The notes beneath the pieces were generated by a model. It saw only the letters and a program-made list of their open reading frames with translations. It made no database searches and was not told the DNA's origin. Shown here piece by piece: positions 1 to 64,000 of a stretch of DNA of 64,000 nucleotides. Position 1 is the stretch's first letter. Each line of letters begins with the position of its first letter. The position numbers and the translations under genes are program-made. The stretch is from Eledone cirrhosa (lineage: Eukaryota), in NCBI GenBank assembly GCA_964016885.1, contig OZ024740.1, positions 335,358,001 to 335,422,000 of the forward strand. The letters run 5' to 3'.

Positions 1-176
1 GAATCTGCTGTATAGATATCACTTTCAACGTTTGACCGGCTCCACTCACTCCCTCATTGTTCTACAGGCAAGTTCAGCCACCCCTACCCCCACCAAATGC
101 CATGATAGACTTACTTGTGTTTACAACACTTTTGACAAATCCTCTTGACAAGTACAATCTTCCCATATCAGGAAGT

Positions 177-272
177 ACCCCTTGATAAGTTCGGCTATTT
201 ATTTACCAGGCTAAAAATTCTAATTTAGTCCAGAAATAGCCGTCGAAACGGCTTGAGCTCTGCCGTCGGGGT
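177..272 (+). ncRNA. Degenerate type I hammerhead ribozyme with long helix II (longest local copy of the 'GCCGTC' pLTR-like family)
   Basis: ACCCC-TTGATAA (2 changes from CUGAUGA)-G..CGGCTATTT..AAATAGCCG.C-GAAA-CGGC-ttgagctct-GCCG-TC-GGGGT. Helix I ACCCC/GGGGT, helix III ACGGC/GCCGT, GUC cleavage triplet. Followed by (TA)n. Confidence 0.7.
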
Positions 273-824
273 CATACTTTTTCATATATATATATATATC
301 AGTGTGTGTGTGTGTGTGTGTGTGTGTGTATTTGTGTGTATGTATGTATATATGTGTATGTATGTATACGTATGTATGTTAATATATGTGTTTGTGTGTG
401 TATAGTTATAATTCCGTATGTGTATTTACATATATGTATGTATAAATACATTGACATATGTACGTTGTATGTGTCAGTCTGTCTATAATGTTTGCTGCTA
501 AAAGTGCAGACCTTTCAGTATTTGTATTTGTATTAATCTAGCTGACTGAACAATCAATGCGCTCTCACCAGGAGTCTCTTAGAATATATTATATATATGG
601 GTAGTGCCAGCTGTTTCATTCATTCCATTGACTCATGCAAGTGTTTAGATATGTGTTTAGATATGCTGTAGCAAAAGTATCTGAAGTAGCAAAGAATATT
701 TACTTCCTTATTCAGTATAAAAGTTCGTTAAAGATTTCAGTGTCCAAATTCCTAAACAATAATGTGATGTCACGTTACGGAAGTAACCGCTGATACTAAA
801 AAATGCGTTCACACACACACACAG

Positions 825-857
<33 letters not shown>

Positions 858-902
858 CATGTCTGTGTGTGTGTGTGTGCATATATATATATATATACAC
901 AC

Positions 903-934
<32 letters not shown>

Positions 935-970
935 GTAGAGGTTATAAATATAGTTTCCATTTGTTAATAT

Positions 971-1044
<74 letters not shown>

Positions 1045-1242
1045 CCTTACAGCATTCGTAGGCTGCACATTCATCATGCTAAATCTGTTGACTATTTATT
1101 TCTAGTATTATTTTTATGTTTTTGTCGAGAGATGGCTATAAATAATCCTGTCCATTCATTGATTTGTCATAGTCTCACATGCATCTTAACAACATATCGG
1201 TTCTCCAATCTGTTGCGCAAACTGGGATTACAAGTGCAACAC

Positions 1243-1348
1243 TAACTTAATACGCGAAATAACACGCCATCTACATGGTGACGAAATAGAGATGCGCATC
1301 TCTATTTCATCACCATGTAGATGGCGTGTTAGTTCACGTATTAAGTTA
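1243..1348. repeat. Near-perfect ~106-bp palindrome (foldback relic) beside (TA)n
   Basis: Arms TAACTTAATACG..AATAGAGATGC / GCATCTCTATT..CGTATTAAGTTA, centre 1295/1296, no spacer. Confidence 0.9.
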
Positions 1349-1350
1349 TA

Positions 1351-1384
<34 letters not shown>

Positions 1385-1387
1385 TTT

Positions 1388-1563
1388 TACGATCGACTTT
1401 CGTCAAATCGGACCGAGGGAACAATGTTTCCGTTGGTCTTTCCAATTGCTAATACTATCTATCGGTCGCAACTCCAGGTAGAAGGAGCAATGTGAAATAA
1501 AGTGTCTTGCTCAAGGACATAACGCATCGCCTGGTTCAGGAATCGAACTCACAACCTTACGAT

Positions 1564-1568
<5 letters not shown>
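1388..1568 (-). mobile_element. tRNA-derived SINE (family B), 5' part lost
   Basis: Minus strand has B-box GAGTTCGATTCC followed by GTCCTTGAGCAAGACACTT, a core typical of V/CORE-type SINEs. Related copy at 58724. Confidence 0.7.
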
Positions 1569-1639
<71 letters not shown>

Positions 1640-1641
<2 letters not shown>

Positions 1642-1795
1642 CAAATATTTATTATTTTTACAAGTATGTTTCGAAACAGCGAACGAGTTTGAAAATGAGA
1701 AATAGAAGCTTTCGACGTATTTTTTGACTGAATAAGCTTTAGCTTGAAAGTGGAGTTTATCACACTCAGAGAAATCTGGAAAAAGGTGATGGCAT
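1640..1795 (-). repeat. Dispersed repeat fragment, same family as 26474-26700
   Basis: Reverse complement aligns by eye with 26570-26700 (..TCAAGCTAAA..AAAAAATACG..GAAAGCT..TTTCAAACTCG..CTGTTTC.AAACATACTT). Confidence 0.65.
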
Positions 1796-2426
1796 ATGTG
1801 TTTCCTATATTTCTTATATTTTCCTTGCAATTATTTGTGACTATTTTGCTATAATTTCATTGTTAAAGCTTGCAGAACTCGAACTCGTCACATTTTTCTT
1901 TTTTTACCTCTGCGAACAATTTTCATCCTATTGCTAGCTCTCTACATTTGGGACCACCTGGTCTCTGTCTTTCCGTCTCACTGTAATGTTTCTGTTTAAG
2001 GAGGTAACAATTTACCCTATTTACGTCTCTCCAGCGGTAACTGTATGCACGATCGTATCTCTTCTACCTTCTTTTGTGTATTCATTCAAAATGTATACCA
2101 CAAGAGACACGAAACAGGTGATTATGGCTGGAATGCCTTTCATGGTAGGGTTGCACATTCAGACATCACTTATGGCTAAACTACAACATTTCTATAAATT
2201 TAGACTGGAAAAATTCCAAATTTAAAGGTTTAGAGGAATTTATATATAATTCTATAAACCTACATTTCGCCTTCCACTTTTTCTCTTTCTCGTTTCTAAT
2301 ATTTCTTACATTATTTCTCTCTCTCATTCGCTTTCTCAGCATATTTTCACTATTTCCAAATTCATAATGTATATATATAGATATATAAAACACGTATTAA
2401 TATTTATTTAAGTATATAAGTACATG

Positions 2427-2491
<65 letters not shown>

Positions 2492-2517
2492 GTGGTTACA
2501 CCAGTTAGTTCACTATA

Positions 2518-2557
2518 CCGATAACAATTGTTTCACCTTAGCGGATCCTCAGCTCGG
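2518..2557 (-). ncRNA. Minimal type I hammerhead in the PLE 3' pLTR
   Basis: CCGAG-CUGAGGA-U-CC-gcuaa-GG-U-GAAA-CAAUUG-UU-AUCGG. Palindromic helix III (ACAAUUGU); one mismatch at the base of helix I. Confidence 0.7.
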
Positions 2558-2719
2558 AATGTGCATGGTTATAGGAACAGGAAGGACAACCGTACGAACG
2601 CGCATGCGCAGAAACCCAGTCACTTCACACGGGCAATACTAGACTGCGTGCGAGAGGTGTAAGGGAGATAACTGCGAAAGTCCGAAAAGATTTTAGGTTG
2701 ACAATAAAATTACAAAGAA

Positions 2720-4830
2720 TCAGTCCGGAGCCTTGTAGTTATGCAATAGGTGTTTGGCGACGTGTGGACAACGTGTGAAACATTCATTTCTCGTGTTTTG
2801 GCAATCACTATTGCGTAATCTCTTTAGAATAGTTATTCGTTTGTCAATACATAAGCCACACGTCGGATTTCCACTTGCGTATGGCTTGGACTTAGTGATG
2901 GCTTTCCATTGAATGGAGTAGTCTATACTTGAGTCCTTGAGGGACCATACGTGGCTCGCGACTTTCGTGGATGAACGTCTGTCCGGGTACCTGAAGGTAG
3001 CCTGGTGGTTCAGGAAACGTTCCTTGAATCGGCCCTCCGCCATGCCCACATAGGATTTGAGCTCCTGTGGTTCGTTTGGTCGGTTGGAAATGAGCACAGC
3101 TTCATAAATTACAGCTGGTGTGTTGCATTGCTGTTGAAGGGGGCAAGATTCAGGTTTACGGCAAGAGCACCCTGGTGGGGTGTTGCTCCTAGGGCTGCTG
3201 GTGATGTGGGCCTTCATGTTCTTAGCGCAGGAGTATCCTAGTTTAACTTTGTGTCGGTTAAAGATGGAGCGGTATTTATGACCTATGGGAAAGAGTCTAT
3301 CTGATAGAGGGCTAGAAATCTTTTTCCTACCTTGGTTTTAACGTTGAGTGAGAAAGGAGGAGAGAACCAGATAGTTTGTCTATTGTTGCGCTTACTTTTC
3401 TTAAAGGTGTTGTTGCTAGTGGGAGAGTAAGTGATGGGTTGTGAGAAGCCGCTGTTAGCCAACGCCGTGTTATAGTAGGGTGCCGCCCTGTCAAAGATAG
3501 CCTTATTAGAGGAGAGGTTTGAGATTCTAGTACTGATATTCTCAACGAAGTTTCTAAAAACAGTGGGAGGGTGGCATGAGTCCTCGTGAATGTAATTGAG
3601 TTTCTCGTTTGCTTATGGAAGTGTCTGTGGGTGTGTGTGCGAAGGTCTAAATTAATGTCTAAGAAATCTACGCTAGAGAGGTTGGTGGCCACTGTTATCC
3701 TAAGTCCTAACTCATTGAAGGTTGAAGCTAAGTCTTTTTTAAACCGATCGAGGTCGTCACCACCTTTATGGCTCGATAAAGTCAGTCGATCGTCGCGGTA
3801 TATTCCCGTGTGGAAGTCCGGGAATCTAACACGTAATATGTCTAAGATAAATAGGCTAACCAAGTCACATACGTCAGCACTGTCAAACGATCCCATGTAG
3901 ACGTCGAATAGACTTCTTTGCCCAGGCTACTCCGTCGTTGAAGATGAGGGTTTTCCGGCAGTGAGCGATGATTTCCCTGTCTAAACCATCGACGGTCGGT
4001 AGTATAAGTGGTAGCGAAGTCCAACGCTTTGTTTAACAGGGTCTCTGAGATCGACGGGTAAAAATCGACAATGTTAAACTGTGTGAACTTCGCGTTTTGG
4101 GATTTTAAGGAGTTAAACCACCTAATTACGGAGTCGCTGTTCTCCCACTGGGGCAGGTTGGACTTGGTCCTAATGGTCTTAACTATGTTTCTAAGTATGG
4201 CCTTACTGACTAGTTCCATATCTGTGCGTGCCGGGTTTATTAGTCTAGATGTGGGGTTAGAAGTAAAGTCTACCTTGTGATCTTTCAGGGTGAGGAACGC
4301 CTCCCGCTTAGCTAGAGATTGTAGCTTCTTATCTACCTTAAGGTCATCGGCAAGTTCCTTGGCTTCTGTATTAATGTCGTGGTAGGCCATAGGGTTAGCT
4401 TTCTTATATTTAGAAGTATTAGCGTTATGGGCCAGGTGGCGGAAAGTGGTGTTGTTGACTTCGTAAATGTTATTAGTTTTGTCGGAAAGAACGAAGGTGT
4501 TATTCGAAGACCTAAATTTCTTAATATCATTTCTGAGTTTCGTTTGAAAGGTGTTAGTGTGCTTGCGAAAAGAAATGTTAGCGACTAAGTCAAGAAGGTC
4601 CGTCTCGAAAGGAGCAAGTTCAGTTACCTTAGGAGGCTAGGCTCTCGATTTCAATTGAAGATGTTGTTGGTGCCTGTAATTATGCCGTCAAAAGCTAGGG
4701 CTCGCCATCTTAAGCGTCTGACGACATCTTCCGCTTTTTGTAAGATGAGCTTTTGGTAAACATGGTTTGAGGGAGTTGGAATGTTCTTCAGGGAGTAATC
4801 CAGTTCGTATAAATCCAAACTGACGTTGAT
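2720..4830 (-). pseudogene. Frameshifted PLE ORF: reverse transcriptase + C-terminal GIY-YIG endonuclease
   Basis: Motifs YSLKNIP..RRLRWRA, LKDHK..RLINPA, FNIVDFYPSI, MGSFDSADVCDLV, YRDD, VDFLDINLDL, CSC..CPL..C..AVIY..YVGM..FKERFLNH..CGLC..N..CPH, split over several frames. Possibly Nematis-like (inference). Confidence 0.92.
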
Positions 4831-5680
4831 GAGATGCAAAATTGTGTAGGACACGAGGATATAGAGAGCGCTCTCAGGGTAGTAAGCCAAACTCACACGT
4901 GGTGAAGAATCTGCTAAAAGCCAAACTTCTACGTAGTGAAGAGAATCTGCTGACCGGTGCTGGAGACGTAAATATATATTTATATACTTAAATGAATATA
5001 TATATGCATACACACATACATATATATATGCATATATCATATACATTTATATGTACATACATACATATGCATATATACTGTAAATGTATAAGTATATACA
5101 TTCATATCTATTTATATGGTGTGTATATGGAAAAGAAAGAGAAGGAGACTCCGTGTTGGAATATTTAGATTCTGTGTCTGAACAAACATACAGTGTACTC
5201 ATTCAATCTACATTCAATATTTAAATACTGGCGTGTTGTTAATATCTGTCATTTTCATTCTTTCTCACGCTCTTTCTTTCTCTATTGCACCCCACCCCCT
5301 CGCCCTTCTCTTTCTATATTTCCCAACCAGATATTACGTGTTGTTTTTACACCTGACATAATTGAATTAATAACAGCATGTCAGGAAATTATTTGATTAA
5401 ACAACAGCACTTATTTAATATGGAGTATGATAGAGAATTTAATATATTTCTTATTCTATTCACTTTCTTGAATCAGGGGAAAACTAAACTTAAATTTGTT
5501 CAGAAAAATACATAACTATTGGTGTTAAAATTGTAATAAAACAAAGGAATGGAAAATATGTATTTTAAACATATATGTTTTGTGTATACATTTTAAAAGT
5601 GTATTACGATGCAATCTGTTTATATAGTTGTATTGCACTGTAATCTAGATAGACACTGAAAATATTGTATTGATGACGCA

Positions 5681-5721
<41 letters not shown>

Positions 5722-5728
<7 letters not shown>

Positions 5729-5870
5729 AAGAGGGTGTGGTAAGATACCAGGTGTACCATAACGCACCAGATTATTGGTTACTTAGGTTAGTAGAGTGGG
5801 TAATATGAAAAGAGTCAGGACCTCGACAGCTGAGCTTCGGCCGTTTCGACAGCTAGATCCGAAGTCTTTG

Positions 5871-5873
<3 letters not shown>
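5722..5873 (-). mobile_element. 5'-truncated 'GCCGTC'-family pLTR-like fragment in (TA)n
   Basis: Minus strand: GTC-GAAA-CGGC..GCTG-TC-GAGGTCCTGA..TATTACCCACTCTACTA..CTGGTGCGTTATGG. Only the 3' half of the hammerhead is present. Confidence 0.75.
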
Positions 5874-5906
<33 letters not shown>

Positions 5907-5917
5907 GGGGGGGGCAT

Positions 5918-5961
<44 letters not shown>

Positions 5962-6154
5962 TCTGAAAGCCAAATGTAGGCAGTTACAGAATAGCCATTC
6001 GCTGAAACACTGAAGTCTCTGCAGTGTTTCTTCCGAAAAAAACATTACACTCCAAACATCTCACATATATTGAATTTATTCAGGTAGGGATTAAATATTT
6101 TATGCTCAATAGTATTTTATGATTATGTGATACATACACTCAATTTAGTATATA

Positions 6155-6203
<49 letters not shown>

Positions 6204-6206
<3 letters not shown>

Positions 6207-6283
6207 GAGTGTCCCCCCAAAAATGTATACATTTTTGATTACCTGTAGAATGCCGTTGAATTGTCTTTTTGGGAGATACAGTG

Positions 6284-6285
<2 letters not shown>
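6204..6285. mobile_element. Tiny Tc1/mariner-like MITE relic
   Basis: Imperfect TIRs TAAAGAGTGTCCCCCCAAAAA / TTTTTGGGAGATACAGTGTA in TA context. Confidence 0.4.
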
Positions 6286-6346
<61 letters not shown>

Positions 6347-6534
6347 ATGTGTATTGTATATGTATATATATGAATATATGTATATACATGTATATATATG
6401 TATATATGTATATATATTATATATACATATATATATATATATTGTTATACTTGGGGAGGGTCATAATGTTGTAATAATATTGTCAGAATTAATAACAGAA
6501 CACACTCACTGTCTACCAGAGATACCAGAGTGTC

Positions 6535-7046
6535 ATGTTCGTGGACGCTACCCTTGGAGGGAAATTAGCTAACCAGTGTAGAAAGGCCCTGAGAAAGACC
6601 CACTTAAAGATTAAGGTGATAGAAAAGTCCGGAACTACCATAAAATCCCTGATCAGCAAAACATACCCTTTTAAGAAAGCCCACTGTACTAATAGGAAAT
6701 ATATTATATGTAAAGTAAACCCCCAGATAAACTGTAAATCTAGAAACGCTGTCTATAGCATAAGATGTACAGAGGGTCTTGCAGAAACATTACAAAAACA
6801 TACATAGGCGAGACAGCTCGTAGCATAGGTGAAAGGATGGAACAACACTGGGGGGAACTAAAAGGACGAAAAAACTGTTCAGTACTATACGAACACGCCA
6901 CACAACATCATGACGGTAACATAGACAACATAGAAATTAAAATAATATCTAAACATAGAAATGACTCAGCAGATAGGCAAATCAGAGAGGCAAGTGAAAT
7001 TGAACTTAGAAGGCCAAAGCTAAATAGAAAAAAATTAATGGAATAA
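6535..7046 (+). pseudogene. PLE linker + GIY-YIG endonuclease fragment (one frameshift near 6775)
   Basis: FVDAT..KVIEKSG..C..C..CKSRNAVYSIRC / YIGETARSIGERMEQH..SVLYEH..RQIREA..LNRK. Confidence 0.88.
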
Positions 7047-7321
7047 CAAAAACACCCAAACAAACAATACAGACCTAAGAGAAATATAAATAAATAAATA
7101 AATATATACACAAGCACAATAACAACAAACACATATAAACACACACTAGTAATCTAAGATAGAATACAATAACCAAAACACAGTCACCCAAACGCGAACA
7201 CACACCAAACACTATGCACACACGCAAATGGATGCGCAGAGGACAAGACAAAAATAAATAAATAAATAAACAGATTAAATAAAGATGGCGTAGATATACA
7301 ATACAACAGGAGGAACATAAT

Positions 7322-7382
7322 AGCACCACTGACGATGTTGCAGATATGCAACGAAAGAACTTTGTTAGACTCTATATATGTG
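7322..7382 (+). ncRNA. Degenerate hammerhead in the PLE 3' region
   Basis: CUGACGA-U-GUUGC-agauau-GCAAC-GAAA-GA..UC-UA. Core and helix II intact, helix I poorly paired. Confidence 0.55.
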
Positions 7383-7610
7383 TTTGTGTCTATATTATAT
7401 CTGTATTTTTTACCGTTGGTCAGTCAATGGTAAACATTGAGGACCGAATGAATTAACTGATATAAAAGATACAGAAGCGAAAACCAGCCAAAGAGTGAGT
7501 GTGTTCTGTTATTAATTCTGGCAATATTATTACAACAATATGACCCTCGCCAAGTATAACAATATTTGAGTCGACACACGACACGATTTGATATCAAAAA
7601 CATCGCAAGT

Positions 7611-7729
<119 letters not shown>

Positions 7730-7757
7730 CACTATTTTGAGTTTCTAACTCAATCTA

Positions 7758-7794
<37 letters not shown>

Positions 7795-7923
7795 AACTGA
7801 CCAATGAGAATTAACACTATTCCTGCTGACAACATAAAATTATTGCTAACAAGCTCATATGTCCCAAGGCTCTGATACCATCAACACTATAAAAACAGAA
7901 CTGGCATATCTAAGAACTGACTA

Positions 7924-7977
7924 ACTGTCTGATGAGGTCATATCCATTCAATGGCTATCATCGAAATATATAGCAGT
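7924..7977 (+). ncRNA. Type I hammerhead in a ~230-bp non-coding insert (7792-8022) between (TA)n tracts
   Basis: ACUGU-CUGAUGA-GGU..CCA-uucaa-UGG..AUC-GAAA-UAUA-UA-GCAGU. Helix I ACUGU/GCAGU, palindromic helix III AUAUAU, AUA site. Confidence 0.82.
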
Positions 7978-9387
7978 AAATAAAGGATTATGAGTTCATG
8001 CAATTGACTTATGTTTCGTCACTATATATATATACATATATGCGTGCGTGAGTGTGTGTGTGCACATATACATATATTTATGAAAATATAAGTATGCATA
8101 TGTATGTATTGAAATGTTTCGACATTATATTCTGACTATTTTCAGCATGCGACAAGGTTTTTACAATCACTGTTATTTTATTATTGTAGCCACTCACAGT
8201 GTAAGAACAACAGTGCTATTACTGACATGAATTGGTAACAATTGAATATCTATGCTTAGAATTCTAGGAAATAGCAGCAGTAACAATAAGTGAATGTCTG
8301 GTTGCTTGGCATTGACGTGGACAAATGACTACTTGAGAAAAGCAAATAAGCAAATTTCTAATAGAATTTCATATGATTATCTCCCTTAAACGAACAAGCG
8401 ATCTACTTGATACATATTCACAAAAGGTTCACATGATATAGTAAAATATTTCATTTGAATGCTACATATTTTCCTCTATTTTGTCTACCTCGGTGCATGT
8501 TTAGAGTACTAATATAATTAATTAGTTTCAAGTGAGGTGATGTTTTCTTTATTTCTATTGGTAATTTAATTGATTGTGATTTTGCAGCCTATTTTCTCAT
8601 AAATTACATATGCACACGCCACCAATAACCAGACTCACACATACGCACATATACTCATATATATATATATATATATATATATGAGTATATGTATATATAC
8701 ACATATATGCATGTATGTAAATATACACACACACATATATATATATATATGCATATATGTATATATACACACACATATATATATATATATGCATATATGT
8801 ATATTCATATGTGCATATATATATATATACATATGTACACATATATATGCATATCAGTATGCATATATGTATATATATATATATATATGTCCCTATGCAT
8901 GTATATATGTATATAATTGAATACTAATAAAGGCATTCATTATTAGTTTATTTAATCGATTCTGTACTGTTTATTGTTTTAACATAATTGATTACATAAA
9001 CAAATTAAGGTACTGATTCAATAAAGATATCTCTATAAAGATTCGTTATGTTTACAGCGTTTTGTGAGAAAACAACATTGCAATATGAATTCATTAAACT
9101 ATTGAAATGTACTTATCTCTTTTTTATATCAAGTGCATATAGTATATATCTATCAAGTATATATTCCACCACACGTCTCGGTGAAAGCATATATATTCTA
9201 CTCAGAGCCGTCATAGCATTATAGTCCCTATATATATAACCAGAGCTTATATAGATTAGCATTGGGCCTGTAGACCTACTGTAAACTCAGGCAAATCCCA
9301 AGTCTGCTTACGCCTTTAGACTGCGCTGATTCTACCGCTTCTCACATATATATATAAATGGACACCCTGTGTCCATATATATATAGA

Positions 9388-9420
<33 letters not shown>

Positions 9421-9988
9421 ATATAGTTATATATATTGTGCATAGAGTTCTTGTTTTGGTACCATCACCAGTAATTCGCTGAATCACATACACTATACAT
9501 ATATATATGTGTGTGTGTGTGTGTGTGCGTGTGCGTGTGCGTGTGCGTGTGCGTGTGAGTGTGTGCCTGTGGTTATATTAAACTACAATAAAAAACGTTT
9601 GTATATAACGACAGTTATATGGTCTTATAGGTGTAATTATTTGGATGTATTTATAAAGTAACTGTATTGTTCAGTGAATACGTTTCCACTTAGTGCAGAA
9701 TGATTAATGAGTGGCCCACGCAGGTTTTTCTAACCGATCAACCTTAAATATATTCTCGATGAAGAGTGTATCTTTTACAATCAAGTCCAGGTGTAATTTC
9801 ATACATATTTCTGAATGGACAAATCTCCCTTCGAAGCCAATATACATTCTCCAGAATGGCTAATTGAATGCACACAGGTATTTATTGCTCACTCTGTTTC
9901 CCTCATTTTTATTTTTTTCATTTTTTTCCTTCTATCCACTTTTCACTATTTAATTTCTACTTTATCTTTTATTTCTAATTCCATTTTC

Positions 9989-10039
9989 GGGTGAAGGACT
10001 GACGGACATGTGTCCGAAACGTTAAGTGTCTTTTCATCC
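9989..10039 (+). ncRNA. Hammerhead relic with damaged core
   Basis: GGGUGAAGGA-CUGA-CGGAC-augu-GUCC-GAAA-CG-uuaag-UG-UC-UUUUCAUCC. The NGA of the core appears deleted. Preceded by a pyrimidine-rich tract, as in the other pLTR-like inserts. Confidence 0.5.
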
Positions 10040-10172
10040 TATTTTAAGCGTTAAACTAATATATTTCATGAATGTACTCTGTCTGCTGCTTGTTCATATC
10101 TCTTTACTTTTTACACACACACACACACACACACTCTCACACACACACACACACACACGCACAAACACACAG

Positions 10173-10210
<38 letters not shown>

Positions 10211-10214
<4 letters not shown>

Positions 10215-10377
10215 CGAAGGAGGTGTGGTAAGGAACCAGATGGACCATAACGCACCAGAGTACTCAATACGTAGGGTAGTAGAGTGGGTAATAGGAAAAC
10301 GTTTGACCCCGACGGCAGTCCAGAAATAGTTGTCACGACGGCTTGAGCTCTGCCGTCTGGGTCAGACATTTTCCTAT
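10211..10377. mobile_element. 'GCCGTC'-family pLTR-like fragment with inverted duplication
   Basis: Hairpin AGGAAAACGTTTGACCCCGACGGCAG..CTGCCGTCTGGGTCAGACATTTTCCT plus the family tail in reverse. (TA)n on both sides. Confidence 0.8.
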
Positions 10378-11610
10378 ATATATATATATACCTCTTCGTT
10401 TATATTCATCGATATGCACATCTAAAAGTATTGTTTTGTGCGAGTGAAACCAAAATCACTTAATATTCTATTTCTAGTTGTTATTTCATTCTTTATTTAT
10501 AAGAGAAACTTTCGTTAATCTGAAGTGAACGCTTTACTGGTATCCATGCAAGCACAAAGACAGGCATGCATACACACTCTTAACCAGCATACACATTCAC
10601 TCAAAGTTAGGCATGAATAGATCAGATTTACATAAATATCATATACCATTCATTGAGTAGTCATAGCTAATAAAATGTCATCATTTTAATATTGAAGTTA
10701 AGCAAATTTGCTAATTCCAACATCGAGTTATCATTACGAGATACATATGGTAACTGTAGTGAGAAGATAAATAACATGGTGATATTTTAATATATTTAAA
10801 TTTGCAAATTGTTTGATAGATTTAAGAGTGATAATGAATAAATATGGTGCAACGTTCGCAAAGTAATGGCTGTTAGTTTTAGATTATATTTGGATATTAG
10901 AGACGATAAATAATTGTTTCTACTAAATAATGTTTATGGTTTTGTCCTGCGAAGTTGTGAATATGAGTCGTACAGAATACAGAATTTCTTAACTATAAGT
11001 TACTACCATTGTGTCTGGCTGCCTAGTCTTAGACAAAATTGAATATCCACAGACATGATGGAGTTGGTATTTGTATACACTGGAAGGTAAGCAAACATTA
11101 TGAAATACCAACAGAAAATACATGGTGGAAACAGACACCAAAAACATTGCTTCAGAGAATTACATAGAAACTATATTGTGATATATGCCAATACACAGAG
11201 GCAGGGAGGTCAACGCCAAACAATCGGATGTTATAGTGAACGACCGCAAAAAACTGTTTCCTAATTGATATATTAATCCCGAAATTATGCAAATATATAT
11301 ATATATATCTAGAGATAGAAATAACTCAAATGTGAATAACGAAAAAAGAAACAACACCTATAATAATAGTAGCACTGTGAGTGATTAAAACACGCAGACA
11401 GATACATAACCAGAACGCAGGACTAACAAATATATACATCATACAAAAAAATGACATTGCTAAGCTCTGCACGCATATTAGTAAGACTATTCTTAATACA
11501 ATGGAAAAAAAACACCACCAAAAAACCTCACAACACATACCGAAGCCGCACATAGCTGTGCTAGGTAATGCTGTGACGAAATGCAACAAAAATATGACTA
11601 ATAAATATAA

Positions 11611-11795
11611 TAATTGTTTCTACGTTAGGCACAAGGCCAGCAAATACCCAGTGTATTACTGGTACTTTATTTTATCGACTCCGTAAGGATGAAAGGCAAA
11701 GTTAACCTTGGCGGGATTTGAACTTAGAATGGCAAGGGCCGTAACTCTATGCGCCAAAGCATAGCGTCCGACCCTCTACCAATACTGCCAATCCA
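11611..11795 (-). mobile_element. tRNA-derived SINE (family A)
   Basis: Reverse complement contains GTTCAAATCCCGCC..AACTTTGCCTTTCATCCTTACGG.GTCGATAAAATAAAGTACCAG..TAGAAACAATTA. Confidence 0.85.
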
Positions 11796-12375
11796 ATATA
11801 ATAATATGAATAATTGTTTCTACAAGTTTTCCTTAATTAAATCTGCTATACAACTCGCTGTTATAGCCAGTGACACTATTTCGCAATTATGACATCTGGT
11901 GATACAGAGATGGACCATTCTTCAAGATTCTGTCTCTATACACACACATACACACACTCGCGGGCATATATATATATATGTATATTTATATATGTATATA
12001 TATATATATTTATTCGGGTACATAAGAATGAAAAGCATCTAAAAGAGTTAAGCACTGATAATGAAAATGTCAAGATATAAATATATATTATATATATATA
12101 TATGTGTGTGTATAGAGGCAGGGGGAGATGGGGAGAAGGAGATGATGGAGAGAGAAATGGAGTGAGAAAGACGTGGAGAAAGAGAAAATAGTATAATTGG
12201 GATGAATAGAATCAAAGAAACAGGATTAAATGAAACTTATTGGATGAAACAAAAATGATAGAAAAGAATGAGGCTTGACTAGAAGTATGAAATTGGCAAA
12301 AGCAAGAGTGGAAGCAAGGTTTTGTACGATATTCTACTGTACGTACACAAACAAATTAAATACCATAGACACAGA

Positions 12376-12421
<46 letters not shown>

Positions 12422-12555
12422 TAGAAGGGGTATTTAATTTGTTGGAAGTCCAACAAATTTATATATTTATAACTGATTTAGAGCATTCAACAGTTTACTG
12501 GAGTAAATAGTCAATGATATTAAATAAATGGAAACTATATTTATAAAACCATATT

Positions 12556-12619
12556 TATTTTATTATATATATTTCAAGGGTACCAAGACAACATTGGTAC
12601 GCTTTCATCAGATAAAATA
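12556..12619 (-). ncRNA. Type I hammerhead ribozyme
   Basis: UAUUUUAU-CUGAUGA-AAG.GUACCAA-uguuguc-UUGGUAC.CUU-GAAA-UAUAUA-UA-AUAAAAUA. 8-bp helix I. Confidence 0.85.
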
Positions 12620-13173
12620 CAAAGTTTGTTTTATAAATAGAGACATACCCATGAAAATCATACCTTATCGGTTGGAAATTCACTGGATAGTGGAAATATA
12701 TTAGGGATTTTTGAAACTTATGTGTGAATATGCAAATGAATATGTAAATAATTGAAAAAAAAAACGTTTATTTAAACGACTATGGAAAGAGAGAAGAGAT
12801 AGGAGGAGAAGATAAAATAGTGCTAGAGAGGGAGAGAAGAAGAAAACAAGAGAGGATGAATAAAACTCATATAACGTTAATTTGAGGGAAATATATTCTA
12901 AGTATATATCTTAATAGTAAGTGTATTTACGAAGATTTGTTTATAATATAATATTTTACTTCTGTTATAAGTAGATAAATAAATAAATAAATAAATACAT
13001 AAATAAATACATAAATAAATAAATAAAAAATTGTTTTTCAATGATTTACATATTCATTTGCATATTCACACATAAGTTTCAAAAATCCCTAATATATTTC
13101 CACTATCCAGTGAATTTCCAACCGATAAGGTATGATTTTCATGGGTATGTCTCTATTTATAAAACAAACTTTG

Positions 13174-13236
13174 TATTTTATCTGATGAAAGCGTATCAAT
13201 GGGTCTTGGTACACTTGAAATATATATAATAAAATA
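13174..13236 (+). ncRNA. Type I hammerhead ribozyme (inverted twin of 12556-12619)
   Basis: UAUUUUAU-CUGAUGA-AAG.GUAUCAA-uggguc-UUGGUAC.CUU-GAAA-UAUAUA-UA-AUAAAAUA. Confidence 0.85.
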
Positions 13237-13280
13237 AATATGGTTTTATAAATATAGTTTCTATTTATTTAATATCACTG

Positions 13281-13365
<85 letters not shown>

Positions 13366-16292
13366 GTGGTGTATGTGTGTCATGAGCGTGTTTGTGTGTG
13401 AGTGTGTGAGTGTGCGTATGTGTGTGTTTGTAGTATGCGTAAATTGTATATATTTGAGTCCGTATTTGGACAGAGGAAGAAGCAGATAGGCAGATTGACT
13501 TATATATTTATTGATTACTTGATTGAAACCAGTATATCAAATAGATTTAGCATTTCTAAAACTCCCGCTGTCTCAAACACTCATATCAGAAATGCTCTAA
13601 TATATTCCTCGTGGGAGGTATCATATCTTTTCAGATAGTTCATATATTCTATGATAGATTCAGAGCTAAGGTATCATGTTATACGCCATTTTAACTCAAT
13701 TCATCTGATTATGTTATAGATTATATTACCCTGTGATATCTTCGAATAGATAGATTTAGAAGCACTGTGAGATGTAAGTATGTTGGTCACGGTCATACAA
13801 TATCGCTAAGATTATGAGAGAAAACACAGACCTTCTAGTGAAATAATTGTAAGCCAATTCTGATCTTAAATACTATTTTCATTTGAGCAAACACATAGTC
13901 TATATTATTTTCTGTCTCTCCAGGATTGGTGAGATTTATTCTATTTACACCCAGCATGAAATTTTCTGTTGCAGAATAACTACTCAAAAGTTAATGTGGT
14001 GCTGTTATATTCGTAGTAAGTTGAACTTTGCACCCAAAAGTTAGTTCTACCACATGCTATGCTGGTCTATGTATCTAGTAATATGTTTCTCACTAAAACT
14101 TTGGACCCTTCAATTATCCTAATCAAACATCAATAAATATGGTACGTTTCGTTATCCATGATACAAAAAACGTTGCTCTCGCATAAACTTTCACGCTAGG
14201 GCTAAAACAAACTATAGATCTAAACGTAACATCTGTGTTAGATGCTCTTGTTTTTCTTCAAAGTTTTTGATTCCAATGATTCTGGATATATTTATCTGTA
14301 GCTAGAATTGGATAAGAGTAAAATGGCTTTCTATCAGCTGCATAAATTTCAGCTTATACTAGGCATTTTCGCAGAATTTGATATCATAGTTGATATAATA
14401 GTTGGAGTAAGATACGTAGAATAAACAGGTATGCCAAGAACTGCGATGTATTCCCATACGTTCATTTGATTATATTGATTTCTACATTTGATAAGACACA
14501 CATTTTGTGGTACATGTCTAGCCCAAATGTGTATCGTCTTTATTAAACTTGGAAGAATGGAATAAAAATCTACCTTGCTGCCATTCGAACTAGGGATGCA
14601 GTGATATATGTGACAGAGATTCGTTGTCTTTCAACACATTTCAATTATCTGAACCTTGGGAGAGTTACAGAGAGCAATACTGATCGTATCTGATATAAGG
14701 ACCATCTACCTAGTGTGCCACCACTCAGCTCTTAGTAAAGAAGTTCCATTTCAACATATTCAGTCACATCTTGCGATGTCGAAATTATCTCATCTAAATT
14801 TTATGAATTCTAGAGATACCGCCAAAGATCTTTTGAATTAAATACACGCATACAAACACACATACACGTATGCGCGCACACATACACACACATCAACATA
14901 CATTGACTTACGTACATACGCTTTTTTCGGTAGGTGAATAAGCTACTTGCTATTCATTACAACATTTACATCATTCATTACATGTTTCCTCAATCTATTA
15001 GAAATATCAGCCAAGTCTTCTTCAAATTGTCACTACTGTTTCATGAGAGGAAGAGCGCATTGAATAACGTGACTCTGAATATAATTTTCCAAGATAAAAA
15101 AAAAATGGATTTTTTTTAATTCGATATAAACGTCTTTCATTATATAGGATTTATCAATCAAGCTATAATCATGTAACAAAATAGGGCGGATAGAATTTCA
15201 TTGCTGCCACGAACAGACACATTGGAACTCACTTCAAAAGATACATCAGAGCATCGTCAACCTTAACAACACCAAAGCACAATGATCATACCCCTTCAAA
15301 GAAATAGCGTTTCAGTATTAGATGAAGGAAACTGCATGCCCATGAAATTCTTCAACTGGCTACAAATAGAAAAAGACTTCATAAATAGTGGTAGTTTCTC
15401 CTGATGACCTGATATAGTATTGTGAAGCGGTGAACTGAGTGATTCATCAGAGCGTAGAATATATTATCTTCTGGTAAATAACACATTCTCGGCTCTGTGG
15501 GTGCAAGTTGCAAGAAAGTCAATGTTGTCCTTTCTTCTTTCTGATGTCAACAAAACAAAATCAGTTATAGTGCCTGATTGATGGAATTGATGCCTTGAGA
15601 TAATTGTTCTGGATCTTTTGCCAGTGGCAAATTCTGACAAATAGTATTAGTTATTGTATTTAGTTTTGACAATATTAGTGTCGTCATCAGGGGATAGTTT
15701 TCCATAAAAACAAAACTTTTCAGAGAAAGTTTTCTGATCCAAATGCATAGTCCCATAACACATAAAGAGTGTGGAATATAATATTGACAAAGCACTACTT
15801 CAATGACTAAGTATTTACTTTACGATGCGAAAATGAGTGGACATTCATTTGTTGACCATCTAAAAATTAAAAGCGCCTCACATATTAAAGAACGGGTCAC
15901 AACTCTTTAAAAAATCTCGTTTATGGTAGACCACATCGATATATATAATGTCAATTGGATAATTGCCAAAGATACACTCTTCTATAAGCTACAATTTTTA
16001 CATATGCATACCACACACACACAGTCTCTCTCTCTCTCTCTCCCTCTCTCTCTATCTATCTATCTACATATCTCTATCTCTATCTCTCTATCTCCTCTAT
16101 CTCTATTCTTTTGATTATATATCACGTTGTTAAATGTACTTCAGGGGGTTCAAGCTCAGGTTGAACAGACATGCTCAAGTTGAGTATAGATAGTGTACTC
16201 AAACGCGTACACCACGTTCACACAGTCATATTCAATTTCATCGAGAGATTTATCTGTCTATATATGTGTATGTGACTGTGTACTCATACAGA

Positions 16293-16370
<78 letters not shown>

Positions 16371-16905
16371 TGTGTGTGTGTGGGTGTATGTATATATGTG
16401 TGTGTATACATATATCGGCGCGTGATTTTCACATCATATAATTTAATTTCACAAAAAGTCTATTATAATGCTGCCATTTCTACTATAACATCAAGTGTAT
16501 CACTATACAACTTTCTATAGAAATTACGTCTCCTGCAGATTTCACATTAAATTCTCCCAGCAGTTGTTATCTGTCATTACTTTAGATGTTGTTGTTGTTC
16601 TTGTTGTTTTTCTTGAGTTTCTATTGTTATTTGATTTCATGCTTACCAAATGCTATTGCGTAAGCTGATTCAGTGAGAAGTGCTAAAGACATAGAGAAAC
16701 GTTTTCTTTTTCGTATTGGAACGGTATGATTTTCAAATGACAATACCAATAAAATTATGTATAATGGTAAACCAAGAATGGAAATACTGCAGACTATAAT
16801 TATTTCCTGGCTCTACTAAAACGGATTAAAATGCTATTATTTATTGAAAGCATTCACGTAGACACATGGGCGCATATGATTCAATACATATATATAAACC
16901 TATAC

Positions 16906-16960
<55 letters not shown>

Positions 16961-17343
16961 ACATATGTGTGAATATGTGTATCTCTGCGTGTATCGATGA
17001 GTGTCTGTATATATAAAGCGTCAATGTCAAAATTTCGTTTATGGTTTAAACCCTTTCTTAGAATTTTCGTGTTAGAGTTTTGCATTATCGAAAGATTAGA
17101 CTTTTAAATAACTAATTTTAAAGGATTATTGATATTTCAGCGTTCCTATGACCTTGACTTCGTGATAGAATTCATAATAACATTTGCAATTGGAGGGTTT
17201 TCATTTTATTCCTTCTCTTTTCTGTAACTGAATGAATTTGGATTATAAACAACTAAGCTCTAGAGTAGTCATTACATTAGCGGTTTTCATATCCACATAA
17301 AAGGCGATTTTTAATAGTACTAATAGTGAATGTTATAGCTTAA

Positions 17344-17563
17344 CCCTTCAGCATTTAAACCGGCCGTATCCGGCCAGAATTCTCTCACCTTTTTCTGTTC
17401 AAACTGCTGTAACCGGCCACTCATATTGACGTTGAGGTATTGCTCCCAAAATGAATAATATCAAAATATTGTAGATTCAAGATTATGTGAGATAATTATG
17501 TGGGGTAAAACCTTTACCGTGAGAATACAATAATATATATTGGGTAATATAAATGCTAAATCG
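17344..17563. mobile_element. piggyBac-type MITE
   Basis: TTAA flanks (17340-17343, 17564-17567); ends CCCTTCAGCATTTA / TAAATGCTAAATCG (degenerate TIR). Confidence 0.65.
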
Positions 17564-17849
17564 TTAAGCTGTTGACTATTAAATCCTAATTTATCTAATG
17601 AATCAACTTCCCAGTTGCCTCAATTTATCACAAGATATTTAGTTGATACATGAAAGACAACGTTGATGCGGAAAAATTAAGTTTTAAAATTATGAGGAAT
17701 AAAATATACTAAGGAAATATGTGAAATATGCTTAAAAGCAATAATGCATCAATAAAGGTTTTCTTGTTTTTTAGATGGTTTCAACAATAGTGAATTATGT
17801 GTACCTAGAATTTATGGCCTTTCTACTGCGCATTATTTGTTGTTTCGTG

Positions 17850-18033
17850 GATGGATTGGGAGTATCGGTAGAGGGTCAGACACCATGCCTTGCAGCATAG
17901 AGTTACGGCCCTTTATGGTCTGAGTTCAAATCCCGCCGAGGTTAACTTTGCCTTTCATCCTTACGGGGTCGATAAAATAAAGTATCAGTAATACACTGAA
18001 ATAATTGCTGGCCTTGTGTCAAAAGTAGAAACA
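17850..18033 (+). mobile_element. Full-length tRNA-derived SINE (family A) with 18-bp TSD
   Basis: A-box-like TGGGAGTATCGG and B-box GAGTTCAAATCCC; TSD ATTATTTGTTGTTTCGTG at 17832-17849 and 18034-18051. Confidence 0.9.
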
Positions 18034-19401
18034 ATTATTTGTTGTTTCGTGAATAAATTAGTCAAATATCGTGAGATTGATACGGGTGATATTTCTCTTT
18101 AAAATTTAATGATCGAAATGGAACACATTCATGTTTTTAGTTTAACATACACGCACACAGATGCACACACGCACATACATACACACATACATACACACAC
18201 ACACATATATATATATATATTTATATATATATATACATATAATTATCTACACACACGCACACACACACACATATATATATATAATCTCTCGATTAGTCGG
18301 TCTCGAACTTAAGTTCTATTATCGAGTGGTCTTGAATTTCCTACCTATAGTTGCTAGCACATTGCTCGGTTTGTGTATTCTTTTCGCTGTTTTGTTACTG
18401 TTTCTCTTTTCTTCCCCTTTGCTTTCCTTCCCTCCTTCCTTCGTGTTCCCAATAACTTATCCAGTATTGACGCCCTGGGGTGAAGTGGTATCTTGACTTT
18501 AAAGCGTAGAAATATCCTAGACCCCCAGTAGACAACTGATGAGGAACCTAAGTATTCTTACTTTCTTCGTATTCCCACTGCATTTTAAGTTAACTTAAAT
18601 AGCAACTACACAGCCATTTGTATTCTCCATATATTTCATTATATATATATATATATATATATATATGCATACATATGTAGATATAATATTCTTCATTAAG
18701 TTTAGGCTGTCTTGTTATTCTAAAGTTTCACCTAAGTAATAAAAAGCTACGCTGTTATTGAAAAGTCATTCTCACGTCCGTCAACATCAGACGGATAAAG
18801 AAATATCGATATACACAGATATATTAAGGGAAAGTGTAGAAGAGGATTTTGACATAAAGTGTTGCATTATATTAAGTTCTTAGAATCCATTGTTGTATAT
18901 TTCTCAAATACTATCTGTAATATAGATCAAGGATATTAATATAACTATGATATGTGAGGATTATCTCTGATATATGGTATGAATTCTGTGGGAATTGAAT
19001 ATTAAATCATTATATATACGATATTTATTGGTCTTTAGCAGATCAATGATACACTGTTCAATTATAAAAGAAGCGAAATTGCTTCTGTGTTTAATTGAAG
19101 ATTTCATTACAATAGAGATAATTAAAGACACGACAGAAAACTATGACAATTGTCTGCAGGTAATGGTCCCACATCCATCCATCATACCATCGTAATTAAT
19201 CCCAAGTTTTATATTGATAGAATTAATTAAAATAATTCATTAGTAGTACTGGACATTCCAGTTTTCTCCGTAAATATGAATATGTCTGCTTTTGTCTCTC
19301 CTCATCTCTCTCTCTCTATCTCTCTATCTCTCTCTCTCACTACACACACACACACACACACACACATACACACACAGATACACACACACACACACACGCA
19401 T

Positions 19402-19513
<112 letters not shown>

Positions 19514-19514
19514 T

Positions 19515-19572
19515 TCGAATCTTGCTATGAAAACGGCCGCAGCTCATCCGTCGGTGTCGTGACTCCTTTCAT
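19515..19572 (+). repeat. Short diverged 'GCCGTC'-family fragment
   Basis: GAAAACGGCCGCAGCTCATCCGTCGGTGTCGTGACTCCTTTCATA between (TA)n tracts. Confidence 0.55.
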
Positions 19573-19684
19573 ATATATACATATAAATATATATAAATAT
19601 ATATATACATATATATATTTATATATATATATATATATGTAAGGTACTCAATACATAGCAGAGTATAAAAGTTTTAATATAGAT

Positions 19685-19850
<166 letters not shown>

Positions 19851-20050
19851 ATGTTTATGTATTTGTTTTCCAAGATTCTTGATTTGAAACCGTGCGTTGA
19901 AACACAAATGACAAGATGGAGTAGAAGTTTCAGACAAGAAAGTAGATGAGACACCAAAGAGCAATAATAATAAAGATAAAGTGAAAAATCATATGGTGTG
20001 TGTATTTCATTTTTATTGGCGATAGTGGAAACATGACTATCCACAAATAT

Positions 20051-20113
<63 letters not shown>

Positions 20114-20130
20114 CACACACACACGCACAC

Positions 20131-20189
<59 letters not shown>

Positions 20190-20935
20190 TACAAATATTC
20201 AAGCAGACATATATACTTGTATATATGTTTATGAGTGTGTATGTGCATGTATGCGTGTGTAGCATATAGATATATGTGAAGGTGTTTATTTGTATTTGAA
20301 TGTGTATTTTGTTTGCACTTGTGTACTATAAGGGTAATATCTGAATAATACACACTAAAAGTGATAAATCAGGTCAACTAATTGACCATTTGTTATCTGA
20401 GATATCTATCATCTGATCAGTTACACTGTGTTTAAACGCATATGTATTTATATACATACACAGGTACATCCAGACACACAAACACACATGCACAAACTCA
20501 AGTATACTTCCGCACACCTAAACATACCCATTATTTATGAGGACATATATTTATCAAGATAAATCATTGCCATGCTGCCCCAAGTAACTAATTCAAGATA
20601 AACATAATTTAAAATAAAAATGTCATCATTGTCGTAGAAATATTGAGAAGTTTTCTGTAAGTCAACACGTAAAGTGATAGTTGTTTCTCCTCAGAGTTAC
20701 ATTTCTCTCTATACATGGTGGCCCATCCAAAATAGATATTTTTAAAACCTTCCCACTCTGACAGTATACTTTTAATAATGATTTACAATACATTTTCTTT
20801 AATATCTTATTAGAAGATAATATGAGATTGGCTTACTGCCTGAGTAGCACCACTAATAAACTGTGAAATATTAGGTTTTGGTTGTATAAAGTGAATCAGA
20901 GCTGGTATTTACTTTATGTTGTTTCAAGCTTAATA

Positions 20936-21762
20936 CAGTGTGACAAAGAAACAGGCCTAGGGCATGCTTCATGTTACTATGTGATCATTTTCTAACCGAT
21001 CAAACCTAAATATCAGGACTTTACGATACAACGTATGTGCGGATGCCAATGGGAGCTCCAGCACTAGGATTTCTGTGTGAAACACTATTATAAGTATGGC
21101 TTGTAAAAGCAATTCCATGCATATTTTGGAACGAAGAAATCTCCCTTCAAATTCAATATACAAAACTGGGTGAAGTTTGAGACTGTGAAGAACTTGTTAC
21201 CAACACTTGACAACCGAGAGAGCGTACACGGGAAGTTATTAACATGGCCCGAGAGTCCGGTGAACAAAGTCTAAATCGATCGCTGTGCTAGAGAAGTCAA
21301 TCCTTGAGTCTCTCCACAGAAAACTGCAGAATGGTTGGCAATAAGATCTTAAGTAGTACCCATAGAGTATATATACACCTCCAATCAATCACGAGAATGA
21401 CTGAAATATAACTTTTAGGAAATTCTGTGATTAGTTCCAAGATTGATTTCGAGGGGGCTTTGATTTAAGTCTCCAGATTTCTTTCTTTAGGAATATCTGA
21501 AGGATAGGGTATATGTCAAGAACCCATTTCCACCACTGAGCTAAAGGAAAATATCAGGAAGGAGATCAGATCCATCCCCAAGTCTGTATTTAAAGACGTT
21601 TCACTATGCGCCTCGGAAAATGCATGGATTCAAACGGGTATCACTTGCAACGTGTGCTGTAACTCTAGAGAAAAAACATCTTGATATTCATAAGTTTTTG
21701 ACAAACATTGAATAATGTTGATAGAGCTAAAAATGGGGCCAGTTTTCTTTTTATCCATCCTG
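20936..21762 (+). mobile_element. Internally deleted, decayed Tc1/mariner DNA transposon
   Basis: Remnants QPRERTREVINMARES..RSQSL..KDL (HTH region) and DFFL*EYLKDRVYVKNP..ELKENIRKEIRSIP..RLGKCMDSNGYHLQ (C-terminus). Imperfect TIRs CAGTGTGACAAAGAAACAGGCC / GGCCAGTTTTCTTTTTATCCATCCTG with TA flanks. Confidence 0.8.
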
Positions 21763-22137
21763 TATTCGTAGATTGATAAGATAAAATGACGTGAAATATG
21801 TGAACAGATTTGGAGGTTTGTGTGTGTTCTTTGTGTTATTATAATATTGGAAGATCATGTTATTATAATATTGGAAGATCATTACAGAGACTAGAGCACG
21901 TGGGTAATTGTATGACGTAGTATCAGTCTATACTAAAACATAATATATATGAAGTGACTCAAATGTATGATCAGTTGTTTCTAGAGCATAGCTATGCTGT
22001 AGCAGAGTAGACATTACTTGTATTAATCAATAAATACCACAGCAACTAATAATATTTCTGTTTCACATAAATTGTAAACTAGCTGGGCATGTAGGAATTC
22101 TAAGTTTTATTAATATTTAGATATTTTTATTTGATGC

Positions 22138-22203
<66 letters not shown>

Positions 22204-24636
22204 TGACATAGTTTCCTTAGACTAACGATTGCGATTCGAACACATGTAGAGAGATATGACAAACGAAATAATATTATATGTATGTCTTTATCCACTAAAC
22301 GTGTCAAATATTATTCTTATTGAAGATCGCAAATATTGTATATGTATATAATGCCTCAATCTAAATGAAGATCTAAAATTATGTCCCCCTATCTCAGTAT
22401 ATGAAAACATGTTTTCAGAGAAACCCCGGGGTTCCACGAAAAACATCTAGTGTTCCAGGAGATAGGTAAAAGACTACTAACTCGAGATAGTACGTAGGGG
22501 TATGGTCCTGACACACAGCGGTTTAAAAAAAAGAAAGCCTGGTCAAGCCCATCCTTGTCCATGCTGTATCCTAACTGATGTCTTCCAGAGAGATAAAGAA
22601 AGAAAGAATCATCCTCAATACTTGACTGGTACTTTATCGACTTCGGAAAGATGAAAGGCAAAGTAGACCTAACGAGATAACATAACTTTTAATAAACGTT
22701 TTATATGAATATATTATCTCTCTAAAACAAATTTTGTTTCATTTAATATCTGTCGTATTAAAATTAATGTTGCGGGGGTTGTCTGTTAAATATAAGTAGG
22801 GGTTACGTAATGTGTGTAAAGTCATAGAATATGTATTTAGGAACTACTGCTACGTGTGATATATTTGGTCGGACTAACATCTAAAATGCTGTCACTGTAT
22901 GGAAAGTATTAATCTGGCTAAAAGTATTAATCATATTCGATGGTAGGGTATAAAACACAGTCAATCTATGCGATACATTAGTTGTATGTGTGTGTAGAGG
23001 GTGGGTTGTAATTATGTGTATATAACCAAATAACAGAATAACCTATACATATAAAATATAAACTTTGCTGACATTATATTTATCTCAACTGAAAATCTTT
23101 TTAATAATGACTCAATATTTCGCTGTTATAGTATTTATAAACAGTTTTCTCCTGCCCTTGATAATCCATGTTCTCTCAACATCCTAACCAATCAATTATC
23201 TCCACGTAATAATACAAACACCAGTTTCTTTTGCCAGTGAGAATGAAGAGAAAAAGAACATATTTCTTTGATGATGTAAGTCTTCTCTCAATATTCCACC
23301 ACTTGATGATCTACAAACACATGTTCTTATTTAAGCTATTCTAGTCTGAAACATATTTTTATCTCTTATACTAACATTTATATTGATTGTTATCTCATTA
23401 AAGTCTGCTTTATTCCCCAACAAACCACTTAATTCTGTGTATCTTCCTTTCATGGTTATTTACTGACTACACATTAAATTAGTACTTCACTTGATTTCCG
23501 TATCGAGTTTCCATAAATACATCAGATTTTAAAAAGCACCAGCAATAAAATCATTACGTATCCTCATGGTATCAAGTTTGTGGGAATCTATAAATGATTT
23601 GGCTGTTTAGCTCCAAAGATTAAGATCTAGATCACTTCTGCGTCGAAGTCTTTCAAATCAGGAATTGGTCAACTTCCTGTTTTTCTTAGACTTATTGATT
23701 TCGTTTATGTACGAGATTTTTTTAAACAAATGCAGATTAGTAAAACGTTGTGATTTCGTAAATGATCTAATGCACTCACCAAACCTCTACAGTTCTTAAA
23801 TGACCTAAAGTCAATATAAATGCATTCTTAATAACCCTATTGTTTTGTTTTGGTCTTAATTGCAGTTATTTTCCTGGCATAATTTTCCCAATAGAATCAC
23901 TCCTAACACTAGCTTCAGATAATAAGGGATAGTGATAAAGCTACGACCCTATCAATTACTATTTGAGCCCTGCAATGTTCCCACAGCATTTCACATTAAT
24001 GTTGCATATAATTGACTAATTATATATAATCTTGTTTTATAATATAGACAACCGACAGAATGAAGAAGGGAATCACCCAGTAAATTGAATCATTGTCTAA
24101 CTCTAAATCATCCCAGATCATACTAATCTATGGTCAAAGATATTGCAGCTGTGACCTTACCGCGTTTTGTTCTCCATTAAGACGATAATGACTGATTTGA
24201 CGGAATGCGGCTGGATTTCTAGTTAGTTGATTGACCTTGTAAAGAGGATTCGTTGGCTCTGCAAATCAGGAATTACAATTACTAAATGAATACTGTTGGA
24301 AACGGTGTAGACAAGGCAATTCCCATTTTATAAGACCTGTTTGTTGAATCACGACATTTTAAGCAATTAACACTTCCAATCATAAATATTATTCGTTCAA
24401 ATCCCGACAAAATTAACTTTGTCTTTCATTCTTCTTGGGTCGATAACATAAAGCACAATTGAAGCACTAGAGCAGATTTAGTCGATTTTTTCCAATATAC
24501 CCCAAATTTGCTGGCCTTGTTTCAAGTGTAGAAATCCTTATTATTGTTGTGGTGATGGCGGTTGTGATGGTGGTGGTGATGATCGTGTTGGTGATGGTGG
24601 TGGTGAAGATGTGGTGGTGATTGTGGTGGAGGTTGT

Positions 24637-24687
<51 letters not shown>

Positions 24688-26432
24688 CACTGCTGCTGCT
24701 GTTGTCACTGATGTTGCTGCTGCTGCTACGACTACTGTTCCTGCTGCTGTTATTACTTCTACTATTAGATAATATGAGTGTTAACTGTTTTGTTGTTTTT
24801 GTATAGGCTAGTCAAAGGTAGGAAGGCAGCGCCCGTGATATTTGTCTTGGCCTCAGAAATTGGTGTGGAAGAGACAATTATCTCTGGACCGAAAACAGCC
24901 CCAAAGACTTCTAATAGAGAAATCGCAGGCGCAAGATGGGGAAGTTAAACGGGATGACGGATTATGTCTAGCACCCAAAATTGTGAACGGTACTGATTCC
25001 TATTTTATGAAAACTGTGAATTTATAGCAGTGAATAGAAGGCTAAAAGTTTCGGGTTTGAAATATGGCCTAAACTAAAAATATTAACATGTGATCCAGTC
25101 ATGGTGAGGATGTATGTGTGTGTCAGTGAAACGTACATATACACCAGGTCCGAACAGAAAGGAACCAAACTCCCACTGTCACTGCCTCTGTCTCACCCGC
25201 TCTCTTATTATGAGCTATTGGGGTCTATGCCCTGGCTGCCCTGCGGACCCGGCGGACAGAATAGAGAACGGTACTCGGGACGAAATCAGACAGTGTTCGT
25301 GAACTGAATTTCGCTCATATGTTTCGCTCAATTCGAAACTAGATAAAACTTGGCCAAAGAATTCTGCTTCCAAATGAAAACCGAAACCTTATAGTTACGA
25401 TCGAGGAAATGTTACTTTCCTGCAACCCTACGAACCAGAAATAATGCACGATGTGTAATTATTAGACATGATGCACGCAGTGAATAGATTTTTCAAGATT
25501 AATGGATCAATACTATATTTTGATTGCTTTTTACTCTTCGACTGTCTTCAGTCATCGAGCTATGCTACATTAGAAAGCCAGCATCCATAAAAAAAAAACA
25601 AATAAATAATAATTTGTCGTTTGTATCATTAAAATTCTGGAAATGAAGAAACAGTATTTTATTTTGACGAATAATGGAATGCAGTTTGCTATTCAGATAG
25701 CAAACTTATTAGAGTAGAGCTTGGCTTATGGCTGTAGCTGTAATAACATGCTGAGTTATTTAAGAAGTTACTGACTAAAACACAATCAATGCAACATGAG
25801 ATTGCTGTAAGCAAATTACAATGATGGTACGAAATGAAACAACAGAGTAGGTAGACGTCATACAATGAAATGTTTTCTCATTAGTAAATAGTTTCTTTTT
25901 ATCCTACTGAGAGATGATTCTGGTTTAGATATTCTTTGAAGATAATTGAATATAGAGGGTTCCATTGACGCAAATGTATTGTACGAAAAAAGAGTAATTG
26001 AGAAAGGACAAGATCTAAAGAATAAATTAATCGTATTAAGGCCGGAAACAAAATTAGCACAGGAAGCAATCAAAGAAAATTAGTCGATTGCCATACGTTA
26101 ATAATCCGATATGGATATTACATGTACGAATTTTACATTAAATATATTTAAAGTAACAAAATGTAAATGGATGAGCGTCTTTTTTTCATGAATTATTTTA
26201 GCTGAATTTACTAGATAAACTTTTCTTTGAATTGACGTATCAGCCTTAACGCAATCCCCAGATTCTATTTACCAACAGCTAGGTAAATAACACTTACCCA
26301 ATCAGTAGGATGAAACCTGAGATCTCATGATAATGGTAAGAAACTCTCCACCATTCAGCCATACTCTCCTACATACTCATGCAGGCAGACACACAAGCAC
26401 ACACACACAATCACGCATGCTTATATGAATAT

Positions 26433-26803
<371 letters not shown>

Positions 26804-26844
26804 GAGAGAGAGAGAGTGAGTGAGAGAGAGAGAGTGAGAGAGAG

Positions 26845-26995
26845 GGGGAAAACAGTCAGGACCCCGACGACTGAGCTCCACCCATTTCGACAGCTAGATC
26901 CGAAAGCGTACTGATCTATTACCCACTCTGCTACCCTAAGTATCGAGTACTCTGGTGCGTTATGGTCCATCTGTTTCTTTACCACACTTCCTTTG

Positions 26996-26997
<2 letters not shown>
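26845..26997. mobile_element. 'GCCGTC'-family fragment (inverted HHR half + tail)
   Basis: GGAAAACAGTCAGGACCCCGAC..TTTCGACAGCTAGATCCGAA followed by TATTACCCACTCTG..CTTTGTTATA. Confidence 0.8.
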
Positions 26998-27042
<45 letters not shown>

Positions 27043-27045
27043 TTG

Positions 27046-27109
27046 TATTAAGGCTACATATTGGGTCTTGTTATTCTGGAGTAACAGGACTCACAATTTA
27101 GCCTTAATA
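27046..27109. repeat. Hairpin built from the post-cleavage part of the 37061 hammerhead family
   Basis: TATTAAGGCTA..GTCTTGTTATTC|TG|GAGTAACAGGAC..TAGCCTTAATA. Right arm resembles 37100-37130 (GAGTAACAAGACGCACGTTTTAACCTTAATAA). Confidence 0.6.
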
Positions 27110-27157
27110 AAATAAATATTAAACCTGTACACGTTTCTCTCAGTCGTCAACCACATG

Positions 27158-27209
<52 letters not shown>

Positions 27210-27568
27210 GGCCATCAGAGTAATACATATGTGTGCATGCCTCTTAATTAATTATCTAGATTGTTCATATTGACAAGATATTGATTTCTACCATAGAAAC
27301 AAAGCTCCATTATCGCATTTTAGTCATCAACAACAATACAGAAATTACTTGCTGAGATTTAGAAAATACTTGCTTAGCTAATTATTGCCAGACTCGAGGA
27401 TTTTGCCCCCTCATCTAATATATCCCATTACGTGTTCCAATACAACCGATAAACTAACATTCCTTTATACTCGATAGTGATTGTATAGACCATGTGACCG
27501 CACCGAGTGCTGAATGTGGTTTGCGCCATGATTATATATATATATATGATTATATATATATATATATG

Positions 27569-27999
<431 letters not shown>

Positions 28000-28150
28000 T
28001 TCAGTAGAATTAGAATTTGTTTTAGTAAAACAAGAGTAAGCAGGAGAAATCTCTTTGCATTCGTAGTCTGTAGTTACAGCATAAGTCTGGAGATTCAGCA
28101 TAAGAATAACATTGAACATCAACATATTTCTTATGTATATATATATATAA

Positions 28151-28249
<99 letters not shown>

Positions 28250-28250
28250 A

Positions 28251-28283
<33 letters not shown>

Positions 28284-29335
28284 TATTTGTACTAGACAAC
28301 TATACTTCTCGTCGTAGTTTCATTTTTACCATCTTTTGAATATATAGTTACACACATCATCTTATCCTTTTTTTCATCTATATTTGTCCTATGCGAGTCT
28401 TTCCTACAGGTAGCAAATTACATGTTACATAATTATGTATTCATTTAATATTTTATAAATAAATAAAGTTTATTTTATTATGATGGTGTCCATAGCACCA
28501 TGCATTTTGAAAATATACAAATCCGATTTGAATGAGTTCAAGTTAAATTCCAATTGAGTCAGTTAAACAAGTTTCGCTAGGTGTTTCAACATTTTTGCAA
28601 CTAATTCTAACATTTACAATATTATATTCATGTAATTGCGTAAAGTATATTTGTTGCTTTCATCAGCCACAAAGGCTGAAGAATATGAATTATCGTGCAA
28701 TTCTTCTAATGGTATAAGTGTAACGAATATCTCTTTTGCATGCCACTCAATCGTGACTGATCTCTTTTATCCAATCATTTAAATTATCTGTTTTTCTATT
28801 TCTCTATCTTTCTTCCTATCATTTCCATACTGATCCACCATCCACACCCTCAAATTCAACAGACAGCTCTATGTGCTGAGATTATACAGGATACAATTCT
28901 AGTCTTAACTTCATTGTACCTTTCCTACCAAATAATATAAAGGCAGATAAACGAAACAGAATATCCGTAAGATTGTAATATGTTGGTTATGGAAAGAAGG
29001 AAAAGTTGAACTGAGGAGGTAAACTTCCATTATTAATCCATTCATGGCACTTTTTAAACATTAATGATTTTTATAATCCGCTAGAGTAATGATTTTTATA
29101 ATCTGCTAGACACATGCTATATACAAGTTTGTATCTCTGATCAAACCCGACATCTAAAAGCAAGCAGTTATGTTAATCTAAACATGTAGAAAACCTTTAA
29201 ATATAAAATACAAATTTAAATATCTTTACATACGATTAATGATATTCTAATCTTTATGTTATATTAAATACAACAATATTATTTCTATATCCATGTCATT
29301 TTATTCAGAAGAAGGGCTGCAGCTATAATATTCAG

Positions 29336-29583
29336 GCCACGGCTCTGGTGCAAGAGTGAAAATATCGTCAGACCCGAGACCTGTCCCAAATGCTTGCAAC
29401 AGAGTTGACACCAGCGTTGACACCAGTAGTGATGTTGTACTGGACGATTACGTCTACCACATACTAACAGATACAATCCAGTCTATCAGCTTCCAAACAG
29501 TTTCCATTTACCATATTAACTTCGTAACATCTGAACCAAGTGATTGCGAAACTACTGTCTTAGCTATAACGAGATTTTGTTAA
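29336..29583 (+). other. Possible terminal coding exon (unverified)
   Basis: Non-repetitive, less AT-rich open frame (..HGSGARVKISSDPRP..DDYVYHILTD..ETTVLAITRFC*) after a TATTCAG acceptor-like site. No homolog recognised. Confidence 0.2.
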
Positions 29584-30550
29584 ATTCCATTTCCATTCAG
29601 CCGTAATAGTACAACTGATGCGCTCGTCTACACTTAATGCATTTCATATATTCAAAAGCTACCAGCTAATGATTAATCATTCATTAATCATGCAGAATTT
29701 CTACAGGGTAGAGTAGTAAAGAAAACTCTCTTTCAAGTTATAGTTAAGTGCACGTAAATTTAAGTATCTGGATAATACATATCGTATGAGTGCAACTCAC
29801 ATATTGAATTAACCAGGTACAAATTGTATAAACGTTATCTAAATTTACACTGTAGTCATTCATATAAAATAGATGTGTACAGCATTGTACAAAAAGAGGG
29901 CGTTAACACTGTGATAAGAGATGATTGTGGTCAAAATTTGATTAATTTCAATTTTGTGCATTGTTGGTTGGGTAGGGCAGTAGTGGATGGGCCTATGGCT
30001 TTACAGGACCTCCAAAGCAGGTGGAATAGATGCAGTTAATATTTTTAAATAACCGAAGGGAATTCAGGAGATTTGATGTCCAGGGGAAGAAAGAATGAGG
30101 AGCTAGAGTCAGGATCGGAGTGGACAGAATATCGATGACGATGGAAGAACAAATGAATGGGCCAAGTGGGCCTCATTAGTAATGGATCAAACGGATTGAC
30201 TGTAGCATAGTGGATGGGAGTGCTTGTGAACGCTGTAGTGCAAGGAAATATCTTTCCTGTTTCATATAATAGACAATCAGACGTCTTATTGCTGTGTATA
30301 GGCCGTTCAGTTTGTAAGTTTAATACTATTCATTTTGCAGCTTCTTTTATTCAATTAAATCCTTACGGTGTTAATAAAGAACATACAACATAAGAAGCGC
30401 AGTGCCCGATCCACTAATCCCACAACTCAATCCTCAAACCTCCCAGAAGACAACAGTACACCGTACCAGTAAAGCTTACTTGAGAGGGTTGTTTTTATAG
30501 ATGTTGTTATTATTAATGTTGTTTTTGTTGTTTCTTCTTCTTCTTATTCT

Positions 30551-30582
<32 letters not shown>

Positions 30583-32639
30583 TTCTTCTTCTTCTTCTTC
30601 TTCTTCTTCTTCTTCTTGCTGTTGTGTTTGTTACTGTTTAGCCGCAAATGAGTCCTGATTAATCGATCCATGATGCAATGCATATTCTAACTATGAAACC
30701 ACAATCCTTATTTCCAACATTCCTTATCTAAGTCTACATAAACTTTCAGAAAACATTAAAGTTTAACTTGGCTGTTATTTCTAAACGTTCAATGAACTGA
30801 CGCGTGCCTCTCTCATTGGTTTGCAATAGAGGTAGTATTACTGAATTGGAGAAATTAAAACGCAGAATTATTTTTATGAAGCAACATCTGGCATTGGCAT
30901 TATCGACTATGGTTTCAAGCAGTCTAAATGATTGAGCAAATATTTGCCAAATTGATTGTATGATAGCGTTCATAAGTGCTGCCATAAACTTGATAGGTGT
31001 TACCTTCTGGTGTAAAAAATCTTCAACATAATTCTATAAGCAAACACAGCCTTGTAGATAAGATTTCTTTTCGGTCATACAAATCCTACCGAACAATGGG
31101 ATTGGAATAAAGTATCAAATAACATTTTCGTTATTTGATATCTAATAAAGTTAATTTTACAACATATCGTCCAATTAATTGTATTGGAGAAGTATAATTA
31201 TCTAGGGAGTTCAACGTATGAAGAATTGTTATATACGGCAGCAAATCATGCATACCATAATCTGACCATTCACCTAAAGGTAATTAGTGAATGACTTTCT
31301 ACTGTTCACACCAATTCATCACTAGGGAACTTGAAACCATAGCTCAATTCAGCAAAAGACAAAGTTACTTCGATAGTTGAAGCGATGAAACATATTTATC
31401 TATAATACAAAAATTCAGCTCAATACACTGCCCCATTGAGTGTTAACCCTTTCATGACCATATTTCCATGATATTCGATAATTTTAAAAATATTTCTTTT
31501 TATACCGCGACGATTTTAATTATGTAACTCATATTCATATCATTAAGCTGATGTTTGGAACATAACTTAACAAGCGATCTCATATAAATTTACATGGATG
31601 CTTTTAAAGTAAACCATCTAACATCGTATGAACGAGTGGGATTTCTGGTAGTTGCAGGCGGCACGTCCTTCGTTCTAAGAACCAGGTGCTGTTACAAGAT
31701 TCGTTTCGTTTGCATTGGATTTCAGCGTTACGACTGTAGTGTGTAGTGTGTAGATAGATATAAAAGTTTGTACATATGCTGCAACACTAACTTCGACTCT
31801 TTTAAATATATATATGTGTGTATGTATGTATATATGTATGTATATATGTACGTATATATGAAGGTATAGATGTATATACACATGCGTGTATATTTCTCAT
31901 AAACGTATGTCAGAGGAAACAGTAAACATCGACGACAAAACCAATAAACCGGTGTTTTGAACGGCAATTTTCGTGTGACATTTTTATTTGCTGAAATTGC
32001 AATGACAACCCCTCATCACTCTCATAATTTTAAATGACCGTCTCGTTGGGTAATCAAACATGTTATTGTGAAATAACTGTGCTATATGTATATATATATA
32101 ATCATACAAAACAAAATATTTTCTTTACATCTCCACTAGTAATAATTGAGATTGAGATAGATAATTTTTATATTTGTAGTTTGTTCATATCTTTGGCTAT
32201 TATCACTATAACTCATCGTGTTACGGTACTGAGATCTGCGTTAGTAACATTTTATAATTCACCACTGAGGTATATTAAATCAAATATCAAATATCGAACA
32301 TCAAAGGGTGGTGGAATTGCATCAAAGTTAGAATACCAATCTGAATAACTTGCAGCATGTCATCACGTCTCTTTAGATACTGATTAAAAATACCACCGAG
32401 GCCATCTATTGGTAACACAACTTCCGAGGTCGATGAAATAAATACCAGTGAAGTAATACCTTCGATTAAAGCGCCCAATGTAATATCCCCATAATTTGTG
32501 ACTTTGTACCCTCTTATATCAGAAATTGTATTTTATCAAACACAGTATGATTGCAATCTCTATATATCTATAAGAAAAATCAGTGAGTGAGGGTATCGTG
32601 GTTTAAAGCAACAGATCAAAGAATTAAAAGTAGAAATGA

Positions 32640-32644
<5 letters not shown>

Positions 32645-32716
<72 letters not shown>

Positions 32717-32867
32717 AGAGTTCTACATGCACGATGATTTTGATCCTGGTCTGTATTATCATGATGAATATAATAATAACTTTTCACATTAGCAAAAGGT
32801 CAAAACTAGAATCAAAGCTAATATAGCATCGCCATATTACCAACCGATTTAAGGAAAGCAGCAGCAG

Positions 32868-32931
<64 letters not shown>
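32645..32931. repeat. Two (TAG)n tracts, representative of many microsatellites: (TA)n throughout, (CTA)n ~24637, (CTT)n ~30535-30617, (TAG)n ~58447
   Basis: Direct reading. Confidence 0.95.
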
Positions 32932-32932
<1 letters not shown>

Positions 32933-33769
32933 AAAATTATCACCACCACCCCAATCAAGTCCATAAACTGATTTCTAATTTAGACACAAGGGCAACAATT
33001 TGTAGCGAGGAGGAAATTCGATTATATTGACCCCAGTATTTGATTGATGCTTTATTCTATTAACCTCAGAAGGATGAAAGGCAGAAACTGAACTCGGCGT
33101 GACTTGAATTCAAACTATAAAGAGCCAGAACAAAAACCGCAATGCAATTTTATCCAACGAACTACAAATTCTACTCTCGCACATACTATGTCATTGGTTT
33201 AGAAGTAATATGACCCAGGAAAGATTTGTCTCCTTCAACAGTAATTGAATATATAAATAAAAAATTGTCTCAAATGTAATAGAACGCCCACTCAAAAAAA
33301 AAACAGTTCAACGCTCAAAGGCGTGAGCTAAAAATCCCTGATATTTCTGTTATTTAGATCCTGGACAGCCCTGACCATGCAGACATATATCTAAATATAT
33401 TCCAACGGTCAGTAATCCGTTTGTCTCCTATGATTAAAGATCTAAAGACTACATTATTCCAGGTATCCATTTCTAAGACAGCCGAGACTGGTTAAGTAAG
33501 GGTTGACTGATGTTCCTAAGATATCAAGATTTTTACACAGTGGCTAATTCGTTACACGCAATGATGACCTCTTATTGCGATCAACATATATAATATCAAG
33601 GAAATTGTATCAGAAGATCTAGGATTTGTCTTCAGAGTCAGATAAAGCTTCTGAACTGATCGGCTGATGACCTGCCAAGCTGAACTAGACAATACATTGA
33701 ATTACTGCTCAATGTATCAGCGGAAATCTTGTTCATCAACAATGTTTTCCCTCGTGGCATAGACCAGGC

Positions 33770-34672
33770 ATCAGATATGCTATATGCAGCTAGGATCAAC
33801 ATAATCTTTTCTCTATGGATGGAATCAAAAGCCTTTTTTGATGTCAATGAAAGCCAGTACAGCTTTCCGTTTCTTCCATCGGAAGCATTCTAGTAGCCTC
33901 AGCAGTGTCAATATTTGCGAGACAGACGATCTATTCTTTGTGAAACCATTTCGTGTTTAGATGTTGTCCAAGTTTTGTCTAGATGTTGTTCTATTCCGTT
34001 TAGTAGTATTATGTTTTAGATCGTAGCTGCACCTACTGACAAAGTAATTCTTCTGTAATTTACTGTATTTCCCAGGTCACCCTCCTTGGGTAGAGGCACT
34101 ATTCTTCATTTATCTCCAGATTTTCTCTAGATCTCCTTTGAATGTCTGTTGATAGATTTCAAGCAACTCATCATCGTTCATACGTACTTTCTATATTTCT
34201 TCTTTTTCTGTCCTACTTTTCTTCTTATACTTAACTTCCAAATCAGTGAGATTATTTTTCATTTAAAAGATCCAACAATACTTCTCCATTGCTGAATGTT
34301 TTCTTATGAAAGCACTTGAGAAGAATCTAGATGGTGCGTAAACTAATATGCTTTCATTTGTTATACCTCAACGCATAAAAAATGAAAGTTTATAAGGAAA
34401 CTTGCCCAAAATAACAACTATAATTGCTTCAAGATGGTTGCGATTTGCGTACATTGCTGGAGAAGTAAGCAGGAAGTTATACACAAGCTACTATTGTGGA
34501 AACAAACTAACGGGAGACGCAGAAGAGGAGGACCTGCTCAAATATTCATCGACCAGCTCTCAGACAATACAAACCTCAATATGAGGAAATTGCCAGGAAC
34601 AATAGAAAATCGTGAATTGTGGAGAGACTGTGGAGAGTCAGGAATGTTCGACTGTTGTCGCAATGATGATGA
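33770..34672. mobile_element. Decayed RTE-like LINE: inverted RT fragment (- strand, ~33770-34190) joined to the 3' end (+ strand, ~34310-34672)
   Basis: Minus: LPKEGDLGNTVNYRRITL..NGFTKNRS..KKAFDSIHREK. Plus: LPKITTII..HCWRSKQE..LLLWK..GRRRRGGP..FIDQL..NRELWR, then a (GAT)n tail. Confidence 0.75.
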
Positions 34673-35062
34673 TATCAGTGGAAAGGCTGCTTCTACTTAT
34701 ATACATTTTCTAGATCCCATCCGAAACATTCATTTAACAACATTCTACAAATTCTATCTCACAAGAATTTTCATATTTCTTTGTTTTTTTGCAACACTAC
34801 TACATTTTTCTATCTTTTATCTTACCACCCAGTCTCATATCCTTCTCCTCTCGCCCTTTATTTGGCACCATTCCTGACGCCATTCACTAATGTTGTCACT
34901 CAAGCATTCACATTCAGAATGATAAGCCTCTAAAGCACTTTCAAGTCCATATACAAACGTTCAAGAAGAACGAATGAATTAGGTGTGACATTGCGTATAT
35001 TTTAACTCTGGCATAGCGTAATTATTTTAATTTCAAATAGCTACATATCGTAAAAATAAATA

Positions 35063-35200
35063 TAATTGTTTCTACTTTTGCCACAAGGCCAGCAATTATA
35101 TCAGTGCATTATTGGTACTTTATTTTATCGACCCCGTAAGGATGAAAAGCAAAGTTAACCTCGACAGGATTTTAACTCAGACCGCAGAGGGACGTAACCC
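35063..35200 (-). mobile_element. SINE family A
   Basis: TAATTGTTTCTACTTTTG..TTTATCGACCCCGTAAGGATGAAA..GTTAACCTCG. Confidence 0.85.
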
Positions 35201-35506
35201 TATTCACCCGACCCTAAAGTTAACCCGACAGCGTCTATGTAAACGCTCGATCTGCTGGAAATAACAGCCACATTTCCTTTAATCCAAAACCTATCTTAAA
35301 AAGAGCAAACACTTAATGTAGTCCTACATACACCCCGCAAAATGTGTTATCATGGCTACATGATTCTCATCATGTCTGCTCGATCTTCGTTGACATGGGA
35401 TTAAACAAGAACAGCATATCTTAAACGATGTTGTAGCAAATATCTTCTAGTAAACAGATTGTAATGTCCTCGCCTGTCGTCAATTGGTATAATTATATAT
35501 ACTACA

Positions 35507-35615
35507 GTTCAAATCCCGCCGAGGTTGACTTTGCCTTTCATCCTTACGGGGTCGATAAAATAAAGTATCAGTAATACACTGGGATAATTGCTGGCCTTGT
35601 GCCAAAAGTAGAAAC
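35507..35615 (+). mobile_element. 5'-truncated SINE family A with 16-bp TSD
   Basis: Starts inside the B-box (GTTCAAATCCCGCC); TSD AATTATATATACTACA at 35491-35506 and 35616-35631. Confidence 0.88.
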
Positions 35616-37060
35616 AATTATATATACTACATAACGATAGGTTTTATACAACTCTTACAAACTTTGAAATGTAAAATTATATTTTTATATAAGATTGAGT
35701 TATTTTACTTCATATAATGTCAGTTAATCTCCATTAATTTGACTATTTCATTCGAATGATAAATTTTCCAATAGTTCATAAATGTTCTTAAAAAGAAATT
35801 TATTTGCCAACATATTTTAAAGTCTATTTGGCTGAATTATTTATGTAGGGAGTGAAGATAATTTCTAACAAACAACACTAAAATATATTATATATCGTTT
35901 CAGAACATTTTAAACTGTTTTATATTAGGACTACAAGTTATTTTGGTATAGTTGATGAAGTATACATTAACTAGAGAACTCCACAAATGTCATTTAGGCG
36001 CATTGTTGCTCTGATGAAGTATGATATTACAGTTCTTGTACTGCAATACGTATATCATACTTTTAACTGTGGTAATTATTTATTTCGGAAAGCTATATTC
36101 TAGCCCAAAGTTAGCTAAGGTTTCAACTTCTAGTTAGTCACATAGACATTTGATGAGGATCATTAAGTAAATATTGTTCTGCCGAATGAAAGGAAAATTC
36201 CGAGATAGCATCGGGGCAAAATAAATCCGCTCCTACACTGATTAACTTCTCAAACTAGAGATTTTCGGTAACGTGTGAACAATAAACTAAATTAGAAACA
36301 AACTGCTATAATTAAATGATTGTTCATTCAATGGAACATTTGAAACTTTACATTAGGAAAGCAGGCAGTGGAATTGGTTGTGTAATTGGAATGTATTATA
36401 TATCATCTATATCACAGAGGCTGGGCAGTACAGTGAGGTAAAAATTCATAAATATAGTTATGAAGCAATGCACAGAAAATTAAAACAACGATGTTTCCTT
36501 GAAATATACATTACTTTGAGCAGCTATATTAATCTCCACCCTAAGGAATATAAGAAGTCAAAGAAATATCAGATGACGTTGTAACGTACAACTGATATTT
36601 AATTTAACTATTTTTTTAATGCGTTAACCTATGTAGAAGGAAAAGAGCAATTAAACTTTGTAGTGGTCATAAGCTGGTTCGATTGAAGTGGCTGATGTTC
36701 AGCAGAGACAGATGTGGCCCTCGTATGACGATGAGAAAACCGTTACACACGGTCAAACAGATCAGGGGAACTCAGTTTAAGCATTTATATAGGACAGATC
36801 GAGATGCTTGACCCTACGAGATCTGATAGAACAGCCAGATTAACAACGCGACAAAATTTAGTATGTATATATTTATATATATATATACTTGTATGGTTGC
36901 ATGAAAAATGCGTCCGTAGACGGTATGCCGTTTGAGCAGTCGATGTTCACGCAGAACATCAGTGGATTCACTGTTGCATCATAATATATTTAATAACATA
37001 TGTAATATGTTATGATGCAACCCTGAATCCTTCTTCCTTATCCTATGGTATATATATATA

Positions 37061-37110
37061 TATTATCTGATGACCCTGTGATAACCAGGAGAAATTTCAG
37101 AGTAACAAGA
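37061..37110 (+). ncRNA. Hammerhead relic (5' strand of helix I lost)
   Basis: CUGAUGA-C-CCUG-ugauaac-CAGG-A-GAAA-UUUCAGAG-UA-ACAAGA, directly after (TA)n. Confidence 0.6.
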
Positions 37111-37626
37111 CGCACGTTTTAACCTTAATAATATTGAATATATATACACACATATATAGTTAATATTATTCATTAATTGATGTCCTGCGAAATCGTGATA
37201 TATATCGAATACGTTATATACAGCTTACAGTTTATCATTTATTCTAAATCTTTCAAACTTAGACTAAATTTAGCTAATCAGCAGAGCTTAAACTACAATA
37301 TTCATCCTGAATTGGCATTGTATAAAGCTGTAGTTTGAAGATCTTGTACTATGATGAATTAGCATTAAAGTATTCTTTAGTAAATTACAGACAAGATCGA
37401 CATCGATCATGGTATTAGAGATATTATGTGCGTGGTCACATGAAAGTTTCCTACTGACTCTATATTAATTATAATTATGCTCGATTCTTGTAGAACGGTC
37501 ATACTTTCTTTAGCTTTTTAAATTATTATTCATTTTTACATTTACGATAAAATGGCCGAGAAACCTGCGACGATGAAAACTGTCTCTATCTGATTCTTTC
37601 GCTCCTCTACCACGCTTGCTTTATAC

Positions 37627-37702
<76 letters not shown>

Positions 37703-37742
37703 CTGTGTGTGTGTATGTATGTATATATTATATATATGTATG

Positions 37743-37803
<61 letters not shown>

Positions 37804-37875
37804 ATATATATATATATTTATATATGTATATATATATATTTTATATATATATATATATATAAACATTTATATATT

Positions 37876-37969
<94 letters not shown>

Positions 37970-38758
37970 TGTCTGTGTGTTTTGTGTTTTGTGTGTATGT
38001 GTGTGTGTGTGTATGGGTGTGTATGTGTGTGTCTGTGTGAAGAGGGGTTATTCAAATCACGAAGCAGCATTCATCCTGCTGCCAAAAATGGCAAAATATT
38101 TCAGCTGGAGATATTTAAAGAACTACAATCAATCTTTATGTACTTCGTTAGCCACAATTTTGACTTCTGATAATGGCCAGTTTCGTGATGAAAAAAAAAG
38201 GGAAGAAGCTGGTTAGTGTTCAAACTGTAAAGAGATAAGTAACAACAACAAATACAATAACAGCAACATTTGCAACAACGACAAAAGTAAGAGCAGCAAT
38301 TCGAAGAACAAAATATATATATATATATTTTAAAAAGATATAAAAATAAGGTAACTACAAGACGAGAGGGGAAACATCAAAAAGAAAAATAATAAATATA
38401 GTAAAGAATATATAGATATTCAAACAGGAAATGATTACACAAGAGCACAATGGAAGCATCAGAATGCAACAGCGCAAATTGTCTGAAGGAATCAATTAGC
38501 TATTCTCAAACGTGGTTGAATTTCCAAAAGCCAGTTCCATATATAGATATTTGAAATGTAATTGAAACCAATTCAAAGAGCAGACGATCTTTTAAGACAT
38601 CACCAGTAATAATGATATCTACTCAAAACAAATATATGTTACGTGCCGACATACTAATAGAAAGAATACGATACATATCTGTGCTTAGAGAGGCATACGT
38701 ATATATTATGTGTGTGGGTATGTATTTATGTTTATACGTGTGCATGTGTAAGTGTGGA

Positions 38759-38888
<130 letters not shown>

Positions 38889-38933
38889 CGTGTGTGTGTG
38901 TGTATATATTATATTATATATATATGCATACAT

Positions 38934-38971
<38 letters not shown>

Positions 38972-39350
38972 GTGCATATATATATATATGTATATATAAT
39001 AAAATGTTATAGTTTGCTTGAAGCATTATATACATACATATATATATATATATATGTGTGTGTATGTGTGGGGAGGGGGTACATACTGAAAAATCAGAAT
39101 TGTAACTGTGTGTAGGTGTGTAAGGGCAGAGTGGCTGTAAATATGTATGCTTATATGTATTCAAGTTTACATGCACGCAGTGCATGTAAATATGTATGCA
39201 TATATGCATTCAAGTTTGCATGCACGCATGTACGTACCGTTGCATGTATGCACAATGCCAGCTAAATATGGATATCTAAATGAATATGTAATTATTTAAA
39301 ATTATATAGGCATTTGATGTTCCCTTAATATATCTCTCCCTGTCTCCCCC

Positions 39351-39457
<107 letters not shown>

Positions 39458-39969
39458 AGTGATTGCGTATGGATGTATGTATGTATAAGTGGTTTAACAA
39501 GTACTTGAAATAAATCTTCATGTAAGTTATATGGCTCAATACTTCTTATTTTGTCAATTGGTGTACTTCTGCAGAAAGCTTTTAGTCTTTGCCATTAGGT
39601 AGCTGTTTATAACTAAGTGTAATTCGGTCTATTAAAGAAAAATTGCAGTTATCTTCGTCAGAATATATATCAATTGATAGTATTTATAATTTTGACTTTG
39701 GAACTTTCCATTAAAACATTTTTTGGTTTGAAACGTTGTCCTCAGTTCTCTAAAGTAGAGTACTATACTGTTGTTCTCTGTGTCGTCAAACTACATTTTA
39801 AGCTTGACTTAATTGTATTGCGGTTGGTAATTTTAAAATGTGTTCGAAATTAAAACTTCACCACTTCGATAATCATAGTTTCTCGTTTTTATAGTGGATT
39901 AATCAAAATTAAGAACAAGGAAGTAGGCAATCCAGAGTTTTAAATAAGCAAACATAGATACATAATAAT

Positions 39970-40099
39970 TGTTTGTACAGAAAGTATCCCAGTGCATTAC
40001 TGGTACTTTATTTTATCGCCCACGTAAGGATGAAAGGCAAAGTTAACCTCGATGGGATTTGAACTCAGACCATAAAGGGCCGTAACTCTATGCTGTTAT
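39970..40099 (-). mobile_element. SINE family A with TSD
   Basis: Family core in reverse; TSD ACATAGATACATAATAAT at ~39952-39969 and ~40100-40117. Confidence 0.85.
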
Positions 40100-40501
40100 A
40101 CATAGATACATAATAATAATAAATTTTCTGATCGAAAATGTATGAACTACCTCCAGAAAATATTTCTCTTCTTTTCAGATATGAATTCCTTTCATATTTG
40201 ACGTAAATATCTCCTATCAGAAACATCTTTGATTTCACGCTTTACCAGCACACGAGTATAAGCAGGTGCATCACTATTTGAGATTTTGTGGCTAAGCCTT
40301 TGCAAGCAATGTCTTGAAACGGATATAAGATGGAAGAAGAAAGACATTTAGTAGGAAGTAGTCGATTTGAAGATATTATGGATTTTACAAATGCAAAGAA
40401 AAAAAAAAAGGAACAGATTTATTAGAGAAATAATGTGATTGCTAAACCTCTTCCTGTTACTATAGCCTACTAAATTTCTGGGTCATTCGGAATTACTATA
40501 A

Positions 40502-40724
<223 letters not shown>

Positions 40725-40993
40725 TAAATCATGTCCTTAGATAAAATATATACCATTTCCTCTCCCAATTAGCATAATTAACCATATAAAAAATCAATTA
40801 GACCAGGCTATAAGAATAAAGGCTCCTATGAAGAAATATTTGATAAATAACCGAAAGCGGCCTCTTCGAGGTTGACCACAATAGAGTATTTACCCAACAT
40901 TTCAACAGCATGTAGAAACTGACTAAATATACCGTCAACCATACACAATTAGGTATAAATTTAAAGTTAGAAGAAACGTGTACATACCGTAGT

Positions 40994-41050
<57 letters not shown>

Positions 41051-41053
<3 letters not shown>

Positions 41054-41951
41054 ATCCCCACTGAAAGGTTTCGTGAAATAGTCTTTTCAATACTATACAG
41101 AGCATTTGTAGTTGTTCCAAATTGAAGGATGAGTATTTTAAACTTTATTTTATCATGAGTTAAGGCTCTATTGATTTTTCCCTGGATTTCACTAAATTCT
41201 GTTGGATAAATCTATATCCCGATTCTTTTTGAATTGAGTTTGAATTATTTTTCCCACATCTTACGTTAACTATTTTCCCATTTTGACACTATACTCACTT
41301 ATATATTATGGAATACTGTTGGCTTCTTGCTATACTTTTCATTTATACATTTATACTCGGATTTCTTTCCTAGAGTGCTTAAATTATTTGTGACTAATCC
41401 CGGTATGTTTTTTTTTTTAAACCGCGATAATATTGCTTTTTGCTGAACTCCTTATTGTAGAGATTTTCGGAATGTTTTTGACTGTTGTTTCATGTAAACA
41501 AACATTCGTCTCATTCTGACGTCACCAGCCCTGTTTTTCAACATGTGCATTTTATTTTCATAATCACGCATGATGTTAAACTAGCCTGCTTTTAAATTCC
41601 CTTTTTGGCATATTAATCAGTGAGATATTGGTTATCATGTTGAGCTCTGCTGACGATCGAATTCCAACCGTGACCATCCCCACTGAAAGTTTTCGTGAAA
41701 TAATCTTTTCAATACTATACAAAGCATTTGTAGTTGTTCCAAATTGAAGGATGAGTATTTTAAACTTTTTTGATTTTTCCCTGGATTTCACTAAATTCTG
41801 TTGGATAAATCTATATCCTGATTCTTTTTGAATTGAGTTTGAATTATTTTTCCCACATTTTACGTTAACTATTTTCCCATTTTGACGCTATACTCACTTA
41901 TATATTATGGAATACTGTTGGCTTCTTGCTACAATAATTTCTATACTTTTC

Positions 41952-41957
<6 letters not shown>
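41051..41957 (+). mobile_element. Partial tandem (period ~622 bp) of a non-coding hammerhead-bearing unit
   Basis: 41051-41347 is repeated at 41673-41957 with small indels; (TA)n on both sides. Confidence 0.85.
41644..41725 (+). ncRNA. Type I hammerhead with real helix III (two mismatches in this copy)
   Basis: GCUCUG-CUGACGA-U-CGAA..UUCG-U-GAAA-UAAU-cuuuucaau-ACUA-UA-CAAAGC. The upstream copy (41075-41103) retains the perfect UAGU/ACUA and CAGAGC strands. Confidence 0.75.
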
Positions 41958-41982
<25 letters not shown>

Positions 41983-42013
41983 ACAAAAAGGTTATCGCTC
42001 TACATGGCTGCAT

Positions 42014-42259
42014 ACAATAAATATAATCTAATTTTTCGAATATTAATAATAATATTCGATTTGTTTGCAATTATGCAAATAGCCTCTTTTAAGCCATGTC
42101 AGTAGAATGAGCCCCTCATTCTTGCTCTTGTGTTGGCATGTAAGAGCAAGAATGAGAGGCTCATTCTACTGATTTGGCTTAAAAGAGCTGTTTTTTATAA
42201 TTGCAAATGAATCAAATATTATTATTAATATACGAAAAACTCAGATTACATTTATTATA
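42014..42259. mobile_element. Foldback MITE-like palindrome (~115-bp arms)
   Basis: AATAAATATAATCT..CAGTAGAATGAGCCCCTCATTCTTGCTCTT / AAGAGCAAGAATGAGAGGCTCATTCTACTG..AGATTACATTTATT. Confidence 0.8.
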
Positions 42260-42261
42260 TA

Positions 42262-43343
42262 CTAGCAGAGGTACCCGACATTGCTTGGGTATTAAATAGC
42301 AGTTGTGTATACCATTTATGTCAATACTTCAGTGCTGCTTCGAAAATCATCTTTTACAAAATCATCGGCTTTTTCCAAAAGGGGGTTCCTGCCCCCAGGC
42401 GTCCCCTACTCAATATGTGCCAATTCTGAGAGTTCACATTCATCTGTAGGACAAACGTAGCCCATGTGTCAAGTTTTATGAAAATCGGTTGCGAACTCCA
42501 GAAGTTATGACGTTTTGTTGCATTGCACTGCAGTGCTTCATTCGACTCCAAGAAAGTGGTTAAAGGGGGTTATCTGCCGGGAGGCCCTATAATCAATATC
42601 TGGAAAAATGAAAGTGCCCATGACCATCCGGAGTACATAAGTAACCCATGTCTTAAGTTTGGTGAACATACTGTAGAAATGCATGAGGTTTATACATACG
42701 CGTGCGTGCGTGTGTGTGTGTGTGCGTGTGTGTTTGTGGGTGTGTATCTATTTGTGTGTGCGTATGTATGTGTATGTTCGTCGGGGCATACGTATGTACT
42801 GGCCTAAATCTTCACTATTTACTTTTACTATTTTAATAACCTCTGTCATTTTCGTTTTCCATTTTATTGACATCATTCTTAAACTCCGGGGCTGGAAATC
42901 ATTTTGTTATGTTAAATAGAATATTAGTCTAACGACTCCATTTATACCATAAACTTGGTCTTGTCTTTACATGAAATTGTCCTTCTCGCTCCACATAACG
43001 ACGTATTATCCTCGCTTTTTTTCCCGTTCATTGCCAGGGAACGTCTTCACGAACCAAAATATCGTCTTCCTGTTTTCGTTCGGTTGCAACGTTTCTCAAA
43101 ATATTTACTTCTGCGTTCACAGATTACTCTCAGTTCAATTTGAATGGGAAATTCCTGTTTCATCGAGTTTCTCCGTAACCATGGAAGCTTTTATCCTAAA
43201 AGTCGACCCAACGCCTCCTCGGATCATTCTGCATAACTGTGTAAATTTTCGCTGCCTATCCACCAAGCCGTTTCGACGTTTATCCGACTACACCTACTTA
43301 CTTAAATATACAACGTCCGACCACTTCCAATTTATATAGTAGA
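42262..43343 (-). mobile_element. Non-autonomous Helitron (~1.08 kb)
   Basis: Minus strand starts TCTACTATATAAA and ends with subterminal hairpin ACCCAAGCAATGTCGGGT then ..CTGCTAG. Inserted between A and T with no TSD; internal microsatellite. Confidence 0.85.
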
Positions 43344-43941
43344 TATATGTGTGTGTGTGTTTGTGTGTGTTTATGTGTGTGCGTGTGTGCGTGCGTGTGT
43401 GTGTGTGTGTGTGCGAGCGTATTTGTGTTTGTGAGGAAGTGTGATTATGTGGTTGTGTGTGCGTGTTCCTTTTAGTGTGGTAGAGTAGAATAAATCTGAG
43501 CCTCAGTTACTGATCATCAGGCGGAGATCAATGGCAAGGGAAAACAACTAGTATCACCAGAAACATCGGTTAAAATGTCTTGCCGCAATTGTTCTAGATG
43601 TCTTCGGTTTAAAGTCATTTCTCAATGAGATTAACTTTAACTTTCAGTCTTCCGAGGTCAAGAAATTAATGAACAGTCCAATACATGTAATTGAAGGAAT
43701 TGTGGGAATCTAATAGGAGACGTATTGGGGTATCCCTGCGTATTCATCGTTTCCAAGATAAAATTATCTATTTTAATTAAGCCATACATATAGTAAGGCC
43801 AATTTAAAGCAAATGTCCCGAAACCGATGTAAAGATTAGACGGTCCATACACTTGTGAATACAGAAAACTAGTATGGAATCAGTTCATATGACAGAACTC
43901 ACACACATGTCTATACGCACACACACAAACAACCACACATA

Positions 43942-43983
<42 letters not shown>

Positions 43984-44239
43984 CATATATATGTGTGTGT
44001 GTGTGTGTATGTGTGCCCGTTTGCATGTTTTTTTTTCAAAGCGGTAAATAAATGTTTAAGTAATAATTGTATATCTGTGTTTTTCAATATGTAATTTTAA
44101 GATGTAAATATATGCCTGTATATTACGTATATTTATTCTGCCTGTGTTTGCATGTACTTCTTTGTGTGTGTTTCACTTCGAAATATATATATATATATAC
44201 ATTATATATATATATATATAAACATATATTTATACATAC

Positions 44240-44336
<97 letters not shown>

Positions 44337-45584
44337 GCGTGTGTGTGTGTGTGTGTATGTGTGTGTGGGTTTCTCTGTGTTATCCAGATTTTTTGTCATG
44401 CTGCCTAAATAATACTTGTAAATGTTGTTTCAAGCTTTCAGTAATGGAAGGCAGCGACAGAAAATCGAACTCCTGTCAACAATAAGATAAGCTGTACACT
44501 TTCAAATAACAGATAAGCAATCCAATGTATTGAGGCTGCGAAGGAACCTGTATGAGGCAAGTTGAGCTGCTGAAAACAACAGCAAATCTCATAAGGCCAT
44601 ACTTAAGCAAAATAAAATATCACATTGGAATTTGTCGTCTTAAATAGAGCATGCATGACAAAATAGAAATGATTGTCGCCACTGATATGCATAAATGGTC
44701 ACGGCTAATGTGTATGAATGTGTCTGTACGTATTGTCCTACTAGACTGACATAAAAATGTACATAATATGTTTAGCACTAGACCAACCTAGATCTAGCAA
44801 ACCTACGATGTAAGACGTGCCAGCAGAAATCAACACGTTTCATTTTACTTGTGATTTCTATCACAATGGACATCCACGTAGACACTCCTTTGGCGTCTCT
44901 TGTATTTTATGTAAATATGTGTATTTCATATATTACTTTACTCTATTAATGATTTTAGCTTCAATAGTCGGAGCTCTTGCTGTGCTTTCGGTATAATTAA
45001 TAGTGCAGCCTTCCTTGTATATTTTATATTAGTTGAATAGGTAGCATTAGTGCCATGTGTCTCATACGTGGCATATGTTTATCTGAGATATAATGAATTA
45101 GACTAAATGTTGCTTTAACATCTAAATGTTGCTTTAAGGTACATACACATTATATACATATGTCAGATATGGAAGTGATTAGAAGTTCAGTTATTGTAGC
45201 ATGTTGTCCTGATTTGCAATAGAGACGGTAGGAAGTTTGGTACAATGCATTGGCGACACTATGGCGATTCAAAAATACTTGGTGCCAACAAATGTGTTCA
45301 TTTTACAACGGCATATCTATAATAAATAAATCCTGAGAATTCAGGAGATTATAGTAACGCTACTTAGAAAGAAATGAAGTACGCAAAATGTAACGCTCAG
45401 TGTGAATATCATTTATTGTAACGCGTTCATCAAACATCGGCGTCATTTGTTTGAGAATGAATAAAATGTATTTTATTGAACTCATATTTTACAATTATAT
45501 ACATATATATATATATATATATTTTTCTTATAGAATACAGCTTCTATAATTTTCGGTGATGTATATATATGTGTGCGTGTGTGT

Positions 45585-45714
45585 GTAAGGATGAAAGGCA
45601 AAGTTAACTTCGGCGGGATTTAACTTTGCCTTTCATCCTTACGGGGTCGATAAAATAAAGTACCAGTAATGCAATGGGATAATTGCTGGCCTAGTACTAA
45701 AAGTAGAAACAATT
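45585..45714 (+). mobile_element. SINE family A with 5' inversion
   Basis: GTAAGGATGAAAGGCAAAGTTAA..TTAACTTTGCCTTTCATCCTTAC hairpin, then the normal 3' end. Confidence 0.8.
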
Positions 45715-45814
45715 ATTATTATTATTATTTCTTTAAGCACTTTGCATATTCTTTCATTTCTATCAGATTATTATATTGCAGCTCTGCCTCATGCAACGAG
45801 CACTGTCAATACAA

Positions 45815-45885
<71 letters not shown>
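45815..45885. repeat. (TAA)n microsatellite, target of the RLE LINEs
   Basis: Further (TAA)n tracts at ~49171-49220, 49539-49613 and 52446-52462 separate and end the elements. Confidence 0.95.
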
Positions 45886-45886
<1 letters not shown>

Positions 45887-48800
45887 CCCAAGGAGAGGGG
45901 CTACAGGAGACGGATGCATAACATCTGGAACGAGATTGGTTTATTTAAATTAGATGAACAAAAATTGGCCGGGCAGGCTTGGGTAATAAGAACTAATGGG
46001 TGGATAAGCGAGCTGGAACTGGAGGAACTGAGCAGAGAGAATGGCTTGGAGATGGCGGGTGTAGTATGCCAGACAAGCGAGCCGGCAGGAAATGAAGGTG
46101 AGGAGGTCCTGAGAACGGAGGAACCACCCGAAGCAGACAATGATCTGAATACTGAGATAAATAATACCTGGAACAGAGATACGGCCACTGAGGAGATGAA
46201 TGCTGACGGGCTAGGACAAGATTCGGTTGACATCCTAAATTTAGTGGTAGATGAGTTGAACAATGATAGTGGGAGACCTATGAACCTAAGATTTGTAGAC
46301 AGGAAAAAGTTAAAAGAAACAACAGCTAAGGTAAACAAAGTCATCCCATACCTTGAGGCGAGGAGTCTTCACCAGTGCAACAATATCCTCAAAGCAACAG
46401 CAAATACGGTGAGGAAACTACTTGGTATAAAAGCGAGAGGAAACAACAGACAAGAAAGAGCAGAGCCGTGGTGGAAGAAGCGACTGAGTGGGCAAATCGA
46501 GGAAATGAGAAATGACATAGGAAAGCTTGAGTCACTACTGAATGGGACACTAAAAAACATAGGCACTAAAAATAGACTGGAAATAAAATACAAAACTAGG
46601 AGTAAAAAGCTAAATATTATCATAGAGGAATTGAAGCAACGCATTGTAGCAAAGAGTGCCAAAATCAGGCGATACGAGAACAGAGTCAGTCAGTATAAAC
46701 AGAACCGCATGTTCGACAACAACCAGAAGATGCTGTTTGGACAGCTTGAGGGGAAAGAAAGAGGCAACGACTTGATCCCTGGGGCGGAACAAGCTAAAAC
46801 ATTCTGGAGAGGAATATGGGAGCAGGATGTTAGACACAATGCCCAGGCAGGGTGGATTGAGACAGTACAGAGGGAGATCGGTGAGCAGGCACAGCAACAG
46901 ACTGATTTGAGTATCACAGTTGAAACTCTTAAGGGGCAAGCCAAAAAACTAACCAACTGGAAATCACCAGGCCCAGATGGTGTGCAGGGGTATTGGATTA
47001 AACATTTAACATCCCTCCACCCGAAGCTGACGGCCATGTTCAATGACTGCTTGGTGTCGGGTGAGGTGCCAGAGTGGTTGACAAAAGGTACCACAGTTCT
47101 GATAATGAAAGACCGAATCAAGGGTAATGATGTTACCAACTATAGACCTATCACATGTCTGCCCGTAATGTGGAAACTGTTGACGAGCATTGTGTCTGAG
47201 GAAATCTACCATCACCTCCACACAAACAACTTGTTGCCGGACGAACAGAAAGGATGCCGAAAGAAGTCACGTGGTACAAAGGACCAGTTGCTTATTGATA
47301 AGATGGTAATGGGGAATTGCAGGAGGAGACACACTGATCTTGCCATGGGATGGATAGACTACAGAAAGGCATTTGACATGGTGCCTCATTCCTGGATCAC
47401 CAAAAGCCTGGAGATCTTCAGGGTGGCAGATAACATCAGACAGTTGCTGGGCAGGAGTATGGGGTCCTGGGAGACAGAGTTGACATCAACTGGAGTATCC
47501 TTGGGAAGCGTGAAGATCAAGAGAGGTATCTTCCAGGGAGATAGCCTGTCCCCTCTGTTGTTTGTCCTTGCCCTGATGCCCTTGACCATTATGCTGCGAA
47601 AAGTGAGAGCAGGATACAAGTTGGGAAGGGGAGAGCTTACCATCAATCACCTCCTCTTCATGGACGATCTTAAGCTCTTCGGGAAAAGTGAGAAGGAGTT
47701 GGATGTGCTTGTTGACACTGTCCGTATTTTCAGCAGTGATATATGTATGCAGTTTGGTATTGGTAAATGTGGAGTCATTGTGATGAGGAGGGGTAGGTTG
47801 AGCAGAAGTAACGGGATCCAGATACCAACAGGTGAGATGATAAAGGAAATTGACTCTGAGGAAGGATACAAGTATTTGGGCCTTCTGGAGGCTGATGGCA
47901 TAAAGAACAAAAAAATGAAGGAATTGTTAAGAACTGAATACATTCGGAGAGTAAGGAGCGTATTGAAGTCACATCTGAACAGCAGAAATGCCATAAGCGC
48001 AGTAAATTCCCGAGCTGTGTCTATTATTAGGTACAGTGCGGGAATTCTGAGATGGAATGTTGCTGAACAAAAAGAAATGGATAGGAAGACTAGGAAGCTA
48101 TTGACTATCTACAACATGTTCCACAAGAGGAGTGATGTCGATAGACTCTACCTAAGGAGATCTGAGGGTGGAAGAGGTCTTATCAGCATAGAGGACTGTG
48201 TTCAGATGGAGAAAAACAACCTATACAAATACGTGACCTATAGTAAGGAGCCAATGCTCAGAGCTGTACTGAAGGAGGGGACAGTAGGCCAGGGGATATC
48301 CAAGGAGGAAATAACATCAAGGAGGAAGAGCAGCCTTAAGGGAAAATCCCTTCATAGTACCTTCTTTGAGAAAACTGAATTTAGAGATCCACAGACATGG
48401 AACTGGTTGAGAAGAGGAGACCTCAAAAAGGCTACAGAAGGAATGCTAATGGCTGCGCAGGAGCAGGCCCTCAAAACGAAGTGGTTGAAGCACCATATCT
48501 ACAAGGAGGAGGCTAGCCCACTGTGCAGGATCTGTGGAGAGAGAGAGGAGACTGTGGCTCACATTGTGTCCGAGTGTAAACACCTAGCCCAGACCCACTA
48601 TAAGGGCTGGAGACACGATGTGATGGGCAGGGTGATCCACTGGCACCTGTGCAAAGTAAACAATCTACCACATTCTGAGAAATGGTATGAGCATAGGCCA
48701 GAGGCGGTGATGGAGAACAGTCAGGTGAAGGTGCTGTGGGATTTTAGGATATAGACGGACAAAAAACTGGAACACAATAGACCTGACCTGGTGGTTGTGG

Positions 48801-49170
48801 ACAAAGAAAAAAGATCGTGCCTGATTGTGGATGTGGCCTGCCCGTTCGACACGAGAGTGCAAGAGAAGGAGAGGGAGAAAATTAACCGATACCAGGACCT
48901 AAAGTGGGAGGTGAAAAGGATTTGGAACTGCCATGAAGTCAAAGTGATCCCGATTGTCATAGGCGCACTGGGGACTATCTCCAAAGGTTTCCAGGGATGG
49001 TTAAAGAAAATCGGCCCCTTCACGCTTTTTGGAACGCTTCAAAAGGCATGCTTGCTTGGAACGGCAAGAACCCTCCGATACGTCCTGAATATCTGAGGCT
49101 GCAGGTAATGGCTTGATATTCAATCCAACGGACTTTCCAGTTAACCAACATCAATGACTGAGATTCAAGG
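45886..49170 (+). mobile_element. R4/Dong-clade non-LTR retrotransposon (RT + restriction-like endonuclease), slightly 5'-truncated
   Basis: Single ORF, short 3' UTR and (TAA)n tail; inserted in (TAA)n as Dong elements do. Confidence 0.93.
45887..49096 (+). pseudogene. RT-CCHC-RLE polyprotein interrupted by a single in-frame TAG (48752-48754)
   Basis: RGYRRRM..EQKLAGQ; WKSPGPDG; NYRPITCL; QKGCR; DYRKAFD; GIFQGDSLSPLLF; LFMDDLKL; YKYLG; GGRGL; CRIC..ETVAHIVSEC; RHD; WDFRI*TDK..RPDLVVVD..VDVACP..KINRYQDL. ORFs 45776-48754 and 48791-49096 are in the same frame. Confidence 0.93.
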
Positions 49171-49182
49171 AATAACAATAAC

Positions 49183-49221
<39 letters not shown>

Positions 49222-49243
49222 TAACCGATAAAAATTAAATAAT

Positions 49244-49538
49244 AAAAATTAACCGATACCAGGACCTAAAGTGGGAGGTGAAAAGGATTTGGAACTGCCA
49301 TGAAGTCAAAGTGATCCCGATTGTCATAGGCGCACTGGGGACTATCTCCAAAAGTTTCCAGGGATGGTTAAAGAAAATCGGCCCCTTCACGCTTTTTGGA
49401 ACGCTTCAAAAGGCATGCTTGCTTGGAACAGCAAGGACCCTCCGATACGTCCTGAATATCTGAGGCTGCAGGTAGTGGCTTGATATCCAATCCAACGGAC
49501 TTTCCAGTTAACCAACATCAATGACTGAGATTCAAGGA
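49244..49538 (+). mobile_element. Heavily 5'-truncated sibling copy of the preceding R4/Dong element
   Basis: Matches ~48877-49170 with about 5 substitutions; has its own (TAA)n tail. Confidence 0.92.
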
Positions 49539-49546
49539 ATAACAAC

Positions 49547-49613
<67 letters not shown>

Positions 49614-52445
49614 TTAACAAACTATAAAGTAGGTGAACATGTTAAACAAACTAAACTTAGAAAATTGAAAAAAAAGTACAGTATAAGATCAACATGTGAC
49701 ATAGACATGCTGATAGAAACAATCAAGCAAAAAGTGTCGGCCAAAGCTGCTCGTATAAGGCGCTTTGAAAAACGATCTAGATTCTATACGGACAATAATA
49801 TGTTCAAAAACAACCAAAGAAACTTCTACAGAAAAATTGGTAAGTCAACAATAACTGCTAAATCAATACCACCCAAGGAGGAAGTGCAAGAATTCTGGGA
49901 AAAGATCTGGGCCGAAGAAAAAGTTCATAACATACATGCCCCATGGATAGACAGACAAATGAAAGAAACAGCTCACCTTGAAGAACAAACATGGGAAAAT
50001 ATAACAGTTGAACAGCTGCGCTTGGCTCTAAGAAAAACCAGCAAATGGAAATCCCCAGGAAAAGACAAAATACAAAACTTTTGGATAAATGCCTTCACAG
50101 AGTCTCATGAGCTGTTAGCCCAACTTTACAATGAAATAGTTAAGGAGCCAGAAAAAGATACCTTCATGGCTAGTTAACGGCATTACATTCCTGCTTCCGA
50201 AGAATGATGAGACAAACAATCCCAAAAATTACAGACCGATAACTTGCTTGACCACAATGTATAAAATGTTAACATCAGTCCTAACTGAATACACATATGA
50301 CCACCTGATAACAAATGACCTATTTCCCATTGAGCAGAAAGGGTGTAAACGAGGCTCATATGGCTGTAAGGATCAGCTTCTGGTTAACAAAATGATACTG
50401 GAAGATTGTCATAATAGACACAAAAATATATCGATTGCTTGGATAGATGATAAAAAAGCATTTGATAGTTTGCCACACAGTTGGATTGAAAAATGTTTAG
50501 AGATTTTCAAAATATCCCCCGTTGTCAGGAGGTTTTTGTCATTCAGTATGAAGACATGGAAAACGACACTCCTTTTGAATAGTGAAACAAAATCACTGGA
50601 AGCTGGAGAAGTTAATATTAATTGTGGAATTTTTCAGGGTGACTCTTTATCACCGCTTTTATTCTGCATCGCACTTATACCATTAAGTAAAATGCTCAAT
50701 GAAACAAAACATGGATATAAAGTCTATGACAAAACCATTAATCACCTGTTCTACATGGATGACCTGAAACTATTTGCAAAAAATGATGAGCAATTGCAAG
50801 GGCTATTATCCACTGTGAAGCAGTTCAGTGATGACATTAAAATGGAGTTTGGACTAGATAAATGCGCCAAAGCAACGTTCACCAGAGGAAAGCTGCTGAA
50901 GAGTTCAGACATTAATCTTGATCGGGGGAACGTGATAAGAGAACTTGATCAAGAAAAAACTTACAAATATCTAGGTGTTTGTGAAGGAGACGGAATCAAG
51001 CACTCGACAATGAGGGAAAGGAAAGGAAGGAATGTTACCGCAGAGTAAGAGCAATCTTAAGAACGGAATTGAATGCAAGGAATAGGATCGATGCCATAAA
51101 CACGCTTGCCATACCAGTAGTAACCTACAGTTACAATGTCATCAACTGGTCAAGCACAGAGATCCGTAGGCTCGATACAAAAATTCGAAAATTCTTAACC
51201 ATGCACAGAATGCATCATCCTAAGGCAGATATAGATAGAATATATCTCCCTAGGAAAGAAGGAGGACGTGGGTTAATCCAGTTAGACATTGCGTTGAAAA
51301 CTGCAACAATTGGATTATCTACATATCTAAGGGAATCACATGATTGGATGATCAAACTCGTTTTGAAACACGAAAGCATCAAAAGATCATATTCCATTAC
51401 AAAAGATGCACAAAGATACAGTAATGGACTACAAATTTCAGAAGTCCCATTTACTGCTGAAATGGAAAACACAGAAAAAGCAAAGCAGGTAAAAGTAACT
51501 GCAAAGAAAGAACTGCTACAGAAACTGGCTAAGAAATGGCAAGAAAAGCCTCTGTATGGAAAATACCCAGAGCGAGCTAACAATCCTGATGTTGACAAAA
51601 CTTTAACCCATCAGTGGTTGGCATCCTCTGGACTGAAATCGGAGACTGAAGGACTGATTATATCAGCACAAGATCAGTGTCTGCCAACAAAAAATTACCA
51701 AGCCAACATAATAAAAAATGGATGCAGCCCATTATGCCGTGTATGCAAAAAACAACCAGAGACCATTGACCATATAATTTCAATGTGCAGTCCTATAGCT
51801 CCAACCGAATACCTAAACAGGCATGACAGAGCTGCACAATACATACATTGGATAATGTGTAAGCATTTTTACCTGCCCCATCAAAAGAATTGGTGGGAGC
51901 ATCAACCACCTCCCATACTTGAAAAAGATCACATCTAAATCTTGTGGAACTTTAGCATCCAAACAGACCGAAAAATAGATGCAAATAGACCTGATATAAT
52001 ATTGAAGGACTTTAAAAAGAGGGTATGCCTGCTAATTGATATGTCCGTTCCAATAGACAAGAATGTATCTATAAAAACATTTGAAAAATTGAGCAGGTAT
52101 AAGGACCTGGAGATAGAAATTGGAAAAATGTGGAAATTGAGAACTAAAACAATACCAGTGGTTGTAGGCGCTCTGGGAATGATACCTAAGGGGTCTAGTG
52201 ATTACTTATCGCAGATACCAGGAAACCCGCGTATAGGAGAATTACAAAAGATTGTACTAATGGGAACTGCCCATATACTAAGGAAGATTCTGTCAATATA
52301 AGTACATCACAAGTCTAAACACTAAAGATGCATGTGTGAGTATGTATGTTCTTCCTTGAACATGACGGACCTTGTTGTCTCTTGAGGTCACTGGTTGTGA
52401 CTTGGTGATAACTCGTATGAACATAAAGCAAGATAAATGCAACTG
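49614..52445 (+). mobile_element. Second, distinct R4/Dong-clade LINE, 5'-truncated and decayed
   Basis: ORF pieces 49521-50177, 50248-51048, 51069-51938, 51942-52301: WKSPGKD, NYRPITCL, GIFQGDSLSPLLF, FYMDDLKL, CRVC..ETIDHIISMC, RHD, RPDIILKD, KLSRYKDL. Two frameshifts and one stop; (TAA)n tail. Confidence 0.92.
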
Positions 52446-54418
52446 TAATAATAATAATAATACTATCAAAACAAATTTAAATTCTACCGTGGGGTTTAAT
52501 GTTTGTCAAATAGTCATAGCCTTTTGATATTTGTCGCATCGTCATCAGTGTGGCAGAGATTCAATCTATTTCTTTCACACGGATGATGAAACAAGCACCA
52601 GTGTCCTGGGGGTAAATTTTATATTTATTTTAATATTAATATTTGTTTCTTAGTGCATTTGTGTGATTATTTTTCCATGTTTATCAGATTATAATATAAA
52701 TGCGAACGGAGATAAAGAGAGAATGGGAGAAAATCGAAAAATGAAAGAGTCATAGAGAAGCTGACAGTCATATAGATAGATCAAAAGAGAGATTGATAGA
52801 GATAGCTTAAGAAAAAGGCAGATAGGAATTTGAAATAAAAGAATCAAGTAATATGAATCATAATTGCTAAATGTTTTAATCTTGCATGATGTCAGTGTCT
52901 ACATGTGTGTATGCGTTTCTGTGTCTGTATATGTCTGTATGTGTGTGCATATATTATATATGTGTATATTTGCATGATTTTGTATAGGTTTGTCATGTTT
53001 ACTCGTGATTTATCCCTGTTGTCTTATGAGTAGTAGGAATTATAATTTTAGCTAAGTTATTTCATGAACCTCTGTTAAGGTGAATTCTCAACAATATTTA
53101 TATTTCATTTTAGCAATTCCAATTGCATTGCATAGAATAATTTATGTTTGCATCCATTCTTCATTGGACAAATATAAACTTGAGTTTTTCATTCGATAAA
53201 GCGGTGGATTCGTTTAATCTTTAGAGCATGTGACAAAATGATTTGCTATAGTTTTCCTGCTCTTTGCATTCACAGGTAACCAGATGTAAAGCTGTATCAG
53301 CCTTTGAATTCCATTTCAATTACACGGGCGCCGCGTATATGGCAGATTTAAGCATGAGAAACTGCTGATCTTCCATACATTAAAAGAATCGTTCCTCTGC
53401 CTGCGCCGTGGAGATGAACTTTACAGGTTCAAATACCATGTCAACACTAACTGATTAAGGCTTTAGATAGTTATTCGTTCGATATGTATGATAGAGTATG
53501 TACATGAGTCATGAGTTGAAGTCTATCCCTAATCGTTCGTTTTGTTGTTTGCAAATAATATTTCATCCAATATCACTTCATTCCATCTAACTGTCGGAAA
53601 TAGATAACTGGTTAGCTTGGTTCAGCTTCAGTATATATTTCAACAATCAGTATATCTAACTGTATTAGTAAACTAGGTACTAGATAAATTGTATTAACAG
53701 CCAAACCGCAATGCGCCTGGCTATCAAGAGTATGCACAAGTCCAAACTAGTTCTGTCTCAGAATACAGTCCGCAATTCAGTTCTCTTAGATCTCAACAAT
53801 AAGTGCCATATGAAACTGGTTTACTCGCAAACAATAATACTTTAATTATTTTATTTCGCTGCCAGTGATATATACCACATCAATTAGGTACACATTCAGG
53901 TGAGTCTAACGTCAGTTATCCTTGACACTGGCTATACATACCAGATGAATCGGGTTCAGCCTTAGACTACAGCAGCTTATAACTCAGCTTACATAAATGT
54001 ATAAAAAATGGCTATCGGATCAATCGGGTTTAATTTCAGAATATAGTCCAGCAATTATTCCAGTTAGCCTTGCAATTGATCAGGACAGTGTTTCACATAA
54101 AAATATTTTCCAGTCATAATTCACCACTCTAAGGCTTCAAGATACAATTGATCAGCATCCTAAGTCAGCATCCTAAGCTACCAGCAATTCCAAACAGTCT
54201 TCATTCATTTACGAAATATTCAGCAAACGTAGTTGGTGTAATTGCGGAATATATAGATCAAGAACTAAATCACTCTATCTTTCCAGAAAAATCAGATCAC
54301 AGACTGAATTAGCAGATTTAATTTAGCAAATGTTCATCATTAACATATTTAATCCAAAGTATGTGTTTTTATACACACTGACACAGACACCATGTACACA
54401 CACACACACACACACACA

Positions 54419-54453
<35 letters not shown>

Positions 54454-54505
54454 GTGTCTTTGTCAGTGTGTATAAAAACTCATACATATATATATATATA
54501 TATAA

Positions 54506-54582
<77 letters not shown>

Positions 54583-54783
54583 TATATATATATGTATATA
54601 TGTGTGTGTATGTGTGTGTATGTGTATGTGTATGTATGTAACTGTGTGCATGTGTGCATATATATGAATATATACATATAAATATATGCATATATATTTA
54701 TATGTATATATTCATATATATGCACACATGCACATAATTACATACATACATACACACACACATATATAATATATCTATATATA

Positions 54784-54874
<91 letters not shown>

Positions 54875-54875
54875 G

Positions 54876-54933
<58 letters not shown>

Positions 54934-57900
54934 CATACATACATGCATACATATGTACATATTGGGTTGTACTAAAAGGATCGGTAAATAAGATATATCA
55001 TGACATGTGAGATAGAATTACTTATTCTGCATGCAGCTCAGTGGTTGATGTTGCTGCTGCCTAACTGCAATTAGATTGTCTGATTGTAATTGAACATGAC
55101 TGTATAGTTGTATATATGTGATAGGTACACACACACATACCACGCACACATACATATATATATATACATGCATATATGTAACATATATATACATACATAT
55201 GTGTGTATGTATATGTTTGTGTAAGTATATATACATATATACATATATATATGTGTGTAAGTATGTATGTGCACATACATATTATGGGGCTCAAGTTGGG
55301 GTACGTTGGTGTACACTGTGCATGGTATAATAGTTAAGGTGTTATTCACACGAACATCCACATCTGGGTTCAATTGCTTGACTGTGTGGTATATTGAGTC
55401 CCTAAGCAATGCATTTCATTTCATGTTTTTCCAGTCCACTCCTCCGAAAATATGTACAAGATGCGTCGTGGAATTGACCTCACAATGGACTGTAGTCTTG
55501 TGGTGTGACTCGTTTACATCACATGGAATCAGGATTAATAAACCCAAGAAAGATTTTTTAAGTATGTTATATTTTGGAATGAGAATACTCACATTTATTA
55601 CTGACTAAGTGTCATAGCAAAGTATCGGAATAAAACACTCTAACTTTTATTTGAACGTGAGTATAAATGGCGATGAATGTAATTTTGGATATTTTATTAA
55701 GAATGAGATATTCTATTATTGGAAAGCGGAATTTAATTGTTTTAGTGACGAGGATGAAGATAAGGTTTCATAAATAGCAACTAATGTTGTCTTCGTTGTT
55801 TTATTCGATGTTCTAGATTCAACACGCCGATTCAACACGTCGTTTCCTTTTTAAAACAGTAGGTTATGATTTCAGAGATGCTATTTGGAGCAGAATGAGC
55901 TGGCGCCTTAAAGAATAACTTTCAAGACGCAGATACATTGTTTCAAAAGTCACAGAGATGACTTCATGTTAATATTTTACAGTATGAGTTAGCAGGACTA
56001 TGCCTGTTGCTCATTTCGATTGATGGAGACAAGTGCCATATGTCGGAAGATGAGGTGAAAGGTTTTTCTAGTTCTGGTGAGGAATAATTGGTGAAATTGT
56101 ATAGTATAAGGTTGATTATAGAGAAGAGGGACACATGGCAGATGGATGTCTCTGATGGGACAGTGATTAAGTCTAATAATTCAAGAAAGCAGGAACCTCG
56201 TGATAGTATTAGAACATACTGTTACAGATCTAGAGGGTTTTGCAGTTGATATTTTAACCTAAACTCAAGCATAATCACGTAGACCACTGATTAGAAACAT
56301 TACTGTCATGGCCATGTTTTTAGAGGAATCGGGGATTGTAGGGTCGATTTGAGGCAAATTTAACTGTTTTTTTTTTGTGTTTAAGTAACTACGTAGAAGC
56401 CCTTTCGTTGGGAGTGGGCTAAGCAAATGTGTGTTTAGTTGATATTTCTTGTAACAGCCAACGTTAAGATGTGTTACAAATTACACAATTAGTATATCGA
56501 TATATGACTCCCGTACGGATGTGTGGTAGTACAACAAATAGAAATAGCTGATAATGTGCTCACCTGGTAGAGTAAGTGATGCTTGTCGTATATCCAAATG
56601 TGATAATATGAAACATGAGAGAAAGACAATGCAATTGCAATACTATACTCACACATTTATCCACATGCAATTTCACACCAGATGTTCACTGTTTCACAGC
56701 CTACTACTCTAGAATGTGTATTAAACACGAAAACACGCTCAATAAACATATCTTTGATCAAGATTCGAGTTTGTCCCACTTTAAAGATATTGTTCCTATA
56801 TGTGGGTCAATAATGGCGGTATACGCATGACCATCCAAAATGAGGAGATGTGACCTATTTTATTTTCCAAGATTTATTAGCTCACATACAGGCCGATTCT
56901 TCTTTCTGCCTTTTTCTATCGCTACTCGAATAAATTATGCGCCGCCGAGATACTGATGATGACGATTATGGTAGCAATTTTAGTAAATTTAGTCGCATAA
57001 AGTTTCACAAGAAATATACTTTGCAGCTCGTTCCTCAACCACGTTAGAGGCTCACAGATTTTCAGACTAAACACAAAAGACATCAATCGCAACAAGCTGG
57101 AGCGACTGCAAAAAAGATAGTCAAAATAGATAGGAGAACATTGCCTATCTTGTAAATACTTGCATTCTCCCTGTACATGTATAACAATGCAGTTCAAATT
57201 GTAAATGTAGCTTCATTTATTAGGCATCAACATTTTTGTTCAACTTTCTTCATCACCTCTCTTATATAACATGAAAAAATCTACACAAACAAGCTTAGAT
57301 GCTTTCTTTAATGCCAGAATCTACATGAGCTTTGATCAGTTGATGTTTGTATGTAAGAGTCGATAAACTTAAACGGCTTTTAGCAGACGTTACATTCAGT
57401 CCATCTTCCCGCTTTAAGAATAAATTCTTCCGTTCTTGTATTAATGATGGATATGGGCGCTGTTTATATCCTTTCGAGAAGATACGCAGATATCTACTTT
57501 GGAGGAGCAAGAGGCATTGTAGTTGCGAGAAACACATAACAATTATGTGCCATTATGCTTATAATAATTTAGTATGGGAATATTTACAAAACAAACCAAT
57601 CAAATGGTTTCAATATTCTATTCTCTGACTCAGCTATAACATACATTAGATTAAGGATAACTGCTCCTAGATAGTGCTATCATTTCATACATGAATATAT
57701 AGACTGCATCCCGATCATTTGGTCTCTCCTCTTGGAAACATAAAAGCTGCCCATCTACTCCAACAACGCGACATCTGTAGCTATGGCATCTCTCTTCTAA
57801 TCTGTTGTATTTCACACACTAGATTCCTAAATACAATACATTCTCCAACCTTCCTCCTTCAAATATACATAGCTCTCTTCACATATATATATACATATCA

Positions 57901-57976
57901 TGAAACATATCTGCTGCAAAGGTCACGACACCTGAACTATTGTTTGTACAGTTGACCTGTTTGTAGTGGCTGGAGT

Positions 57977-58040
57977 ATACGTCGATGTGTGAAGATACGT
58001 CGATGTATGAAGATACGTCGATGTGTGAAGATACGTCGAT
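57977..58040. repeat. 18-bp minisatellite x3.5
   Basis: Unit ATACGTCGATGTGTGAAG. Confidence 0.9.
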
Positions 58041-58442
58041 AAATAGCTAAGCTGATCCTGATTTCAATTTCCGGATGCACTTCAACGAAATATTTTATTT
58101 TACGTCGCTCCAGCTTGTTCATTTGGAAAAAAAATAATTTGTACTTATAATTCGAAGGGCCAGCCTTGTTACGCATTGTGCCGTTCTGAATCTTCCTGAG
58201 AAATATGTTAAGGGTACACATGTCTGTGAAATTGTCAGCCTCTGTCACATTAATTTTACGAGCAGGTGCTTCTGTTTATTATAAAATAAGACTCCTCGTC
58301 ATCGAGCCCGACAGTGTTACAACAAATGTAGATGTGGTGCAGTATCACGTAAATTGAACAACATAAAATGGTTCAAGTAATTTTAGATGTATGTTATCAG
58401 CGTGTTTCAAAAGCTAGTAATAGTAGCAGCAGCAGCAGCAGG

Positions 58443-58512
<70 letters not shown>

Positions 58513-58723
58513 AAAGAGCAGAGGGTGATTGTTATTGTTGTTATTGTTATTGCTGTTGTTTAACATCAGGTTAAGCTTAATTAAACAGTTCTATGATGAG
58601 ATTCATTTTCATTCCAGCAATAAGAATACTGGGTTTTCCCTTTATACAGAGAATCCAGGAACACCGTATCGAAAATGGTAAGATGTAAATTAAAGGAGAT
58701 TATATAAATATAATTGCATATGT

Positions 58724-58985
58724 GAAGGCACGTGGCTTAGTGGCTAGTGCGTTGGATGCACAATCGAGAGGTTGCGAGTTCGATTCTCCTTGAGAAAGAC
58801 TCTTCATTTCCAGTTGCTCCAGTTTTTTCAGCTGTTGAAATAAGTTGAAACGTCCCTTTCCTTTGACAATGAAAGCGTGGAGTGGAGAAACTTGTATGCA
58901 CGGGCTACTGCTGATCTTCCACAAAATAACCTTGGTCGGATTTGTTCATTGGAGGGAAATTTTATGCAAGATCTATGGTCATTCT
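58724..58985 (+). mobile_element. tRNA-derived SINE (family B)
   Basis: A-box GTGGCTTAGTGG, B-box GAGTTCGATTC, then CCTTGAGAAAGACTCTT core; related to 1388-1568. Confidence 0.75.
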
Positions 58986-59057
58986 TTACAATGTGTATAT
59001 ATATATATATATATATACGATATTAATAAATGGAAACTATATTTATAAAACCATATT

Positions 59058-59122
59058 TATTTCATTATACATATTTCAAGGATACCAAGTTAAATTATGG
59101 TATGCCTTCATCAGACAAAATA
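59058..59122 (-). ncRNA. Type I hammerhead ribozyme
   Basis: Reverse complement of 59390-59454. Confidence 0.82.
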
Positions 59123-59389
59123 CAATATATATCAGTTTTACAAATAAGCATTGACGTACCCTTTCAAAATGCGACCATTACTTTTGGAGGACATCAGGAT
59201 AGTGGTTTGTTTATATTATTTTAGTAAGTATTAGTGTTAAGGACAATTACAAAAGACAATTACAATTGTCCTTAACACTAAGACTTACTAAAATAATACA
59301 AACAAACCACTATCCTGATGTCCTCCAAAAGTAATGGTCGCATTTTGAAAGGGTACGTCAATGCTTATTTGTAAAAGTGATATATATTG

Positions 59390-59454
59390 TATTTTGTCTG
59401 ATGAAGGCATACCATAATTTAACTTGGTATCCTTGAAATATGTATAATGAAATA
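59390..59454 (+). ncRNA. Type I hammerhead ribozyme
   Basis: UAUUUUGU-CUGAUGA-AGG.AUACCA-uaauuuaacu-UGGUAU.CUU-GAAA-UAUGUA-UA-AUGAAAUA. Confidence 0.82.
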
Positions 59455-59725
59455 AATATGGTTTTATAAATATAGTTTCCATTTATTAATATCGTATATC
59501 TACTCCAAATACTTGTCGAGTGCTTTATATCAGTTATAAAAATATTTACTTGCTGTATCCAAACAATTTAAATAGAACTTTTGCATATATATATATATAT
59601 ATTCCAATAATACATAGTTAGATTTTCAGCAGCGGACTGTTGACCACGGTTTTCCCACTCCGAAGGCATTTTACTCGACATTTGATCGACATATGTTAGA
59701 CATTTTCTACGTTTGGATTTCATAC

Positions 59726-59780
<55 letters not shown>

Positions 59781-59877
59781 TATATATCCACAATTAAATG
59801 AAGGGTTGTCATGTCTGAGAGACATTGTGATTGTTCAATATGTTCATTTTATATATATATATGTCAATCTATTTCTA

Positions 59878-60038
59878 GTTGCGGACGCCATGCTTTCCAG
59901 TATAGTTACGTCCCTTTACGGTCTGAGTTCAAATCCCGCCGTGGTTAACTTTGCCTTTCATCCTTACGGGGTCGATAAAATATAGTACCAGTAATGTACT
60001 GGATAATTGCTGGCCTTGTGCCAAAAGTAGAAACAATT
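59878..60038 (+). mobile_element. SINE family A
   Basis: GAGTTCAAATCCCGCC..GCCTTTCATCCTTACGGGGTCGATAAAA..AAAAGTAGAAACAATT. Confidence 0.87.
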
Positions 60039-60257
60039 ATATATATATATATTAGAATGTGTATTAAATATGTTCATACATTAACAGAGTGAGAACGCAA
60101 TAATTGTGTGTAGGATGTATATGTAAATATATATATATATAAATTGAAACAAAATGAAAACGAAATTTCATTTCTCACTCTTAGTATGGCACTTACTTAA
60201 ATGTAAGTATGCATGTATACGTACATACATATATGTATACAGACGTACAGTAGCATG

Positions 60258-60303
<46 letters not shown>

Positions 60304-60457
60304 TACATATGCATACAGGTACACATACATATATGCACGTATCAGTTTAGCGGCGCTAACGTCGCTTTGTTCGTTTGTAAACAAACTGAACAGCCTGAAT
60401 TTATGCCATACGGTGTTAAGGCAACCACGTCACCTTTTTGTTCAACACTGACACAGG

Positions 60458-60502
60458 AACGATGTACTAGTTTCAAGCTTGTTAGCTATCATCAGCACCG
60501 TT
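60458..60502 (-). ncRNA. Type I hammerhead ribozyme, unit 1
   Basis: AACGGUG-CUGAUGA-U-AGCU-aaca-AGCU-U-GAAA-CUAG-UA-CAUCGUU. Confidence 0.9.
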
Positions 60503-60739
60503 TACCCATCTGCCAGATAGTTGAACGTTCGAAAGTATATACTTTCCTTATGAAAATTAACGGCTGAGCAGCCTAATTTGCATATTGAGTGAGTTAAATC
60601 GGTTAGGCATACCGAAAACGATAAATTGAAACAAAATGAAAACGAAATTTCATTTCTCACTCTTAGTATGGCACTTACTTAAATGTAAGTATGCATGTAT
60701 ACGTACATACATATATGTATACAGACGTACAGTAGCATG

Positions 60740-60787
<48 letters not shown>

Positions 60788-60941
60788 TACATATGCATAC
60801 AGGTACACATACATATATGCACGTATCAGTTTAGCGGCGCTAACGTCGCTTTGTTCGTTTGTAAACAAACTGAACAGCCTGAATTTATGCCATACGGTGT
60901 TAAGGCAACCACGTCACCTTTTTGTTCAACACTGACACAGG

Positions 60942-60986
60942 AACGATGTACTAGTTTCAAGCTTGTTAGCTATCATCAGCACCGTT
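60942..60986 (-). ncRNA. Type I hammerhead ribozyme, unit 2
   Basis: Identical motif to unit 1. Confidence 0.9.
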
Positions 60987-61215
60987 TACCCATCTGCCAG
61001 ATAGTTGAACGTTCGAAAGTATATACTTTCCTTATGAAAATTAACGGCTGAGCAGCCTAATTTGCATATTGAGTGAGTTAAATCGGTTAGGCATACCGAA
61101 AACGATAAATTGAAACAAAATGAAAACGAAATTTCATTTCTCACTCTTAGTATGGCACTTACTTAAATGTAAGTATGCATGTATACGTACATACATATAT
61201 GTATACAGTAGCATG

Positions 61216-61261
<46 letters not shown>

Positions 61262-61415
61262 TACATATGCATACAGGTACACATACATATATGCACGTAT
61301 CAGTTTAGCGGCGCTAACGTCGCTTTGTTCGTTTGTAAACAAACTGAACAGCCTGAATTTATGCCATACGGTGTTAAGGCAACCACGTCACCTTTTTGTT
61401 CAACACTGACACAGG

Positions 61416-61460
61416 AACGATGTACTAGTTTCAAGCTTGTTAGCTATCATCAGCACCGTT
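61416..61460 (-). ncRNA. Type I hammerhead ribozyme, unit 3
   Basis: Identical motif to unit 1. Confidence 0.9.
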
Positions 61461-61697
61461 TACCCATCTGCCAGATAGTTGAACGTTCGAAAGTATATAC
61501 TTTCCTTATGAAAATTAACGGCTGAGCAGCCTAATTTGCATATTGAGTGAGTTAAATCGGTTAGGCATACCGAAAACGATAAATTGAAACAAAATGAAAA
61601 CGAAATTTCATTTCTCACTCTTAGTATGGCACTTACTTAAATGTAAGTATGCATGTATACGTACATACATATATGTATACAGACGTACAGTAGCATG

Positions 61698-61747
<50 letters not shown>

Positions 61748-61972
61748 TACATATGCATACAGGTACACATACATATATGCACGTATCAGTTATGCACATA
61801 CATATATGCACGTATCAGTTTAGCGGCGCTAACGTCGCTTTGTTCGTTTGTAAACAAACTGAACAGCCTGAATTTATGCCATACGGTGTTAAGGCAACCA
61901 CGTCACCTCAGCCGTTAATTTTCATAAGGAAAGTATATACTTTCGAACGTTCAACTATCTGGCAGATGGGTA

Positions 61973-62017
61973 AACGGTGCTGATGATAGCTAACAAGCTT
62001 GAAACTAGTACATCGTT
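61973..62017 (+). ncRNA. Type I hammerhead ribozyme, inverted copy
   Basis: AACGGTG CTGATGA T AGCT AACA AGCT T GAAA CTAG TA CATCGTT read directly on the + strand; predicted cut after 62010. Confidence 0.9.
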
Positions 62018-62171
62018 CCTGTGTCAGTGTTGAACAAAAAGGTGACGTGGTTGCCTTAACACCGTATGGCATAAATTCAGGCTGTTCAGTTTGTTTACAA
62101 ACGAACAAAGCGACGTTAGCGCCGCTAAACTGATACGTGCATATATGTATGTGTACCTGTATGCATATGTA

Positions 62172-62217
<46 letters not shown>

Positions 62218-62287
62218 CATGCTACTGTACGTCTGTATACATATATGTATGTACGTATACATGCATACTTATATATATATATATATA

Positions 62288-62426
62288 TATAAATGAGAAA
62301 ACACAGGTAAGCATTAAGAGAAGGATTTTATCCAGGTATTTACGACCGTTTCATTGGTAAGTGCAACCTTATATTGCTATACTGCAAATAGCAGCCACTC
62401 AATTATTATTGTTGTTCACAGTCCAA

Positions 62427-62429
<3 letters not shown>
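62288..62429 (-). repeat. Duplicated 3'-terminal segment of the right-hand PLE
   Basis: Direct repeat of 62765-62908 with about 5 substitutions. Confidence 0.88.
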
Positions 62430-62471
<42 letters not shown>

Positions 62472-62608
62472 GCGAGAGAGAAAGAGTCCCGGTTACAATC
62501 AGGTCTAAACACAGTAAGTAAGGTACTCAGTACATAATGTTTATTATAGAAATGGCTTCTATTGAATGAAAGTTCTAGTGCTGTAGAACTCATTTCTATA
62601 TTAAACAT

Positions 62609-64000
<1,392 letters not shown>

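Follow-up and report, generated by a model that had tools for sequence, protein, structure and literature searches.

The tandem array at positions 60139 to 62271 of the window, the 64,000-nt stretch of Eledone cirrhosa DNA analysed here, is probably one young insertion of a non-coding, non-LTR retrozyme, whose two arms a Penelope-like element (PLE) would have made by copying one circular RNA monomer from both DNA ends. It also seems rather likely that such arrays at large are genomic records of double-primed rolling-circle retrotransposition, in which a ribozyme-made circle is copied from two fixed sites, one per strand, and the insertion is born as a multi-unit palindrome. The original prediction, that a PLE reverse transcriptase (RT) copies a retrozyme whose type I hammerheads are of the dimer type, is favoured by the fixed ends and the two-armed layout found genome-wide. 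Below, family A denotes the 480-base repeat of this locus, monomer position 1 is the first base after the hammerhead cut, and genome-wide counts refer to the 3.0-Gb genome.

The tail arm (60139..61908, minus strand) comprises 3.7 head-to-tail units, with its inner end at monomer position 30 and its outer end at 328, and the short, inverted arm (61907..62271, plus strand) runs from monomer 381 through the cut site to 263; the two meet head-to-head with a 2-nt overlap (CT) at 61907..61908. A PLE-type 'tail' (60139..60197, minus strand, monomer 270–328) is present at the tail-arm end only. In the window sequence the units start at 60139, 60621, 61105 and 61579, with lengths of 482, 484 and 474 nt plus a 330-nt partial unit, and what sets them apart is the (TA)n tract, the loss of 8 bp in unit 3 and, in unit 4, a tandemly duplicated stretch of 29 bp (61792..61820). 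The original prediction had counted three full units, one partial and one inverted, alike save for TA length, the same deletion and a small duplication, and in these respects our reading agrees; what changes is the status of the inverted unit, which it listed as a separate copy and which is the second arm of one insertion, in a layout that recurs genome-wide. Reading frames in the array are of microsatellite type or short only, GC content is 35%, and there is no LTR layout. The insertion is flanked by (TA)n target sequence on the left (60127..60138) and right (62272..62291), the latter itself the end of an older Hydra-type PLE, of which a 3′ piece with a GIY-YIG frame (63481–63870) lies on the minus strand at 62291–63918. 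The ~140-nt end of that element is present twice (62291 and 62769), and the retrozyme was inserted in the adjoining TA. On the other side the array is adjoined by a high-copy SINE (59880–60040), which we take to resemble an octopod type.

Four type I hammerhead motifs lie in the array. Three are on the minus strand of the tail arm (60458..60502, 60942..60986 and 61416..61460, with CUGAUGA cores at 60495, 60979 and 61453) and have predicted cuts after 60465, 60949 and 61423, the sites named in the original prediction; the single motif of the short arm (61973..62017, plus strand, core at 61980) has its predicted cut after 62010. The cut spacing delimits two minus-strand monomers, of 484 nt (60465..60948, 35% GC) and 474 nt (60949..61422, with the 8-bp deletion near 61204), as had been foreseen. 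The former has a strong predicted fold (–166.7 kcal/mol, z –8.6), owed in part to a long internal TA/CA hairpin. With its three motifs the left arm could release both monomers, whereas the right arm, having only one, could not release any. A transcript would have to begin within the unit or enter from the flank, in which case read-in would produce a 365-bp hairpin.

The four motifs are identical, with the core elements CUGANGA, GAAA and UH, a 7-bp helix I (one G.U), a 4-bp helix II, an ACUAGU palindrome and a GUA triplet. A complete core with these helices and palindrome had been predicted and is seen in all four; the lengths stand, but that description omitted a U.U mismatch at 10.1–11.1, the base of helix II, where the sister family A2 retains a G10.1–C11.1 pair. 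No stable helix III forms within the monomer, and the ACUAGU duplex in trans is computed at –4.8 kcal/mol; in the isolated motif, folding gives the core-side pairs of helix I probabilities of only 0.19–0.30. Short palindromic helices III of this kind are predicted to act as dimers in minimal PLE hammerheads (PMC4209133), and the axolotl HHR_Amex2, which has a U.U at the same place, shows weak cleavage on its own that improves in the dimer (PMC7229834). Among the retrozyme dimers of Xenopus described in the preprint of Li, Clavereau and Pollet 2026 (bioRxiv 10.64898/2026.07.22.740005), 8 of 9 tested showed no cleavage. An Rfam scan of 56000–64000, the check that the original prediction had proposed, returned no hammerhead among 79 matches at E<=1; its miRNA matches are TA-hairpin noise under the gathering scores.

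The exact 40-nt motif has 10,122 copies in the genome and its reversed control none, so that the motif is not due to chance; related hammerhead motifs, among them those of older A subfamilies and of A2, number 11,285 genome-wide, and family A with its relatives accounts for over 21,000. Within a set of 15 hand-picked motif variants, which mostly reflect a single A/A2 split and hence few independent events, two-sided changes fall in 7 of 12 pairs and amount to 29 cells, compared to 11.6 in shuffled sets (none of 500 shuffles reaches 29) and at most 9 in slid controls. The core is invariant across the variants except at N7. Together, these compensatory changes and the near-invariant core lend support to a hammerhead that is probably maintained by selection.

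Family A insertions share a fixed outer architecture across the genome. Exact tail-end junctions of (TA) with monomer position 328 occur 897 times and short-end junctions with 263, 266 or 269 occur 848 times (controls: 0 and 1), a ratio of tail to short ends of ~1:1. Each of six initial arrays consists of a minus and a plus arm head-to-head, with ends at 328 and 260–269. A sample of 60 of the 897 tail-end loci, the first ones listed for contig C1, contains 49 that are two-armed and lie head-to-head in a (TA)n target; by strict extension the outer end of the short arm falls at monomer 260–270 in 42 of these 49 and the other arm ends at 328, while of the remaining seven, one is cut at the edge of the sampled segment, five end near 269 and one at 254 (BLAST). 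With eight loci excluded for unreliable end calls, 46 of 47 two-arm loci are flanked by TA left and right, the left TA being part of the search pattern and the right not. Arms measure anything from less than one unit to 16 units, and the position of the central joint is variable, anywhere in the unit, with an overlap of 0–6 nt in 38 of 55 joints, a longer one in 3 and inserted bases in 14. The search for further arrays with variable start points, proposed originally, therefore found many other arrays, but with fixed outer ends (328 and 260–270) and only the central joint variable.

The 11 single-arm loci comprise three with a second arm copied from the end of a neighbouring element and others that run into TA or flank. 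The odd second arms of L068, L076, L088 and L041 were considered as RNA chimeras and proved to be copies of the ends of neighbouring elements, inverted in L068, L076 and L088 relative to the flanking element. In L068 and L076 a few unit bases precede the copied end, which suggests a switch from RNA to target DNA via TA microhomology. Palindromic, TA-rich sequence is prone to assembly artefacts, and a collapsed tandem or a long-read fold-back could in principle produce such a structure; as hundreds of loci share this asymmetric layout while differing in flanks, arm lengths and locus-specific haplotypes, this reading is almost certainly wrong.

PLEs are recognised by an inverted copy, a tail confined to one end and insertion into (TA)n (PMC8557442), and the ORF-bearing Hydra-type and Neptune-like PLEs of this genome have the same short-end and tail-end layout. 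In vitro, the anole PLE protein acts on both strands, cutting as well as extending them, and two adjacent internal RNA start sites bound its tail (PMC11167929). By analogy, we infer that positions 328 and 263–269 are two PLE RT start sites, one per strand, and the tail at 60139..60197 would then be situated between them.

Copies of family A are young, with a divergence of 0.6% among 39 loci; older A subfamilies are 76–87% identical to it. The sister family A2 has a unit of 466–470 nt that aligns collinearly with that of A all the way round, 307 of 442 aligned bases (69%) being identical, and has a similar fold; both A2 and the older A subfamilies close at the same unit point as A. A conserved ATGCAAAT was considered as a possible promoter octamer, but it pairs within a stem in both the A and A2 folds. 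One A2 insertion (L110–L129, C1:5738326-5752444) reaches 31 units on one side of its joint and has a single motif in the opposite arm, and an A2 satellite of over 45 kb (L142–L146, C1:95641000-95687000) has a higher-order period of six units (2,817 bp), which had been a candidate for a full PLE, and still ends in a two-unit inverted arm with a tail. The unit also occurs in data from 15 organisms, for which horizontal transfer was considered and set aside: relatives or carry-over suffice, three of the 15 also carry the neighbouring SINE at far higher depth, and two have one low-depth contig.

Might the unit be merely the pseudo-LTR (pLTR) of an ORF-bearing PLE, whose 5′-truncated inverted insertions later grew at their sites through unequal exchange? 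The genome does contain many short inverted insertions that consist of a pLTR alone and bear a tail (e.g. 59010–59590), Xenopus retrozymes are homologous to pLTRs (bioRxiv 10.64898/2026.07.22.740005), and local expansion does occur, as in the >45-kb A2 array. However, an arm crosses the 328/329 point in 38 of the 60 loci, and all 146 wraps lead back into the unit, with no continuation into an ORF or other non-unit sequence at any of the 38. Since the wraps always return and A2 closes at the same point, the unit is very probably not just a pLTR, a possibility that the original prediction had itself raised. In addition, both inverted arms are multi-unit with a private divergence of 0.08%, and a profile search with the tail region gave only A and A2 copies among the matches listed. 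We consider the pLTR account quite improbable.

The identity of the template can be approached from variation within and between arms. Of 36 testable loci, 19 have an identical microsatellite haplotype in both arms, against a mean of 2.9 and a maximum of 10 in 5000 permutations; with a tolerance of one TA, the arms match at 26 of 36 (permutation 6.4, maximum 13). The other 17 have no exact between-arm match, including the window locus, where a TA16 tract in one arm faces TA15–18 in the other. The 36 loci comprise 21 haplotypes, and private substitutions number only 50 in 65,520 bases (0.08%). Other variants mark whole loci: 105G>T is present in all nine covering pieces of L092, in both arms, and every covering unit of both arms carries 404A>G with del388 (L060), 216A>G (L047) or 251A>G (L055). 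Shared haplotypes and locus-wide variants together indicate that a single monomer sequence was amplified at each insertion; later conversion between arms may have contributed, but the copies are very young. Passage through the cut site is exact in 216 of 225 cases, with three substitutions and six indels from two loci, five of the six being one deletion common to all units of the L080 short arm. One monomer and seamless continuity across the cut are the pattern that a closed circle gives.

Tandem arms would also arise if the enzyme jumped again and again between the ends of a cut linear monomer, no ligated circle being involved. The inner ends of arms cluster just past the cut, with 20 of 109 at positions 1–40 compared to 8.6 expected (P about 6e-4), in a count for which five loci were corrected by hand and joints within the TA hairpin are under-called. 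This hints, if weakly, that cut linear RNA served as template in some cases. Yet only 3 of the 109 inner ends lie within 5 nt of the cut, and template jumps, as R2 biochemistry leads one to expect, should add or lose bases at junctions that here are nearly all exact. Jumping is therefore highly improbable. Deletions of at least 3 nt are not enriched at the cut (6 loci, as in the control window). L080 (C1:184445917-184447820) lacks the 7 nt ending at the cut site at all five short-arm cut junctions, so that a ribozyme-dead unit was still amplified; as a general trimming scar this deletion was rejected, there being no excess over the control window. Long A-run expansions near monomer position ~25 in single outermost units of L033 and L087 resemble RT homopolymer stutter.

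A second possibility retains the same element and PLE double priming, but takes as template a long multimer transcribed from a source array and left uncut, with the hammerhead playing only an incidental part in copying. Uncut RNA is the main substrate of the anole PLE in vitro, where hammerhead cleavage is not needed (PMC11167929), and seamless junctions without trimming scars fit this account as well. At L035 the first two units of one arm match those of the other in tract length, in register, and an array at C3:338.4 Mb is mosaic, with a deletion in only some units; both patterns fit a multimer template or later exchange. In contrast, the 21 haplotypes and the variants found in every unit of both arms would need a one-monomer bottleneck followed by amplification, arms of up to 16 units would require RNA left uncut across 15 hammerheads, arrays could only shrink, and the hammerhead is conserved with compensatory changes. 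We regard an uncut multimer as unlikely, and continue with the circular monomer.

On the circular reading, a tandem arm would be transcribed and adjacent hammerheads would pair via ACUAGU to excise monomers of ~480 nt, which a host ligase would close into circles. A PLE protein acting in trans, as PLE biochemistry suggests, would cut both strands of a (TA)n target, and RT would begin at two internal RNA sites, at 328 on one strand and at about 263–269 on the other. Each copy would extend over the range seen in the arms, from less than one unit up to 16, and the two copies would finally be joined head-to-head, presumably by repair, at a variable point with few overlapping bases.

Candidates for the helper were sought among the PLEs of the genome, whose clade names rest on motif comparison with PMC8557442 and on general background; a Pfam search yielded just a weak RVT_1 match, on one of four PLE pieces. 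No pLTR homologous to the unit was seen among the PLE ends in the sampled loci, and an ORF with RT and GIY-YIG between pLTRs is absent from the array loci examined; a low-copy autonomous master element for family A may exist. A young Neptune-like family (L147–L171) is a weak candidate. Its protein copies are 99–100% identical, with open frames of over 1,200 aa, and it has a hammerhead-like motif of its own and two tail lengths (45 or 59 nt). Tail length and age match those of family A (0.4% divergence among its best 25 matches, a biased set, versus 0.6%), with no sequence likeness to the unit seen. The Hydra-type families B, E and J were rejected as helpers for their tails of ~90 nt or longer with a different motif, and the neighbouring family C for its greater age (about 95% identity among copies) and longer tail.

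Several further elements were recorded. An inverted Hydra-type pLTR pair of family B (59010–59590) carries hammerheads at 59114 (minus) and 59398 (plus) in which helix II is long, and only its right arm has a tail, of ~90 nt; L091 contains a relative with an ORF (745-aa frame). A further pair of hammerheads, arranged head-to-head with a short end and a tail end, lies at 12611 (minus) and 13182 (plus), and a lone hammerhead at 7929 (plus) is downstream of a Neptune-like relic (6496–6807). A broken Hydra-type PLE at 2720–5046 (minus), with RT and endonuclease pieces in several frames, has relatives at 80–90% in L047, L056 and L088. Two adjoining plus-strand non-LTR retrotransposons (45737–49588 and 49512–52301) encode RT with a C-terminal nuclease-like region, with a 1005-aa frame and a duplicated 3′ end of 367 bp. 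Unrelated hammerhead families occur at L070:3521-3978, L062:3780, L092:6752, L097:6656-6691 and L071:3957-4672, among them one 457-nt tandem, likely a retrozyme, and one preceded by repeated ATGCAAAT-like motifs. The abundant Hydra-type family J (L064, L100 and many other loci) has an end with GAAAC-hairpin-GUC and no CUGANGA seen upstream, possibly a degenerate or variant ribozyme.

If correct, the circular reading would supply evidence that retrozyme circles serve as the template of transposition, a step from circle to genome that stands as a hypothesis in PMC7229834 and bioRxiv 10.64898/2026.07.22.740005. It would also explain the inverted-plus-tail structure of PLEs, the origin of whose tandem and inverted structures Craig et al. 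list as unresolved (PMC8557442), and would provide a route from an RNA circle to satellite DNA, insofar as the >45-kb A2 array keeps its inverted arm and tail. Some 900 near-identical insertions with two fixed priming sites and locus haplotypes constitute a large natural data set, and the 480-nt unit a minimal substrate for testing a circular versus a linear template and the rule of one site per strand. Each insertion, as a long inverted repeat, could be a source of dsRNA.

The class of the array has been described before: both non-LTR retrozymes and the proposal that ties them to PLEs are already in print. In published literature, with subscription papers, Repbase/Dfam and preprint supplements outside the scope of the search, we found no description of family A and no two-armed retrozyme insertions with paired fixed start sites, so that the suggestion of an undescribed family may hold for family A itself, but not for its class (PMC7229834; bioRxiv 10.64898/2026.07.22.740005). 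With the metazoan non-LTR retrozymes of PMC7229834, which lack LTR, PBS and PPT, it has in common a short tandem repeat that is non-coding and low in GC, a type I hammerhead in every unit and the lack of an LTR; the locus has three consecutive motifs at 474/484-nt spacing, arrays reach 16 units per arm, and the 897 tail-end junctions attest to dispersal. The A/A2 unit of 466–484 nt differs from the ~170–400-nt RNAs reported there, as does the two-arm layout with two fixed starts, the word 'inverted' being absent from the main text of that paper, in which Cervera and de la Pena 2020 proposed circles as RT templates for tandem cDNA and PLEs as candidate helpers.

With the EN+ PLEs Neptune, Hydra and Poseidon (PMC8557442, PMC11167929), family A shares a partial tandem with an inverted 5′-truncated copy, a tail at one end, (TA)n targeting, a hammerhead upstream of the tail and, putatively, two internal RT start sites; it differs in having no ORF, in a unit that closes on itself and in its U-rich tail of 59–65 nt, compared to 30–40 bp and AC-rich. 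Minimal PLE hammerheads (PMC4209133) likewise have a palindromic helix III and dual motifs on opposite strands 100–700 bp apart, whereas family A has a 7-bp helix I, a 4-bp helix II and multi-unit arrays. Chlamys PLEs such as MRC1 are also non-autonomous PLE derivatives with multicopy head-to-tail insertions, but most have no canonical hammerhead and resemble their autonomous partners at the 3′ end (PMC8557442). Finally, Li, Clavereau and Pollet (bioRxiv 10.64898/2026.07.22.740005) propose retrozymes as non-autonomous PLE derivatives, linking those of Xenopus to pLTRs by homology, whereas the link here is made by the insertion signature; and where their tandems grow by local amplification, family A arrays appear to be born multi-unit.
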